From positions 1 through 59,996 of IMG/VR virus record IMGVR_UViG_3300037264_000454: a stretch of 59,996 bases of DNA, one strand, 5' to 3'. This document shows positions 1-59,996 of this stretch, piece after piece. Every line of letters starts with the position of its first letter. The first letter of the stretch is position 1. The translations under genes and the position numbers were made by a program. The DNA comes from a virus. Lineage: Duplodnaviria > Caudoviricetes. The notes below the pieces were generated by a model that searched no databases, had not been told where the DNA came from, and saw only the letters and a program-made list of their open reading frames with translations.

Positions 1-417
1 CGAGCCGCCGCCCCTGACGGGGGCCGAGCCGTAGGCCGTGACCGTGGCCGAGCCGTAGGCCGTGACCGTGGCCGAGCCGTAGGCCCTGACCGTGGCCGAG
101 CCGTAGGCCGTGACCGTGGCCGAGTCGCAGGCCGTGACCGTGGCCGAGTCGTAGGCCGTGACCGTGGCCGAGCCGTAGGCCGTGACCGTGGCCGAGCCGT
201 AGGCCGTGACCGTGGCCGAGCCGTAGGCCCTGACCGTGGCCGAGCCGTAGGCCGTGACCGTGGCCGAGTCGCAGGCCCTGACCGTGGCCGAGTCGTAGGC
301 CGTGACCGTGGCCGAGCGGTAAACGTCAAACCAACCATCACCGATGATGGCAATCAGTTCGCCCGTGTTCTTCTGCAGCGCCGCGTCGAGCTGCTTCTGC
401 GTGCGTACCTCAATCAT
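1..417 (-). CDS. N-terminal part of an SATVTAYG-repeat protein; runs off the left end and probably continues at 59996-59383
   Basis: ATG at 417 overlaps the TGA of the upstream gene (ATGA). Reads MIEVRTQKQLDAALQ...YRSATVTAYDSATVRACDSATVTAYG with no stop before the window edge. Confidence 0.8.
   Translation of the reverse strand, partial: MIEVRTQKQLDAALQKNTGELIAIIGDGWFDVYRSATVTAYDSATVRACDSATVTAYGSATVRAYGSATVTAYGSATVTAYGSATVTAYDSATVTACDSATVTAYGSATVRAYGSATVTAYGSATVTAYGSAPVRGGGS
23..316. repeat. 24-bp coding tandem repeat (gccgtgaccgtggccgagccgtag-type, about 12 copies)
   Basis: Directly visible. Encodes S-A-T-V-T/R-A-Y/C-G/D octapeptides on the minus strand. Confidence 0.95.
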
Positions 418-719
418 GCTGTCGCCTTCTCCCGGTCCTCAAGCGAGCGCCCCAGTTCGGCAAGGAACGCCTCAGCGCCGCCGGTCTGCCACCACGCCAC
501 GAAGACGGCGCGCGGCGTGATGTAGTTGCTGCCCTTGCCGCCGATGCGCGTCGACGGAATCGCACCCGTGCGCCAGCCCGCGTAGACGGTCTGGATGCCC
601 AGGCCCATCACCGCCGCGATCTCGGCAGCGGTGACGGGGTCGGACAAGCGGGTACGGGCGTCGGCGATGGTCTGTTCGACTAGGGCGGTGACGAGGGCGG
701 ATTCGTAGGTCGCGCTCAC
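414..719 (-). CDS. excisionase/MerR-like helix-turn-helix DNA-binding protein
   Basis: GTG at 719 overlaps the stop of the Tas-like gene. Motif VTAAEIAAVMGLGIQTVYAGWRTGAIPSTRIGG is typical of HTH_17/Xis. Confidence 0.75.
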   Translation of the reverse strand: MSATYESALVTALVEQTIADARTRLSDPVTAAEIAAVMGLGIQTVYAGWRTGAIPSTRIGGKGSNYITPRAVFVAWWQTGGAEAFLAELGRSLEDREKATA

Positions 720-1771
720 TTGCCACCTCCGGCGAGCCACAGGTCGCGCAAGACTTCCTTGCCGAGTAGCCGCAGCGCCGCCGCGTTCTGGTGCGATGGC
801 TTCCACGGCGATCCCTCTGGCGCTGGCTTGCCACTTGGCCCGCAGCGGACGCAGGGCTGCGCGTGTACGCGGTCTGCGTAGCGTTCGCGGGCCTTGTCGT
901 AGAACAGGCGGTAGTGCGGGTCGCCGCACTTCATCAGCGACACGGCGATGAGGTAGACCTGCTTCTTGGCGTTGGGGCTGCCCAGCCGCGCGGCATCCTC
1001 TGCGCTCATGCCGGTGTGCTTGCGCCGGTTGGGGTCGCCGTGGCCGCAGTACGACCAGAGGTCGGATACGCGGCGCTCATACGGCCCGTCGTCAATCAGG
1101 GTCCGTTTCTCGCCGCTGCCTTCCCAATGGTGCCGCGTCGTGTGGACGGGATGCCCCGTCTGCCCAAGCAGGCGCGCGAGCGACTTCTCGCCCAATCCCT
1201 TCGCCGCTACCTGCCACGCGATGATGTCGGGGTCGACGACGCGCAGGTAGCAGGCGATGAGTGACTTGAGGATGTCTTTCTCGGTGCGCTTGAGCGAATC
1301 GAGCATGGCCGCGAACTGCGCGAAGTCGACATCCGACAGGGCGATACGGTTGCCCTGTCGGATGCGCTCCTGCTCCGCGTCGTTCAAGGCTTCTGCCCAG
1401 ACGCGCAGGTCGAGGTATCCAGCGGGGGCGGAGTGAGGCTGGGTTTCGCAGCTCGCTTGGCCCCCGCTGGAATCTTTGACGACGGCGCGTGGACGGTGGG
1501 TTTCGCTTGCCGTTTGGCCGTCGTCAAGAGTGGTGCCGCTGGCGGCAACCCGGTGGGTTTCGCTCGATCCTTGGCCAGCGGCAGTAGTTGAAGGACGGGG
1601 CGGTGACGGGCTGGGTTTCGCGATGACCCTGGCCCCGTCCTTGTCTTTGGCCCCGCGCGGAGTACTTATGGGTTTCGGTCTCTCAATGGCGCGGGGCTTA
1701 CTTGAAGGCCGGGGCGGGGTGGGAATGGGCTTCGCTAGTGCCATGGCCCCGGCCAAACTTGCGGCGCTCAC
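716..1771 (-). CDS. tasA: TIGR-associated Tas-like protein (IS110/Nop-like RNA-binding domain, no nuclease; TasA-like)
   Basis: The C-terminal ~233 aa show a coiled coil, KGLGEKSLARLLG, LWSYCG, YRLFYDKARERY and HQNAAALRLLGKEVLRDLW, matching the IS110 Tnp/Nop helical domain. No RuvC DEDD or HNH motif. The guide-like array is immediately 5'. Start placed at GTG 1771 (GTGA overlap with the upstream stop). Confidence 0.8.
   Translation of the reverse strand: MSAASLAGAMALAKPIPTPPRPSSKPRAIERPKPISTPRGAKDKDGARVIAKPSPSPPRPSTTAAGQGSSETHRVAASGTTLDDGQTASETHRPRAVVKDSSGGQASCETQPHSAPAGYLDLRVWAEALNDAEQERIRQGNRIALSDVDFAQFAAMLDSLKRTEKDILKSLIACYLRVVDPDIIAWQVAAKGLGEKSLARLLGQTGHPVHTTRHHWEGSGEKRTLIDDGPYERRVSDLWSYCGHGDPNRRKHTGMSAEDAARLGSPNAKKQVYLIAVSLMKCGDPHYRLFYDKARERYADRVHAQPCVRCGPSGKPAPEGSPWKPSHQNAAALRLLGKEVLRDLWLAGGGK
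1418..1754 (-). ncRNA. stem-loop TIGR-like guide RNA array, 6 units
   Basis: Loop repeat tgggtttcg (+ strand) at 1440, 1497, 1554, 1612, 1669 and 1726 (tgggcttcg). Each is flanked by two 9-nt variable spacers, then gcg/tggc, then a unit-specific inverted-repeat stem (e.g. ggccggggc 1707-1715 / gccccggcc 1746-1754). Confidence 0.9.
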
Positions 1772-2211
1772 GACATGTCTCCGAGACACGTCACGCCGTT
1801 CTTGGTGATGGTGTTCGCCGCTGCTTCGTGGATCGTCGCCGTTGCGATGTTGCCCGATGCGAGGCGGCGGCGTTCGGCGGCGTATTCGAGGTGTTCGTCG
1901 GCAGTCGCTTCGATCCACCAAACGAAGTGGCCGTTGACGGCGAAACGCTTGCCGAGCATGCGGTCGCGGTCGGCGGGATGCTCGAAGAGGCCGCCGACGC
2001 CGCCGGGATTGTCGCGCACTTCGCGCTCTGCCGCGCGGGTCATGGTGCGGACTTGGTTCGCCATCGCGTTGCGGACGATGGGGAACAGTTCCGCCATGAT
2101 GGATTCGCCGTCGAGGTCGGAGATGAATGCGCGGGCGGCTTCGTCTAGGTCTTCGTGCGTGTTGACGTACGCCTGCATGTTACGAACGCGCTGTGTGGCG
2201 TAGGGAGTCAT
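1768..2211 (-). CDS. hypothetical protein translationally coupled upstream of the Tas-like gene
   Basis: 147-aa ORF with 4-bp overlaps on both sides. Confidence 0.75.
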   Translation of the reverse strand: MTPYATQRVRNMQAYVNTHEDLDEAARAFISDLDGESIMAELFPIVRNAMANQVRTMTRAAEREVRDNPGGVGGLFEHPADRDRMLGKRFAVNGHFVWWIEATADEHLEYAAERRRLASGNIATATIHEAAANTITKNGVTCLGDMS

Positions 2212-2783
2212 TCACTGCCTCCGTTGTCGTCGCCCTCAGGGAACAGCGCGCCGAAGTCCTCGTCGGTGCCGTCGTCGGCCTCTGTGCCGTCGTCGGCGCC
2301 CTCTGCGGCTGCGGAGTCGTCGGGCGGCTCATCGTCGCCTGACGGGGCTGTGGTGGGCCCAGGGGCGGTATCCTTGCCCTTCGCCGTGGGGACAAGCGTG
2401 AATGTCTGCTTCGTCCGGCCGATCTGCGCCTTGAACTTGAGCGGCTTCGTGAGCTCCGGACTGCCCTTCACGCGGATGCAGAGGCCGTCGTCGGCCAAGC
2501 CGCTCGCATCGGGGGCGGGGTAGAGGGTGATCTTGTGGCCGCCCCAGTCGTCGGACTCGTCGCCGAACATGGCGCGGGCGCAGACGCCGTTAGTGAGTAC
2601 GGCAGGCATCTTCTTCGGCGTCTCCCTAAAGTGCCAGACGGGCATGGACTTCTCGCTGGCGCTGCCCTTGCCGAGCAACTCCTGCGTCACCGGCTCCTCG
2701 GCCCGGAACGTCAGCGTGTACGGCTTGCCCTTGAAGTCGGCCGCGTAGATGCGGTCCTTCGGGTACATGTCGGAGAACTTCAC
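2208..2783 (-). CDS. putative ssDNA-binding/annealing protein with acidic C-terminal tail
   Basis: Directly downstream of the RecE-like exonuclease; D/E-rich tail. Function is inferred. Confidence 0.5.
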   Translation of the reverse strand: MKFSDMYPKDRIYAADFKGKPYTLTFRAEEPVTQELLGKGSASEKSMPVWHFRETPKKMPAVLTNGVCARAMFGDESDDWGGHKITLYPAPDASGLADDGLCIRVKGSPELTKPLKFKAQIGRTKQTFTLVPTAKGKDTAPGPTTAPSGDDEPPDDSAAAEGADDGTEADDGTDEDFGALFPEGDDNGGSE

Positions 2784-3586
2784 GATGACAACACCTCGAT
2801 TTCGATTTCGTCACTGGGGATCGGATACGCCCACGACGGCAGCCACAGCGGCGCCTCGCGTGGACATTGACCCGGCCAACTGCGCCGTTTCCGGCACCCG
2901 GCCAGCAGGTGGAGCAGTTCGTAGACTTGGTCGCGGCCCATGTCGAGCGTGTCTTCGTCGACGGGGAAGACTGCGACGTCGTGGGGTGCTTCGGCTTCGA
3001 CCGCGATGATGTAGACGGGCCGGTCGATGCCCAGGGCGCGCAGGCCGTTGCTATAGAAGGCCAGTTGCCCGACATAGTTCATACGCGCGACCACGCCGCC
3101 GAAGATGCGTTGGTCGATGTCGCCGGTGGTTTTCAGGTCGAACATGCCGAGCGGGCCGACGAAGTCGAGACGGGCCTTGCAGCGGATGCGGGTCTGCGGA
3201 TCGATCCAGACGATGGACTGCTCCGCCTTGCCGCGCCGTAGCAGTTGCCGGGCGCGCTTGTGGCCGCGTACGGCGTCGCGTACGGCGAGCGCCTTCTCGT
3301 ACTCGGCGGTCTTGAGGATGGTCTTGTCGGCGTTGGCGGCGGCGAACTCTTTCCACTCGTTGCCGCGACGGTCGCCGTTCGTGTAGACGGTGAACTCGAC
3401 GGGGAAGCGATCGGGCTCCAGGACGGCCGAGTGGACGGCGCGACCGAAGGCCATCGCGGGGTTGTCCGTGCGCGGCGTCGCGAGCCGGTGCCGGTAGTGC
3501 TTCGGGGACTTCGCCAGTTCCTTGAGCGTGCCCCAGTTCACGGCGCGGATTGCGGCGTATTCGTCGTAGGATTCGCGTGGGCTCAT
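2780..3586 (-). CDS. RecE/exonuclease VIII-like PD-(D/E)XK exonuclease
   Basis: FGRAVHSAVLEP, EQSIVW, CKARLD, DLKTT and YVGQLAFY motifs. ATG at 3586. Confidence 0.85.
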   Translation of the reverse strand: MSPRESYDEYAAIRAVNWGTLKELAKSPKHYRHRLATPRTDNPAMAFGRAVHSAVLEPDRFPVEFTVYTNGDRRGNEWKEFAAANADKTILKTAEYEKALAVRDAVRGHKRARQLLRRGKAEQSIVWIDPQTRIRCKARLDFVGPLGMFDLKTTGDIDQRIFGGVVARMNYVGQLAFYSNGLRALGIDRPVYIIAVEAEAPHDVAVFPVDEDTLDMGRDQVYELLHLLAGCRKRRSWPGQCPREAPLWLPSWAYPIPSDEIEIEVLSS

Positions 3587-3915
3587 GCCGCCCCCTCCCT
3601 CAGTTGGTCGGCGTCTTCGGCGAAGGCCACGCGGACGGTGCCGCAATCGGGGCAGGTGTCGGAGTCGTCCGGCAGCTCTTCGCCGAAGTCGATGGGGAAC
3701 ACGTCGCGCTCATGCGTCGCCACGAACTCAGCGACGCCGATCTGCTTGCCCTCGGGATCGCGGTACTCGGCGGTAACGGTCATGGTGTCGCCGTGCGGGT
3801 GCCGTTCGATCTCCCTCGACATGCGCAGGTCTTCGCCGAAGAACTCGACCTTGGCGATGGCCTCGAAGGCGTCGGCGGGGGTGTCGTAGGTGCGGGTTCT
3901 TGTGGTGCCGGTCAT
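3583..3915 (-). CDS. hypothetical protein
   Basis: ATG 3915 with 4-bp overlaps; C-terminal CPDC. Confidence 0.6.
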   Translation of the reverse strand: MTGTTRTRTYDTPADAFEAIAKVEFFGEDLRMSREIERHPHGDTMTVTAEYRDPEGKQIGVAEFVATHERDVFPIDFGEELPDDSDTCPDCGTVRVAFAEDADQLREGAA

Positions 3916-4289
3916 GGGGAGACCTCGTATACAGCCTGCACAACGAGCGCCCACAGACCATCGTCGCGTTCGACCCACTCGCCAGCCGCGACGCCGCGAC
4001 CGTCGGGCGTCTCGCACTCAACGAAGCGTCCGGACTCGTGCGAGGGCGGACCGTCGAAGACGATGTGGAGCGGGCGTACCTGCGGTCGCGGCGACTCCTC
4101 TGCCGTGAAGAACCGCTTCCCCCTGGCCACCGGCGCCACTGTGTCCCAGACGAACCCCATCTCGTCGCCAAGGATTCGCCACACCATGTTCGCGTTCTCC
4201 TGTGGCCTTGCGGGCGTGCCGCATTGGAGGGCGATCATCGGAACCGGCTTGCACGCCTCAAGCAGCCTGTCGAACTGCTCTTGAGTCAT
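3912..4289 (-). CDS. hypothetical protein
   Basis: MTQEQFDRLLEACK...; IVFDGPPSHESGRFVECE segment resembles small phage proteins. Confidence 0.6.
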   Translation of the reverse strand: MTQEQFDRLLEACKPVPMIALQCGTPARPQENANMVWRILGDEMGFVWDTVAPVARGKRFFTAEESPRPQVRPLHIVFDGPPSHESGRFVECETPDGRGVAAGEWVERDDGLWALVVQAVYEVSP

Positions 4290-4303
4290 CTCGTACTCGC
4301 GCC

Positions 4304-4600
4304 TCACGACGTCACCGGAACACTGGTACGCGGCACGAAGTGGTCTCCGAGCTTGCCGGTCTTGCGGTCGATGTTGCGATAGATGCCGCACACGTCGTGG
4401 GTGAAGGTGAAGTCGTCGGACGCCAGGAGTTGGGCGAGGTCGAGCGGACACCCGTTGGCGACGCACGCGGTGATGTCCATGGTGGCATCTATGCGCGGCC
4501 ACTGACCATCGTCGGATTGAATCGTGGCCTCGATGCGGTCCACGATCTGGTCGATGAGGTCGGCGTCTTCGCGCGAGACGGCGAACGAGATCTCGCTCAC
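4304..4600 (-). CDS. conserved phage hypothetical protein (DUF6874-like)
   Basis: MDITACVANGCPLDLAQLLASDDFTFTHDVCGIYRNIDRKTGKLGDHFVPR motif. Confidence 0.65.
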   Translation of the reverse strand: MSEISFAVSREDADLIDQIVDRIEATIQSDDGQWPRIDATMDITACVANGCPLDLAQLLASDDFTFTHDVCGIYRNIDRKTGKLGDHFVPRTSVPVTS

Positions 4601-4779
4601 GACGCCACCCACTCGCAGCCGCAGTCCTCGCAGGCGAAGCGGTACACGGTGATGGCCAAGTCGCGTTCGGGTGTCGATGCGACTGCGTGGCCGACGCCTT
4701 CGCAATGCGGACATGCGTCTTCCCCGACAACTTCCGACTGCTCGGTATCCTCGAAGTCGACAAAGCGAATGGCCTTCAC
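4597..4779 (-). CDS. small zinc-ribbon protein
   Basis: CPHC...CEDC; overlapping start/stop. Confidence 0.55.
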   Translation of the reverse strand: MKAIRFVDFEDTEQSEVVGEDACPHCEGVGHAVASTPERDLAITVYRFACEDCGCEWVAS

Positions 4780-4976
4780 CCCGCCACCGCCATGATGACG
4801 ACCGCGATCGCGTAGATGATGACCGCGGTGAACCAGATGAGCGTGAGGGCACCGGCGAGGGCGACGGCGTCTTCCCAGCAGGTGACGAGGCGGGTATGCT
4901 GTGCGGTGCTCTGCTTTGCGGTGGAGCGTTGGGGTCCTTCAGCTTCGTGGCGGGGGACCCCCTCTGCGTTTCTCAT
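4776..4976 (-). CDS. small membrane protein
   Basis: Hydrophobic C-terminal helix; GAGG RBS upstream. Confidence 0.55.
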   Translation of the reverse strand: MRNAEGVPRHEAEGPQRSTAKQSTAQHTRLVTCWEDAVALAGALTLIWFTAVIIYAIAVVIMAVAG

Positions 4977-5059
4977 GTCCCCTCTTCTCGTTCGATGAAC
5001 GACCTATCCGTCTGTGTCAGTGGCGCCTCCTCGTAGTGCTTCAGTTATCGCGTAGTTGC

Positions 5060-5088
5060 AAGCTATACCGTTCTATACGGCGTGTCAA
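5060..5088 (-). promoter_or_regulatory. sigma70/SigA-like promoter driving the recombination and Tas operon leftwards
   Basis: Minus strand TTGACA-17 nt-TAGCTT in an AT-richer intergenic gap. A TATACCG/TATACGG direct repeat lies across the -10 box and spacer. Confidence 0.7.
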
Positions 5089-5196
5089 CACCAAATCCCT
5101 GCTAGGTCAGATGCCCGATTCGTGTTGAGAGAACGCCCTCCGCCCCGGTGCGGCCGTGGACGGAGGGCGTATGCGCGAGCAAGCGCGCAGTCTTGT

Positions 5197-5655
5197 CTAC
5201 TTGCAGTCGTCGCCGCGAACGTCGACGGTCCAGGGGGTGTTGGTGTGCTTCGTGTTGCCGTCCTTCCCGTACTGGCAAGTCGCCGCATTCGAAAGGACCG
5301 TGCCGCAACGGTAGCCGATGAGGTTCACGGACATGTCCGACTTCGTCCTGCCGTCCTTCCGATAGCTCGCGCTCGACTCCGAACTCGTCCACTCGCGACG
5401 TGCGCCGCAGTGGTTGCAGGTTTCTCCGCCCATGGGGGTCTCCTTGGTTGATTTGGCGTTGCCGCAGTTGAAGGGCAGGGTGATGGGGTTGGTGCTCGCC
5501 GTTGCCGATCCCAGCCACATGACCGGCGGCGAGTACAGGTAGGGAGACCCGCCGCCTTTGATGCCGTAACTGCGCAAGGAGGCAGCGGCGCCCTCAGACG
5601 GCTTGACGAACGACGACAAGTCGACGTCGGCGAGGTTGATGGTGGTGTCGCTCAC
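5197..5655 (-). CDS. hypothetical protein
   Basis: 152-aa ORF co-oriented with its neighbours. Confidence 0.5.
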   Translation of the reverse strand: MSDTTINLADVDLSSFVKPSEGAAASLRSYGIKGGGSPYLYSPPVMWLGSATASTNPITLPFNCGNAKSTKETPMGGETCNHCGARREWTSSESSASYRKDGRTKSDMSVNLIGYRCGTVLSNAATCQYGKDGNTKHTNTPWTVDVRGDDCK

Positions 5656-5656
5656 G

Positions 5657-5860
5657 TCACCACTTCGTGCTCGAGCTCTCGATCCGATACCGCCTCAGCG
5701 CCAGCACACCGGCACCGGCCAGCCCGACGACGATGGGCACGAGCGCGTCGCCGACGCCGACCTTGCTCACGTTGTCGGGAATGGTCAGCCATGCGGCGGC
5801 GATGGTGGCGGCGGTGGTGGCGAGGTCGTAGATGAATGCCTTGAAAACTGCTGTGTTCAT
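5657..5860 (-). CDS. holin-like small membrane protein
   Basis: 67 aa, two hydrophobic helices, basic C-terminus (RRYR). Confidence 0.5.
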   Translation of the reverse strand: MNTAVFKAFIYDLATTAATIAAAWLTIPDNVSKVGVGDALVPIVVGLAGAGVLALRRYRIESSSTKW

Positions 5861-5873
5861 GCGGGGCCTTTCT

Positions 5874-6311
5874 TCATGGTGCCATCTTTATCAGCGGGAT
5901 TCCGTTGGGTCCGCTCGGGATGTACACCTGCGTGTGATTCGGCGACCCCGCCATCTTCAACTGCGCCTGAATGGCTTCGTGCTGAAGGTACAGCGGAGTC
6001 AGACTCGTGTTGATGATCTGCTGCGCGTCGGCGATGCCCTTGGCTTCGGCTACGCGCACGGCTGCCTTCTGCTGCTCAACCTGCACGAGTTGCTGCGTCT
6101 GCGCGATCTGAATTTCGTTGAGCTTCGTCTGGTTGTTGGCGTTCATCTGCGCCACTCGGATGTTGTTGGTCGCGTCGGTGCGCTTCTGGTATCGGCTGTA
6201 GCTCTTGCAGCCGAATGCGCCTCCGACACTCAGGCCGATGAGTAGCCCGATGACGACCGCGACCATGATGGTGTAGTAGGCGTAGTCTTTCGCGGTGTAT
6301 CCGTAAGCCAT
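5874..6311 (-). CDS. membrane-anchored band-7/SPFH-like coiled-coil protein
   Basis: N-terminal TM, then AEAKGIADAQQIINTSLTPLYLQHEAIQA...QVYIPSG. Confidence 0.65.
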   Translation of the reverse strand: MAYGYTAKDYAYYTIMVAVVIGLLIGLSVGGAFGCKSYSRYQKRTDATNNIRVAQMNANNQTKLNEIQIAQTQQLVQVEQQKAAVRVAEAKGIADAQQIINTSLTPLYLQHEAIQAQLKMAGSPNHTQVYIPSGPNGIPLIKMAP

Positions 6312-6416
6312 GCGTTCCCCTCTCAGTTGAGTATCGTTGCTTTCACGATCACGTACACGTACACGCCCAGGACCGCGAGCACGAACACGACGGTGGCCCA
6401 GACGGGGATGAAGTGG

Positions 6417-6689
6417 TCATCGCGCATCACTTTTGTACGCGCCAATCCCCACGCCAGCGTCGATGAGCGTTTGCGCGGCTGCCTGCGCGGCCCGTCGATT
6501 GACGGCGACCACGTGGTCGCCGTCGCACTTGGCGAACAAATCCCACGGGATGTTGTCGCTGGGGTGACGATGGAAGGTGCCGTAGATGGCCCGCGCCAGT
6601 TCGTCGATGGTGGACGCGCCGAAGGGTTCATCGAAGTGGCGCTTCTTGGCCTTGAGCTTGTGGTTGCAGTGTGGGCAGCGTTCTTTCAT
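6417..6689 (-). CDS. hypothetical protein
   Basis: MKERCPHCNHKLK...; co-oriented. Confidence 0.45.
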   Translation of the reverse strand: MKERCPHCNHKLKAKKRHFDEPFGASTIDELARAIYGTFHRHPSDNIPWDLFAKCDGDHVVAVNRRAAQAAAQTLIDAGVGIGAYKSDAR

Positions 6690-6849
6690 CTCGCTCCTTT
6701 CAGTCGCCGCCACGTCCGCAACGCGAGCGGCACCGGGCCGCGATTCCACCAGCGGCGGCGCATGTAGACGGCTACGGTGTAGGTCTTGGTGCCGGGAGCG
6801 ACAGCGGTACGCGGAGTCGTCGTCACCTTCCAGCCGGGTTCGTTGCACT

Positions 6850-7506
6850 TCATGTCGCATCACGTGGGAAGTCGCAGTGCTTGATCTTCGTTATGACCCT
6901 GCCGCCGCGCCGGGTGCAGAGTTCGGTGACAGGGCGGCAGACGATGCCCTCTGCGGTGAAGTCGCCCCACTGCGAGTCGAACCCCTCACGCGCCATATCG
7001 ACTGCATCCATGAGTGTGCCACAGCCGACGGCTGGCACGATCTCGACGGTGAACTTCTGCGCCAGATCGACCACGTCTTCGCGCTGTAGCCAGAGCGATT
7101 CCACCTTCACGTCGAAGAGCACGAAGTCCTTGTGATCGAGGTAGCAGCCGCCTTTCTGGATGCCCGCCCCGTAGCCCTCGCCGTAGAAGCAGACGCGCGT
7201 GGGGCCGAACTCGGCAGCCGGCGGCGGGAACGTCTCGCGGAAGAGTTCGAGATGGTGGTCAAACAGCAGGTGTAGGCGCTCGACGAGTTCGACGTGCAGT
7301 TGCGCGTTGTCCGTCTTGCCGTTGAAGAACACACGCTCGCCGTCGAACATCACGCGGATGTTGGTGCCGTCGACCTTCTCGGTGAACGTCCAGTCGTTGT
7401 CGGCGAGGTAGGCCAGTTCCGGGGTCGACCACTCGCCGACCATGAGTCTGCCCCGGTTTGCCATGTCGCGCTTGAACATCGTCTGGATCTTGTGGTACTT
7501 CTCCAT
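6850..7506 (-). CDS. RNA ligase (Rnl2-like nucleotidyltransferase domain)
   Basis: Motif I EKVDGTN, YGEGYG, FVLFDV, EGIVCRP and KIK. Confidence 0.85.
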   Translation of the reverse strand: MEKYHKIQTMFKRDMANRGRLMVGEWSTPELAYLADNDWTFTEKVDGTNIRVMFDGERVFFNGKTDNAQLHVELVERLHLLFDHHLELFRETFPPPAAEFGPTRVCFYGEGYGAGIQKGGCYLDHKDFVLFDVKVESLWLQREDVVDLAQKFTVEIVPAVGCGTLMDAVDMAREGFDSQWGDFTAEGIVCRPVTELCTRRGGRVITKIKHCDFPRDAT

Positions 7507-7517
7507 CTCATCCCCTC

Positions 7518-7973
7518 TCAGTAGGCGGTCGCGGCCCAGGGTGTCCATCCGAGTCGGCCCCACATTTGGGCGGCGCACTCGATATTGGACAGCGGGCTGA
7601 GCAGGTTCCGTCCCGGCGCGTGGTCTTGGCGAATCTGGAAGAGCCCTTTGTGGATGCCGTTGACGGCCCAGGGTCGCCAAGACGACTCTCTCTCGACCAC
7701 GCGCAGGGCGATGGCGTGGTCCCAAGCAGTGAAAGGTCGCCCCAGACGTCGTCCCCAGTAGTGGAAACGTTCGTCGATCTCGTGCCGCCACAGTGCCCGT
7801 CCCGTGAGCCGGGGCGGGTGCGCGGCATGGTGATGGTGATGCATGCGCGGCGGCGGCATCGGCTTACGATCCAGATGAGTGCCGCCGCCGAGCTTGCCAG
7901 AAGCAGCAGGAGCGGCGACGCATAGTGCGAGCGCGAGCGTGCAAGTGATGGCGGGAATGCCTTCATACCTCAA
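7518..7973 (-). CDS. secreted lytic transglycosylase (SLT-like)
   Basis: Signal-like N-terminus; RESS, GLFQI, NIECA and GWTPW motifs. Confidence 0.75.
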   Translation of the reverse strand: MRYEGIPAITCTLALALCVAAPAASGKLGGGTHLDRKPMPPPRMHHHHHAAHPPRLTGRALWRHEIDERFHYWGRRLGRPFTAWDHAIALRVVERESSWRPWAVNGIHKGLFQIRQDHAPGRNLLSPLSNIECAAQMWGRLGWTPWAATAY

Positions 7974-8005
7974 ATCTTCACCTTTCGTTGCTCAGTGGGG
8001 CGGCT

Positions 8006-8131
8006 CCGAACTCGACGCCACGCAGCTACCGACGCAGGCGCCGCGAGCAGGGGGATGCTCGCCAACGGACAGGTGCAGTCGGAGGGGGGCTCCGCTGCAT
8101 GGTGCGTCTCACTGCGTGGCGTCGAGTTCGG
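8006..8131. ncRNA. candidate structured RNA: 20-bp perfect inverted repeat closing two hairpins
   Basis: ccgaactcgacgccacgcag 8006-8025 pairs with 8112-8131; inner hairpins have G-run loops (C-run on the minus strand). Confidence 0.5.
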
Positions 8132-8177
8132 CATGTGGACAGGGTACGGAATGCGACCGATGAAACTGTCGCACCCT

Positions 8178-8592
8178 AGAAAGGGGCGGCGCTGGGGTCG
8201 AACCAGCTGCCCGCCCCGGATGAGTCCTACACCGGCATTAGGCCGGGTCAGACTCGGCTGCGGTCGCCGCGGTCCTCGTCCGGCTTCCCGGTGTCACGTC
8301 GTCACGCGACTGAGGTTGATCCGCAACGGCCACGTTAGGCGGCCCCACCGCGGTGAGGTCGCGACTCCGCCCGCCCAATGGCGGGTGAGCTGTGGCGCGT
8401 GCCCCCGAATGGCCTGCAACACGCCTGCCGTCCCCTGCACCCTCTGCGTCACCAGTGGCCGATCTACTCAGACCGGGTAAGCGCCCGACTTACGAGGGCT
8501 TTGCGACTCGCACCCGACACGGTGCAGGACGGCGCCCGCATGGCCCGGAAGGTTGCTCGGTGGAGGTGTCGCTACCGAGGCGATCCGGGCAG
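8178..8592 (-). ncRNA. candidate large structured ncRNA ending in a T-loop-like hairpin
   Basis: No credible ORF. Nested helices (8427-8441/8521-8533; 8543-8549/8584-8590). 3' GGGGCGG..GCTGG-TTCGACC-CCAGC..CCGCCCC-TTT. TTGACA upstream at 8624-8629. Confidence 0.45.
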
Positions 8593-8647
8593 CTCTTGTG
8601 TCACGTTTTCTTGCACGAAAACTTGTCAATCCCGCCGCTTGGAGTTG

Positions 8648-10131
8648 TCAAACGCATAGCCTCGTCTGCGCCTCCGCCGCCGCAATCCGCGCCCGTGCGA
8701 TATCGACGTACTCCGCCTCGCGCTCGATGCCGATGAACTCGCGGCCATCTTCGGCGCAGGCCACGCCCGTGGTGCCGCTTCCCATGAATGGGTCAAGTAC
8801 CACGTCGCCGGGACGCGCCACGAGACGGACCAGCCAGCGCATGGGGCGAGGGGCTTGACGGTGGGGTGGTGGTTCTGCGTCGGCCTGCACTCGACCCACG
8901 AAAAATCATCGTGTCCGCAATCCGGCTTTCTGTTGTGTACGAATCGACAGCCACAGACGTTGCAGAGGCGCGCCCATTTGGAGGCGTTGCGCTCGACCTC
9001 TGGCATCCCCTCACACCCCGCGTTCCGCTCCGCCCGCGACGCCTTGGCGCAGTAGAAAAACCTAGTGAGCGGTTCGCCGCTTAGGGACGCCTCGCCAGTG
9101 AAGGGACTTGTGATCTCCGTCCCGCATGAGGCGCAGGTTTTCGAGCCGGTTGTCGGCCTTGTCTCGGTTGACGTGGTGGACGACGGCCCCCCTGGGGATT
9201 GGTCCGTGGGCGTCCTCCCAGACGCGCCGATGCTCGAACTGGTGGCGGTACTTGCCGCCCTCAATCCACCGGAGCATCCAGTATCCGGCCTGCTTGTAAC
9301 GCCCGGCATCCTCCCGACTTCTGCGCTCGAAGTCGGATCGGCAGGCTTTGTTGCAGTAGACGCCTTTGTTGCCGATGTTCCACGTCTCGCGTTCTGCACC
9401 ACACGCTCGGCACACGAAGCGCAAAGGCTCACGTCGTCGTCCCATCCGTAGTCTCCTTGGAAGTAGAAGCGCCCAGGCTCACCGAGGGCGTCCGCTACTG
9501 CTGAGTCTATCACACAGTTGGCGGGCCAGCGACCGGTGTTCTGGTCCCAGCCCCCACCATCGGCGCGGTCGTTGGACAAGTCTCCGTAGGCGGCCCCCTG
9601 CGTAGCCCGTCGCGGGGAGGACGGAACATCCTTCGTCGTCCCCACCCTGCACTCTTCAATCCCCAGCTCCCGCATCGGTCCCGGCTTGCGGGCGAGGATG
9701 ATGGGCTCCCACGCTGGCTTGAGACACGCCTTGCCCTTGGGGAATCCGCTGCCGTACAGCCACATGAGCGTGTCGCGTATCTCGAATCCTGCATCCTCAA
9801 GGGCGCAGGCGAGGCGGTGCCAGGTTCGGGTGCCTCCGAAGGCGAGGAGGTAGTGAGAGGGTTTGAGGACGCGGAGGGCTTCGAGCGCCCATGCGGTGTG
9901 GAAATGCTGGGCTGGAGTGCCCGCTTCGTAGGACGGCCCAACCCGGCCAGCGACCCAAGACTTGTCGCTCCCATGCTTGAAGCCGCCAGTGGGTCGCGAG
10001 TCGAACTTGTCCCACGCCTTCCCCATGAACTCAAGTCCGTAGGGCGGATCACAACAGATCGCGTCAACGCTGCCCGCTTCCATCGCGGCCATGACCTCGA
10101 GGCAGTCGCCGTGGTGGAGCACGCTACCCAC
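8648..10131 (-). CDS. DNA methyltransferase (N6-adenine/N4-cytosine), frameshifted near 8845
   Basis: DPPY and HPTVKP in one frame; DPFMGSGTTG and GIERE continue in another frame after about 8843. Confidence 0.8.
9062..9445 (-). CDS. HNH endonuclease nested in an alternate frame of the methyltransferase
   Basis: EHRRVWEDAHGPIP..VVHHVNRDKADNRLENL..H HNH_3 motif; YCNKAC zinc knuckle. Confidence 0.8.
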   Translation of the reverse strand: MGRRREPLRFVCRACGAERETWNIGNKGVYCNKACRSDFERRSREDAGRYKQAGYWMLRWIEGGKYRHQFEHRRVWEDAHGPIPRGAVVHHVNRDKADNRLENLRLMRDGDHKSLHWRGVPKRRTAH

Positions 10132-10405
10132 GCGCGCGCAACTCCCCCGCCCGCCTCGTCACGAACGCCGCGAACGATTCCCCGTCCCGACCCTCTGCCC
10201 AGAACTGGCCCATCCACGCGCCGTCGACGAACGAGGGCGTCAGCAGGAGCCCGCGCGCGGTGCAGGTGCCGTAACGATCGCGGCGCAACTTGCCGCGCCA
10301 GTCGTACTCGTACGCGACACGGCTGCCGCATTCCGGGCAGGGGAGTTTGTCGGCGTTGGGGGAGTAGGTGAGGCCGGTCATATTCACTGGATTGGGCTTA
10401 TTCAT
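10124..10405 (-). CDS. hypothetical protein
   Basis: Overlapping start/stop; CPEC. Confidence 0.5.
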   Translation of the reverse strand: MNKPNPVNMTGLTYSPNADKLPCPECGSRVAYEYDWRGKLRRDRYGTCTARGLLLTPSFVDGAWMGQFWAEGRDGESFAAFVTRRAGELRARG

Positions 10406-10878
10406 GTCGGGCGTGAATATGGCTCTTTGGGTGAAGATGCCGCTTCGTTTTCAGAACCCCGCGTTTCGCGCCTGGTTTCGCGAGCAGACTGGCAGTCGTC
10501 GCAGAGCGTCCGTATCCAGCCCCCTTCGCGGCGCTGGCCCCACTTGCCGCAGTCTTCGCAGGTGTGGTAGGAGCGCCCCTCGGCTCCGTCTATCAGGGCG
10601 TTCACGATGCTGTACCACGTCGGGTCGGCCTCGTCTCCTCCGACGTAGTGGTAGAAGCGCAGGCCGCCGAACTTCTCCTTGACCTGAGTCGCCACTACCT
10701 CGACGGGGGAGTTGTTGCTGATGAATTCCAGTTGCTCGGATAGCCGCTCGATGATGCCGTCCCAGCCGGGGCCGCACTCGAAGCCGAACGCCATGCAGGT
10801 CGCGCGCATGTCGCCGTGGCGGTCCCGGTAGAGAATCGGGCAGCGGGCGACTAGGGCGGCGTCTTTCTCAGCGTCCAC
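10402..10878 (-). CDS. conserved phage hypothetical protein
   Basis: ECGPGW, QVKEKFGGLRFY and CEDCG..GWIRTLC motifs. Confidence 0.75.
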   Translation of the reverse strand: MDAEKDAALVARCPILYRDRHGDMRATCMAFGFECGPGWDGIIERLSEQLEFISNNSPVEVVATQVKEKFGGLRFYHYVGGDEADPTWYSIVNALIDGAEGRSYHTCEDCGKWGQRREGGWIRTLCDDCQSARETRRETRGSENEAASSPKEPYSRPT

Positions 10879-11215
10879 AGTTTCTCCTCGCCTCGTCGAT
10901 CAGGTCGTACAGCAGGTCGGGGAACGGGTTCTTGGTCGATTGACCGGCGTCCGTGGTCGTGGCACCAACCGGGGTACGGGCCGTACCCTGGTCGCCGGAA
11001 CCTTGATTAGCGTCGGCGCATGATTCGGGTTGTTGCGTAACCTGTAACATGCCTCGCCACGACGGCCGCAGGTAGCCGAAGTCCCTGGCCTCTGTCACGG
11101 CAACGCGGTCGCCGCAGACCCCGCACGTGCCCATGTGCCACGTCGCGAACTGCGGCTCGCTGTTGCCGTGCTCGATGCCGCAGTCGGCGCAGACCCAGAC
11201 GGGTTGGTCGGTCAT
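10868..11215 (-). CDS. hypothetical zinc-binding protein
   Basis: WVCADCG..TWHMGTCGVC..TEARDFGY. Confidence 0.55.
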   Translation of the reverse strand: MTDQPVWVCADCGIEHGNSEPQFATWHMGTCGVCGDRVAVTEARDFGYLRPSWRGMLQVTQQPESCADANQGSGDQGTARTPVGATTTDAGQSTKNPFPDLLYDLIDEARRNCGR

Positions 11216-11514
11216 GCGTTCACCCCGCACATCTTCAGTTGGTCCCACAGCATCCCGTATTCGAGCCAGTCCGCGACCTCGGGAGGGTCTATCTCTCCCC
11301 GCTCGCGTGTGTAGATGCAGAGCGGGTGACAGGCGAGGTCGACATCGTTCTTGCCGAGGTAGTTGCAGTGAGCGACCCGGGCGTAGTCGGGCAGCCCGGC
11401 ATTGTCGGGAAATGGCTCGGGCGTGCTCGACCAATACGGGCACGTCGCACTCCCGTCGGGTTCGTGGCAGTAGTCGCCGGCTGGAATGACGGACTTGTCG
11501 AATCGGTCGCTCAC
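11212..11514 (-). CDS. hypothetical protein
   Basis: IPAGDYC..CPYW..LWDQLKMCGVN; 4-bp overlaps. Confidence 0.6.
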   Translation of the reverse strand: MSDRFDKSVIPAGDYCHEPDGSATCPYWSSTPEPFPDNAGLPDYARVAHCNYLGKNDVDLACHPLCIYTRERGEIDPPEVADWLEYGMLWDQLKMCGVNA

Positions 11515-11774
11515 TGTTCCCGCTCCCGCGCCGCCTTCTCGGCCAAGTAAACCAATGAGTCCGCGATTTCCTCAACGATGTCGCAGTCGAGCTTATAATC
11601 CTCTGTACGAATGAGCCGGTCGCCGTAATCCGTGAAGCCTTCTTCGTGGCGCTCGACGGCGACCTCGATGGCGTAGGAGAGATATGCGTCGTCGGCGACC
11701 AGGGAACGGAGCATGGTCCGGGCCGCGTCCAAGTTCTTGATGAGGCGCTTCTTTTGGGTGAGGTAGGGGATCAC
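11511..11774 (-). CDS. hypothetical protein (dATP/dGTP pyrophosphohydrolase-like helix)
   Basis: G..DYG..EEIADSLVY pattern. Confidence 0.45.
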   Translation of the reverse strand: MIPYLTQKKRLIKNLDAARTMLRSLVADDAYLSYAIEVAVERHEEGFTDYGDRLIRTEDYKLDCDIVEEIADSLVYLAEKAAREREQ

Positions 11775-12361
11775 GTCGACACCGCCATCGTCACGTGCTC
11801 TAGCGCCTCATTGCCCCACGTGTCCCAGCCGAGGCGGTTTCTGCGGGCGAAGAGTTCGAGGTAGGGGCCGGGGGAGACGGACTCGATAACATCCTGCATC
11901 CCCTCCGGCTTGGCCGAGTGCGTCGGGTGCCCGCCACGGGCATACGGTCGCTTGAACGACCACCACGACGTATCCACCCGCTGCTTGTGCGCGAGTCTTC
12001 CCCGACGCGCGAACAGGACGAACTCAGTCGTGGGGACGTAGGCACCGCCGAACCCCAGGCCGCGCGGCTGCTTACACCATGTCAGGAGTGCGGAGTAGGA
12101 GAATCCCCAGTCTGCCACCATCCGGTAGGCGTCGGGGACGAAGCGGCCGAAGGTCCATAGGTAGACATGCGCGTCGAGTTCGGCAAGTTCGTTGACGGGG
12201 AGCGCGGCGATCTCGTCTATGCTCATGCGCTCGTATGGCACGGGTTTGCTCGGGCCGACGTGACGCTCACGCCACTGGCCAGCCGTCGATAGTGTTCGCG
12301 CTCCGAAGTCTTTGACCGGCCACGGCGGGTCCGCAACGATAGTCCGGTACTTGCCGCTCAT
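11771..12361 (-). CDS. MT-A70 family adenine methyltransferase
   Basis: IVADPPW, YLWT, WGF, HSAKP, LELFAR and GWDTWGNE motifs. Confidence 0.9.
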   Translation of the reverse strand: MSGKYRTIVADPPWPVKDFGARTLSTAGQWRERHVGPSKPVPYERMSIDEIAALPVNELAELDAHVYLWTFGRFVPDAYRMVADWGFSYSALLTWCKQPRGLGFGGAYVPTTEFVLFARRGRLAHKQRVDTSWWSFKRPYARGGHPTHSAKPEGMQDVIESVSPGPYLELFARRNRLGWDTWGNEALEHVTMAVST

Positions 12362-12504
12362 TTGACGTCACCTTCCTCGGCGACGTAGCCGCACCATGTG
12401 CAGGTGCCGGTTGCGACGGCGGGCAGGGGGTTCTCTCTGAGGCACCGGGGACACCGCACGAGATAGAACCTGCCGTCTTGGGTGCGGAAGACGAAGGGCT
12501 TCAC
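12358..12504 (-). CDS. small zinc-finger protein (48 aa)
   Basis: LVRCPRC..CTWCGY; 4-bp overlaps on both sides; too short for the ORF track. Confidence 0.55.
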   Translation of the reverse strand: MKPFVFRTQDGRFYLVRCPRCLRENPLPAVATGTCTWCGYVAEEGDVK

Positions 12505-13337
12505 GCGACGGCCTCGATTCGCGCGCCATACCTTGATGGGTAGATGTTCGCGCGGGCCATGCCGATATCTATTGGGTCAAGATCCATGTCCTCGGCGTAG
12601 TTTTCTCCGTCCTCGCGAAACGTCTTGAGATAGCCTCCGGTCAATACGACGTACACGGGCCTGTCCGTAAGTTTGTGGAAGTGGCGGTCGCAGCCCATGC
12701 GCTGCTCCGCGCCAAGGCGCTTGTAGTGGCAGTGACCGCGAGCCAGGATGTCGACTTCGGGCCAATACCGAGCTTTGACTAGTAGTTGATTCAGCAGAGT
12801 TGCTGCATATTTCGCCGTGTGCGTACCGTGGTGCAGGTTCATCACGACGGTACAGGCGTGCCCATGCGCGTCTGTGAACACGATGCGCACCAGGGCACCG
12901 CCGGGAGCCCACAGAAGTTCCCGCAACTCGTCCCCGCCCATCTTCTCCAGCTTCCGGCGCATGACGTTTGTCTGGTGCTGCTTGTCGTACGTGTTGGAGT
13001 GATTCGACCCGAGTTGCACAACGCACTTCGACACGACGGGCTTCTCGAAGTCTGCGAGCCATTCGATCTCGACGTCACCGAGGCGGCTCAGGTCGTGGAC
13101 GGTGAGCAGGTCTGGGTCTAGATGCTCGGCCTTGAATCGCTTGTCGCCGATGCCGATAAAGTCGCCGTTGTCGCCCATGTTGGCGTACATAGAGTTGGGG
13201 TCGTCGGCGATAATCTGCCGGTCCTTGCGTAGCTCATGCTTGGCGCAGGCGGCGTTGAACACGTGCCAGTCTCCCCACCAGAAGAACGGGAAGCACTCGC
13301 CTTCGGTGAACTGCCGGCGGACCGTGATGAGCCTCAC
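12501..13337 (-). CDS. calcineurin-like metallophosphoesterase
   Basis: GDWH, GDNGD, GSNH, HHG and GHCH motifs. Confidence 0.8.
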   Translation of the reverse strand: MRLITVRRQFTEGECFPFFWWGDWHVFNAACAKHELRKDRQIIADDPNSMYANMGDNGDFIGIGDKRFKAEHLDPDLLTVHDLSRLGDVEIEWLADFEKPVVSKCVVQLGSNHSNTYDKQHQTNVMRRKLEKMGGDELRELLWAPGGALVRIVFTDAHGHACTVVMNLHHGTHTAKYAATLLNQLLVKARYWPEVDILARGHCHYKRLGAEQRMGCDRHFHKLTDRPVYVVLTGGYLKTFREDGENYAEDMDLDPIDIGMARANIYPSRYGARIEAVA

Positions 13338-13340
13338 GAC

Positions 13341-13559
13341 TCAGCGCCCCTCAATCGGCACTCGCACCCCGACCGTGAGCGGATTCGTGGGCAGCTTCGC
13401 AATCTGCCGGCACCAGAAACGCCAGCAAGTCCCCGAACAGAAGAAGAGCGAGGCAATGCGCTTGCCCGTGGCCCGGTCGTACTGCACGTGTTCGATGTCG
13501 ACGGGGCAGTCGCGGCCGCACGCCTCGCACTGTTGGATCGCAGGCGGCAACTCATGCAC
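13341..13559 (-). CDS. small Cys-rich protein
   Basis: CEAC..FCSGTC. Confidence 0.45.
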   Translation of the reverse strand: MHELPPAIQQCEACGRDCPVDIEHVQYDRATGKRIASLFFCSGTCWRFWCRQIAKLPTNPLTVGVRVPIEGR

Positions 13560-14220
13560 GCCCCTTCAGAATCCGCGCAATCAGCCGACGCGCCCAAATC
13601 AGCGACTTCGAGTCCGCCCGCTTGAACTGCCGCCGGATGCGCTTCTTCTCGCGGTCGGTCAGCGGCGAGTACGAACGCAGCGTCAGATCCCAGAACTTCG
13701 CAACTCCCCGCGCCAGAGCCAGCCCGTACGCCTCGTGGTGGTCCGCCATGTGGCGCGCCTCGGCGAGATTGGAATGGAAGAGCAGCTCGGTAAGGATGGC
13801 CGGGCAGGACGGACCGTGCGTCTCAGCGAGCCCGTCATTGCGCACGATGCCGTAGTCGGAGCCGGGCGAGAGCGGCGCGATGGCACCCTGCACGTCGTCG
13901 GCGAGTTCTTGACTACCGAAGTTGGGGCCGTAGAAGGTGATCGTGCCGTCGCAGGTTCCGCCGGCGTTCGTGTGCACGGCGACGTGTGCGTGTGCCCCGA
14001 AGGCGCGCGAGTCGGCGACTACCCGCGACAGGTAGATCCCGTCGTCGAGGTAGCGCCACGAGCGAGTCGAGAGCTTGACGGCAAAGCGGCCGTCGGCGCG
14101 CAGGTGGCGTGCGGCGATGTCGCACACGGCGCGCATGTGGGCCTCTTCGGTTCCGAGACCGGCGACGTAGCTATTGTGGATCTGAAGCGATGGGGATAGA
14201 TAGATTCGGTGTGGGATCAC
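13552..14220 (-). CDS. endolysin, N-acetylmuramoyl-L-alanine amidase (Amidase_3)
   Basis: YLSPS, E, AVHTNAGG, LAE and PAILTELLFHSN motifs; downstream of the tail genes. Confidence 0.85.
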   Translation of the reverse strand: MIPHRIYLSPSLQIHNSYVAGLGTEEAHMRAVCDIAARHLRADGRFAVKLSTRSWRYLDDGIYLSRVVADSRAFGAHAHVAVHTNAGGTCDGTITFYGPNFGSQELADDVQGAIAPLSPGSDYGIVRNDGLAETHGPSCPAILTELLFHSNLAEARHMADHHEAYGLALARGVAKFWDLTLRSYSPLTDREKKRIRRQFKRADSKSLIWARRLIARILKGRA

Positions 14221-14644
14221 GTCCTACTCCTCTACTAGCCAGACGGCAGGGACCATGAGGCCAGAGCCGTTGTGCGTCTTCGATATGACTTCGAGCAGGT
14301 CGGTCGCGTCGGGAACGACAAGGTCAACGTCTGCCGATCCGTCCCCGTTCACCCAGACCCGCTTGACTGCTGCGCAAACCTTCATGCCGTCTCCTCTCGG
14401 GAGCCAGTTGCCTGTGCGTCTAAGGTACTCAGCGCCGCCGACGAAACCGTCGCAGGTCAGAAACGAGTGAACGCCCGCCCAGAGCCGCTGGTCGACGGAT
14501 GGACGGGCGTTGCGGCGGCGAGGGGAGCCGCTCTCTTGAAAGAATGCCCTCAGGATGGTCGAATCTTGTCCCTGAGCGCCACGACGACCACCACGATCAC
14601 AAGCGCGATGACGAGCAGGCCCACGACGCGGCTCCTCAGATGTG

Positions 14645-14917
14645 TCACAGGGGCCGGAATCCGAGCGCGGCAAGCAGCCCAACACAGGTCACGACCGCGC
14701 CCGCGACGACAGAGAGGCGCTTGTACCAGCGGCGGCGCTCGGCGGCCTGTGCGGTGCGGGCCTTGGCGTTGGACACCAGCCACTTGACGTCGTCGCGCAT
14801 CGGACAGGCGATCTCGTGACCCGCGACTGCCTTGTGGATGGCCTCGACCGTCTCCACCTTCCAATCGGCGACGTCTTCAATGAGCCGGTCGATTCGGTCG
14901 CGTTCGTTGGCGGTCAT
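14645..14917 (-). CDS. single-TM membrane protein, possible holin/lysis protein
   Basis: C-terminal TM helix; located between tail genes and endolysin. Confidence 0.5.
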   Translation of the reverse strand: MTANERDRIDRLIEDVADWKVETVEAIHKAVAGHEIACPMRDDVKWLVSNAKARTAQAAERRRWYKRLSVVAGAVVTCVGLLAALGFRPL

Positions 14918-14936
14918 CGGTTGCCTCTTTTCATGG

Positions 14937-16676
14937 TCACGCGATCCCACGCCGCGTCTTGTACTGCTTCTTGCGGCGGTGACGACGTCCGAACCTTCCA
15001 CTACTGCCCTCTGGCGCGTCCGGCTCCCACGGCTCGCCGATCGTCGCCGTGGCGGTCATCGTGCCGAAGTCGTAACTCGTCTCGACGACGTAGAGCGGGT
15101 CGCCGAACAGGTCGGTATCATCAAGGTCGAGCGCCGTGATGCGGTCGCCGGGTCGCAGCCGATAGGTCGGCTCGGAGATCCCCGTGACGGTATGGGCGGT
15201 GTCGGCGAGAACGACGCTGCCGGTGTAGAGCCGCGACTGGCGGTTCTCGTAGATGGCCTGCGCGTACTTTGAGGCGGTGGCTGGAGTCATCAGCGCCGCG
15301 TCGGAGGCGAGGTCGATTACCTCGACGTTGTCCGTGTAGGCGGGCGACCCGGTCGGGTAGTCGACCTTGCGTACCGTGCCGTCGGGACAGGTCGGATCGG
15401 GAGTCAGGGCGGTGGCGGATAGGTAGGAGTAGACGACCTCCACGTAGTCAGGCGTCATCTCGGAATCCCTCAGAAGTCCGCTGATGTCCTCGCCGCCGCG
15501 CCCGCCGACGACCCAGCGCCGGTTGCCTGGCCAGAGGTTGTCGGGCTCGGGGCGGATACGGCCGTTGAAGCGCACGACGCCCTCGGGGTCGAGGTCGAAG
15601 AACAGTTCCAGCGGCCCGCCGTAGAGATCACCGGCAGCGAGAAGCGTATCGGCGCGCGTCGTCGGGTAGCGGCTGACAAACTCGTCGTAGATGCCCGTCA
15701 CCAAACCATCGAGGACGGGGTCGATGAAACCCGGCGAAGGACTCGAGTTGAACGACACGATCCGCAGGACGTCACCGATATTATTCGCCTCGATACCCGG
15801 CGTCCATGTAGAGTCAAGCCCGTCTCCGGTGACACGCACATTGCGCACCAGGAGGTAGGGGTTGTTGGTCTGGGCGTTGTAGGAGTGGCACCAGAGCTTG
15901 ATGAGGATTGTGTCGTGTCCCGGCGTGGCGGCGACCAAATCATCCGTCCAGGTAGCGACCGGAGAATCGGCGCTAGTCTTCTCCCAGGTGTAAGCCCCAG
16001 CGCCGGGATCGGTCGAGACTGGACCCGAATTCCCGGACCATATCGCCGCGCGCCAGCCGGTCGGCAGGCGTAGCTTGTACTCGAAGTGGAAGTGGAAGAT
16101 GGTCCCCGAGCCGCTTGTCAGTCCGTCGTGAATCCAGTAGTAGACGGCTGCGGCGTCGTCGGTGGCGAAGTTGCGATCAACGATGCCACGAAGTTCGATC
16201 CACTCCTCTTTCTGCACGGTGAACTTGCCCGAGTGGTCGTGCTTGTTGCGGTACTGGTGCCACTGGTCCAGATCGGTGTCGCGGCCGATGTAGCCGTACG
16301 AGCCGTCACGCGCGGCGACGGCGAACTGGCCGCAGCAGTCGACCGTCACGGAGTCCTGCGCGCTGATACGGTGGCGCACGGGGTCGGAGAGGATAAAGCC
16401 GCCCCAGATCGGCTCGCCGTTGATGCGCAGGACCACTTTCGAGTCGATCGGAACCAGCACGTTGCGGTACTTCTCCACCGCGTCGCCTACCAGCGTGAAG
16501 TCGAGCGAGCCGTCGCCGCCGGGCATCCCCTTGGTCATCGTGCCGAGGATGGCGTCGGCGCCGAGCTCCTGATAGCCGAGGGTGTCGTTACCGACGACGA
16601 GGCTGACGACGGGAGCGGCCACCCTACCACCGGCCGCCCCGGTAGACCAACCCCTCATAAGTAGGAGCAGGGTCAT
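14937..16676 (-). CDS. minor tail protein
   Basis: Position; GMPGG..SLDF start and RLRPGDRI..YVVETSYD end typical of tail hub proteins. Confidence 0.65.
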   Translation of the reverse strand: MTLLLLMRGWSTGAAGGRVAAPVVSLVVGNDTLGYQELGADAILGTMTKGMPGGDGSLDFTLVGDAVEKYRNVLVPIDSKVVLRINGEPIWGGFILSDPVRHRISAQDSVTVDCCGQFAVAARDGSYGYIGRDTDLDQWHQYRNKHDHSGKFTVQKEEWIELRGIVDRNFATDDAAAVYYWIHDGLTSGSGTIFHFHFEYKLRLPTGWRAAIWSGNSGPVSTDPGAGAYTWEKTSADSPVATWTDDLVAATPGHDTILIKLWCHSYNAQTNNPYLLVRNVRVTGDGLDSTWTPGIEANNIGDVLRIVSFNSSPSPGFIDPVLDGLVTGIYDEFVSRYPTTRADTLLAAGDLYGGPLELFFDLDPEGVVRFNGRIRPEPDNLWPGNRRWVVGGRGGEDISGLLRDSEMTPDYVEVVYSYLSATALTPDPTCPDGTVRKVDYPTGSPAYTDNVEVIDLASDAALMTPATASKYAQAIYENRQSRLYTGSVVLADTAHTVTGISEPTYRLRPGDRITALDLDDTDLFGDPLYVVETSYDFGTMTATATIGEPWEPDAPEGSSGRFGRRHRRKKQYKTRRGIA

Positions 16677-16708
16677 TTACTTGCATTCCGACTTCAGCAT
16701 AGTGCGGC

Positions 16709-17401
16709 TCACGTCAAATCTTGATGCTCGTACCAGTTCAGCGTGATGTTGTGCGTCGAGTCGTCGGCGGTCGTGTTGGCGATGACGAAGGCGTACTGCG
16801 TGTTGCGCTTGAGAATGAACTCGTTCTCGTTCCGGTTCTGGCCCATCGTGTCCGCACCGGCAGCCGCAGCCCCGAGGTATTTCAGATAGATCGGCGTCGC
16901 GGTTGAGAGCGTCGCCCCAGCTGCTTGAGCCACGGTGTAGCTGGTCGCCTTGCCCGCTTCGGGAACAGTCTCGACGCTGGAGACGGTCGAGGCCGTGAGC
17001 GAGTTGCGGTTGTGATTGTAGATGGCGAGGTCCGTGCCCTCGTCAACGTCGAGGTCCGCCACTTCGTAGATAGCTGCCGTTGAGGCGGCTGTCGAGGAGA
17101 ACTCGGCGAACATATGGACGTACTTGGTCGTGTCTGGGGTGTTGAGCGCGATCATGGTCATCTCGCCGATTGCCGTCGGTGCCGTCTGCGAGAAGTGGCA
17201 GGCGAAGGAACTTCCCGCGTGGATTTCGTGGTGCGCGTGGTCGATGACCATCAGGGCGCCGGTCGTGGTGTCGGCCGTCACCGGCGTCGTGGCGTTCTTC
17301 GTGCCGGTGACGATCTTGACTTCCTGGTAGTGGACGCCGCCGATGTCGTCGGTGGCGACGGTCGCGTCTGAGCCTGTGTGTACGCCGACGTTGTCTGTCA
17401 T
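16709..17401 (-). CDS. virion-associated protein
   Basis: VATDDIGGVHYQ, HHEIHAG and EFILKRNTQY segments; in the tail module. Confidence 0.55.
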   Translation of the reverse strand: MTDNVGVHTGSDATVATDDIGGVHYQEVKIVTGTKNATTPVTADTTTGALMVIDHAHHEIHAGSSFACHFSQTAPTAIGEMTMIALNTPDTTKYVHMFAEFSSTAASTAAIYEVADLDVDEGTDLAIYNHNRNSLTASTVSSVETVPEAGKATSYTVAQAAGATLSTATPIYLKYLGAAAAGADTMGQNRNENEFILKRNTQYAFVIANTTADDSTHNITLNWYEHQDLT

Positions 17402-17555
17402 CGTTGTCCCTTCGTGGTCATCCTAGAAATCAAGTGGTCGGCTGGGTCACAGGTAGCGGCTGGCGTACGTCCAGCGGATACGGTCGTTAGCGGTCACGAC
17501 GGCGAGCGCCACGGTGCTATTGGTGGCGTCGATGGTGCCGTAGAAGCGGTTCATA

Positions 17556-19256
17556 TCAGCCGTCAGGTAGTTGCTCCCAGCGCGGCGTCGCGCTGATGGT
17601 CAGGTGGACGTGCGTAGTCGGCGAGGGAGTCACTTGCTCGGCGACCACCACGAGGATGCCGCCCAGCGAGCGGATCACACGGCCGCCGAAAGCGTTGCCA
17701 ATGTCGCCGGTATCGTCGGCGTAGAGGATGTCGTCTTCCCAGCGCAGCAGGTGGGCGTGGTCGGTGACGACTCCGGCAGTGATCGGACTGCGCCAGGCGA
17801 CGATGCCACCGAATGACGCAGGCAGCAGGACGACGGCGTTCACGTACGCCTCGTCGCCCGCTCCGGCGCCGGTTATCGTTATGCGCAGGGTACTCGTCGC
17901 AGCGACTCGGGTCGCACTACAGGGCAGCGTGAGCATCCCTAGCGGCAACCACTGGAGAGTGTCGGACGGAATCGTGACCGCCTCAGCGTATGCGTGCTTG
18001 ATTGTTCCGGGATCGGTGTCGTCGGGCGTACTGCACTTCGCCAGCACGAGGTATTCGCCCGGCTCGAAGTCGGTCACGTCGATGTCGGTATAGGCCGCTC
18101 CGTTGTCGCGCCAGACGTTCGTCTCTTGGAATGACCAGCCGTGGACGATCGCTCTCTCATCGGCACCACCGGCGGCACCAGACCATGCGCCACGCAGTCG
18201 CGCGCGGATGGCGGTCGCCGGGGCGGCAGCCGATACTTCATAGAGCGTGTCGGCCGTGATGGCGGCGAGCGCTTTGATGGTCGTCGAGCTAACCAGCGTC
18301 GTACCGGCGGCGTCCGAGTACCAATCGACGGCGCAGGTGATTGTTCCGGCGTCAACGGAAACGACCTCAAGATAGCAACGCGCAACGTAGTCAGTCCCGG
18401 CGGTGACGACGATCGCCGTCGTGGTTGACATCGCGCAGTTGTGCGGCGTGGCGTCGTCTTCGATGTGGTACTCGCTGCCGAGCGCGTGCAGGTAGGTGGC
18501 GACCGCGTGCGGTGCTTCGCTGGAGCGCGTCCACGTCGCGGGCCACGCCGCTCCGGTCGGTGATCCATTGAGCACCAGTTCGGTCGGCGCGGCGGGGTAG
18601 CCGAGGGGGTCGGTCCATCCCTCTCCGCCGGTCCACGCCGCCTGACCGAGCGGGAAGATGAAGTCGGCGATCGTCGCTGTGGGGTCCGGGTACGCGCCAG
18701 CCCAGAACGACGACAGCTCCAGCGCCGCCGCATTGGCGAGCAGGTCGCGCGGGGCCGGATACTGCCCGGTCTCCGCCGTGAGATCGACGACGGCGGGCGC
18801 GTTGTATCCCGTATCGGAAACGAGTGCGACGGCCGGCGTGTAGACGTAGGGCTCGCGCTGTATGACGATCTCGACCTTCGTCCAGAAGGCGTTGATGAGC
18901 GCCTTCTCGAGATCGTTGTCGAGCGGGACTTCGGTGCAGGAGCCGATGAGTGGAATCAGGTTGCACGAGTAGGCGCTACCATCCATGCTGACCGTGATTG
19001 CCGAGAGGTCGCGCACTTCGGTGGCGATAGAGTCGAGGATCGCGGCCGTGTTGTCGACACTCGTGCCCGTGACGAGCACGAAGAAGCGCGACTCGACCCA
19101 CGAACTCGTGTCGGTCATTCCGGCGCGCGCGATATCGACAGTGGGGCCGCCGTATGCGTCGGCCGTTCTCAGCATCACGCCGAGTTTCATGCCGAGCAGT
19201 TTGGTGGACGTGCCGTCGTTCAGGTCGACCGCGCCGATGGTGAGGACGGTGCTCAT
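17556..19256 (-). CDS. distal tail/minor tail protein with carbohydrate-binding-like insertion
   Basis: Immediately after the tape measure; beta-rich CBM-like segment. Confidence 0.65.
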   Translation of the reverse strand: MSTVLTIGAVDLNDGTSTKLLGMKLGVMLRTADAYGGPTVDIARAGMTDTSSWVESRFFVLVTGTSVDNTAAILDSIATEVRDLSAITVSMDGSAYSCNLIPLIGSCTEVPLDNDLEKALINAFWTKVEIVIQREPYVYTPAVALVSDTGYNAPAVVDLTAETGQYPAPRDLLANAAALELSSFWAGAYPDPTATIADFIFPLGQAAWTGGEGWTDPLGYPAAPTELVLNGSPTGAAWPATWTRSSEAPHAVATYLHALGSEYHIEDDATPHNCAMSTTTAIVVTAGTDYVARCYLEVVSVDAGTITCAVDWYSDAAGTTLVSSTTIKALAAITADTLYEVSAAAPATAIRARLRGAWSGAAGGADERAIVHGWSFQETNVWRDNGAAYTDIDVTDFEPGEYLVLAKCSTPDDTDPGTIKHAYAEAVTIPSDTLQWLPLGMLTLPCSATRVAATSTLRITITGAGAGDEAYVNAVVLLPASFGGIVAWRSPITAGVVTDHAHLLRWEDDILYADDTGDIGNAFGGRVIRSLGGILVVVAEQVTPSPTTHVHLTISATPRWEQLPDG

Positions 19257-21622
19257 CGGCCGATTCCCTTCGTGCGCATGTTGCGGCGCGTGACCTTGGC
19301 CGTGCCGCGTTTGTTGGCGGCGGCGATGACGGTGTCGAAGTCGTCGGCGAAGACGGAGCCGCGCATGTCGTAGACGTCTCCGCTCCTAGCGGCGGCGAGT
19401 TGCGGGGGACCGCCGACCACGGAGCCACCGGACGCACCCGCGAAGGCGACACGCGGGGCGGCCGACACTGAAAGCTGCGGCCCGATACCGCCGACCAGCG
19501 AGTAGAGCGGCCCGAGTTGGTCTGAAATCCCCGCCATGAGGCCGCCGATGATGGCTTGTCCGGCGGGGCGCAACAGGGTGGCATCCTTGGCGAGTGGCCC
19601 CTTGAGGTCGCGGATGCGGCCAGCGATACCACCGACCGTTCCGTAGAGGTCGCCGAGCTTCCCCTTGATCCCGTCGATAAGCCCCTGGATGATGGCCCGA
19701 CCGGCGGAAAGTAGAAGTTGTCCCGCCCCCTTGAATATCGCGCCAAGTAGACTTGGGATACCACGCACGATGGCGGCCAGAACCATGACGCCGCCCCTCG
19801 CCACCTGCCCGAGCCCCTTCCACGCCGCACTCCAGTCGCCCCGCATAACGGCAGCGATGACGCGAATGGCCCCGGCGATGATGTTGAGCCCGCCCTTGAC
19901 GACGGCGACCATCGTCTTAAAGACCGCCTTGACGATCGGCAGCCCAGCGCGGTACATCGCGGCGATAGACGCCTTGATCTCGGCGCCGTGGGCGTGCCAG
20001 AACTGCGCCACGATGGCGAGGTTCTGACGGACCGTCTTCTTGACCTCTTCCATCGCGGGGGCGAACGTCTTACCGATGTAGGCGGCGGCCTCGCCGATTG
20101 CCTTCTTGACTTGGACCGATGCCGTGCGAACCGCAGAAACGACAGACCGCCAGGCGCGGACGATGGCCCCACCAACCGCCGTCACGGCGTTGCGGAAGGG
20201 CTCGATGTACTTGTAGGCCGCGAGGAAAGCCGCGCCGAGGGCGACAACGGCAAGAATGATCCAGCCGACCGGACCCATCGCGGCGCTGATAGCGGTGGCG
20301 AGTCCGGCGATACCCTCCACCGAGAAGGCAGCGGCGAAGGCTCCGAGCATCGAAGCGGCGCCAGCGGCAACCCCAGAGATAGCCCCGAGCGCCGTAGCGA
20401 TACCGGGCAGCATCATCAAGAGCGGCCCCGCAGCGGCAGCGGCGAGCGCGAGGTAGACGGCCGCCTCTTGGACGGGGGCGGGTAGGTCGGAGAACGCCTG
20501 CGCAAGTTTGGCGACCTGCCCGACGATTGCGACCAGCGGCGGCAGTAGCACGTCTCCGATTTGGATAGCCGCCACCTTGAGCGCCGCCATCGCCTGCTGC
20601 ATCTTGAACCCCGCCGACTCGCTGGCGCGCGCGAAGGCTTCGTCGGTGTCACCCGCCGCTTTGGCGAGTTCCTTTGTGATCTCGACGTTCTTGGCCTGAT
20701 TCTTGCCAAGGTCGATGATGACGCCGTTGAGGGCGCGGACGTTGGGGAACATCGAGGCGAGCGTCGTGTTCGGGTCAAGCCCCTGCTTCTTGATACGCTC
20801 CTGCAAGTCAATCAGCGTATTCAGCAGGCCATCGCGGCTGACGGCTTCGCGTATCCCGGCGGCCGAAGTACCCACAGCGGCGAAGGCGTCGGCGGCGTCG
20901 GAGGTCGGCTTGAGCAGCGACATCATAATGCCGCGCAAGGCGGTCGCCGATTCGGAGGCGTCGATACCAACCATGCTCATGGAGGCCATCTGGGCGGCGA
21001 CTTCGGAGAACTCGATACCCATCGCCTGCGCGGGCGCGATAACGCGGCCGATCGACATCGCCAGTTCGGCCGGCTCGTTCTTACCTTCGCGGACAGCGGC
21101 GAGCATGATGTCGGTCGCCAGCGTGGCGCTGAGTGCTTCCTCGCCGTAGGCGTTGACGGCCGACGTCACAGCGTCGGCGATGGTGGCGGTCTCACCCAGC
21201 CCGGCGGCCGAGGCGCGGGCCGACGCTTCGAGGACACGCAGAGCGGCGGCGCCCTTGAAGCCCGACGATACGATGAAGTACAGGGCGTCGCCGAGTTCCT
21301 TGGGGCCTTGGCCGGTCTTGGGCGCCATGTCGAGTACGGCCTCTTTGTACTGCTCGATGGTCTTCTGTGAAGCGCCGGTCAGGGCGGCGATGTCGGTCAT
21401 GGACTTCTCGAAGTCGAGCGCCATCTTGACCGACGCCGCGCCAACGAGGGCGATCGGCAGCGACAGCCCCTTGGTCAGCATCCCGCCCGTGGCCTGCGCG
21501 CGCTGGCCGAACGCGCGGGTCTGTGCGGACGCAGAAGCCAGGCCAGCGGTGAGGCCGGTCGTGTTGGCCATAATGCGAACGAGGATGGACCCCGCCCCTG
21601 TGCCCGTGCCGCTACCCAGCAT
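19253..21622 (-). CDS. tail tape measure protein
   Basis: 789 aa, Ala-rich; TP901-type core (LYFIVSSG, AVREGK); W-spaced repeats. Confidence 0.9.
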   Translation of the reverse strand: MLGSGTGTGAGSILVRIMANTTGLTAGLASASAQTRAFGQRAQATGGMLTKGLSLPIALVGAASVKMALDFEKSMTDIAALTGASQKTIEQYKEAVLDMAPKTGQGPKELGDALYFIVSSGFKGAAALRVLEASARASAAGLGETATIADAVTSAVNAYGEEALSATLATDIMLAAVREGKNEPAELAMSIGRVIAPAQAMGIEFSEVAAQMASMSMVGIDASESATALRGIMMSLLKPTSDAADAFAAVGTSAAGIREAVSRDGLLNTLIDLQERIKKQGLDPNTTLASMFPNVRALNGVIIDLGKNQAKNVEITKELAKAAGDTDEAFARASESAGFKMQQAMAALKVAAIQIGDVLLPPLVAIVGQVAKLAQAFSDLPAPVQEAAVYLALAAAAAGPLLMMLPGIATALGAISGVAAGAASMLGAFAAAFSVEGIAGLATAISAAMGPVGWIILAVVALGAAFLAAYKYIEPFRNAVTAVGGAIVRAWRSVVSAVRTASVQVKKAIGEAAAYIGKTFAPAMEEVKKTVRQNLAIVAQFWHAHGAEIKASIAAMYRAGLPIVKAVFKTMVAVVKGGLNIIAGAIRVIAAVMRGDWSAAWKGLGQVARGGVMVLAAIVRGIPSLLGAIFKGAGQLLLSAGRAIIQGLIDGIKGKLGDLYGTVGGIAGRIRDLKGPLAKDATLLRPAGQAIIGGLMAGISDQLGPLYSLVGGIGPQLSVSAAPRVAFAGASGGSVVGGPPQLAAARSGDVYDMRGSVFADDFDTVIAAANKRGTAKVTRRNMRTKGIGR

Positions 21623-21899
21623 CGTGCGCCTCTCGCAGTTGTTCGGCCTTCAGTTGCTCGACGATGCGACCCATCGGGCCGCGCGGCTTCTCGTCGTCCT
21701 TGGTCGCCGCGTCGAGTTGTTCCTTGGCCCGAGCCAGGGCGCGCATCTCGGCGATCTGTAGCATCTGCTTGAGCGGTTCGGCCTCTACCTGCGACGGCAG
21801 AGAGCCGGGAAACTCCTCACAGAGCCGAGATGTCACCCATAGCTCGGGGTACTCGCCCTCTCCGTCTAGAGCTCGGAAGAGGGCGCGGAGGCGTTTGGG
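21612..21899 (-). CDS. tail assembly chaperone, -1 frameshift extension (gpGT-like)
   Basis: Open -1 frame entered at slippery C CCA AAC (21893-21899), ending at the tape measure start. Confidence 0.65.
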   Translation of the reverse strand, partial: PKRLRALFRALDGEGEYPELWVTSRLCEEFPGSLPSQVEAEPLKQMLQIAEMRALARAKEQLDAATKDDEKPRGPMGRIVEQLKAEQLREAHDAG

Positions 21900-22219
21900 A
21901 TTTCGTCTTTCTCGTCGCCGCCAAGGATCTCTCCCGACAGCCACATGGCGACTTTGTACGGCAGGGCGCCGATGTTCTCGGCCGACACGTCTGCGTCGTC
22001 AGACCAGGCGACGATCGACTTCTCGAGGATGCTGGCGGCGACCGCATACCCGGCGGCCTCGTCTTTCTCCTCGCCGGCCATCGGCTCAACGTCGTTCGAC
22101 GCGGCCTTGGACTTGCGGATCTCGGCCATCGAAAGCTGGCGCACGTCGACCCACTGGCCCTCGGACCCGGCCAGTTTCGCCGGGACTTCGAGCCGTTCGG
22201 TGATTCCTAGTAGTGCCAT
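21866..22219 (-). CDS. tail assembly chaperone (gpG-like)
   Basis: Between tail tube and tape measure; IVAWS motif. Confidence 0.75.
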   Translation of the reverse strand: MALLGITERLEVPAKLAGSEGQWVDVRQLSMAEIRKSKAASNDVEPMAGEEKDEAAGYAVAASILEKSIVAWSDDADVSAENIGALPYKVAMWLSGEILGGDEKDEIPNASAPSSEL

Positions 22220-22221
22220 GC

Positions 22222-22635
22222 TTAAGCCTCCGTGATGGTCCCCGTGGTGCGCAGCGACACAGAGAAGGCCGTGTATCCGCCGACTTCGGGAGAGCGCTTG
22301 TAGTTCTCGATCCAGCAACGGCCGGAGCTATACTTGCCGCCGCCGTAGGTGATCTTCCAGTAGCGCGCTACGACGTTGGTCGAGTTGAAGAGAGCGTTCG
22401 GGCCGAGGGCCACGTCGTCGTAGAAGCCCTCTAGCGTGATAACGCCGTAGTCCTTCAGCACGCCCGCCAGGTACTCGGGGAACGAGACGCCGAAGGGTGT
22501 GGACTCGATAGCGCCCTTGCTGAGGTTGATCTCGCCGAGCTTGGTTATGAACGACGTGATGGTGGTGTCGGCCGAGCCAACAGAGTCGGCGGACTCGAAC
22601 TGCACGATTATTGAATTGCTGCCATACTTGGCCAA
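22222..22635 (-). CDS. tail tube (major tail) protein
   Basis: IESTPFG..EYLAGVLKD..ITLEGFYD..FSVSLRTTG; TTG start with RBS. Confidence 0.75.
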   Translation of the reverse strand: MAKYGSNSIIVQFESADSVGSADTTITSFITKLGEINLSKGAIESTPFGVSFPEYLAGVLKDYGVITLEGFYDDVALGPNALFNSTNVVARYWKITYGGGKYSSGRCWIENYKRSPEVGGYTAFSVSLRTTGTITEA

Positions 22636-22660
22636 TGGAGTCTCCTAACAGTCGAAAGGG

Positions 22661-23446
22661 TCAATCAAAGATGACGGCGACGGCGAACGTGACGGTCTCG
22701 GCACCTGCGCCGCCGCCGCCCCACGTCCACGTGACGCAGGTGTATTGCCCGACAACCGCATTCGCGAGCACCTTCATCTCCGAGGTGCCCGATCCAGTCG
22801 GCGTAGTCGCGGGGACGATGGCCGTAAACAGCGTGTGGTCGACGAACGGTCCCCCCGCATCGGACCAGTCCTGCAACGTGATCTGGAGCGACGTGCGCGT
22901 GCCCCACGAGATGTCAGTGACTACGAGGTAGACGCGCCCGCCCGCAGTGCCTCCGGCGCCCCAGTTGAGGTAAGTGGCGGCGGTCGTGCCGGTGACGCCG
23001 CGCGAGGTCAGCGGGCAGACCAGTTTGCAGGTCTGGTCGACGGAACCGGAGACGGTGACGCCGAACGACGCCTTGGTGTACTCGCCGACGCCGTGAGAGC
23101 GCTTGTACTCGGTCTTGAGCAGCCCGTCGGTAGCGATGACCGTATTGCCCACTCCGGCGACCGGAGCGGCGTTACCGTACGGAGCGATCATCAGGATGTG
23201 CTCGCCGGCCGTGAGGTCGACCATCGCCGCGTTCATGCTGTTGGTCGCGTCGTCGTACCAGCCGTCGGCGCCGGTCAGTTCGTAGCGCTTGAGGATGCCT
23301 GCGAGGTATTCGGGGTACACGACACCGAACGGCGTTGACTCGATCGCTGCCTTGTTGATGTTGTCCTCAAACTTGGTCGTGACCGGCGTCAGGTTGTACC
23401 CGCCGATGGTCAGGAAGCCAAAGTTAGCCGAGTTGTATTTCGTCAT
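22661..23446 (-). CDS. tail-tube-like paralogue with C-terminal extension
   Basis: Shares AIESTPFGV.(Y/F)PEYLAG.LK.Y and YKRS..VG.YT with 22222-22635. Confidence 0.7.
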   Translation of the reverse strand: MTKYNSANFGFLTIGGYNLTPVTTKFEDNINKAAIESTPFGVVYPEYLAGILKRYELTGADGWYDDATNSMNAAMVDLTAGEHILMIAPYGNAAPVAGVGNTVIATDGLLKTEYKRSHGVGEYTKASFGVTVSGSVDQTCKLVCPLTSRGVTGTTAATYLNWGAGGTAGGRVYLVVTDISWGTRTSLQITLQDWSDAGGPFVDHTLFTAIVPATTPTGSGTSEMKVLANAVVGQYTCVTWTWGGGGAGAETVTFAVAVIFD

Positions 23447-23619
23447 GCCTTCACCGCCTTCGTCTTGGTCTGTGACGTGATGGGCTTGACGGCTCCGCGC
23501 GCCAGAGCGTCTTTCGCGACATCGTCTTCGAGCTCGACGACGTCACCCTTGGCGGCCACTTTCCACTCGCCGCCGGACTTGTACGAGAGGCCGGTCTTGG
23601 CCTTGTACTTTTCACTCAC
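23443..23619 (-). CDS. small virion-module protein (58 aa)
   Basis: VSEKYKAKTGLSY..KGDVVEL..LARGAV; not in the ORF track. Confidence 0.55.
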   Translation of the reverse strand: MSEKYKAKTGLSYKSGGEWKVAAKGDVVELEDDVAKDALARGAVKPITSQTKTKAVKA

Positions 23620-23839
23620 CTTCTGCCTCCTTCTTGACGGTCGTCCCGCAATCGCGGCACAAACCGAAGCCGCCCAGTCCGGGGGTGATGTTCTTGTGCA
23701 GACAGACGGCCGCGTTCTGCGTACCGTCTGGTTCTTGTTGCGGGCCGGTCATCTTCAGCGCCGCGTCGATAGCACCAAGCGCGGCCGCCAGCGAGGCGCG
23801 AGCAATCAGCAGTTGCGCGTGCGTCTCAGGCCCCTGCAT
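23612..23839 (-). CDS. hypothetical protein
   Basis: Co-oriented, overlapping its neighbours. Confidence 0.45.
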   Translation of the reverse strand: MQGPETHAQLLIARASLAAALGAIDAALKMTGPQQEPDGTQNAAVCLHKNITPGLGGFGLCRDCGTTVKKEAEGE

Positions 23840-24212
23840 GCAGAATCCTTGCGTCGATGTCCCTGCGGTAGAGCCCGCTTTCGGCGTCTCTGCCGGTGCG
23901 CTCGTCTGCGAAGATGGCGCAGGCGGCGTGGTTGGTCGCGAAGTCCGTGATCGCCAGCCTCAACTGCACGGCGATTGCGTTGCGATTCGTGATGGTCGTC
24001 GCCCAGACCGTGAACTGGTACAGTGGATTACTCGCCAGCACGGGCGAGCCGGAACCGAGCGCCTGCCAGCGAGGCGTGGCGATGCGGGTAAAGACGACGT
24101 GCGGAATGATGGCCCCTTGCGGTCGTTCGTCCTGATAGACGCGCGTGCCAATCAGCGCCGCCAGTCCCGCGAAGGTGCCCAGGTGTGCGACGATGTCGGT
24201 TTCGAGACTCAT
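23826..24212 (-). CDS. tail terminator/completion protein (DUF3168-like)
   Basis: GTRVY..PQGA..PHVVF..YQFTVWA..LYRRDID. Confidence 0.75.
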   Translation of the reverse strand: MSLETDIVAHLGTFAGLAALIGTRVYQDERPQGAIIPHVVFTRIATPRWQALGSGSPVLASNPLYQFTVWATTITNRNAIAVQLRLAITDFATNHAACAIFADERTGRDAESGLYRRDIDARILHAGA

Positions 24213-24691
24213 GTGCTGGGCAGCGCTTCGTGATAGGACAGGCTGGGCAACTCAGTCTGGTAGACGCGCGAACCCGTGAAGGCGGCCTCGACTGCCATCA
24301 CGACTTCGCCGCCGATGATGCGGTTGATCTGGTCGCGCTTGGACTCAACGGCGGGGCGCACGAACGGACGCGGCTCCTGCGCGTACGTGCCGAACTCCTG
24401 ATAGGCCGCGTAGTCGACGTGCGGGCCGACCAGGATGCTGTTGCCGTCAACCTCAGTGATGCCGATCGAGTTGAGCAGCGTGCCCGTGTCGATGATGTGC
24501 ATGCGTTGCACGTTGAGCTTCATCTCGCGCTCGAGCACGAAGCCCGCGTGCATGAGCGCGTTGGGCACCACCATCTCGGTAGTCACGGCAGACCGCAGGA
24601 AGCCTTGCGCCACTTCGTAGTCGCCGACCACGTCGAAGGTCACGGCGCCGGAACCGTACGCGCCTGCGGTCCTGTAGCCTGCGCCGCTCAC
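24209..24691 (-). CDS. HK97 gp10-like tail/neck protein
   Basis: DTGTLLNSI, YAAYQEFGT and PRPFVRPA motifs. Confidence 0.8.
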   Translation of the reverse strand: MSGAGYRTAGAYGSGAVTFDVVGDYEVAQGFLRSAVTTEMVVPNALMHAGFVLEREMKLNVQRMHIIDTGTLLNSIGITEVDGNSILVGPHVDYAAYQEFGTYAQEPRPFVRPAVESKRDQINRIIGGEVVMAVEAAFTGSRVYQTELPSLSYHEALPST

Positions 24692-25086
24692 GTCGTCACC
24701 GCCGTCAGTCCGACTTCGATGCCGGACGGACCCTCGACGGGTTCGCCCTGCACGTCGAAGACGAGCGCCGTCGCCAGCGTCTCGCCGAAGCGGGTGACGA
24801 CCTTGAGCCGATCCTTGGCATTGACGGCCGTACCGTGTGGCAGGCGCGCGGTCGTGTCGACGTTGACGAGCGTGCCGTCGGACGTGCGCCATTCACTGCG
24901 CTGCGTGTTGCTCGGCTTGAAGTTGATGCCGCAGACGATGGCGGTCCCGTACGTGTAGGTGGCCACAAGCTGCCCCTCTGCGTCGGCGGCCGAAGTCTGT
25001 ACCCCGATCTGACACGTGTCCTGCATCGCGCCCTGTTGCGTGGCGCGCATGGCGGCGAGTTCGGCGGCGGCGAAGATGGCGCTCAT
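24688..25086 (-). CDS. head-to-tail stopper-like protein
   Basis: MQDTCQI..RLPHGT..DRL; position. Confidence 0.6.
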   Translation of the reverse strand: MSAIFAAAELAAMRATQQGAMQDTCQIGVQTSAADAEGQLVATYTYGTAIVCGINFKPSNTQRSEWRTSDGTLVNVDTTARLPHGTAVNAKDRLKVVTRFGETLATALVFDVQGEPVEGPSGIEVGLTAVTT

Positions 25087-25218
25087 ACGATGTGCTCGCG
25101 GTTGGAGTTGGCGTAGAGGTCGAGCATGATGAGATCGGGGTCTTCACCGGCGGCGGCGCGCTCAAGGCACTCCGCGAGTCTGTTGAGGCTCATCAGAACG
25201 ACGCAGTTCGGGGGCGCG

Positions 25219-25674
25219 TCAGTCATCGTCTTCGGCGCGATTGACGATGTAGGACTCGGTGCCGGCCAGCGAACCCGTCGCAACGCCCTGATAGTCCTGC
25301 TCGAAGTAGGCGTCGACGTGGATGCGCAGCGATCCGGGCGCGCGCCTGGATGCGTAGTAGCGTTCGCGCTTGGCAGCCTGTTCGTAGAGCTGAGAGCGTT
25401 TGTAGCTGCCGCCGTCTGCGGAGAAGTCATAGGAGCTGCCCGCCAGCGCCGCCGCCTTCTCGCCCCATATCTGCGCGGCGGCGGCGTTGAGGTCGTAGGT
25501 CGGCGTCCAGTTGGTGTTCTCGGTACCGTCTGAGAGCGTGGGCATGTAGCCGAGGGAATCGTAGAGGGGGTAGCGTTCGATGTAGCCGCCGAGCGTGATG
25601 TCCGAGTAGGTGGCGGTCGTCGTCTCGGCGGTCATGCGGCGCAGCATCGCGACTTCGGCAGCGGATGCGCTCAT
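25219..25674 (-). CDS. head-to-tail adaptor-like protein
   Basis: YDLNAAAAQIWGEKAA..DFSADGGSYKRSQ; position. Confidence 0.65.
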   Translation of the reverse strand: MSASAAEVAMLRRMTAETTTATYSDITLGGYIERYPLYDSLGYMPTLSDGTENTNWTPTYDLNAAAAQIWGEKAAALAGSSYDFSADGGSYKRSQLYEQAAKRERYYASRRAPGSLRIHVDAYFEQDYQGVATGSLAGTESYIVNRAEDDD

Positions 25675-27305
25675 GCGTCCTCCTCAGGTCGGGCGACGAC
25701 GGTCCATGCGGCCCAAAGGAGCGTCACGCGACTGTTCACGAGCGGGTCGGCCGTGGGGATGACCACGTATGCGGCGAAGTCGTGAGTGCCGACGTCCATC
25801 GCGGTCGTCTGTGCGGACGTGAGTGCGCAGGTGAAGCTGTCGGTGGCCGTAACGGTGCAGGCGTAGTCGTCACCGTCCATGACGATCTCGACGGTGTGTC
25901 CGGTCAGCGACGGCCAAGCGGTATTCGTCCAACTCAGTTCGCGGTCGTCGGCGGCGGCGTAGGAGTCGTCTTGCGTGATCTCGACAGAGCCGTCTGCGAG
26001 TACGGGGTTGGGGAACGCGCGCGCCTCGGCGACGGTGAAGAGGGCGGGAACAGCAGGGGGAGGCGTGACGACGGGGGTCTCGATGCCGAGCAGTTCGTCC
26101 ATCGCGGCCTGAGCCACGGCGAACAGCGCCGCGTGACCGGCGTTGTTGGGGTGCCAGGCATCGGATACTCCGCCGACTGTCTCGACTCCTGCGGGTCCGG
26201 CCATCGTGGGCTCGTCCTTGATGGCTGATATGTCGACATAGACGGCAGTATCCCCGTACTCAGCGGCGATGGCCTCAATGATGGCGTCGTTGACCTCGCG
26301 GCCGGGAGCGCCAGCATCGGCCAGCGACTCGCGCCATGTGGACATCAGGACGAACAGGCAGTCGGCGTTTCCGGCTAGTGCCGCATCGAGGATGGTGCGA
26401 TAGGACGCCTCGAAGGCCACGGGGTCGGTCGCTAGGTCGTTGGTGCCCAGCTCGATGAGGCAGATCAGCGGCGCGTCTGCCTCGATGGTTGCGGCCTCAG
26501 CCGCCGCGTCAGCAGTCGTTCCGCCGGACATGGAGAGCGTGCTGGGCGTCGCGTATCCCAGCCCCGTGATCCAGTCAGAGAGCTGGTGGGCGAAACTGTT
26601 GATGGCCGCTTCGGCGTACAGGCCGGCGGTGAGTGAGTCGCCGATGAACAGCGGCGCGGAGACGCGGACGCTGGTACTCTGGTCTGCGGTGCCGGACCAG
26701 TTGCATCCTGCGGTGGCGCCGTCGAAATACGGCACGGCGGCGACGGTCTTGGTGAGTACCGGGTAGCGCCAGCGGAGGGTAATCGTGTCGCCAGCGACGC
26801 CGGTGGCGACGTTGACCCATACACGAATCCACGAACAGGCGTAGGTAGCGGCGGCGGTAAAGGTGGTGGAGACTTCGATGGGAGTCCATGAACTTGCCAG
26901 CGCCGGGAACGGCGCGGTGCCGATGTCGCCCACCGCCTGGTTGGTGATGTCGATCCCGCCGTATCCGGCCCCGACGCGGACGGCCCGGGCGTTGCTGGCC
27001 TCCAGTTGATACTCCATACCCAGCGAGCCGGGGTCGCCGCTGGTGAAGTCACCGGCGATTCCATAAGCGAGCAGGGCGACGGCGGAGTGCTCCCCGCCGG
27101 TGAGGTCGAGCGCGTGTACGGTGTAGACGATCTCGTGATAGAAGGTGCCGTCCCCGTTGGCGATGAGGTCTTTGGCAACTGAGCCGTGCCCGTCGTGGAA
27201 GTCTGTCCAACCCCGGAGCGTGCCCGCCTCGTCGGGAAGGCCCGTGGTCCCGTACTCGATCAGACGAGGGTTGCGGAGAAGGTTGGTATTGGCGTCGACG
27301 GTCAT
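25671..27305 (-). CDS. virion-associated SGNH/GDSL hydrolase
   Basis: FIGDSLT, SGG, LGTND and DAWHPN catalytic blocks; PYFDG motif. Confidence 0.8.
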   Translation of the reverse strand: MTVDANTNLLRNPRLIEYGTTGLPDEAGTLRGWTDFHDGHGSVAKDLIANGDGTFYHEIVYTVHALDLTGGEHSAVALLAYGIAGDFTSGDPGSLGMEYQLEASNARAVRVGAGYGGIDITNQAVGDIGTAPFPALASSWTPIEVSTTFTAAATYACSWIRVWVNVATGVAGDTITLRWRYPVLTKTVAAVPYFDGATAGCNWSGTADQSTSVRVSAPLFIGDSLTAGLYAEAAINSFAHQLSDWITGLGYATPSTLSMSGGTTADAAAEAATIEADAPLICLIELGTNDLATDPVAFEASYRTILDAALAGNADCLFVLMSTWRESLADAGAPGREVNDAIIEAIAAEYGDTAVYVDISAIKDEPTMAGPAGVETVGGVSDAWHPNNAGHAALFAVAQAAMDELLGIETPVVTPPPAVPALFTVAEARAFPNPVLADGSVEITQDDSYAAADDRELSWTNTAWPSLTGHTVEIVMDGDDYACTVTATDSFTCALTSAQTTAMDVGTHDFAAYVVIPTADPLVNSRVTLLWAAWTVVARPEEDA

Positions 27306-27631
27306 CCCGCCACCTCTTTCAGATCGCCAACTGGCTTCTCAATGGGTTCCTCAACCGGAGCCGCGACAGCCACACTCGCCAGAAACGCCGCCGCGTCCTT
27401 CTCCGGCACCGGTTCCACCTTCGCCTCTTCGATGACCTTGCCCGCGTCCTTGCCCGTGCCCATGACCGGGGCGATCTTGCGGTAGACGACTTGGATTGGG
27501 CCGGTTGACTTCAATGCGTAGTCGGCGGGGGCGAGGTCTTTGGCTCCGAAGTAGGTCACGGAAACGTAGGTGTCGTGGTCGATGGATTGGACACTTGGAT
27601 GCCAGATTCCGTTGAGCCAGCCGCTCATCAT
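27302..27631 (-). CDS. hypothetical protein
   Basis: ATGA overlaps on both sides. Confidence 0.5.
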   Translation of the reverse strand: MMSGWLNGIWHPSVQSIDHDTYVSVTYFGAKDLAPADYALKSTGPIQVVYRKIAPVMGTGKDAGKVIEEAKVEPVPEKDAAAFLASVAVAAPVEEPIEKPVGDLKEVAG

Positions 27632-28971
27632 CCGACCAGCTTGTAGGCCGTGCCATCGCTGGCAAGGGGTATGACCAAGGTGTTTGCGTAGCCCCGGTCG
27701 CGGAAGAAGCGCACGAGGTCGGCTCCTGTCCTGCCAGCCGTTAGGCCAGTGGAGAGGGCGAGGCGGTTGGTTGCGCCGATGTCGGATGGGGATACGACAC
27801 AGGAACCGATGTATGAAATCCCATGTATTCCACCCGTGAACCACGACCCCACCCTGACCGCCGTCACAGTTCCCGGCGTCTTTACCAAAGCGACCTTCTG
27901 CGCGGCGGCAACGCCATCGGTGACTAGGTCTTGGGTGCTACCGGCGACGTGGCTGGCTATCACCGCGTGCGTGGTCCCGGCTGCGTGGGAAATACCCGCC
28001 GACGTAATGGCGGTCGCTGCCGACGCCTGTCGTCCCATTCCGTCCCAATAGTTCGCAGAAGCCTTCTCTAGGAGCCACGCCTCGGATGCGTCGGCATCGT
28101 TCACGCTCAAGAGAATGTGCTCCGCACTGTCGTTACCAGCCCAGAGGGAGGTTACTCTCGCGGCTAGAGTCCCCGCCGCCTCAATCGCTCCGGCAGCGAA
28201 CGGATTGGCGTACTCCAGAACCGAAACCGCCCGCGTAGACGTACTAGCATTCGCCGCCCCCGTCCACGCGCATCCCCCGCCGGTGCTGCTGCCGTCGAAG
28301 TAGGGGGTGAGGACGGCGGATTTTTCTACCTGGACGTCGTCGATGGTGATGTCGATGGTGTCGGTCGCGTCGAGACCGGTGACTAGTACGACTTGGGCGC
28401 GAATCTTGGTTGCCGTCGCCGGGACGGTGAATACGTAAGAGTATCGCGTCCACTCGGTTGTGTCGGGGAGTGCGGAACCGTTCTCGGACGAGACGAATGT
28501 CGGAGTGTTCGTGTAGTAGAGCAGCACCGGGTAGGTGGTCGTCTCTCCCACGATGGATGACTTGTAGAAGAACGACAGAGTTACCTTGTCCCCGGCAGCA
28601 AAGGAGGAATCGGCTGTCTGGGCCGTCTGCTGAATGGTGAACGTCGCCCCGCTGACCCCACCAGCGGCGGTGTACGTTACCCGTTGCGCTACGCCTCCCG
28701 CCCGTCCCGAAACGATGCTCCACACGTCGCCGGTTGCCGTGCCGTTGTTGTTGTAGCCTGTCGCCGCCCCACCAACGTATGCTTCCATAGACGGATTCGT
28801 ACAGTAGTTGGTCTGAGCCGGGAGAAAGAGCCGTCCGGGGCCGTCGTAGGTCGTCCAGCCGGTCGAGGTCGTGGGCTGGACCGTTTGCAGGTAGCCAAGC
28901 CGCGTCATCGCATCAAGCGCGACGGCGGAGTTCGTGGACGCGGCTCGGCGTCTGAGTGCTACGCGGTTCAC
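27628..28971 (-). CDS. virion protein with carbohydrate-binding and LamG-like domains
   Basis: TNYCTNPSME, WTRYS and IDDVQVEK..TPYFDG..STSTRA patterns. Confidence 0.65.
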   Translation of the reverse strand: MNRVALRRRAASTNSAVALDAMTRLGYLQTVQPTTSTGWTTYDGPGRLFLPAQTNYCTNPSMEAYVGGAATGYNNNGTATGDVWSIVSGRAGGVAQRVTYTAAGGVSGATFTIQQTAQTADSSFAAGDKVTLSFFYKSSIVGETTTYPVLLYYTNTPTFVSSENGSALPDTTEWTRYSYVFTVPATATKIRAQVVLVTGLDATDTIDITIDDVQVEKSAVLTPYFDGSSTGGGCAWTGAANASTSTRAVSVLEYANPFAAGAIEAAGTLAARVTSLWAGNDSAEHILLSVNDADASEAWLLEKASANYWDGMGRQASAATAITSAGISHAAGTTHAVIASHVAGSTQDLVTDGVAAAQKVALVKTPGTVTAVRVGSWFTGGIHGISYIGSCVVSPSDIGATNRLALSTGLTAGRTGADLVRFFRDRGYANTLVIPLASDGTAYKLVG

Positions 28972-29936
28972 TAGCTCGCGAACCGGTAGGCGGAGATCAC
29001 GGGCGTGAGCACGGCGGCTCCATCCGAGTTGCTGATGCCCAAGTAGCCCGTGAGCCCGTCCGTGTACTGGTCGAGCGTGTAGCCAAGGGTCGTGCTGTCC
29101 GCCGCAATCGCAGTCGCAGCACCGTCGCGCACGAGACTCGCGAGCGTGGTGTGGGTGACGACGCAAGCGCCAGCGGCGGTGCCGGTGACGGCCTGAATGG
29201 TGTACGCGCCGTTGACGGCCTTGGGAACGATCGTGACGATGCCAGCGGCGGGAGTAGCGGTGACGCCCGGTACGCCGTAGTTCGTCGCCGTGATGTGGCC
29301 GAGCGCGTTGACGATAGCGACGGCCGTGCCCTGCGTGTTGGTGAGCGCGACCTCGGCGCCGTCTGAGTTGACGGCCGTGACGCCGGTGACGGCCGTATCG
29401 GCGTTGATACAGCGGGTCAGCGAAGCCGCAGCCGTGGCCGCGTTCGTGCGCGTGAACTCGCGGTCTGAGATGGCCTCGGCGGCGGCGCCGGTGTAGGTCT
29501 TCGAGTCGACGCCGTTAGCGGACGTGACGACGATCGTCTCCAGCAGGTCGCAAGCGGTGACGGTCAGTGCCGTGCCGTAGTTGATGGCGGCGGCGAGTTC
29601 GACCCCGTCGGCCGTGCCGTTGCCGTCGATGGCGAACTGGCGGGAGGCGCGGACGTTCGTGTTCGTCTCGGCGGTGAAGGTCAGGCCGCCGACGAACACG
29701 GTATGGGTGTTGGCGAGCGTGTTGCCCGACACGTCCAGCGTGACGCTCTGGACGATATCGGGCGAGACGTACGCCTGCACGGACGCGGCCTTGTCGGACT
29801 TGATGATCCACTTGATGCGCGCCGCCGTGCCCGGACAGCGCACGTACAGGACGCCCGCGATCGGGATGGTGGTGATCTTGCCGAGCCCACCAGTGGAGCC
29901 GGTGGCGGCAGCTAGGACGAGCTTGTTCGATGCCAT
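28971..29936 (-). CDS. virion structural protein
   Basis: Ala/Thr-rich, internal repeat (TFTAE..RQF / TYTGA..REF); head module. Confidence 0.55.
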   Translation of the reverse strand: MASNKLVLAAATGSTGGLGKITTIPIAGVLYVRCPGTAARIKWIIKSDKAASVQAYVSPDIVQSVTLDVSGNTLANTHTVFVGGLTFTAETNTNVRASRQFAIDGNGTADGVELAAAINYGTALTVTACDLLETIVVTSANGVDSKTYTGAAAEAISDREFTRTNAATAAASLTRCINADTAVTGVTAVNSDGAEVALTNTQGTAVAIVNALGHITATNYGVPGVTATPAAGIVTIVPKAVNGAYTIQAVTGTAAGACVVTHTTLASLVRDGAATAIAADSTTLGYTLDQYTDGLTGYLGISNSDGAAVLTPVISAYRFAS

Positions 29937-29963
29937 GAGGTTGCCTTTCTGCCGCCCTCGGCG

Positions 29964-30356
29964 TTAGACGTGGAGGTACTCGACGTGCAGGTATCCCGCA
30001 AAGCCGACGGTCGAAGCCGAACCCGTCGCCGTGATGTACTGCGTTGAGGTCATGATGGGCAGCGAGTCAGCGGGATCTCCGTAGGCGAAGCAGTTGAGGG
30101 CCGAAGCGGCCGTCAGGGTTGCGATGGCATCGACGGCGTTCAGGAACGTGGTCGCGGAAGTCGTCGCGTTGGCGGCGACTCCGACGGAGAGGTTGGCGGC
30201 GCCCGTCGAGGGCGTGGTCGTGTAGATGGTCGCCCGAGTGATGATGATGCTGCCACCCTCGGGATTGATGGCCGATCCGACCTCGCCGCCGGCAAACAGA
30301 AGCGCGCCGGTGAGCGGGACGCAGAACGACCCCTTGCCTGTGACTGGCGTAGTCAT
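29964..30356 (-). CDS. putative capsid decoration protein, paralogue A
   Basis: NPEG..IITR..STGAAN..GDPAD..STVGFAG..VEYLHV. Confidence 0.55.
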   Translation of the reverse strand: MTTPVTGKGSFCVPLTGALLFAGGEVGSAINPEGGSIIITRATIYTTTPSTGAANLSVGVAANATTSATTFLNAVDAIATLTAASALNCFAYGDPADSLPIMTSTQYITATGSASTVGFAGYLHVEYLHV

Positions 30357-30365
30357 ATCAGCGCC

Positions 30366-30773
30366 TCAGACGTGGACGTATTCGACGTAGCAGCGGCCCG
30401 TGTAGCCGACCGTGGTGGCCGAGCCGAAAGCCGCGATAACGCCGTCGGCGGCGAGAACCACGAGGGCGTCGGCGGGGTCGCCACAGGCGAGACCCTGGAC
30501 GGCGGTTCCGGCCGAAGCGGCCTGCGCGGCGGCGGCGAAGATGTTGGCCACGTCATGCGCGGCAACGGCGGTTGCGGCCGTGCCGACGGTGATGTTCGCG
30601 GCTCCGGTCGAGTTGGTGATCCCGTAGAGAACGCAGCGCGTGATGATGACTGCCGCGCCCTCGGGGTTGACGACGTAGCCGAGAGACCCGGCGGCGGTCG
30701 CGTCGTGGGCGGCTTGGCCGGTGACGGGGAACGACAGCCAACCCTTCCCGTGTACAGCGGTTGCGAGTGCCAT
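30366..30773 (-). CDS. putative capsid decoration protein, paralogue B
   Basis: NPEG..IITR..STGAAN..GDPAD..TTVGYTG..VEYVHV. Confidence 0.55.
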   Translation of the reverse strand: MALATAVHGKGWLSFPVTGQAAHDATAAGSLGYVVNPEGAAVIITRCVLYGITNSTGAANITVGTAATAVAAHDVANIFAAAAQAASAGTAVQGLACGDPADALVVLAADGVIAAFGSATTVGYTGRCYVEYVHV

Positions 30774-30790
30774 GTGTGCTCCTTGTCAGG

Positions 30791-30816
30791 CGGGGGCGGC
30801 CGGATTGCCGCCCCCG
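30791..30816. terminator. intergenic GC hairpin (terminator or RNA-stabilising stem)
   Basis: cgggggcggc/gccgcccccg 10-bp stem; no clear U-tract. Confidence 0.35.
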
Positions 30817-30827
30817 TTCGGGGTGCG

Positions 30828-31760
30828 TTACGTAGTTGTGTAGAAGCCGCAAACGACGACGTCGAAGCCCGTGGCGGTCGCGTAGGTGGCGTCGCCACCC
30901 GCGCAGTAGACCAGCAGACCCTTGTTCGCTACCGCAGTCGTGCCGCCGGAGGTGATGCCGGTGATAACGGGTGTGCCGGTGACGTGGTTGTGCCAGACAC
31001 CGGCCGCGAGGTCGGCGATAACGTGGCTCAGGAAGATGGCACCGGCGTCTTCCTTGACGCCCACGGTCGCGGGGCCGGAGACGTTGCCGCCCGTGGCCCT
31101 CATCAGGATGGACAGGACGTGGAAGCGCTGCCCCGCGACGGCGGGAACAGCCACGCCGGTGCCGGCCGTGACGGCAGCGGCGAGGTGGCTTGTGCGGTAG
31201 ATGAGCGGAGTACCCGCCACGGCGGCGTCAAGCTGAGCCGCCGTCGAGGCGACGGACGTGCCGCCGATCTTGAGGTCGGTGATGTCCAGCGAGGCGACCT
31301 TGTTGGTGCCGGTTGCCGTCGAGACGACCTTGCCAGCCGCCGTGGTGCCAGCCGTGACGCCCGCAGTCAGGTTGAGGTTTGCGGCGGTAGCGGTTACGGC
31401 AGTGCCCGCAACGGCACCGAGGTAGAGTCCGCTATCGGCGATCACGAGCGTGTCCAGGTTCTTGTTGGCGCCAAGAACGGCGGTCTTGCTGGCCTCGGCG
31501 ACGCCTACGGCTCCGGCGCGGTCGTTGTAGTTCAACTCGGCAGCGGTCGCGGTTACGGCCGTACCGGCAGCGGCGCCGAGCTTAAGCCCGCCGTCGGTGA
31601 TGACGATGGTGTCGATGTGCTTGTCCGTGGTGGTGACTACGGCTTTACCGGCGAGTACGGTGCCGGCGGTGACACCGTCGAGGACGTCGATTTCAGCGGC
31701 GGTGAGAATGTTGCTCGTACCGCTACCGGTCGAGCCCCACTTTGTCGGGAACCAAGTCAT
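30828..31760 (-). CDS. head fibre/decoration-like protein with TATAAELN repeats
   Basis: Repeated TAVTATAA(E/N)LN and (A)GK(A/V)V units. Confidence 0.6.
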   Translation of the reverse strand: MTWFPTKWGSTGSGTSNILTAAEIDVLDGVTAGTVLAGKAVVTTTDKHIDTIVITDGGLKLGAAAGTAVTATAAELNYNDRAGAVGVAEASKTAVLGANKNLDTLVIADSGLYLGAVAGTAVTATAANLNLTAGVTAGTTAAGKVVSTATGTNKVASLDITDLKIGGTSVASTAAQLDAAVAGTPLIYRTSHLAAAVTAGTGVAVPAVAGQRFHVLSILMRATGGNVSGPATVGVKEDAGAIFLSHVIADLAAGVWHNHVTGTPVITGITSGGTTAVANKGLLVYCAGGDATYATATGFDVVVCGFYTTT

Positions 31761-32263
31761 GTGCGTGCTCCTTCTGGCACCTTGTCAGGATGCGTCCGCA
31801 GCAGTGAGGCCACGGATTGCTTTGTGATGCCGAATCGTTTGCCGAGGCGGTGGATGCCCCATGACTGTCCGCGAAGCTCGAAGAGTTCCGCGTATTGCTC
31901 GGACGTGAGCTTCGAGTTCGCGTTGTCCGTGAGGCACTGTCGCGTCTCGGGATGTGTGTACATGCCGTTCTCCGCGCCCCTTGCTGTGCGGTTGCGGAGA
32001 ACGGCATCCTGTCGATTCTGCTTCTGCGTTCCCACGTACAGGTGATCCGGGTTGACACACGACGGGTTGTCGCAGTGGTGGCAGACAAGCAGTCCATCGG
32101 GGATTGGGCCGACGAAGAGTTCGTAGGCCACGCGATGGGCGCGAGCACTGCCACGGCTACCGAAGCGGAAGCACCCGTAGCCCTTGGCCGTGCGTGCTGC
32201 CGTCCACTCCCAACACCCGTTGGGGCCGTCTTGGTTCACCTTGTCGAGGAATCGCCGCATCAC
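31757..32263 (-). CDS. HNH homing endonuclease
   Basis: GCWEWT, AHRVAYE, CHHCDNPSCVNPDHL; directly after the capsid gene. Confidence 0.9.
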   Translation of the reverse strand: MMRRFLDKVNQDGPNGCWEWTAARTAKGYGCFRFGSRGSARAHRVAYELFVGPIPDGLLVCHHCDNPSCVNPDHLYVGTQKQNRQDAVLRNRTARGAENGMYTHPETRQCLTDNANSKLTSEQYAELFELRGQSWGIHRLGKRFGITKQSVASLLRTHPDKVPEGART

Positions 32264-32270
32264 TCTCCTA

Positions 32271-33245
32271 TTAGACGGTTAGGACACCAAACGGACTTCT
32301 GCTGGCCTTGGTCTTCTGCGTCTGGTTGATCGGGTTCGGCAGGGCGAAACCGAGGCGCATGATGAAGCGCAGCGCGATGCAGTCCTGCTGAGCGAGGTTG
32401 ACGATCACGTTGCCGGCACCGTCGACGATCGGGCCGGTGGTGAGGACCTTCATCTCCAGTTCCTTGCGCATCGCCCAAACGGCGTTGGTGAAGTCGCCGA
32501 CGATGAGGTTAGAGGTGGTCGTCGGGAATCCGCCGTGCTTCGGGAACACGGCGGGCACGCCGTTAAGCTCGTAGTCCATGCCCTTGCCGGGAACCTTGTT
32601 GAAGATGGGGTTGCCGATACCGTCGCGGCAGCCGCGCAGCCGGGACTTCATCGAGATAGCACCGCAGACGGCGCTAGGATCGTAGCCGTCGGCCTCGACC
32701 TTGCCGAAGACGCCGGTGACGCCGGCGCTGGTCTCGCCAAGCAGGTCGTCGTAGATGTCGGCGCCGGTACCGATGGCGACGTTGTTGGCTGCGTTCACGG
32801 CGTGGGTGTAGATGCCGCCCACGGGCCAACCGGTCGGAGCGTTCGTGCCCGCCAGAACGGCGGCGTCAACGAGACGCGCGATGTCGCCAGAGACCTGGTC
32901 CTTGGCCTTCTGGAAGATGTCGATATCGGTGTCGTCGATGGTGTCCTGGTCGATCACGACGAACGATGCGACCTTGCCGACGTACATGATGACGTCTTCC
33001 CAGCCGGTGGTCGTCGAGTTGATGAGGCCGCCGTGATTCTCGCCAGACGGCGCGTCAACCCACTGCGAGAGGGCCAGCTCGCTGGACACCTTCAGGGTGG
33101 CGGTCGCCTTGGTGAGGTTCCGCAGACGGCGGCAGTGCGTCATCGCGAAGGAGTTGTCGAGAACCGACTCGATGATCTCCATGCGCTGCTCGGTCGGCAT
33201 AAGCGCCAGAGCGTCGGCGGTCGAAATGAGTTGGTCGTATGCCAT
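32271..33245 (-). CDS. major capsid protein (HK97 fold)
   Basis: 324 aa; LMP.E, D.A.L.G, VGDF, NLAQQDCIALR..MRLGF..PNP; follows the scaffold. Confidence 0.9.
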   Translation of the reverse strand: MAYDQLISTADALALMPTEQRMEIIESVLDNSFAMTHCRRLRNLTKATATLKVSSELALSQWVDAPSGENHGGLINSTTTGWEDVIMYVGKVASFVVIDQDTIDDTDIDIFQKAKDQVSGDIARLVDAAVLAGTNAPTGWPVGGIYTHAVNAANNVAIGTGADIYDDLLGETSAGVTGVFGKVEADGYDPSAVCGAISMKSRLRGCRDGIGNPIFNKVPGKGMDYELNGVPAVFPKHGGFPTTTSNLIVGDFTNAVWAMRKELEMKVLTTGPIVDGAGNVIVNLAQQDCIALRFIMRLGFALPNPINQTQKTKASRSPFGVLTV

Positions 33246-33267
33246 GGTTTAGTGCTCCTCTTGGGTG

Positions 33268-33846
33268 TTAGCCGCCCGCTATCGCGCGGCGGAGGTTCGT
33301 GTCGAAATCCGCCTTGACGGCGGCGGGCTGGGTGCCCGTGCCCGTGCCCGCATACGTGCGGGCGGGCGGGGTCTTGGCGCTAAACAGCCAGGGCTTCGTG
33401 TCTTTGAGCGCCAGTACGCTGGTGATGCCATTGGCTTGCGCGATCGTCCACGCGTCGGTCAGCAACTCGGGGTTGCATCCCTCGGCGATGGCGTCACGCG
33501 TGAAGGCCAGTTCTTGACGGGCCTTCTCCGTCTCGGCGTCCTTCTCGGTCGCGAGATCGTTGAGCTTCGTGGCGGTGTCGGCGTCGGCGGTCTTCGCCAG
33601 TGTTCGTAGTTCTTTGCTCGCGTCGCTGGCCTTGGTGCGCTCCTTTTCGAGGGCGCTTGTCAGGCCCTTGGTGCGCGTATCGTGGTGCGCGTCATGCAGC
33701 ACCCTGAGGGTCTCGGGCAGCGCGGCGAGGGCGGCTTCCCATGTTTCCGGCGGCGTCTCGCCTCGTGCCGGGGGTTCTGTCGGTTCTACTGGCGGCGTTC
33801 CCTGCGGCTGGAGGGGATCGGGTGTGGGTGCGGGTTTGTCAGCCAT
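33268..33846 (-). CDS. scaffolding protein
   Basis: Pro-rich N-terminus, coiled coil, KPWLF; precedes the capsid gene. Confidence 0.75.
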   Translation of the reverse strand: MADKPAPTPDPLQPQGTPPVEPTEPPARGETPPETWEAALAALPETLRVLHDAHHDTRTKGLTSALEKERTKASDASKELRTLAKTADADTATKLNDLATEKDAETEKARQELAFTRDAIAEGCNPELLTDAWTIAQANGITSVLALKDTKPWLFSAKTPPARTYAGTGTGTQPAAVKADFDTNLRRAIAGG

Positions 33847-33885
33847 CTCGGCAGTCTCCAATCGACGCATCTCGCGTCACGGTTG

Positions 33886-34932
33886 TCATGCGGCCTTCAC
33901 TGCGTCTTGCAGCAGGCCGAGGTCTTTGAGGGTGGGGATCGATACGGAGCCGCCCCACCTGGGGTCGGTCGTGTGCTTTGCGAAGTCGGAGAACGCGACC
34001 TTGCCGTCCTTCCACGCCTCCATGCGCGTGCGGCCCATGATGCGCAGTTGCGTGCTCTCGTCCTGCGTCTTCATCCACGCCTCGCCCGACTGCCAGTCGT
34101 GGCCGCGAGGCTCGAGGAGGGGGACGACGGCGCAACGGTTCGGCGGGTGGTCGTCAAGTTGCAGTTCGGTCGACAGGATCTCGCCCTCGAGAGCCGTGCA
34201 GGCCAGACATACTCTGTCGTCCTTGGCCGAGATACGTTCAAACCACTGCACGCCGTTCTCACGGTACGTCTGCATCGTCGCGGTCTGGTAGGCGCGCATC
34301 GTTTCGGTGCGTGAGATGAGCAGGGCGCGTTGCAGCGGCACGTTCAGCGTCCGCGACAGGCCAGCCGCAATCGCACGCGGGTTCTTGCCCATGCCGATGC
34401 CGTTGACGAGTTGCGTGAGGAACTGCTGGGCGACCTGCGGGAACGATTCCTTGATGAGCGCGGCCAGCGGCGTACCGTCTGCCGCCTGCCCCACCATCGC
34501 GGCGAAGGCGGACGTGGGCAGGGAGTCGAAGCCGGCCGCGAGCGCCCCCGTTGCGCCGCCTGCGTGCGCTTCGGCGTAGGCCAGGCGCACGGCTTGGGCG
34601 GCGTCGGAGAGCGCGCTCTCGATGGCGATCTTCTGATTGTCCGCGATGACGCCGCCGACCCAATCGGCGTACTTTCCGATCTCGGCTTCGAGTTGCGCCA
34701 GCAGACGGATGACGCGCTCTTCGCGATAGACCTGCGCGGCGTTGGGGACGATGCCCTGGGCGCGCAGTCCTTCGAGGTAGGCGACGACGCCCTCGAGCTG
34801 CGCCTCCATCGCCGTCTGCAACTTCAGGTAGGCGCGGCCGAGCTTGAGCATGGTCGCGTCGTCACGGGCCAGCAGCGCAGCATGAAACTGGCGCGCGAGT
34901 CGGATGGCCTCGGGCTCGTCTAGGACGTTCAC
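33886..34932 (-). CDS. MuF/SPP1 gp7-like minor head protein
   Basis: RALLISRTE, DDRVCLAC, HPPNRC. Confidence 0.85.
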   Translation of the reverse strand: MNVLDEPEAIRLARQFHAALLARDDATMLKLGRAYLKLQTAMEAQLEGVVAYLEGLRAQGIVPNAAQVYREERVIRLLAQLEAEIGKYADWVGGVIADNQKIAIESALSDAAQAVRLAYAEAHAGGATGALAAGFDSLPTSAFAAMVGQAADGTPLAALIKESFPQVAQQFLTQLVNGIGMGKNPRAIAAGLSRTLNVPLQRALLISRTETMRAYQTATMQTYRENGVQWFERISAKDDRVCLACTALEGEILSTELQLDDHPPNRCAVVPLLEPRGHDWQSGEAWMKTQDESTQLRIMGRTRMEAWKDGKVAFSDFAKHTTDPRWGGSVSIPTLKDLGLLQDAVKAA

Positions 34933-36290
34933 TGCATGCCGCCGTTAGCGCCGCCGGTGTTGAAGTCGGCGCGCGCCTTGGCCAGCATCACGGAGGCGAG
35001 ATCGGCGTCGCGCGTCTGCCCTTCGGCGAGATCGGTGGCGAGTTGGTCGAGCTCTTCGGTATCGGCGCCGCCCTGTCGCATGGCGGTGACGAGCGGTACG
35101 CCGGCCTCGACGCGCGTCTTGAGCGTCTGCGCCTCTGAGAGCGGCTGTACGGTGCGGGCGTCCTTCCAGACCGGCGTGATGTCCTGCGGATCGACGACGA
35201 TGCCGCTGAGGCTCAGGGCGTAGGCGGCGGCCTGTCTCCAGGTGACGGTGAGGCGGTCGATGTAGGACTGCGCCTTGCGGGTCAGCGGCGCCTCCATCGC
35301 AAGCAGCGCCTCGCCGGATACGTCGCCGGATTGCAGCAGGTAGTGCTTGGGGGTGCGGGTCACGATGGCGATGACGGACGCGATACGGTCCATCGCGCCG
35401 GTGAAGTTGACGAGTTCGGTGGCGTCGAACTGGCCGACCACTGACTGCTGGCCCTCGCCGTCGCCGGCGGGAATCTGCCACAACTCGGTCGAGCCCAGTT
35501 TGAGGTTCGTCGCCTCGGCGTTGCTGATGAGCCAGCGCTGCTTGAAGGCGCCGTACTCGGCGGCAACCATCATGTCGGCGAAGAGCTTGTTGCCGGCGTT
35601 GTTGAGCGGCACGACGTTGGCGAGTTCGCCGTTGTGCGAGCGCCTGTCGCGCCTGTAGTGGAAGATCGGCAGGGCGCCGCGTTCGTTGGGCGCGGATTCG
35701 TCCTCGACGGTGAAGGCGCTGGGACTTGTGATGTCGGCGCGCTTGCCCTTGGCGACGTAGTACTCGAAGTGGTCCCGGTAGTAGAGCGTCAGGTGCGTGG
35801 CGCCGTCTGCCTCCCACCACTTGGCCGCGAACTCAGGGACGCTCGGGTTGTCCTCGCGGTAGAAGATGTGGCAGAGGTGCGCGGGATTGGCGAAGATGCT
35901 GGCTACGTCCTCGACCGTGTCGACGATCACGAAGCCTTCGCCGGTCACGGCTACGGACTGATGCGCCTCATGGGCGTCGAGGGCGACGTCCTGCGTGTGC
36001 CAGAGGGTTTCGAGGGCCTTGTGCGCGGCGGGGTTGGACTCGCAGGCAAATCCTGAGAGTTCGATGCGATCGAGCAGGGAGTCGACGACGACGGCGCACC
36101 AGTTCTCGCACCATCTCGCGTTGATGTTCTGGAAGATGGCGTGGAGCTTGGCGTTCGCGTAGACGAGCGGGTGATTCCCATCATAGAAGGCCCAGAGCGT
36201 CGAGTACGGACCCTGTTTGGCTTTCAGCGCCTCATAGGCACGGGCTACATCTGTCGACGCGGGGGCGTCTGAGGTGGTAGACTTGGCTAC
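34929..36290 (-). CDS. portal protein (SPP1 gp6-like), probable non-canonical GTA start
   Basis: Frame open from 36290 (FYDGNHPL..ENWCAVVVDSLLDR) through SGEAL..MEAPL..K; AAGGAA RBS 5 nt upstream of GTA. Confidence 0.85.
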   Translation of the reverse strand, partial: VAKSTTSDAPASTDVARAYEALKAKQGPYSTLWAFYDGNHPLVYANAKLHAIFQNINARWCENWCAVVVDSLLDRIELSGFACESNPAAHKALETLWHTQDVALDAHEAHQSVAVTGEGFVIVDTVEDVASIFANPAHLCHIFYREDNPSVPEFAAKWWEADGATHLTLYYRDHFEYYVAKGKRADITSPSAFTVEDESAPNERGALPIFHYRRDRRSHNGELANVVPLNNAGNKLFADMMVAAEYGAFKQRWLISNAEATNLKLGSTELWQIPAGDGEGQQSVVGQFDATELVNFTGAMDRIASVIAIVTRTPKHYLLQSGDVSGEALLAMEAPLTRKAQSYIDRLTVTWRQAAAYALSLSGIVVDPQDITPVWKDARTVQPLSEAQTLKTRVEAGVPLVTAMRQGGADTEELDQLATDLAEGQTRDADLASVMLAKARADFNTGGANGGMQ

Positions 36291-36393
36291 GTGAGTTCCT
36301 TACCTGCGCAGGTGGGCACTTGCCATGGGCCGGGGCGTTGGTAGCGTCGCCGGCTCACTTGTTCCTTCACTTAACCGCGAAACGTTGACGTTG

Positions 36394-37845
36394 CTACGTC
36401 AGCGAGCGCGAGGTGGCGACGCGCGGCGGCTTGTTCAACCGCTTCAGCGCCTGCGTCATGGCGTCGACCTGGTCGTCGTGTGTGCCGGACGGGAAGCGCG
36501 AGCACTCGAAGACGAAGTCGCCGATCCAGGGCGCGATTGACTCGTCGGGCAGGTAGACGTTGCCCGCCTCGATCGTCGCCGTGACGGCCGCCGCGCGCGC
36601 TTCCTTGCCGCCCTTGACCTTCTCGGCGACGATGCCGGGGATCTCAGTGCGCAGTTCGGCGATGATGGCGGGACCGTTGGCGGCGTCCTCTACGAGCTTG
36701 AGCTTCGCCTGCGGCCACTTGGCGACGAACATGCGGAAGGCGCGCTTGGTCGTCGGGAAGTCCATGCGGTCGCGCACCTGGTCGAGTAACCACTTCTCGG
36801 AGCCCTTGCGGCCCCAGACCTGACCGACGACATAGTCGCTCGTCTTCTTGTCCTTGAAGGCCATGTCCCAAGACATGATCACTTCATCGAACTGTGCCGG
36901 CGCCTCGCGGTAGAAGCGCCACCACGAGCTCTGGAAGATGGCACCTTCGGGCGGGGCGGGGTCTTGGTTGTACTGCGCCTCGAAGTCGCGGGTACCCATC
37001 GCCGTCTTGAGGCTGGCGAGTTCGGCGGCGCCTTCGCGTTCGGACCAGAGGATGTCGCCGGGTTCGCGCTCGATGGGCGTGCGGCCGGAGTACGGGAACG
37101 GGATCGTGGTCTTGACCTTGCACTCGGCGGGGATGCAGAGGTGCGTCCACTCGTGTTCGGCGTCGCGCTCGAGGATATGCCCGGTCACGTCGTCGTCGTG
37201 GATGCGCTGCATGACGAATATCATCGCGTCGCGCTTCTTGTCGTCGAGACGGCTGGGCAGCGTCTTGTCGACGTAGTCGTTCGCGGACTGGCGCTTGGCG
37301 TCGGAGTACGCCTCTTCGGGATTGATCGGATCGTCGACCACGACGCGGTTGCCGCCCTTGCCGGTCGCGGTGCCGCCGACCGACGTGCTCACCATGAGGC
37401 CACGGTGCGAGTTCTCGTATTCGGTCTTCTGGTTTTGGTCGGATGTGAGAACGATGTGCGGCCAGTTGCCGCGATACCACGGGCTTTCGATGATGCGCCG
37501 GCGGGCGACCGAATGCTGCGTCGAGAGCGAGGCGGCGTACGAACAGAAGAGGTAGCGCAGTTCGGGGCGAGCGATCCACTCCCACGCCGGCCACATGACC
37601 GTGATAGTGAGCGACTTAGAGTAGCGCGGCGGGATGTTGACGATGAGGCGGGTCAAGTCGCCGGCCGTCACCGCTTCGAGGTACTCGGCGATGAGGTCGG
37701 TGTGCCAGTTGTGCAGGTAGGGCGTGCCGGGTTCGACTATCGGCCAGGCTTGCTTGATGAAGTAGGCGAGTGAACGCTCGCAGCGCTCACGCTGTACGTC
37801 AGTCAGTGGGGGGAGTATCGGCGAGCTTGGCGTGGATTCGCTCAA
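36394..37845 (-). CDS. terL: terminase large subunit
   Basis: NIPPRYSKS Walker A, VVVDDP Walker B, SWDMAFK, VEDAANG and HDDQVDAMTQAL nuclease motifs. Start uncertain (TTG 37845). Confidence 0.92.
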   Translation of the reverse strand: MSESTPSSPILPPLTDVQRERCERSLAYFIKQAWPIVEPGTPYLHNWHTDLIAEYLEAVTAGDLTRLIVNIPPRYSKSLTITVMWPAWEWIARPELRYLFCSYAASLSTQHSVARRRIIESPWYRGNWPHIVLTSDQNQKTEYENSHRGLMVSTSVGGTATGKGGNRVVVDDPINPEEAYSDAKRQSANDYVDKTLPSRLDDKKRDAMIFVMQRIHDDDVTGHILERDAEHEWTHLCIPAECKVKTTIPFPYSGRTPIEREPGDILWSEREGAAELASLKTAMGTRDFEAQYNQDPAPPEGAIFQSSWWRFYREAPAQFDEVIMSWDMAFKDKKTSDYVVGQVWGRKGSEKWLLDQVRDRMDFPTTKRAFRMFVAKWPQAKLKLVEDAANGPAIIAELRTEIPGIVAEKVKGGKEARAAAVTATIEAGNVYLPDESIAPWIGDFVFECSRFPSGTHDDQVDAMTQALKRLNKPPRVATSRSLT

Positions 37846-38269
37846 GGGCCTCCAACTCCTCATCGGTCAGGGCGGAGAGGTCTTGCTTGACCGTCATCGT
37901 CTGCCCGCCCGAGTGCTCAAGTTGCAGCTTGTCGGAGTACGAACGCGGGCGCAGTTTCGCGGCAGCCCATTTGAGGGTGTCGACGTAGAGGCGTGCGCCG
38001 GGGACGAGCTTGGGGTCGCTCAGTCTGTCTGTGTCTGCGGACGCGGTCATGGCCTTGTCGAAGAGTGAGTCGGCGCATTGCTCACGAGACCGCGCGTACA
38101 AGTCGCGAAATGCGTCGAACTGCTCCCCGTCCATCGTCAGCCAACGAAACAGAGTCGCCCGGTGTGGCATCCTCGCGCCGCTGCAAACGCGCGTCAGAGT
38201 CTCGCCAAGGGCGATGCGCTCGCAGATGCGTTGTCCAAGTTCCGGCGTGTAGAGGGTCGGTCTAGCCAC
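37799..38269 (-). CDS. terS: terminase small subunit (Sf6/P22-like)
   Basis: RPTLYTPEL..ICERIA.GE.L..C..MP..T..RW..KW.AAKL.PR.Y.DK..EHSG. Confidence 0.85.
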   Translation of the reverse strand: MARPTLYTPELGQRICERIALGETLTRVCSGARMPHRATLFRWLTMDGEQFDAFRDLYARSREQCADSLFDKAMTASADTDRLSDPKLVPGARLYVDTLKWAAAKLRPRSYSDKLQLEHSGGQTMTVKQDLSALTDEELEALERIHAKLADTPPTD

Positions 38270-38300
38270 GCTTCACCTACTCCCAAAGCGCAGGACGGTG

Positions 38301-38401
38301 CTTAACATGTTCTTAACATTGCAAGTGCGTTTTGGTGTTGCATATGCCGTTTGATGGGGTAGAATACACAGTGTAAGGCAACGGAGATCGGAGGGGACAT
38401 G
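38301..38401 (+). promoter_or_regulatory. promoter/RBS block, copy 1, with CTTAACATGTT repeats
   Basis: TTGCAT-16 nt-TAGAAT, GGAGG RBS; near-identical inverted copy at 46700-46810. Confidence 0.7.
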
Positions 38402-38629
38402 ACCGCAGCGCAGACCCAGACTCAGGAACTCATCAGCCGGAATCTCGATCGCATCGCCGCCGACGGTGGCAAGTTCACCGCTGAGCAGTTCGAGGCCCTG
38501 GACGCCGCTCAGCGTCGCACCTGGGTCGCAACCTGGCGCCGGATCGAGCGCGAGGCAGCCTCCGAGGCTCGCGAGACCAGCCGGATGAACGCCGAGGCCC
38601 CCTACTCGATGATGCAGACGGGTTGGTGA
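38399..38629 (+). CDS. hypothetical protein
   Basis: Strong RBS; first gene after the promoter. Confidence 0.65.
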   Translation: MTAAQTQTQELISRNLDRIAADGGKFTAEQFEALDAAQRRTWVATWRRIEREAASEARETSRMNAEAPYSMMQTGW

Positions 38630-38635
38630 GCAGCC

Positions 38636-39121
38636 ATGCAGACCACAACCACCATCATCACACAGACTCGCAACCTCGGCTACGGCTGGTCGACGACACA
38701 CGCGCCGGCCAAACCCGACCACGTCGGCACCGTCAAGGCCGTTCGCCGCGCCATCGTCGAGCGTACGCGCCTCATCGGCCCCGGAACCTACTACTACGAG
38801 CGCCTGTTTGTCGGCGGCGTGCCGGTCAGTGACGACGGCATGCCCAACTCCATCCTCGAGATCCTCAACGAGGTCGACACCACCGGCGATTGCACGGTGA
38901 GACTCAACCTCACTCTGCGCAGCGCCGCGATCGCCGGGGTACTCGGCGTCAGTCCGCAGACGGTGCGCGATTGGTATCGTGGCGACCGTCTCCCCGGGGC
39001 CTGGCTCACGGACGGCGGCGAGGTGAGGATGCGGCACGATGACGCGTGCGAGCTGCGTGACGAGATCGACTACGCGCGCAGCGGTCACGCCGACAACTCA
39101 CTCACGACGGTGGCACCATGA
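38636..39121 (+). CDS. HTH DNA-binding protein, copy 1
   Basis: LRSAAIAGVLGVSPQTVRDWYRGDRLPG MerR/Xis-like HTH; near-identical to 45956-46423. Confidence 0.75.
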   Translation: MQTTTTIITQTRNLGYGWSTTHAPAKPDHVGTVKAVRRAIVERTRLIGPGTYYYERLFVGGVPVSDDGMPNSILEILNEVDTTGDCTVRLNLTLRSAAIAGVLGVSPQTVRDWYRGDRLPGAWLTDGGEVRMRHDDACELRDEIDYARSGHADNSLTTVAP

Positions 39122-39756
39122 CCGACGTACACCGCCGCACACTCAAAGCGGCCCGCGACGTGCGCCGTGCCGAGTACGCAGACAACGTTGCGGAGGCCGT
39201 CGGTCCCGTCGAGCGGGGATGTGAAATCTACGGGCTCAGTCGTGGTCAATACAGCCTCATCGATCTCATCGAGCACATACTGTCCGCCACCGGCCCAGCG
39301 GACCTCACAATCTCGACGTGGACTGCTGCTGGCGCCGACATTGATTACGCCCTGCGACTCACCAAAGACGGTCGCGTCCAGTCGTGCAAGTGGATCGTCG
39401 ACACGTCGTTTCCGGCTCGACAGCCGGGATACTGCGCGGCCATGCGCGAGGCATTCGGAGACGACGCTATCCGGGTCACGAAGTCTCATGCCAAGTTCGC
39501 CCTCGTCGGAAACGAGACGTGGAGGTGTGTTCTCAGAACGTCCATGAATCTGAATGAGAACCGACGTCTCGAATCGTGGGAATTGTCTGACGACGCCGGC
39601 CTGTTCGCGTACCTCGCTGGGGTCGTCGAGTCTCTGTTCCGCGAACAACTCGCCACCTGTGGATTCACTGAAACACCGTCCGAAAACGAGCGCTCGTTCC
39701 ATGCCGCGACCGAATCCGCACGAGACCCTCGGCGACGTATCAGGTACATCAAATAG
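39118..39756 (+). CDS. phospholipase D-like (HxK) nuclease-fold protein
   Basis: SHAKF...TSMNLNEN.R.E. Confidence 0.65.
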   Translation: MTDVHRRTLKAARDVRRAEYADNVAEAVGPVERGCEIYGLSRGQYSLIDLIEHILSATGPADLTISTWTAAGADIDYALRLTKDGRVQSCKWIVDTSFPARQPGYCAAMREAFGDDAIRVTKSHAKFALVGNETWRCVLRTSMNLNENRRLESWELSDDAGLFAYLAGVVESLFREQLATCGFTETPSENERSFHAATESARDPRRRIRYIK

Positions 39757-40051
39757 CACGAAATCTCAGCCTCTTGTCTACGTCGGCCATTGTCCGTGCG
39801 GATCGCTCCATCACGTCCAGCTTGGGAGCAGGCTGCACTTTCATGACAACGCCCTTGTCACTGACGAGCTCGAGCACGTCGCCGTGCTCGTCCAGCCAAC
39901 GATGGGCGAGTACCCAGCGCTCGTAGGCGGCACAGTAGACCTCTAGGTCGCAGATTGTGGCAGGCGTCACAGACAGCAAGCGGCCGATCATGCTGGACCA
40001 TTTCGAGGAACCTATTTCCCCCAACGTGGGCGGTGGACCGTACTTCTTCAC
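39749..40051 (-). CDS. P27-family small terminase-like protein
   Basis: PPPTL..A/S..KW, LEVYCAAYERW, EHG, QPAP pattern. Confidence 0.65.
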   Translation of the reverse strand: MKKYGPPPTLGEIGSSKWSSMIGRLLSVTPATICDLEVYCAAYERWVLAHRWLDEHGDVLELVSDKGVVMKVQPAPKLDVMERSARTMADVDKRLRFRAI

Positions 40052-40365
40052 GCCCGCATCCGTTCCCAGAACGCCGGCGCCAACGCCGCGACCAGCGCCT
40101 GCATGGTCTCGTGCTCGGCCCAGGTGCCGTCACGGGCGTCGAGAATGTCGTGATGCCGCTGGCAACCAGGAATGCCCTCGTCGAATCCCCAGCCTGCGTT
40201 GCGGCCGCCCATACCTCTGTGAGTTGGCCAGTGGCAGTACATGGTGGGATGCTCGCAACCGGGGACGATGCAGTTCAGTTCGCGGTAGATGTAGCGATAG
40301 CCGTCGTCGACTACGCGCTTGCGTTTCTTGCCGGGCTTAGCGATTGGGCGCACGTCCACCGTCAA
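40048..40365 (-). CDS. His-Me finger nuclease-like protein
   Basis: CIVPGC..CHW..GMG..PGCQRHH..D. Confidence 0.55.
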   Translation of the reverse strand: MTVDVRPIAKPGKKRKRVVDDGYRYIYRELNCIVPGCEHPTMYCHWPTHRGMGGRNAGWGFDEGIPGCQRHHDILDARDGTWAEHETMQALVAALAPAFWERMRA

Positions 40366-41006
40366 CAGAGCACCCCGGCGAAGTCCATCGGGTGCTTCGC
40401 GCCCTTGGTTTGGTTGCAGTGTGGACAGGCAAGCACGAGGTTCTCCGGCCAGTTGCTACCGCCCAACAGTAGTGGCATCACGTGGTCGACGTGGTAACCA
40501 AGACCGAGGTCGACCGCGCAATCCTCGCCCACGTCGCGCCAGAAGCACTTGCCGCGCTGGCGCTTATACTGCGCGGCGATGTCGAATGACGTGATGTTTC
40601 CGCCTTGGCCCAATCTTCGCGCTCGTCGACGGTGGTTGCCCGCTCGCGTCAACTCGCGAACTCGATCGCGGTTGTTGATCTTCCACTGCCGGTTGTTCTC
40701 CGCCACCTGCTCTTTGTGCAGGACGCGATACCGTGCATCCCGCTCGGCCATCTCCTCTTTGTGCGCGGCTCGATACGCCACCTGGTATGCGATGGTCTCC
40801 TCGCGATGTTCCCTGTAGTAGCGGCGATGTTGTTCGTTCACCTTGCGTGGATTCTCGCGATAACGAGCGTTTGCCTTGGCGCAGAGACACACCTTGCAGG
40901 CGGCGCAAAGACCGTCTAGCTTTCGGTGGAAGAACTCAGCCGTCGAGGGCTTCTCCTCACCACACCCCGTACATACCTTCGTGGGCTTGAGCACGTCGAC
41001 CATCAC
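40362..41006 (-). CDS. HNH endonuclease
   Basis: KVCTGCGEEK..CKVC; HVDHVMPL..GGSN..NLVLACPHCNQTKG. Confidence 0.9.
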   Translation of the reverse strand: MMVDVLKPTKVCTGCGEEKPSTAEFFHRKLDGLCAACKVCLCAKANARYRENPRKVNEQHRRYYREHREETIAYQVAYRAAHKEEMAERDARYRVLHKEQVAENNRQWKINNRDRVRELTRAGNHRRRARRLGQGGNITSFDIAAQYKRQRGKCFWRDVGEDCAVDLGLGYHVDHVMPLLLGGSNWPENLVLACPHCNQTKGAKHPMDFAGVLC

Positions 41007-41206
41007 TCCACCGCCCCCGCCAATATCGCGTCCAGTTCATCGAGCGTCACGGAGCCGGGAACGATCGTCGCCGGGAACGTCCGGGCACAGGAGTTGCACC
41101 AGCCCAGCATCGGTATGCCGTCCAGAAGCGGCTTGTGGTCGGTCGCCTTAGCCTTCGCCGTGACGGCGCCGCATGTGGGGCAGATGAAGTAGGAGTACCA
41201 GCTCAC
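41003..41206 (-). CDS. small zinc-ribbon protein
   Basis: CPTC..CNSC; 4-bp overlaps. Confidence 0.5.
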   Translation of the reverse strand: MSWYSYFICPTCGAVTAKAKATDHKPLLDGIPMLGWCNSCARTFPATIVPGSVTLDELDAILAGAVE

Positions 41207-41403
41207 TTGTCCGTCTCCCACAGCGCACAATGGTCGTCGGGGTTGACGTAGACGCGATGGGCCTTGCAGTAGACCTCGACGCCGCGCGGTGCGTAGTACT
41301 GGCCCCAGATGTTCGAGCGGTTGCAGTCGGCGCACCACCCCTCTCGGCAGCGGGCGGGACGGATGTCTTCGTCGCAAGCGGGGCAGCGGACGGGGTCAGT
41401 CAT
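41203..41403 (-). CDS. small Cys-rich protein
   Basis: CPAC..CADC..C..C. Confidence 0.5.
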   Translation of the reverse strand: MTDPVRCPACDEDIRPARCREGWCADCNRSNIWGQYYAPRGVEVYCKAHRVYVNPDDHCALWETDK

Positions 41404-41587
41404 GCTTGCAGCCGGCCGCGATCCATGCGTCGAGTCCCTCCGCCGCTTCGTCACATACGGGGTCGTCTTCGGGGTCTGTCATGGGCACGTGTGTGCGCCA
41501 GTAGTCGCGGTCCCCTAGCGTCCCGGCGAGAACTCGGGTCTTACGGAGGGCTGAGGTTTCGGGGTCGGAGCTAGTCATAGGCTTTCA

Positions 41588-41788
41588 CTAACCCGCGAAA
41601 CGTTGACGTAGGATGCGACCGGCGCGCTCGTATCTGCGCCATGCGGCTGCCACGTCGACGCCCTCGAATGCGGCTATCTTCCGCCACGAGAGGCCGCCGC
41701 AATCCCGCATCTCGACCACGGCAAGTTGCTTCTCCGTGAGACACGACAGGTCGAGTCCGGGGAATTGCTCGCGCAGACTATCCGGCAC
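41588..41788 (-). CDS. sigma-70 region 4-like HTH protein
   Basis: LTEKQLAVVEMR..GLSWRKIAAFEGV..RA..L. Confidence 0.65.
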   Translation of the reverse strand: MPDSLREQFPGLDLSCLTEKQLAVVEMRDCGGLSWRKIAAFEGVDVAAAWRRYERAGRILRQRFAG

Positions 41789-41793
41789 GCGGC

Positions 41794-42816
41794 TCAGGGA
41801 GAGCTGCCCCGCTCCCCCTTTTGGTGCTTACTCGCCCCGTCGTCATACGGCTTCAGTGGCGACGACACGCTCAGGTGGTCGCGCACCAGCGCCGAGACGA
41901 CATCGCGACGGTCGTTCGACCACTTCGAATACGCCGCCAGCTTGAGCACCATCTCGTAGCCGAGCAGGTCGTGGCGCACGTAGTTGCTGCGATCCGGGCG
42001 GTCTGTGCGTACGTACGGCTTGCCGATGTCGTGCAAGAGCGCAGCCCAGCGCATCGTCACGTCGGCCGGCGTGGCTTGCACGACCTTCAGCGTGTGCTCC
42101 CATAGCGTGAAGTCGTGGTGCGGGTTGTTCTGCTCGTAGCCGACCTGCGGCGCCAGTTCCGGCAGCATGTAGTTGAGCAGGCGCGTGTCGGCCATGAGGT
42201 CGAGCCCCTGGTATACGTGCTCGCCCACCAGTAGCTTGTCCATCTCCTGCATCCATCGCTCGCGGGACACGCTCAGCACCTTGTACGAGAGTTCGCGCGC
42301 CTTCTTGAACGTCAGCGGGTCGACGTCGAATCCGAGCTGTGAGCGGAAGCGGGCCAGTCGCAGGATGCGCAGCGGGTCTTCGCGGAAGCGATGAGAGGGC
42401 GTACCGACTGCGCGCAGCATCTTCTGACTCAGATCCTCTTGCCCGCCGAACGGGTCGATGATGCGCCTGCCTCTGCGCGCCAGGGCGTTGACAGTGAAGT
42501 CGCGGCGGGAGAGGTCGTGGGTCACGTTGCTACAGAAGGCGACGGCGGGCTTGCGTGACGCGGCCGTGTACTTCTCCGTTCGGAAGGTCGTGCATTCGAC
42601 GAACTGGCCGTCGAGCTTGAATCCGATAGTTCCGAAGCGTTTGCCGGAAACGTAGGGGCGGCGACCGGCGGCACGTACACGCGCTTCGATGTCGTCGGGC
42701 AGCAGGGGCGTGCAGAAGTCATAATCCTTGGGCGCCAGGCCGAGCAGTTCGTCTCTGACGGCACCGCCCACGAGGTAGAGCGGGTCAATGATTTCGCGGA
42801 CGGCTTCGTACATCAC
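41794..42816 (-). CDS. cca: CCA-adding tRNA nucleotidyltransferase with HD domain
   Basis: YLVGGAVRD..DYD, DLSRRDFTVNA, EDPLRILR, SRER..E..K, H..HT..LLHDIGKP. Confidence 0.9.
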   Translation of the reverse strand: MMYEAVREIIDPLYLVGGAVRDELLGLAPKDYDFCTPLLPDDIEARVRAAGRRPYVSGKRFGTIGFKLDGQFVECTTFRTEKYTAASRKPAVAFCSNVTHDLSRRDFTVNALARRGRRIIDPFGGQEDLSQKMLRAVGTPSHRFREDPLRILRLARFRSQLGFDVDPLTFKKARELSYKVLSVSRERWMQEMDKLLVGEHVYQGLDLMADTRLLNYMLPELAPQVGYEQNNPHHDFTLWEHTLKVVQATPADVTMRWAALLHDIGKPYVRTDRPDRSNYVRHDLLGYEMVLKLAAYSKWSNDRRDVVSALVRDHLSVSSPLKPYDDGASKHQKGERGSSP

Positions 42817-43487
42817 GTCACCCCTCGGATCGCCAGCAACACCTCATTGACGAGCTCGTAGTCGGGCTCCTTGGGCAGCACCGATTCGACCGCGTCCATC
42901 TCCGCCATCGCCGCCTCGAAGCGCGGCTTGAGTTCCGCCAGCGGCAGCTTGCCGATCGCCATGAGTTCGGCGGGGTCGGCCACGCGCACTTCGAGCGTTC
43001 CGTCGCGCAGCAGTTGCGTGCCTTGGCGCAGCAGACGGAAACAATGCCTCGCGTGTTTCTCGAAGCGGCGCTTCACTCGCGGGTTGAAGCCTTCGAGCCC
43101 TTGACGTTCGCGCATTTCGAGCTTGCGCACTTGAGCGATGGCGTATCCGCCGTACGTCTGGCGCGCTTTCTGACTCAGGAACGCGGCACGATTCGAGACA
43201 AGCAGCCCACCTTCGGGGGTGAGCGTCTTGTAGCCTTCGAGAAACAGTTGCTCGATGATGTTCGGGTTGCTGGCCAGGGCGAGGCCGACGAACTTGCCGA
43301 CCTCGTGCAGCACCGTCTCGTGCGCCGTGTCGTCGATGGTGTCGAGGCCCCGAAACTTGCCGATGCCGAGGATGCGCGGCGTCGGGTACACGAACACGCC
43401 GCGCCAGTCTTCGTCGGATTCGGGCGTGTCGAGTCCGTACGCCTTCGATCCGGCGAGTCCGAGCAGGATGGTGCGACGGTCGCTCAC
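42813..43487 (-). CDS. Pol-beta superfamily nucleotidyltransferase (YcgL/RlaP-like)
   Basis: GSKAYGLDTPESDEDWRGV, NPNIIE.L, KHARH..RLL. Confidence 0.85.
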   Translation of the reverse strand: MSDRRTILLGLAGSKAYGLDTPESDEDWRGVFVYPTPRILGIGKFRGLDTIDDTAHETVLHEVGKFVGLALASNPNIIEQLFLEGYKTLTPEGGLLVSNRAAFLSQKARQTYGGYAIAQVRKLEMRERQGLEGFNPRVKRRFEKHARHCFRLLRQGTQLLRDGTLEVRVADPAELMAIGKLPLAELKPRFEAAMAEMDAVESVLPKEPDYELVNEVLLAIRGVT

Positions 43488-43669
43488 GACGCCACCCTCC
43501 GAAACGGAAGACTCGACGGCGAGTGCTTCGTGTCGCCCGTACCCGTCGGCAGCCCATGCTTGTCCCACCAGGGAACCACGAGACGGGCGAGCATTAGCCA
43601 GGCGGCGCGATACATGCTCTCGACAAATGCCGTCGTGTCGGCCGTGATCGTGACTCGCAGACCGCTCAC
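43484..43669 (-). CDS. small hypothetical protein, paralogue of 50039-50176
   Basis: LRVTITADT..ES..AAW. Confidence 0.45.
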   Translation of the reverse strand: MSGLRVTITADTTAFVESMYRAAWLMLARLVVPWWDKHGLPTGTGDTKHSPSSLPFRRVAS

Positions 43670-43835
43670 GACTTCCTCCACGAGAACAGCTCCCGCAACT
43701 TGCGCAGGTACGCGCTCTGGAAGTTGGGCGCGTTCCAGACCTGCTTCGTCTTGCTGCGCCGCTTGTACGTGTGGCCGCGCTTGGACGTGTGAGTGCGGAC
43801 GTGGACGGTGACGCCGTTGTTTTGGGGGAGTTCGC

Positions 43836-44096
43836 TCACCACCACGTCCGCCTCGGAGCGTTGGCGAAGAACATCTGGGCGAGGGCGTCGATGCCATTGC
43901 GGATCGTAGCGAGTTCGCTCTCTGCTTCTCTTCGGTAGCGGCGTTCAAGGCCGTCGCTGTATAGTGCGCGCTCAAGCGCCTGTTCTGCGGTCAGTACGCG
44001 GCTCCGCTCTACCCGACACGTCGCGCAGACGTACATACCTCCGGAGACCTCAACCACGGGCGTCAAGCAGTTCAGGCAGTACGCTGTCTCGCTCAC
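43836..44096 (-). CDS. small zinc-ribbon protein
   Basis: CLNC..CATC. Confidence 0.45.
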   Translation of the reverse strand: MSETAYCLNCLTPVVEVSGGMYVCATCRVERSRVLTAEQALERALYSDGLERRYRREAESELATIRNGIDALAQMFFANAPRRTWW

Positions 44097-44498
44097 TTCC
44101 CCTTCCCCTTCCTCGTCTTCGGCGCACAGACCGGCGCCTCTGGTGTGAGAATGCGTGCCGTACCGTCCGCGAAGACGACCTCGTATCGCAGCGGCATACC
44201 GGCACGCGGCGGGATCTCGATGACGACCGCGACCTTGCGCCATTGCCCGCTTCGGTGCAGGGCGTAGAACGTGTCGCCGTTCTCGACTGCGACGCGGATG
44301 TGGTAGGGGGGGTTGGGGGGGGATTGGGGTCTGCTCACGGGTGTCTCCTTCCGCGTCCACGCATGCCGACGCGCTTGCCCTTCTTTGCGCGGTGGGTCTG
44401 CTTGCGTGGCCCATGTCCCCACCACGCATGATTCATCCACCGCTCCTCGAACATGTCGTACATGTACTTCTGAAGGCGGGCGCGGATGGCGGCGAGTG

Positions 44499-45410
44499 TC
44501 AGTCTCTCGTGCGCCAGTTCGACATCCTCGCCGCGAGCTGCATCTTGTACCATTCCGGCAGCCCGGATATGGACTTGCGCAAGAGGTCGTCGCCGAACTC
44601 GCGCCAGAGGAAGTCGCGGATCGCCTCGGACTCCTCTTCGGCGATGTCGCGCTTCACTTCGACGATGAGCTTGCCGATGTCACGCGGCGCACCATCCAGA
44701 AGACTCGCATCGCGCAGGTGTTGCACGGCCTTCTGCCAGCGCGCTTCCGTACGGAAACCGTCAACGAATACATCCCACTTCCCCCGGCTCGTGTTTTCGC
44801 GGCTCCAGTCCTTGATATGCCGCTCCTTGAACTTCTCCGAGACAAGCTTGCCTGCCATGAGTGGGATCGGCTGGCCGCCCAGCAGGAACGGCTTCGCGTA
44901 GTTCTTGACGACGACTCCCTCGACCGTCGTGCCGCCGAGGTAGCTGCCGCGCTCTAGGAACGTGGTCAGTTGTGCGACGGATTCGACCACGCCCTCGTAG
45001 ATGACCGGGACCACGTCGCAGCCCAACTCTCCGGCAAACCCGGACAGTTGCGCGTAGTCGCAGAAGGTGCCGCCGACGCTACTGGCGCCAAAGAGTGCGA
45101 CGTTCGACTTCGGCACGCGCTCGTAGGCCAGCGTATTGTGCTTCGGCTTGGCCAGCGTCTCGCCGTAGAAGACGACGCCCTCGGGAAGCGGTGCCGCGAA
45201 TGCGAACTCGACGGCGGGCGAGAACAGTTTGTCGGCCGTCTCGCGGAATATCTCGCGGCCCCTGGAGCGCACGCGCACCTCGCCGTCGAAGCGGCCGAAG
45301 ATGAACTGGCTGCCGTCGATCTTCTCCGTCACTTCCACCGGCCCATCGAACAGGTCGCGGATGTAGTCGGTGCCGACGGCGAAGATTTTGGGGAAGGCGT
45401 GAAAGCTCAT
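44499..45410 (-). CDS. RNA ligase (second, Rnl2-like)
   Basis: TEKIDGSQF, YGE, EGVVVK and KLVSEKFKE motifs. Confidence 0.8.
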   Translation of the reverse strand: MSFHAFPKIFAVGTDYIRDLFDGPVEVTEKIDGSQFIFGRFDGEVRVRSRGREIFRETADKLFSPAVEFAFAAPLPEGVVFYGETLAKPKHNTLAYERVPKSNVALFGASSVGGTFCDYAQLSGFAGELGCDVVPVIYEGVVESVAQLTTFLERGSYLGGTTVEGVVVKNYAKPFLLGGQPIPLMAGKLVSEKFKERHIKDWSRENTSRGKWDVFVDGFRTEARWQKAVQHLRDASLLDGAPRDIGKLIVEVKRDIAEEESEAIRDFLWREFGDDLLRKSISGLPEWYKMQLAARMSNWRTRD

Positions 45411-45493
45411 ACCGGCACCCTAGCAAGTGAAGCCGACGCAACCGTCGCACCCCCCGCGACAGCCCCCGCACAGCCGCGTGCTACACTGCTGGC

Positions 45494-45907
45494 ATGAATG
45501 TCGCCGACGCGCTCGCCGTGTGGGTGCGCGACGGGCTGCCTTGCGGGCGCCGGCCGCGTACTGTCGGCACGCATGCGGGAATAGTCGAGGACGTGCTCGT
45601 GCCGCGCTTCGGTCGCGTGGCGTTGTCCGACCTGTCTCCGAAATCGATCGCGCGCTGGCAGCACGACATGATCCGCGACGGGCTGGCTCTCTCGACCGTC
45701 AGACAACGCGCCGGGACGCTGCGTCTGGCGCTGGCCTGGATGGTGACGGCGGGGATGCTTGCCGAGAGTCCGGCGAACTATGTGAGGATGCCGCGCAGGG
45801 TGAAGCAGGTGACGCCGGCGGGCGTCGTCAGTCTAGCGGAGTGGCGCAGGCGGAGAGTGGTCTGTTGCCGTATCCATGGTTACATTCTACCCGAACGGCG
45901 TGCATGA
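45494..45907 (+). CDS. tyrosine-integrase core-binding (SAM-like) domain without catalytic domain
   Basis: LVPRFGRVALSDL...LSTVR....LRLALAWMV..G.LAESPA..V..P; no R-H-R-Y catalytic region follows. Confidence 0.65.
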   Translation: MNVADALAVWVRDGLPCGRRPRTVGTHAGIVEDVLVPRFGRVALSDLSPKSIARWQHDMIRDGLALSTVRQRAGTLRLALAWMVTAGMLAESPANYVRMPRRVKQVTPAGVVSLAEWRRRRVVCCRIHGYILPERRA

Positions 45908-45955
45908 ACTGACCACCTGGGCGAGCGTGATGGGGATGGGCGAGTGACCCGTCCC

Positions 45956-46423
45956 CTACTCGCCGTCGGCCTCCTCGCTGCGCGCGAACTCGATCTCGCT
46001 CCGCAGCGCGATCGCGTCGTCGCGGCGCATCCTCACCTCGCCGCTGTCAGTGAGCCACGCGCCGGGGAGACGGTCGCCACGATACCAATCGCGCACCGTC
46101 TGCGGACTGACGCCGAGTACCCCGGCGATCGCGGCGCTGCGCAGAGTGAGGTTGAGTCTCACCGTGCAATCGCCGGTGGTGTCGACCTCGTTGAGGGTCT
46201 CGAGGATCTGCGAGGACGTACCGTCGTCGCTGACCGGCACGCCGCCGACAAACAGGCGCTCGTAGTAGTAGGTTCCGGGGCCGATGAGGCGCGTACGCTC
46301 GACGATGGCGCGGCGAACGGCCTTGACGGTGCCGACGTGGTCGGGTTTCGCCGGCGCGTGGGTTGTCGACCAGCCGTATCCGAGGTTGCGGGTCTGGCGC
46401 GTGATGGTGGCTGTGGTCTGCAT
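45956..46423 (-). CDS. HTH DNA-binding protein, copy 2
   Basis: Near-identical to 38636-39121, inverted. Confidence 0.75.
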   Translation of the reverse strand: MQTTATITRQTRNLGYGWSTTHAPAKPDHVGTVKAVRRAIVERTRLIGPGTYYYERLFVGGVPVSDDGTSSQILETLNEVDTTGDCTVRLNLTLRSAAIAGVLGVSPQTVRDWYRGDRLPGAWLTDSGEVRMRRDDAIALRSEIEFARSEEADGE

Positions 46424-46453
46424 GGTGGTCTCCTCTCGGTATCGTCTGTCTCG

Positions 46454-46702
46454 TCAGATGCAGTCGTTGCAGATTCCGCTACCGGCGATGGTCGTGAACA
46501 TGTAGGCGGGGAGACGGCGGCCGCAGCGGCTGCAACGATGATCGGCGATCGCGCGCTGGCGAGCGGTCTCGGCCTCGCGTGCGATCTGATCGTCGGCGGC
46601 TGCGGTGTAGTAGGAGTCGGACTCGGCGGCCTCGGAGGCCAGAAACGCGGCCTCATCGGCGGCGGTGTGCTGGGGCTCATCTGTGTAATCCGTGTAGTAC
46701 AT
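46454..46702 (-). CDS. hypothetical protein with C-terminal zinc finger
   Basis: GGAGG RBS; CSRC..CNDC. Confidence 0.6.
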   Translation of the reverse strand: MYYTDYTDEPQHTAADEAAFLASEAAESDSYYTAAADDQIAREAETARQRAIADHRCSRCGRRLPAYMFTTIAGSGICNDCI

Positions 46703-46810
46703 GACCCCTCCTGTCTCCGTTGCCTTACACTGTGTAGTATACCCTATCAAACGGCATATGCAACACTAAAACGCATGGAAATGTTAAGAACATGTTAAGA
46801 ACATGTTAAG
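46700..46810 (-). promoter_or_regulatory. promoter/RBS block, copy 2, with CTTAACATGTT tandem repeats
   Basis: Minus strand TTGCAT-16 nt-TATACT; inverted copy of 38301-38401. Confidence 0.7.
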
Positions 46811-46969
46811 GGCGGCTGGATCGTGCTGAGTTCGGTGTCGCAAGTGGCGAAGACTCTGTGGCGTCGGCCGAGTTCGTCGGGGTTCTCGACGCAGACTTGC
46901 CAGCGGGTGTTGCGCTTGCGGATGGACATGGGGGGGGATTATAGCGGGTGGGCGGGCTGGCGGAGGTGG

Positions 46970-47290
46970 TTAGGTTGGATTCGGGGCGGGGGTGGGGGGG
47001 TGCTCGGCGTCGTACTCTGCGGCGGTAATGGACAATACCTGCTCCGTCGTTTTTTGACTCGGATACTCTGACGGGTCGAGGACGTGAACGACCGTAGTGG
47101 CAGCCGACACATTCAGCGCCAGACGTCCCACCATCCATTCGGCCCGCTCCAGCCGCACGGCGAGGGCGGAGAGAGCGGCGTAGTCCTCTGTCTTCCGGAT
47201 GTCGTCGCCCATGTATGAGAAGGTCTGCCACCAGTTCTCGACCATCATCGGGCAGTCCTCGGCGGCAAGCAGTCTCTCAAGTGCGCTCAT
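46970..47290 (-). CDS. hypothetical protein, paralogue of 50173-50487
   Basis: EDCP..RLERAEW..YDAEHP shared. Confidence 0.55.
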   Translation of the reverse strand: MSALERLLAAEDCPMMVENWWQTFSYMGDDIRKTEDYAALSALAVRLERAEWMVGRLALNVSAATTVVHVLDPSEYPSQKTTEQVLSITAAEYDAEHPPTPAPNPT

Positions 47291-48324
47291 GCGTTTACCT
47301 CCATCTGCAACTGGTCCCGCCACGGCGCGACTCGCTTCTCTGCCAGCGCCGCGTACTCGGGATTGAGTTCGATGCCGACGAACTTGCGACCGAGGCGATA
47401 CGCGACGGCTCCCGTGGTGCCGCTGCCGCAGAACGGGTCGAGAATGGATCCTCCGTCCGGGCACCCGGCGACCGCGCAACGGCGGGCGAGTTCTTCCGGC
47501 ATGACCGCGAAGTGCGCCTCGGCGTACTGGGCGGGGGCAATAATCCACACGTCGCGCATCATCACGGGGGCGCTCATCTGCTCATCGCGGCTCATAGCGT
47601 CCCAGCGGTCATTGAAGCCGTCGTGGCGACGTCCATGGCCCCGTTGCTTGCCAGACATAGCCTTCATGGGGCCGTTGGTCTTTGCGCCCGCGTTGGCCCT
47701 GTGGCTGCCCGATTGCAGCTGTAGGTGCTGCATAAGGCGTGCCATTGTGGACTCTCGTGGCGGCGTCTTGATTGCGTCGAAGTCGCTCCAGTAGCGTGCC
47801 GACTTCGTGAGCATGTAGACCATCTCGTGCGCCGACGTGCAGCGATCCCCCTGCGAGCCGGGCATCCCGTTTGGCTTGGCCCACACGATCTCCGACCGGA
47901 GCCACCATCCGTCCGCCTGGAGGGCCATGGCGAGGCGGGCGGGAATCATGCAGAGGTCTTTGGGCTTGAGGCCAGTCGGTGGCGGCTTGCGTCTACCCAC
48001 GTCATGCGACGGGACTCGCCCATCGTCGGTCTGGGTATGCTTGCCGGGGTTCTGTCCGCCGCCCCACTTGTCGGTGTTGTTGTACGAGTCCCCCAGATTC
48101 AGCCACAGCGTCCCGTCGTCGCGCAGCACACGGCGCACTTCTCGGAACACGGCGACGAGGTTGTCGACGTAGGATTCGGGGGTGGGTTCTAGGCCGAGCT
48201 GGGCGTCTGTGCCGTAGTCGCGCAGGCCCCAGTACGGCGGGCTGGTGATGCAGCAGTTGACGGACTCGGGTTCAAGCGTGGGCAGGATGTCGAAGACGTT
48301 GCCGGTGAGGATGCCTTCGATCAT
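47287..48324 (-). CDS. DNA methyltransferase (N4-cytosine/N6-adenine, SPPY type)
   Basis: TSPPYWGLRDY, WLNLGDSY, HFAVMP, DPFCGSGTTG, GIELNPEY. Confidence 0.92.
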   Translation of the reverse strand: MIEGILTGNVFDILPTLEPESVNCCITSPPYWGLRDYGTDAQLGLEPTPESYVDNLVAVFREVRRVLRDDGTLWLNLGDSYNNTDKWGGGQNPGKHTQTDDGRVPSHDVGRRKPPPTGLKPKDLCMIPARLAMALQADGWWLRSEIVWAKPNGMPGSQGDRCTSAHEMVYMLTKSARYWSDFDAIKTPPRESTMARLMQHLQLQSGSHRANAGAKTNGPMKAMSGKQRGHGRRHDGFNDRWDAMSRDEQMSAPVMMRDVWIIAPAQYAEAHFAVMPEELARRCAVAGCPDGGSILDPFCGSGTTGAVAYRLGRKFVGIELNPEYAALAEKRVAPWRDQLQMEVNA

Positions 48325-48606
48325 GCCGCAACACTACAGATCGCACCTCGGGGAACCGTCGCACTTGAGCGTAGATGGCGGTCTTTGCCACCCTCTATGG
48401 CAACGTTTACGGCAACACGCCCGTTTCGTCCGTCGCGGTCAGCCGGTAAAGTGCCTGCGTAACGGTCACTTTCGCCGCCCTCGCAGCCCGTTAGGCAAGC
48501 GGCTCTCCGAGGCGCTCGCTGCGTTGACAACGTGTGACGGTTTGTGCCGGTTTGCAGGCCATTTGAGCGGGGGCGGCTTGGGAACGTCATGGCAACGGCT
48601 GCCACG

Positions 48607-49185
48607 TTAGGCTCGTGTGACATCGTCTTCGGCAACGTTTTTGGCAACGTCGGCGCAGAACTCGCAGTCGCAGCCGGGGATGTCCCGGACGTGACCCCAC
48701 CTTGTGCGATGGCCGATCCTACCGACTTCGGTGTGGGAGATCCCGAACATGGCGCCGATAACTCTTTGACTCATGTCGCCGGAATTGAGCAGTGTGCGTA
48801 TTTGCCGCACGTCTGCCTCGGATACTTTGGCTACGTTCGTGCGTTCGCCGTAGGGGTGCGCCCCATGACTCCGCTTGTCGTCGGCGTTCTGCTTGGCCGT
48901 ACCCCATGCGAGGTTTGACAGTTCGTTGTTTGATTTGTCGCCGTCTAGGTGCCGACACTCGTGTCCCGTGGGGCGCGAACCGACCCAAGCCTCGAGAACC
49001 GCGCGATGGATGCGAATGCTTCGTCTGCGGATGACGTAGTATCCGTAGCCCCAGCGATCTACCTGCCCGGCCAACCAGTTCCCGCGCGGGCCGCAAATGC
49101 GCCCATGTCGGCTCACGAAGTATCCAGCGTATCCCGGAAGGGGTTTCACCTGCTCAAGCGTCAGGGTCTTCACGTCAGTCCCCAT
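48607..49185 (-). CDS. HNH endonuclease (NUMOD4-like N-terminus, HTH C-terminus)
   Basis: YFVSRHG, IHRAVLEAWVG..ECRHLDGDKSNNELSNLAWGT..N. Confidence 0.85.
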   Translation of the reverse strand: MGTDVKTLTLEQVKPLPGYAGYFVSRHGRICGPRGNWLAGQVDRWGYGYYVIRRRSIRIHRAVLEAWVGSRPTGHECRHLDGDKSNNELSNLAWGTAKQNADDKRSHGAHPYGERTNVAKVSEADVRQIRTLLNSGDMSQRVIGAMFGISHTEVGRIGHRTRWGHVRDIPGCDCEFCADVAKNVAEDDVTRA

Positions 49186-49525
49186 CGAAGACCCCCTCGG
49201 GATACTGCTTGGCCCATGCGAGAAGCCGCGCAAGAGCCGCGCCCGCGTTGCCCGGCGTCGCGCACCAGTAGTCCTGGTCGCGATCCGTGCCGAGTGCGGC
49301 AACGGCCGCCTCAAGCCGCTCGACCGTCCCGGCACCCGTCTTGCCGTAGAGCCAGCGAATGCCAAGTTCAGCGTCGAGATGCTCGCGGAAGTGGTGCACG
49401 TAGTTGTAGGTCACGTTGAGCTCGGCGACGTCTGTACCGCCGACGCGGTAGGTGCCGCCGTCCTCGAAGCGGTCGACGTAGAGTTCGGTTCCGTCGCGAT
49501 TCGTCATTTCGATGTCGTAGCTCAT
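49175..49525 (-). CDS. conserved phage hypothetical protein
   Basis: MSYDI..LNVTYNY..L.GKTG..YW..TPGNA. Confidence 0.65.
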   Translation of the reverse strand: MSYDIEMTNRDGTELYVDRFEDGGTYRVGGTDVAELNVTYNYVHHFREHLDAELGIRWLYGKTGAGTVERLEAAVAALGTDRDQDYWCATPGNAGAALARLLAWAKQYPEGVFDGD

Positions 49526-49535
49526 CCCTCTCCCC

Positions 49536-50042
49536 TCACGCAACCACAAGCGCGAGTTGCTGACATTCCGATTCTACGCCCGCCGGCCGACAGAGCGTCG
49601 CATGGGCGCCGTCCTTGATACGTACCGACATGCCGCGCCGTCCGGCGGCGTCGAGGTATGACCAGCCCGTGAGCGCGTAGCCGACCCGCGCCGACTCCGT
49701 GTCGATCAGCATGCCGTGACGCTGGCGCAGGCGGTTGACGATGCGATGCACGTCGCGGCGATCGGCGACGACCCCGCAACCGGCGAGCTGCGCGCAGACG
49801 TTGATACGTTCGCCGGGGTACAGGGCGGCGTGCTGTGCGAGCAGACCGGCGATGAGCGGCAGCAGGGCGGGATCGTCGCAGGTGTCGTCTGGCGGTGCGG
49901 CTTGCGGCGCCTCGGGCATGTACTGCTCCATCTCGCGGAAGAGGCGCAGGCAGGGGTCGCAGAGGCCGTGCGGATTCCAGGCGTCGGGTTCGTGGTCGTC
50001 GCGCAGGACGGCGTGGCAGCGGGGGCAGGCGGTCACAGTCAC
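49536..50042 (-). CDS. hypothetical protein (Zn knuckle plus wHTH-like)
   Basis: CPRC..CDPC; GTGA overlap. Confidence 0.5.
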   Translation of the reverse strand: MTVTACPRCHAVLRDDHEPDAWNPHGLCDPCLRLFREMEQYMPEAPQAAPPDDTCDDPALLPLIAGLLAQHAALYPGERINVCAQLAGCGVVADRRDVHRIVNRLRQRHGMLIDTESARVGYALTGWSYLDAAGRRGMSVRIKDGAHATLCRPAGVESECQQLALVVA

Positions 50043-50172
50043 CAACTCGGTAGCCCGCACATGGCGTAGTATGCGACCACGAGCTTCGTCACGCACCAAG
50101 CCGCCCACTCGAATGACTCTCGGCAACGCGACACGTCGGCGGTGATGCGTACCGTCAGTTCCCCGGCGGCGG

Positions 50173-50487
50173 TCATACCGGGTGCTCGGCGTCGTAGCGG
50201 GAGGCATAGTAGTCCATCATCTCGCCGAGGGTGGATTCTCCATCTCCGGCGTCGTCGCGGTAGTCTCGGCAGATGTCCCGCGCTACCCACTCCGCCCGCT
50301 CCAGCCGCGCGATGAGGGCGTTGAGGGCACCGAATACGGCGCGACTGACTACTGGCGGGTCGTACAGCATCCAGCCCATCATCGAGGGGGCGAAGTCGGT
50401 TCCGTTGCCGTTTCCGGTGTCCATCCGTACCAGCTTCGTCACTGCCGATGGGCAGTCCTCGCGCTTGAGGTAGGATTCGAGGGTCAT
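50173..50487 (-). CDS. hypothetical protein, paralogue of 46970-47290
   Basis: Shared motifs as above. Confidence 0.55.
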   Translation of the reverse strand: MTLESYLKREDCPSAVTKLVRMDTGNGNGTDFAPSMMGWMLYDPPVVSRAVFGALNALIARLERAEWVARDICRDYRDDAGDGESTLGEMMDYYASRYDAEHPV

Positions 50488-50825
50488 GGCTGTGGCCTCA
50501 GTTCCTTCGCGTTGTCGAAGACCATAAGAAGCTGGTTCCCGTCCGTGTGCGTGTCGACTACGATAAGGGTGCAGTCGTCAGCGCGATACACCCAGCGAGG
50601 CAGGTGGCGCTGTGTGTAGACCTCGGCGCTGTAGGTGTTCTCGTCATTGCCGCTCACGAGGTCGTCACGGACAGGCGACCAACGGACCTCTCCCGGCCCT
50701 TCGCCGTCGAGTTCCCACCACACGTCGCGACTGTCTTCGGGTGGTAGCGCGCGCCAACCCTCGACATAGCCGAAGTGCTCGAAGACCTTCTCGCGCAGGG
50801 CGAAGTAGTCGTCCAGTAAGCTCAT
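50484..50825 (-). CDS. conserved phage hypothetical protein
   Basis: FGYVEGW..YTQRHLPRWVYR..VDTHTDGN. Confidence 0.65.
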   Translation of the reverse strand: MSLLDDYFALREKVFEHFGYVEGWRALPPEDSRDVWWELDGEGPGEVRWSPVRDDLVSGNDENTYSAEVYTQRHLPRWVYRADDCTLIVVDTHTDGNQLLMVFDNAKELRPQP

Positions 50826-51136
50826 CCCAACACCCCCCGTATCGTATCAACCGCCGTAGCGTCTCTGACTTGCGACCCCGTGAACGTCAGCACCCGCCAA
50901 CCCATCGCCGTCGCCGTATTGCGCTTCTCATTATCCCTTCCCATCTGCCTGCCGCGACAGTGCGCGCCCCGTGTCCACTCGCCGCCGTCGACCTCGACCA
51001 TGAGCATGTGATCCGGCCAGGCGAAGTCCGCCAACCAGCGGCGAGGCGGTGCGAATCGCAGTTGCCTCACCGGCTCCGGCAGCTTGTACGCGGCGATGTC
51101 GCGGGCTAGGTGGGCTTCTAGGGGGGATTCGGTCAT
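50822..51136 (-). CDS. Vsr/DUF559-like PD-(D/E)XK endonuclease
   Basis: RRWLADFAWP..VEVDGG..H..D.EKRN.A...GWRVL.FT. Confidence 0.75.
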   Translation of the reverse strand: MTESPLEAHLARDIAAYKLPEPVRQLRFAPPRRWLADFAWPDHMLMVEVDGGEWTRGAHCRGRQMGRDNEKRNTATAMGWRVLTFTGSQVRDATAVDTIRGVLG

Positions 51137-51720
51137 CCCCGCGCCTCCCATCGGCTTGGGGTGAAGTGGCAGGGCACGTGGCCCGGTGCCGTCACGAATG
51201 AGTGCCGACCTGGGTGAACGCAATACTCGTTCCGGCTTCGCCACACGCAGTTCCCGCAGCACTTCAGCCGCTCCACTAGGTCCCGTAGAGGCGATAGGGC
51301 CGCATCAAGTTTCCGGTGGCAGCGGACGCACAGCCAAACCACGTCGAGCGGTCGGTCGTAGTCAACGTGAGCGCCCTCAACTCGTCCGTCTACCTCACAC
51401 CAGGAGCAGGAGCCCGGTCGCACCAAGTCTCCGCGCCGGACCGCCTTATCGACGTGGTCGTTGGCCCGCTTCCTGTCGGGGTATTTGGCCCGATAGCTTT
51501 TCCTTTGAGTGGCGAGGGATTCAGGGTGACGCTCCCGATACCTACGCTGTTCTTCAGCCTTGCGGATGGGGTCGTAGGTCTGGTCCCGATACAGCTTGTT
51601 GGCCGCGTTTCGACACCTCTTGCAGGCCGCTCGAAGCCCTCCCTTGACGGTCGAATCTCTGCCGTATTCCGATTCCGGCTTCAGTTCATCGCACTGGCTA
51701 CACCTCTTCATTGACCTCAA
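51133..51720 (-). CDS. HNH-like zinc-binding endonuclease with C-terminal CCGNC module
   Basis: KRCSQC..CKRC; CSWC..H.DYDRPLDVVWLCVRCH. Confidence 0.7.
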   Translation of the reverse strand: MRSMKRCSQCDELKPESEYGRDSTVKGGLRAACKRCRNAANKLYRDQTYDPIRKAEEQRRYRERHPESLATQRKSYRAKYPDRKRANDHVDKAVRRGDLVRPGSCSWCEVDGRVEGAHVDYDRPLDVVWLCVRCHRKLDAALSPLRDLVERLKCCGNCVWRSRNEYCVHPGRHSFVTAPGHVPCHFTPSRWEARG

Positions 51721-51926
51721 GTCTCCTCTTCAGTTCGGCGTTCTCCGCTTCGAGGGCGGCGATGCGGGCAAGGCAGGAGTCGAGCATGTCGGGTGTGACG
51801 GCGCTGGCCGTGCGCCATTGTTCGTAGTTGAAGCTCATGGCTTCCTCCAGATTCTCCAGCACACGTAAAGGATGCAGCCCAACCAGAATCCCATGGCAAC
51901 CATGTAGCCTGACATGTAGCCGTCAC

Positions 51927-52199
51927 TCATCCCCGCGCATCCCATCGGCTCGGCTTCATGTCACAGGCATCGTAGGAGCTGACGTAGTGCTCCCCATACC
52001 CGAAGTCCGGTTGGTCGCCGTGGGTGCAGCGTTGGTACTCTTCGGCATTGTGCGACTTGCAGTTCCCGCAGCACCGGAGCCGTTCGTTCTCCGCTTCGAG
52101 GGCGGCGATGCGGTCGTCCTTGGCGCACACCGGACACTCCGCGAGCATGATGGAGTCGTACACGAGATCGGTCCCACACTTGAAACACTCAGCACCCAC
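51927..52199 (-). CDS. Cys-rich protein with CCGNC module
   Basis: CFKC..CPVC..RCCGNC..PSRW. Confidence 0.55.
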   Translation of the reverse strand: MGAECFKCGTDLVYDSIMLAECPVCAKDDRIAALEAENERLRCCGNCKSHNAEEYQRCTHGDQPDFGYGEHYVSSYDACDMKPSRWDARG

Positions 52200-52467
52200 G
52201 GTCGGCCTCCTTCTCCAGTAGCGAGAGGGCGAGGGCGCAGACGACCATCGCGTTCAGGATGTACACTTGTGCCTCTACTTCCGCTGTCTTGCTTCTCTTC
52301 CATGCGTGCCCGAATAGGATATTGGTAGCTGTGGCAAGAAACGATTCGGCGATGTTGGTCAGGTCGCGCACCGACCGATCTGGGAACCAATGTCTTGTGT
52401 CAAACTCCCCCGCCCGCTTCTTCATCAGCACCACGGCGGCGTCTATCTGGGCGTCAATGCTGGGCAT
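52189..52467 (-). CDS. hypothetical protein
   Basis: Co-oriented ORF with RBS. Confidence 0.45.
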   Translation of the reverse strand: MPSIDAQIDAAVVLMKKRAGEFDTRHWFPDRSVRDLTNIAESFLATATNILFGHAWKRSKTAEVEAQVYILNAMVVCALALSLLEKEADRGC

Positions 52468-52640
52468 CGGTGGCCTCCCTCTGGGCGCACCACCGCACAA
52501 GCTCCTCGCGGCATGGTCGGCACAGTTCGACTCTCTTGATGTAGAAGCTGTACGGCGGGCCGATTGTGATGACGTTCGGCGGGCCTTTGATTATCTCCTC
52601 GCATCGGTCACAGTGATGGTGCTTCATCCCCGGCCTCCTT

Positions 52641-53162
52641 CTAGGCGCGGTAGCGGCGTACAAGTTCCCCGGCAGAGCAGTTGTTCCAGCGACCGACCAT
52701 GCGAAGTGCCCCGGCGAAGTCCTCCCTCTCCGCTGTCACGGCGGCGAGTTGGGCCTTGAGGTCGATGATGTTCTCGACGATGCTCTTGCCGTTGTACTCT
52801 GAGATTCCCAGAGCCGCCCACGATTGAGCACAGCAGCAGTCTTTGCAGTGGTCCACCGGCAGGGCGTAGGGGTCAGTGGTCGGCTCTGGTTCTGTTATCT
52901 CCTTGGGGCCGTCTGGTGAGCGCGTGATGCACCAGCTACCCGCCATCTGGCCGTCGCAGGGACGGGCGCACTTCTTGTCGATGCAGTCGAACTTGTACCC
53001 CGGCTGGCAGTAGCCGTCGATTCCCTCGTCGCCACCAATGTCTTGACCGCACGGCGCGAGGTCGTCGAGTTCGCAGCCGCAGGGTTCGTCGGGGCAGTAC
53101 AAGCCGCCGTAGCCGCCATCGACCAGCTTCTGCTTGAGGCGTTCTCTGGGGTCAGTGGTCAT
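52641..53162 (-). CDS. Cys-rich hypothetical protein
   Basis: GYGGLY..CGC..DLAPC; CKDCCCAQSW. Confidence 0.55.
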   Translation of the reverse strand: MTTDPRERLKQKLVDGGYGGLYCPDEPCGCELDDLAPCGQDIGGDEGIDGYCQPGYKFDCIDKKCARPCDGQMAGSWCITRSPDGPKEITEPEPTTDPYALPVDHCKDCCCAQSWAALGISEYNGKSIVENIIDLKAQLAAVTAEREDFAGALRMVGRWNNCSAGELVRRYRA

Positions 53163-53340
53163 GGTGGGCCTCCCGGATTGCTGAGCGCAGGCTGTCTACC
53201 TTCTCGACCGTCATGCTCCCTCGCCTCGTCTCTCTCGCTTTCTGTAGCCATGAGCGTCATGCTCGACACGGCTCCGTCTTTGTACTCTGCCAGTTCTTGT
53301 GTCACGGCGGCGAGTTGGTCTCGTAGGCTGGCGTTCCCGG

Positions 53341-53646
53341 CTACCACTCCGGCCAATTCTGGGTGAGTTCGGCCTCGAGGGCATCACGGTGAGCCACCAG
53401 CGCGGCGCACTCGTCCTTTTCGGCGGCGAGTTGGGCCTCGGCTTGCTCGCGCTGCCGCTTCTGCGAGTCGAACGCGATGTCGGAGAGTTTCGCCTCGGCG
53501 TCCTGTTCCCTCACCAGCGCACAGAGGGCGGCGAGGGCTTCGCGGACGACCGACTTCAGACAGTTCCGGTAGCCGCTCTCCGTCCACCTCAAAGCCTTCG
53601 CCAACTCCGGGCACTCCACCGGCAGGGCGTAGGGGTCAGTGGTCAT
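53341..53646 (-). CDS. coiled-coil hypothetical protein
   Basis: Shares its RBS/start sequence with 52641-53162. Confidence 0.5.
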   Translation of the reverse strand: MTTDPYALPVECPELAKALRWTESGYRNCLKSVVREALAALCALVREQDAEAKLSDIAFDSQKRQREQAEAQLAAEKDECAALVAHRDALEAELTQNWPEW

Positions 53647-54031
53647 GGTGGGCCTCCCGGTCGTTGGCTTCCCGCACGAGTTCGTCGTAGCACGTCATGC
53701 AGACGGGAACACCCTCGACGTCGTGGCGGATCGCCTCAGTGGTGAAGTCTCCGCACCCGCTCTCGCAGGCTTCCGTCTCAGTGTCGTCGAGGAAGAACAC
53801 GAAGGCGTCCCGAAACTCGGTCACGTTCCCGAGACAGACGTGCTCCAGCACTTGGTCGAAGATGTTGGGCAGGGACGATTCGGGGGTCAGTTTGTTGCCG
53901 ACCGCCTCCGCCCTCTCCGCCCGCTGCACCTGCTCGTCGAGGGCGGCGTCGGCGAGTTCAGCGGGGTGTGACGTGAAGGCTACGGTCTTGCGGTATGCCT
54001 TCCACTCCTCCAGCGCCGGGTAGTCAGTCAT
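53636..54031 (-). CDS. hypothetical protein
   Basis: RBS AGGAAGGAG; co-oriented. Confidence 0.5.
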   Translation of the reverse strand: MTDYPALEEWKAYRKTVAFTSHPAELADAALDEQVQRAERAEAVGNKLTPESSLPNIFDQVLEHVCLGNVTEFRDAFVFFLDDTETEACESGCGDFTTEAIRHDVEGVPVCMTCYDELVREANDREAHHDH

Positions 54032-54368
54032 GATCGCTCCTTCCTATGGCCACGTAGTCGCCCCCGAAGTCGTCGTCGTCGTCTAGCCACCGAACGGCCA
54101 CCCAGTCGAATGTCGCTGACGCCCACCCATCGGGGCTCATCGGGTGGTCGCGACGAACATGCATGTAGTGCCCGTGAACCGCTACATGCTGGTCGTCGGA
54201 TACGCACTGGAAGACGTAGCAACCGTCGTCGGGAGACGCGAGCGATTCCTTGGCGGTCTCGGATGCCGCCTCGCGACCGCCGCTGGCAGCTGCCTCTAGG
54301 ATTGCCAGAGCGACGCGGCGGGTTATCCTCTCGTGCTCTGCTCCAAACCCCAACAGAATGCTACTCAT
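54024..54368 (-). CDS. hypothetical protein
   Basis: Co-oriented ORF. Confidence 0.45.
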   Translation of the reverse strand: MSSILLGFGAEHERITRRVALAILEAAASGGREAASETAKESLASPDDGCYVFQCVSDDQHVAVHGHYMHVRRDHPMSPDGWASATFDWVAVRWLDDDDDFGGDYVAIGRSDHD

Positions 54369-54691
54369 GAGGGTGCTCTTTTTCTCGGTTGGCTTGGACG
54401 GCGACCTTGCATAGTGCGATGAAGATGGCGGTCATGGGGTCTCCACCCTCGTTAGCGCGGCGTCGAAACGAAGCAGCGCCTCACCGGCCGACGCCCGTGT
54501 CTTGAACGTACCGATGGTCTCGCGTTCGCAGAGGTCGTGGTTCGTGCTGGCAGACCAGTGGCGCGGTCCGTCGCGCATGATGATTCCGCGCCACGTTGCT
54601 GGGCTGGGATTGCCATCGAACACGCTGTAGCACATGCAGCCGTCGTGGACACACCAGCAGACGCCGCAGGTGGGGCGGTATTGGATTCTGG

Positions 54692-54913
54692 TCATGGTGC
54701 TACCTCCTGCCCACACGTCGGGCATGTCGGAATCTCAGGTTCGTCTTCGATCACGCAGCGGGCCGGCACCTTCAGCGGGTACTTGCGCCCCTTGGCGAGC
54801 ACGACCACGCCGCCGCCGCAGCGCTCGACGATCTCTACTTCGGTGCCTTCGCGTTCGACGGGGAGGACGCCGGCGAGGTCGTGGAGGCGGCCCCTCAATC
54901 GCACATCGGACAT
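54692..54913 (-). CDS. hypothetical protein with C-terminal CPTCG
   Basis: GGGGG RBS; co-oriented. Confidence 0.45.
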   Translation of the reverse strand: MSDVRLRGRLHDLAGVLPVEREGTEVEIVERCGGGVVVLAKGRKYPLKVPARCVIEDEPEIPTCPTCGQEVAP

Positions 54914-55779
54914 TGGAGTACCCCCTTCTCGTTCGGTGTCAGGTAGGTGCCGCACTTGCAGGATTGCCGGGGTGGCGCCGAGGGTTTGCCGTTGCCCCTG
55001 GCCGGCGCGTGTGCCGTGGGATCGAGCCACTCCCGCCAGCGATTCGGCTTCTTGGCCAGGAACGTGCAGCCGTGCTTGAGCGGCGTCTCACTCGTTTCAC
55101 AGTGGCGACGATACTTGACGACCGCGGTGAGCAGATCGTCTCGAGAAGCCGTCTTGCGCCAGTGGCCGTACAGGAGTCGGGCGTCGGCCTTGCTGCCGTT
55201 CTTGCCGGATGCTTCCCACCATTGCGCGAAGTCGTCGTCGAAATCGATCAAGTCTTTACCCGTAGGGTTACTGCGCTTCGGACCGTTACGGTCCGTACCG
55301 GACCGGGGCAGGGCTACCGACCCATCTGCGTTACCGCTTCGGGTCTGTACAGCAGCGCTAGCGTCACTGTAGACAGCGCGTACCCACCTCCGTCCGTCCT
55401 TCGAAACGCCCTCTGTGACGTCGACGCTTACCCACGTCGGCAGGGGTAGATCGGGCGGTTGCGGGTTGCGCGGGTGCTCGTGCTGGTGGAAGGTGCGGAT
55501 GTAGAGGTAGCGCTTGCCGTCCTGGTCGTAGGGCACAAGCTTGCCCGCCGCCACGTACTCATCCCGCCACTGCTCCAGCAACTCAATCGTGATGTCGGAG
55601 TCGAGCGGCGACGGCCATAGTGACAGCTTCCACTCAAACTGGTCATCCTCAAGACATCCGCTGTCTTCAGCGAGCGCCCACAGACCTGAGTACGTCGTGC
55701 GCTTGTCGCGGTGCCAGCGCAGGAGTTCGCCGTCGGTGAAGTAGTCGGCCTTACGGATGCGGTTGCGCAGGCGTGCCAC
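54895..55779 (-). CDS. phage replication initiator (replisome organiser-like)
   Basis: N-terminal R.R..K..F..D..GLW..AED.G..YL.I..F..H; C-terminal F.QWW..K.G.K..A..HG.TFL..RW.EW. Confidence 0.7.
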   Translation of the reverse strand: MARLRNRIRKADYFTDGELLRWHRDKRTTYSGLWALAEDSGCLEDDQFEWKLSLWPSPLDSDITIELLEQWRDEYVAAGKLVPYDQDGKRYLYIRTFHQHEHPRNPQPPDLPLPTWVSVDVTEGVSKDGRRWVRAVYSDASAAVQTRSGNADGSVALPRSGTDRNGPKRSNPTGKDLIDFDDDFAQWWEASGKNGSKADARLLYGHWRKTASRDDLLTAVVKYRRHCETSETPLKHGCTFLAKKPNRWREWLDPTAHAPARGNGKPSAPPRQSCKCGTYLTPNEKGVLQCPMCD

Positions 55780-56099
55780 TATCCCCGCCCCCGCCTTACG
55801 AAGTACCCCGCCCGCGCTGGGTGCTCTTCGCAGTAGAGGTCGACGAGCCCGGCCACGATACTGTTGTCGATCTGGCGCCGATGCCCGTCCGGCTGATTGA
55901 CCCCGCCACGCAGGTTCTCGGCGTAGCGCTTAAACGATGGTCGGACGCCGAGCCGGATGTCGCGCTGTACCCATCCGTCGCAGAGCTCCCAGGCGACGGG
56001 GTTGGCGTCGACCCATTCCCGTGCGCCGAGTGCCCGGTCGCGGTTGTAGCGCCGTGTGTGCGTCTGTGGCGGGTCGAAGAGGGTGAGGGTGGCGGTCAT
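55779..56099 (-). CDS. hypothetical protein
   Basis: ANP..W..E.LR..IDNS..YF..R pattern. Confidence 0.55.
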   Translation of the reverse strand: MTATLTLFDPPQTHTRRYNRDRALGAREWVDANPVAWELCDGWVQRDIRLGVRPSFKRYAENLRGGVNQPDGHRRQIDNSIVAGLVDLYCEEHPARAGYFVRRGRG

Positions 56100-56103
56100 G
56101 CGC

Positions 56104-56361
56104 TCACCCGCCCCAGTCGTCGGGGTCTTCGCCTAGAACCTCACGACACGCCTCTTTCATCGCGCCGCGTCGGCGGTCCTTCTCCATCTCAATCAGCGGC
56201 CCCATGACGTAGAGACCGAGTCGCCCTAGCGGTTTCGCTTGCGGTAGATAGTCGACGGGTCCGTACCCAAAGACGCCGATGTGTGCGCGCTGGGCACGGT
56301 TGCACCAATCAGACTTCACGCGCTTCGGCATGGCGAGGAAGATGGCGTCGCGGATCGTCAT
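56104..56361 (-). CDS. hypothetical protein
   Basis: ATGA overlap. Confidence 0.45.
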   Translation of the reverse strand: MTIRDAIFLAMPKRVKSDWCNRAQRAHIGVFGYGPVDYLPQAKPLGRLGLYVMGPLIEMEKDRRRGAMKEACREVLGEDPDDWGG

Positions 56362-56852
56362 GCGCCGTCCCTCCAATCCACGATTGCGGACACGCTACCG
56401 AACACCGGCACGCCGCATTCGTTGGCCCGCTCCCGTTCACGATCCGCGCCCGGCGACGGGCCGAGGAACAGCATCGCGTCACAGACCTCGACGAAGGCGA
56501 GGTTCGGATCGGCGTAGTCCGCGTACTCCATGTCGCCGGCGTAGAGGCCGGTGAGCAGGTCGGCGGCGGGGTTGAACGGCGCGAACTTGTGCCGTCTGAG
56601 TTCCCGGTCGGCGACAAGGAACGCATGCGTGTTGGCGAGGTATCCGCAGGCGTTGTCATTGAGCGGCCCGGCGATGAACACGCGCAGGGGTGAAGTTCTA
56701 ATCGAGGGTTTCGCCGTAGCCTCAGCGTCGTGCGTAACCTCAACTTCGGCATGAGGCTTCCCGTTGAACACTGCGGTCCAGTCTTCGCACGCTGACAGGT
56801 CGAGGCCGCGCTTGCCACAGGTGTCGTCTCGGCAGGTGTTGCAGGTCTTCAT
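56358..56852 (-). CDS. nucleoside 2-deoxyribosyltransferase-like (DUF4406-like) protein
   Basis: RVFIAGP..PFNPA..CDA..SPGADRE..A...GVPVF. Confidence 0.7.
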   Translation of the reverse strand: MKTCNTCRDDTCGKRGLDLSACEDWTAVFNGKPHAEVEVTHDAEATAKPSIRTSPLRVFIAGPLNDNACGYLANTHAFLVADRELRRHKFAPFNPAADLLTGLYAGDMEYADYADPNLAFVEVCDAMLFLGPSPGADRERERANECGVPVFGSVSAIVDWRDGA

Positions 56853-57388
56853 GCCGCCTCCTCAGATCCAAGAGTCGCGGGAACATCGCCGCACCGTACC
56901 AGCAGTCCGTACAGCACCTCTATGCGGCGATGGGTCCGGTACTCGATAGTGCGGTACTCGCCGACGCGCGGAGCGTTGCTGCGCAGACCCAGCATGCGGG
57001 CGATCTGAATGCCCGAGATGCCGGCGCGCCGCATGGCCGAAACGCGAGCGACCGCCGTGTCGGCTGGTACGCGATGTCTAGGACCGATGTCGTCGACGGT
57101 CACGGCCAGAATCAGGTCGGCGTTGCCGCGACGTATCTTCTGGGCTTTGCGGACGCTGTAGGAGAGTCCCTCAGTGCTGAGTCCGGCCACCGCAGCGATG
57201 GCACGCAGGGACATGCCCTGGGCGCACAGCAGGGCGACGTGGTCGCGCGCCGGTTGAACGGGCACCCAGCGCTTGATCCCCCAGCGCATGTCCTGCTCCC
57301 ACTCGCGGGCGTAGGCGCGGCCGGCCTCGGTGCAGGGGTCGCAGCGACAGCCGGTGCTGTAGGCGCCGTACGTGCCGTGGCGGGTCAT
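56849..57388 (-). CDS. zinc-finger plus double HTH DNA-binding protein
   Basis: HGTYGAY..GCRCDPC; GMSLRAIAAVAGLS; GISGIQIARMLG. Confidence 0.7.
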   Translation of the reverse strand: MTRHGTYGAYSTGCRCDPCTEAGRAYAREWEQDMRWGIKRWVPVQPARDHVALLCAQGMSLRAIAAVAGLSTEGLSYSVRKAQKIRRGNADLILAVTVDDIGPRHRVPADTAVARVSAMRRAGISGIQIARMLGLRSNAPRVGEYRTIEYRTHRRIEVLYGLLVRCGDVPATLGSEEAA

Positions 57389-57705
57389 GTGGCGGCCTGC
57401 CATCGTGAAGGCTTGAAGTGACAGGAGTCGTGAGAGTCCACGACGTATCCGCCGTCCTCTATGGACGCACAATGACCGGACTGCTCGGCCAGGGCGATGT
57501 CGCACCCGAATCCGTTGTAGTCGTCGTGGCCGCTCTTGCAGTTTCCGCAACACCTCAGTCCCATCGCGATCGTGCGCCAGTGCTCGGCGTACTCCTGCAG
57601 CTCACTCGGCCGCCAGGTTGCGAATGACGGATCGGCCGGCAGACCGTCGTCGCCCATCCTCTCGAGCCCGTCCATCGTCGTGTGGTGCCAGTCGATCGCG
57701 CTCAT
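57385..57705 (-). CDS. hypothetical protein with CCGNC module
   Basis: LRCCGNC..CHFKPSRW. Confidence 0.55.
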   Translation of the reverse strand: MSAIDWHHTTMDGLERMGDDGLPADPSFATWRPSELQEYAEHWRTIAMGLRCCGNCKSGHDDYNGFGCDIALAEQSGHCASIEDGGYVVDSHDSCHFKPSRWQAAT

Positions 57706-58334
57706 ACCAGCGGCCCGATTTCGCCGTCCAGGTAGCGGGTGAAGAGTTCGCGCTGTTCGTCCCGCGCCGCGCCCCGCGCCGCGCCCCACGCCGCGCCCCA
57801 CGCCGCGCCCCACGCCGCGCGCCGCGCCGCGCGCCGCGCCGCGTCCCACGCCGCGTCCCACGCCGCGCCCCGCGCCGCGTCCCACGCCGCGTCCCACGCC
57901 GCGTCCCACGCCGCGTCCTCAATTCCTCCGGTGCCGAACTCGGCGAAGCCGGTGAGTAGGTCAAGAATCGCTCCGTAGAACTCGCGTTCGTCGTCGTCCA
58001 CGAGATAGGCGACGCGGCGGGCGCAGTCGATGGCGAACATCCGCAGCGTGTAGTCGGACCATGCGGGAACGCGCCTCACCAGCCGAGCCTGCTCCGCGCA
58101 GGACTTGTCGCTACCCTTGACGACCTCGCCGCGTACCTCGATCTCGTACAGGTCGGGGCCGTAGTGAACCAGCAGGTCGAGCGGATCGTCGCAGAAGTGA
58201 TAGCCGCTATCGCACGGCACGGCGGGCACCTTCGGAATCCACTTGCCGGGACGCTTGCCGTGCGGCATGTAGTCGGAGTAGTCGCCGTGTCCGTAAGCTC
58301 CAGTGGTGCCGTTCATTGTCTTGTACAGTTTCAT
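57702..58334 (-). CDS. DUF7666-like protein with AAWD/AAWG repeats
   Basis: [27 protein letters not shown]; C-terminal low-complexity repeat. Confidence 0.65.
57762..57917. repeat. 12-bp coding tandem repeat (cacgccgcgtcc-type)
   Basis: About 13 copies encoding [12 protein letters not shown]. Confidence 0.9.
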
Positions 58335-58359
58335 CGTCCCCTCCGTTTCAAAATCTGCC

Positions 58360-59001
58360 TCACGACGCCACCGCCCGCCGCTCGAAGATCGAGAACATGC
58401 GCGTCGCCCTTTGGAAGCCCGTCACCACGGCGATGAGTCCGACAAGTTTCCAGTCGCGGCGGCGGTATGACGGGTAGTACGTGTGTAGCACCCCGAGATG
58501 GCCGCCGACGCGGAGCAGGCGGTGCGACTCTGACATGAACCCGCGCAGGGGGAACGGCGGGCAGCCGTACTTGGCGCTGTCCTCTTTCGTGTACGGCGGG
58601 TCGCTCAGGATGAGGTCGAAGGATCCGTCTGGCAGTGGGATCGCGTCAGCTGAGGCGAGGATCTGAGGGCGGCGTACTTCGTCTTCCACCATGTCCACCG
58701 TCACACCCGGCCCCGTCACGGTGCCGCTTGGACAATGGAGAATGTCGTCGGCGCCGGGGAACAGCGCCAACGCCCGCTTGAGGAATGTCGGCGGGTACTG
58801 ACCATGTAGGGTGACCTTCGTCCAGGACGTGCCGCAGTACCAGACGCCATACGTCCAACCCTTGTCGCTCACGGTGACGGGATACTTCGGGAAGGCGGCG
58901 TTGAGGGCGGCTACGTTGGGGTCGAATCTTCTGAGGAATACTCTCGCGTAGTCCTCCGCGTCCCCGAGGCGGAGCACTTCTTCGCATTCAGGTGCCCTCA
59001 C
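58360..59001 (-). CDS. adenine-specific methyltransferase-like protein
   Basis: GQYPP.FL, LH..SG, FDLILSDPPY..D..KY. Confidence 0.75.
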   Translation of the reverse strand: MRAPECEEVLRLGDAEDYARVFLRRFDPNVAALNAAFPKYPVTVSDKGWTYGVWYCGTSWTKVTLHGQYPPTFLKRALALFPGADDILHCPSGTVTGPGVTVDMVEDEVRRPQILASADAIPLPDGSFDLILSDPPYTKEDSAKYGCPPFPLRGFMSESHRLLRVGGHLGVLHTYYPSYRRRDWKLVGLIAVVTGFQRATRMFSIFERRAVAS

Positions 59002-59204
59002 GACGCCACCGCCAGCCGTTCACCGATACCGGCGATCGATCGGCAACGCTTGCAGTCGCCGGTCAGTCTGTCGCGTTCGCTGTTGTCGACGGCGAAGTAC
59101 TCCGTCGATTTCGGCCGCTTGTGCCCGCAGACGTAGCAGACCTTGCCGCCGAAGATGAGGTAGTCGATCTCGTCGACTTCGGGTTCGATGTAGCGGAGGC
59201 TCAT
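58998..59204 (-). CDS. small zinc-finger protein
   Basis: KVCYVCG..K..EYF..CKRC. Confidence 0.55.
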   Translation of the reverse strand: MSLRYIEPEVDEIDYLIFGGKVCYVCGHKRPKSTEYFAVDNSERDRLTGDCKRCRSIAGIGERLAVAS

Positions 59205-59386
59205 GCCGCCGCCTTCGAGTGGTGGATGCAGCAGAAGTCGGCGTCGGTGATAAGCACGCCGCCGCGTGGTTTGATGTACCACGATCCGCGAACGGTGCAG
59301 GTTCCCGAGTACTGGAACGGCGCGGGATGACGATCCCAGAACCGGCAGTTGTCGCACTGGACGGGCGCGAAGCAGGTCGGCTTCAT
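59201..59386 (-). CDS. small Cys-rich protein
   Basis: CDNCRFW..GTC..DFCC.H. Confidence 0.5.
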   Translation of the reverse strand: MKPTCFAPVQCDNCRFWDRHPAPFQYSGTCTVRGSWYIKPRGGVLITDADFCCIHHSKAAA

Positions 59387-59996
59387 ACCGCCACCTCCCC
59401 CCCATTGATGTCGACCTCGTACACAGGGCGACAGGCGGCGCGGAAACGGATCTTGCCCGTGTCGCCGTCGGGGTTGGGGTGTCCAAGATCGGCCACCTTG
59501 ATGGGAACGGCGACGAAGTGCGTGCCGGACTCGTGATACCACTGCGCTTGAGCCGGCGACGCGCATCCGTGCAGGCCGCGTCCACAGTCACGGGGGGCGG
59601 CGTCGAAGTCGGACGCCACGGGCTTGCTGCCGGGGCTGTAGTCGGTCTTGTACGGCGTCGTCCACTCGTCGTCGACGCATTTGTAGAGGGTGACGACGCC
59701 GCGCTTGGCGGTGACGCCGTGGTAGTCGAGCCAAGCCTGCGGGGTGTCGATGTGCGGCGGGGTGATGATGACTCCGCCGATGATCGTCGCGGCCGCGCTC
59801 AATCTGTGGACTGCGGTGTATGGAGCGGCCGTGACCGTGGCCGAGCCGTAGGCCGTGACCGTGGCCGAGCCGTAGGCCGTGACCGTGGCCGAGCCGTAGG
59901 CCGTGACCGTGGCCGAGCCGTAGGCCGTGACCGTGGCCGAGCCGTAGGCCCTGACCGTGGCCGAGCCGTAGGCCGTGACCGTGGCCGAGTCGTAGG
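59383..59996 (-). CDS. C-terminal part of the SATVTAYG-repeat protein (DUF7666-like domain); starts beyond the right edge
   Basis: Repeats continue in frame into ..TLYKCVD..Y.PG..DCGRGLH..SP..A..Y..GKIR. Confidence 0.8.
   Translation of the reverse strand, partial: YDSATVTAYGSATVRAYGSATVTAYGSATVTAYGSATVTAYGSATVTAYGSATVTAAPYTAVHRLSAAATIIGGVIITPPHIDTPQAWLDYHGVTAKRGVVTLYKCVDDEWTTPYKTDYSPGSKPVASDFDAAPRDCGRGLHGCASPAQAQWYHESGTHFVAVPIKVADLGHPNPDGDTGKIRFRAACRPVYEVDINGGEVAV
59828..59996. repeat. 24-bp coding tandem repeat, same unit as 23-316
   Basis: About 7 copies, same orientation as the left-end array. Confidence 0.95.

What the first reader, a model, noticed from the sequence alone, without database searches (positions are those of the whole stretch)
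1418..1771. The guide array appears to sit inside the protein's own reading frame (dual-coding DNA)
Seen: the Tas-like frame is stop-free across the whole array. An in-frame GTG at 1771 overlaps the upstream stop (GTGA), the coupling used throughout this genome. I see no ATG/GTG with an RBS between the array and the conserved domain (GYLDLRVW). Four of the five spacings are a multiple of 3, and the repeat reads as KP in three units and ETH/ETQ in three. Inference: the mRNA encodes a disordered ~118-aa N-terminal extension and is also the guide precursor, so guide processing would destroy the tas mRNA (autoregulation), and new units must keep the frame open.
Basis: partly seen in the sequence, partly recalled or inferred. 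Interest (0 to 1): 0.78.

Follow-up and report, generated by a model that had tools for sequence, protein, structure and literature searches.

The report
Guide-RNA array inside its protein gene
A phage gene for an RNA-guided DNA-binding protein (Tas) carries its own six guide-RNA hairpins inside the start of its reading frame, a real and conserved arrangement that a 2026 preprint has already described for this family.

Summary
On the minus strand, 1756-1419 carries six tandem units. Each is a variable stem, CCA-N9-CG, a 4-nt loop, CCA-N9-CG, and the matching stem. This is the published definition of a stem-loop TIGR array. The downstream domain (1417-719) is a nuclease-less Tas protein; TasH and TasR are the top fold matches.

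The tas frame is stop-free from GTG 1771, which overlaps the upstream gene's TGA. There is no in-frame ATG, GTG or TTG between 1744 and 1388.

The window alone is weak evidence: P(open) = 0.13 in architecture-preserving shuffles. Homologous loci settle it:
- The tas frame is stop-free through the array in 39 of 43 loci, against 17 and 7 of 43 for the other sense frames.
- The start codon overlapping the upstream stop is in frame with the Tas domain in 37 of 38 loci.
- Residues upstream of the only alternative start are under protein-level selection.

So the array is very probably translated as a disordered 118-residue N-terminal tail. Autoregulation through guide processing is untested.

The arrangement is already in print (Xu et al., bioRxiv, Sept 2026). 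This locus is a new member of a known kind.

The parts
716..1771 (-). Full tas (TasA-like) CDS as read here: 351 aa from GTG 1771 to TGA 718-716
   Evidence: ORF. PHROG phrog_4285 matches aa 117-347, E 1.4e-46. AF2 model.
1768..1771 (-). GTGA: the tas start codon GTG (1771-1769) overlapping the TGA stop (1770-1768) of the upstream gene
   Evidence: The same ATGA/GTGA overlap, in frame with the Tas domain, occurs in 37 of 38 homologous loci.
1779..1782 (-). GGAG, Shine-Dalgarno-like, 7 nt upstream of GTG 1771
   Evidence: Read directly.
1705..1756 (-). tigRNA unit 1. Core 1746-1715: CCA-N9-CG-AAGC-CCA-N9-CG, 8-bp stem. Read in phase 1 (loop = KP).
1648..1699 (-). tigRNA unit 2. Core 1689-1658, loop AAAC, phase 1.
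1591..1642 (-). tigRNA unit 3. Core 1632-1601, loop AAAC, phase 1.
1533..1584 (-). tigRNA unit 4. Core 1574-1543, loop AAAC, phase 2 (loop = ETH). A 58-nt spacing shifts the phase here.
1476..1527 (-). tigRNA unit 5. Core 1517-1486, loop AAAC, phase 2.
1419..1470 (-). tigRNA unit 6. Core 1460-1429, loop AAAC, phase 2 (ETQ). Its 3' stem arm encodes the first residues of helix alpha-1.
719..1417 (-). Conserved Tas core (coiled coil plus Nop-type C-terminal domain), 233 aa, with no nuclease domain
   Evidence: Foldseek top 10 are all TasH or TasR, probability 1.00. Profile against PDB: TasH E 2.4e-12, TasR entry 9mty E 4.6e-12. 370 homologues.
1386..1388 (-). TTG, the only canonical in-frame start downstream of the array and the start chosen by the database gene call (223 aa). 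It would remove 10 conserved residues of helix alpha-1.
   Evidence: P0001 begins LNDAEQ. Conservation upstream of it is shown.
1768..2211 (-). Upstream 147-aa gene, translationally coupled to tas. No family assigned.
   Evidence: Weak homologues lie directly upstream of tas in 13 other loci.

Best explanation
This is a stem-loop TIGR-Tas system of an uncultivated phage (relatives are in Actinomycetota). Its six-unit guide array is embedded in the 5' end of the tasA coding sequence.

Translation:
- Ribosomes start at GTG 1771, coupled to termination of the upstream gene (GTGA overlap, GGAG 7 nt upstream).
- They read through all six hairpin units, producing a 118-residue disordered N-terminal tail.
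- They continue directly into helix alpha-1 of the Tas core.
- This much is shown by comparative sequence evidence, not by experiment.

Guide production (inferred):
- The same stretch of RNA, when folded, forms six hairpins. Each presents two 9-nt spacers between box C (CCA) and box D (CG) motifs.
- By analogy with characterised stem-loop systems, these hairpins are bound by Tas dimers and trimmed to about 50-nt tigRNAs. The tigRNAs guide nuclease-free DNA binding, that is, transcriptional repression.
- A given RNA molecule cannot be both translated through the array and cut within it, so guide production and Tas synthesis compete.
- Tas binding to its own 5' coding region would give negative feedback.

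Consequence for the array: it evolves under two constraints. Units are gained or lost in multiples of 3 nt, spacers avoid stop codons, and units are only read in phases 1 or 2.
For: Array identity:
- 6 of 6 units fit CCA-N9-CG-N4-CCA-N9-CG with flanking stems of 8-12 bp. This is the motif set of TIGRFinder for stem-loop arrays (passages of Xu et al.).
- 9 of 10 stem pairs show compensatory changes among the six units; 0 of 500 shuffles reach the observed values.
- The RNA fold gives six hairpins, z = -5.8.

Protein identity:
- Foldseek ranks 1-10 are TasH or TasR chains.
- PDB profile hits are TasH, E 2.4e-12, and the TasR entry 9mty, E 4.6e-12.

Translation through the array:
- There is no in-frame ATG, GTG or TTG between 1744 and 1388.
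- Residues upstream of TTG 1388 are under protein-level selection. Leu4 is invariant in 49 of 49 distinct sequences and is encoded by all six Leu codons. Arg5 is kept in 42 of 49 with at least four codons.
- These residues are in helix alpha-1, residues 115-145, pLDDT about 98.
- Among 43 non-redundant loci with at least 2 units next to the domain, the tas frame is stop-free in 39. The other five frames are stop-free in 17, 7, 17, 15 and 14. Total stops are 7 against 54, 86, 46, 61 and 86 in 3,990 codons per frame.
- The 4 exceptions each have their own in-frame start 2-27 codons before the domain.
- By family, 25 of 29 (80% identity) or 15 of 19 (60% identity) are open in all members.
- The ATG/GTG overlapping the upstream gene's stop is in frame with the Tas domain in 37 of 38 loci; 1/3 is expected.
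- Unit-number differences within families are 57, 63, 114 and 228 nt.
- 67 of 120 database homologues carry N-terminal extensions of 60 aa or more, with periodic DTH/ETQ/KP motifs.
- AF2 gives pLDDT below 50 for residues 1-3, 36-56, 58-100 and 102-113.

Prior experimental precedent: intragenic tigRNAs of B. longum TasA were recovered by small-RNA sequencing, and TasA acts as an RNA-guided repressor (sections of Xu et al.).
Against: - There is no direct evidence of translation, transcription or processing for this locus.
- The RNA-library contigs found cover only 1741-2009 and 2059-2268 and cannot show transcripts or ends.
- In the window alone, an open frame arises by chance in 12.8% of architecture-preserving shuffles.
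- The array shows no GC3 codon bias (0.64/0.69/0.65).
- The database gene call for this very contig starts at the TTG, giving 223 aa.
- A homologue at 39% identity, mycobacteriophage BPBiebs31 gp74, keeps its array outside the CDS. It has its own AAGGAGG plus GTG and in-frame stops in the array. Embedding is therefore not obligatory for the family.
- Loci are phylogenetically related, so the p-values overstate independence.
- My unit detector is strict. 29 of 82 usable loci had fewer than 2 adjacent units and were not counted.
- The autoregulation step is pure inference.
Confidence: 0.78

Rival explanations
1. The array is an untranslated leader or intergenic guide array, as in mycobacteriophage BPBiebs31. 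Tas starts downstream, at TTG 1388 or a non-canonical codon, and the open frame across the array is a by-product of GC-rich sequence.
For: - P(open) is 0.128 in architecture-preserving shuffles.
- GC3 is flat.
- The database gene call is 223 aa from the TTG.
- BPBiebs31 has a separate SD plus GTG, and stops in the array.
Against: - A TTG start would delete 10 residues of helix alpha-1. These are conserved at the protein level with synonymous codon variation.
- No SD-like motif (GGAG, GAGG, AGGA) is seen in the 20 nt before the TTG (read).
- There is no near-cognate in-frame start between unit 5 and residue 4 (read).
- 39 of 43 homologous arrays are open only or mainly in the tas frame.
- 37 of 38 coupled starts are in frame.
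- It would leave a 380-nt untranslated gap in an operon whose other junctions all overlap by 4 nt.
Confidence: 0.1
2. The repeats are a protein-level tandem repeat, a proline- and threonine-rich low-complexity linker. They are not an RNA guide array, and the hairpins are incidental.
For: - The extension is low-complexity and predicted to be disordered.
- The period is about 19 codons.
Against: - The same nucleotide motif is read in two different frames within one array, KP against ETH/ETQ.
- Conservation is at the nucleotide level: CCA, CG and AAAC are invariant columns.
- Stems co-vary at 9 of 10 pairs.
- The stretches between the motifs are hypervariable 9-mers, exactly as in published stem-loop tigRNAs.
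- The protein is a Tas by fold.
Confidence: 0.03
3. The array is dual-coding, but guides and mRNA come from separate transcripts. Promoters inside or upstream of the array produce the guides, so there is no coupling between guide maturation and Tas synthesis.
For: - Xu et al. state that genomic sequence cannot distinguish processing of a tas-containing transcript from independent promoters (Discussion).
- Nothing in my data addresses transcript ends.
Against: - No sigma-70-like promoter or terminator was found in 300-4200. This scan does not cover actinobacterial promoter types well.
- The array starts 15 nt after the start codon, within a tightly coupled operon (one search measures 16 nt from the first base of the overlapped stop).
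Confidence: 0.25

Closest known systems
Stem-loop TIGR-TasA systems with intragenic arrays (Xu et al., bioRxiv 10.64898/2026.09.09.750476; the example is Bifidobacterium longum TasA)
   Same: - Nuclease-less Tas.
- Tandem hairpin units with two 9-nt spacers flanked by box C (CCA) and box D (CG), and variable stems.
- The array lies inside the tas CDS without breaking the frame and corresponds to a disordered protein region.
- The authors already suggest a link between tigRNA maturation and Tas translation.
   Different: - In BlTasA the experimentally shown embedded segment maps to the internal wedge loop. Here all six units sit at the extreme 5' end, starting 15 nt after a start codon that overlaps the upstream gene's stop.
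- There is no alternative start here, so read-through is obligatory.
- In the text I read I saw no statistics on frame preservation, coupled starts or unit phase. Supplements and figures were not visible.
Mycobacteriophage cluster A (Fromanvirus) gp74-type genes, e.g. BPBiebs31 gp74, annotated 'transposase' or 'DNA binding domain protein'
   Same: - Homologous Tas core: 39% identity over 98% of the domain.
- Same PHROG.
- Stem-loop units upstream on the same strand.
- A PDDEXK-type exonuclease gene nearby.
   Different: - The array lies in a 338-nt intergenic gap.
- The tas frame has 3 stops in it.
- gp74 has its own AAGGAGG plus GTG 3 codons before the domain.
Dual-repeat TIGR-TasR/TasH systems (Faure et al., Science 2025, PMC12045711)
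   Same: - Same protein fold: the top Foldseek hits are 9w03, 9vzx, 9w04, 21kl and 9mty.
- Dual 9-nt spacers per guide, which pair with the two DNA strands.
   Different: - Those arrays have conserved edge and loop repeats and give 36-nt tigRNAs cut by the Tas protein.
- The arrays were expressed downstream of the gene.
- The effectors carry N-terminal HNH or RuvC nucleases. Here that position is taken by the array-encoded tail.
IS110/IS621 bridge-RNA recombinases
   Same: - Related RNA-binding C-terminal domain: 8wt6 at E 1.5e-3 in Foldseek.
- In the PDB profile search, chain 9mty_A carries the depositors' name 'Transposase IS116/IS110/IS902 C-terminal domain-containing protein', E 4.6e-12. 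Foldseek lists the same entry as TIGR-TasR.
- From my own knowledge, not from a call: the guide RNA is encoded next to the 5' end of the protein gene.
   Different: - No DEDD/RuvC or Tnp catalytic domain here.
- The guides are a tandem array of box C/D-like hairpins, not one bridge RNA.

Membership tests
TIGR-Tas, stem-loop type | Tas protein with the coiled-coil plus Nop-type C-terminal fold | tested here: met
   - AF2 model pLDDT is above 90 for residues 115-351.
- Foldseek PDB ranks 1-10 are all TasH or TasR, probability 1.00, TM (target) 0.55-0.73.
- Profile against PDB: TasH E 2.4e-12.
TIGR-Tas, stem-loop type | [quoted passage not shown] | tested here: met
   6 of 6 units are CCA-N9-CG-N4-CCA-N9-CG on the tas strand. 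The definition is taken from the TIGRFinder methods passage.
TIGR-Tas, stem-loop type | Variable but palindromic flanks forming a stem of at least 5 bp around each spacer pair | tested here: met
   - Stems are 8-12 bp.
- 91.7% of cells are paired and 9 of 10 pairs have changes on both sides; 0 of 500 shuffles are as high.
- The MFE fold shows six hairpins, z -5.8.
TIGR-Tas, stem-loop type | Conserved CUU at the stem base, the reported processing boundary | tested here: inconclusive
   Reading the unit alignment and flanks: CUU lies at the 3' stem base of units 1 and 3 and just 5' of unit 5. It is absent at the other stem bases.
TIGR-Tas, stem-loop type | The array is transcribed and processed into Tas-bound tigRNAs that guide DNA binding | not testable with these tools
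   - RNA-library contigs cover only 1741-2009 and 2059-2268.
- No spacer target was found in the 60-kb contig.
TasA (nuclease-less Tas) | No HNH or RuvC domain N-terminal to the Nop core | tested here: met
   - No Pfam family at E <= 0.1 on the 351-aa protein.
- Residues 1-113 are without secondary structure and mostly below pLDDT 50.
Intragenic (5'-embedded) TIGR array | Array units lie within the tas reading frame without stops, and the frame is the translated one | tested here: met
   - There are 0 stops in 118 codons.
- There is no internal canonical start.
- Protein-level conservation begins at the array's end.
- Homologues: 39 of 43 open and 37 of 38 coupled starts in frame.
- Translation itself was not observed.

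The most novel reading that the evidence does not exclude
In this clade, translation through the guide array is obligatory and coupled to the upstream gene. Each transcript must therefore be either translated or cut into guides, and Tas binding to the hairpins in its own 5' coding region sets the ratio of Tas to guide (autoregulation).

The coding constraint also shapes the guide repertoire:
- Units are tolerated only in two of the three reading phases. 0 of 160 units in open arrays are in phase 0, and all 30 phase changes are between phases 1 and 2.
- Spacers that create stop codons are purged.
- Units are gained or lost only in multiples of 3 nt.

Neither the phase rule nor a filter on spacers by the genetic code was stated in the text I could read.
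Probability: 0.35. Interest if true: 0.62.

Novelty: new member of a known kind. Interest (0 to 1): 0.45.

Why it matters
Overlap of a guide-RNA array with the coding sequence of its own effector is an unusual form of dual coding. One stretch of DNA must satisfy RNA folding, guide specificity and an open reading frame all at once.

This locus is a clean natural example. All six guides lie between a coupled start codon and the first helix, with no alternative start, so it suits a test of whether guide maturation and effector synthesis compete.

The comparative numbers obtained here (frame kept in 37 of 38 loci, phase 0 never used) give quantitative support to a statement that the preprint text I read makes qualitatively.

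There is also a practical consequence. Gene callers truncate these proteins (223 aa against 351 aa here), and array finders that mask coding regions will miss such arrays.

Tried and rejected
- Pfam gave no family for the Tas protein or for its two upstream neighbours. PHROGs gave only phrog_4285 'transposase', a name that reflects the IS110-like C-terminal domain and not a demonstrated transposase.
- Codon-position GC is flat in the array. I considered this evidence against coding. I set it aside because RNA constraints fix most positions.
- Window-only significance is P = 0.128, not significant on its own.
- Self-target search. I tried rc(A)+B, B+rc(A), A+B and rc(B)+rc(A), gaps 0-6, both strands of the 59,996-nt contig. 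There were no sites with 1 mismatch or fewer. There were four 2-mismatch hits at three distinct sites, against 0-2 in each of 10 shuffled-spacer controls. No target is claimed. The contig is about 73% complete and no host genome was available.
- The promoter and terminator scan of 300-4200 found 0 of each. This says little for actinobacterial promoters.
- Sequencing runs. One DNA run holds the whole stretch and may be the source of the contig. Two metatranscriptome runs from another study gave short contigs at 1741-1869, 1871-2009 and 2059-2268 only. The contig ending at 1741 abuts adapter letters. These runs cannot show transcription, strand or ends, DNA carry-over is possible, and the lack of cover over 700-1740 means nothing.
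- Extra matches to the unit regex elsewhere in the window (minus strand 52182-52140, 51975-51934, 16557-16520, 7364-7332) are isolated. They have loops of 5-15 nt and look like ordinary coding sequence. I judged them chance matches.
- Per-unit stop rates are zero for the used phase by construction, because only open arrays were taken. I use only the rates for the unused phases.
- Supplementary files and figures of Xu et al. and Faure et al. were not available. They may list this contig or give statistics on intragenic arrays.
Full report
WHAT IS THERE

The window is a 59,996-nt virus record, 64.7% GC, with a CheckV completeness estimate of 73%. Positions 414-3646 hold five minus-strand ORFs that follow one another. 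Each start codon overlaps the previous stop by 4 nt (ATGA/GTGA at 2783/2780, 2211/2208, 1771/1768 and 719/716). The fourth ORF is the gene in question. Its frame is open from 1921, and the in-frame GTG at 1771-1769 overlaps the TGA of the 147-aa upstream gene. GGAG lies 7 nt upstream at 1782-1779.

THE ARRAY

On the minus strand there are six units with cores at 1746-1715, 1689-1658, 1632-1601, 1574-1543, 1517-1486 and 1460-1429.
- Each core reads CCA-N9-CG-(AAGC or AAAC)-CCA-N9-CG and is flanked by an inverted repeat of 8-12 bp.
- Only the motif columns and one G-C pair are invariant.
- The stems differ between units but stay complementary. 91.7% of cells are paired, 9 of 10 pairs change on both sides, 0 of 500 shuffles reach the observed values, and slid registers pair at 37-57%.
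- The RNA folds into six hairpins, with z = -5.8 against 100 shuffles.
- The methods passage of Xu et al. [quoted passage not shown] All six units meet it.

THE PROTEIN

- Pfam finds nothing. PHROGs places residues 117-347 in phrog_4285.
- A profile of 30 homologues hits the solved TasH (E 2.4e-12) and the TasR entry 9mty (E 4.6e-12).
- An AlphaFold2 model built from a 50-sequence alignment has pLDDT above 90 for residues 115-351. Residues 1-113 have no secondary structure and are mostly below pLDDT 50.
- Foldseek against the PDB returns TasH and TasR chains at ranks 1-10 with probability 1.00, followed by IS621 and ISCro4 recombinases.
- There is no nuclease domain, so this is a TasA-type protein.

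Every sequence statement is correct:
- The frame has 118 stop-free codons from GTG 1771 to the Tyr at 1417.
- The other five frames have 1-4 stops.
- Spacings are 57, 57, 58, 57, 57.
- The loop is read as KP in units 1-3 and as ETH/ETH/ETQ in units 4-6.
- There is no in-frame ATG, GTG or TTG between 1744 and the TTG at 1388.

The window alone does not prove anything, however. When the motifs and pairing are kept and spacers, stem pairs and linkers are shuffled, the frame stays open in 12.8% of 20,000 trials. There is also no GC3 bias. The gene call stored in the protein database for this contig is the 223-aa form starting at the TTG.

COMPARATIVE TEST

Data set:
- A search with the 233-aa core found 370 proteins at E <= 1e-5.
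- Of the best 120, 67 have 60 or more residues N-terminal to the core. These extensions show periodic DTH/ETQ/KP motifs about 19 residues apart.
- I fetched 17 viral, 9 genomic and 80 metagenomic loci, plus mycobacteriophage BPBiebs31.
- Of 108 sequences including the window, 82 had the N-terminal end of the core and at least 200 nt upstream.
- 53 of these had at least 2 detected units next to the core. Merging arrays at least 97% identical left 43.
- The other 29 were not counted. They had fewer than 2 adjacent units by my strict detector. Several have their own start a few codons before the core.

Result 1: the frame is kept open.
- The tas frame is stop-free through the array in 39 of 43 loci (38 of 42 without the window). 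The other sense frames are open in 17 and 7 of 43, and the antisense frames in 17, 15 and 14 of 43.
- Total stops are 7 against 54, 86, 46, 61 and 86 in 3,990 codons per frame.
- Paired sign tests give 22:1 and 31:0.
- The four exceptions (BPBiebs31, L022, L029, L083) each have an in-frame start 2-27 codons before the core.
- By Tas family, 25 of 29 at 80% identity and 15 of 19 at 60% identity are open in all members.

Result 2: the coupled start is in frame.
- In 38 loci an upstream ORF ends near the array with a stop overlapped by ATG or GTG. In 37 of them that start codon is in frame with the Tas core, across arrays of 36 to 174 codons.
- One third would be expected if array length were free.
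- In 2 further loci the upstream stop is not overlapped by a start, and in 3 no upstream ORF end was found.

Result 3: close relatives differ by whole units. Spans are 293, 407 and 521 nt in one family, 303 and 366 in another, and 280 and 337 in a third. All the differences are multiples of 3.

Result 4: the residues right after the array are under protein-level selection.
- Leu4 is invariant in 49 of 49 distinct sequences and uses all six Leu codons.
- Arg5 is present in 42 of 49, and Gly0, Glu3, Ala8 and Glu9 vary synonymously.
- These residues lie upstream of the window's only alternative start and inside helix alpha-1.

Taken together, translation must enter the core from upstream. In this window that means from 1744 or further upstream, and most plausibly from the coupled GTG at 1771.

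A CONTRAST IN THE SAME FAMILY

In BPBiebs31 (39% identity; 90 phage records match, 83 of them mycobacteriophages), the array sits in a 338-nt gap. The tas frame has stops in it, and gp74 has its own AAGGAGG-N7-GTG three codons before the core. So embedding is a clade feature, not a family rule.

AN EXTRA REGULARITY

- In the 39 open arrays, the 160 units are read only in phase 1 (53 units) or phase 2 (107 units), never in phase 0.
- In the four closed arrays, 5 of 11 units are in phase 0.
- By my count from the list, there are 30 phase changes between neighbouring units, and all are between phases 1 and 2.
- Phase 0 is the most stop-prone reading. 54 of 157 distinct units would contain a stop in phase 0, against 32 of 157 for the unused one of phases 1 and 2.
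- This fits the fact that phase 0 exposes three free codons per spacer instead of two. That is an inference, and it may not be the whole reason.

MECHANISM

- Supported by comparison: the coding status of the array.
- Taken from the literature: stem-loop arrays are processed into single-hairpin guides; TasA binds DNA and represses transcription in an RNA-guided way; B. longum TasA has tigRNAs embedded in its CDS (sections read).
- Inferred: here the same transcript serves both purposes, so cutting within the first 350 nt of the CDS, or Tas binding there, would reduce Tas synthesis.
- I could not test this inference. No targets were found on the contig, and the sequencing runs were uninformative.

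NOVELTY

Xu et al. (Results section read) state the following:
- These arrays correspond to disordered regions.

They also note extended disordered N-terminal regions in TasA clades. A full-text search for tigRNA plus intragenic returned only that preprint. In the 2025 Science paper, my term search for 'coding sequence', 'open reading frame' and 'overlap' found no statement that an array lies inside a CDS.

This locus is a new, particularly clean member of the kind. The frame, coupled-start and phase statistics are my own additions. They may or may not be in the supplements, which I could not see.

Noticed in passing
window 1-417 (minus strand; ORF runs off the contig end): There is a long tandem repeat with a 30-nt period. 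It encodes about 10 copies of a decapeptide such as YGSATVTAYG/YDSATVRA at the C-terminal part of an ORF that starts at 417.
   Followed up: no
L013/L014 3045-3301; L022 3013-3160; L025 3073-3706 (locus coordinates): Some homologous tas genes carry further units that match the same box C/box D pattern inside the core coding region. Their cores are correspondingly longer (matches of 855-996 nt instead of about 700). This fits the internal (wedge-loop) arrays described by Xu et al.
   Followed up: partly
Homologous arrays in L003-L096: Units inside open reading frames are read only in phases 1 or 2 (0 of 160 in phase 0), and all 30 phase shifts between neighbouring units go between 1 and 2. Phase 0 occurs only in arrays that lie outside the CDS.
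   Followed up: partly
Proteins P0036, P0039, P0040, P0041, P0045: These are five 329-aa relatives. The stem-encoded peptide segments are nearly identical (LDDLLTG, AGQHLLPDG, AVGD). The spacer-encoded triplets differ in almost every unit, and all stay stop-free. This points to rapid spacer turnover on a fixed scaffold.
   Followed up: no
window 1768-2211 (minus): The 147-aa gene coupled to tas has no Pfam or PHROG family. Weak homologues (28-49% identity, E 1e-5 to 4e-17) lie directly upstream of tas in 13 other loci, so this may be a conserved two-gene module. It is not ParB-like by Pfam.
   Followed up: partly
window 2780-3646 (minus): This is a DUF3799 PDDEXK-like protein (E 4e-36), two genes upstream of tas. 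BPBiebs31 also has an annotated exonuclease two genes away from its tas homologue.
   Followed up: no
window 716-1388 versus 716-1771: The protein stored in the public protein collection for this contig is the 223-aa form starting at TTG 1388. Automatic gene calling therefore truncates the protein and hides the embedded array.
   Followed up: yes
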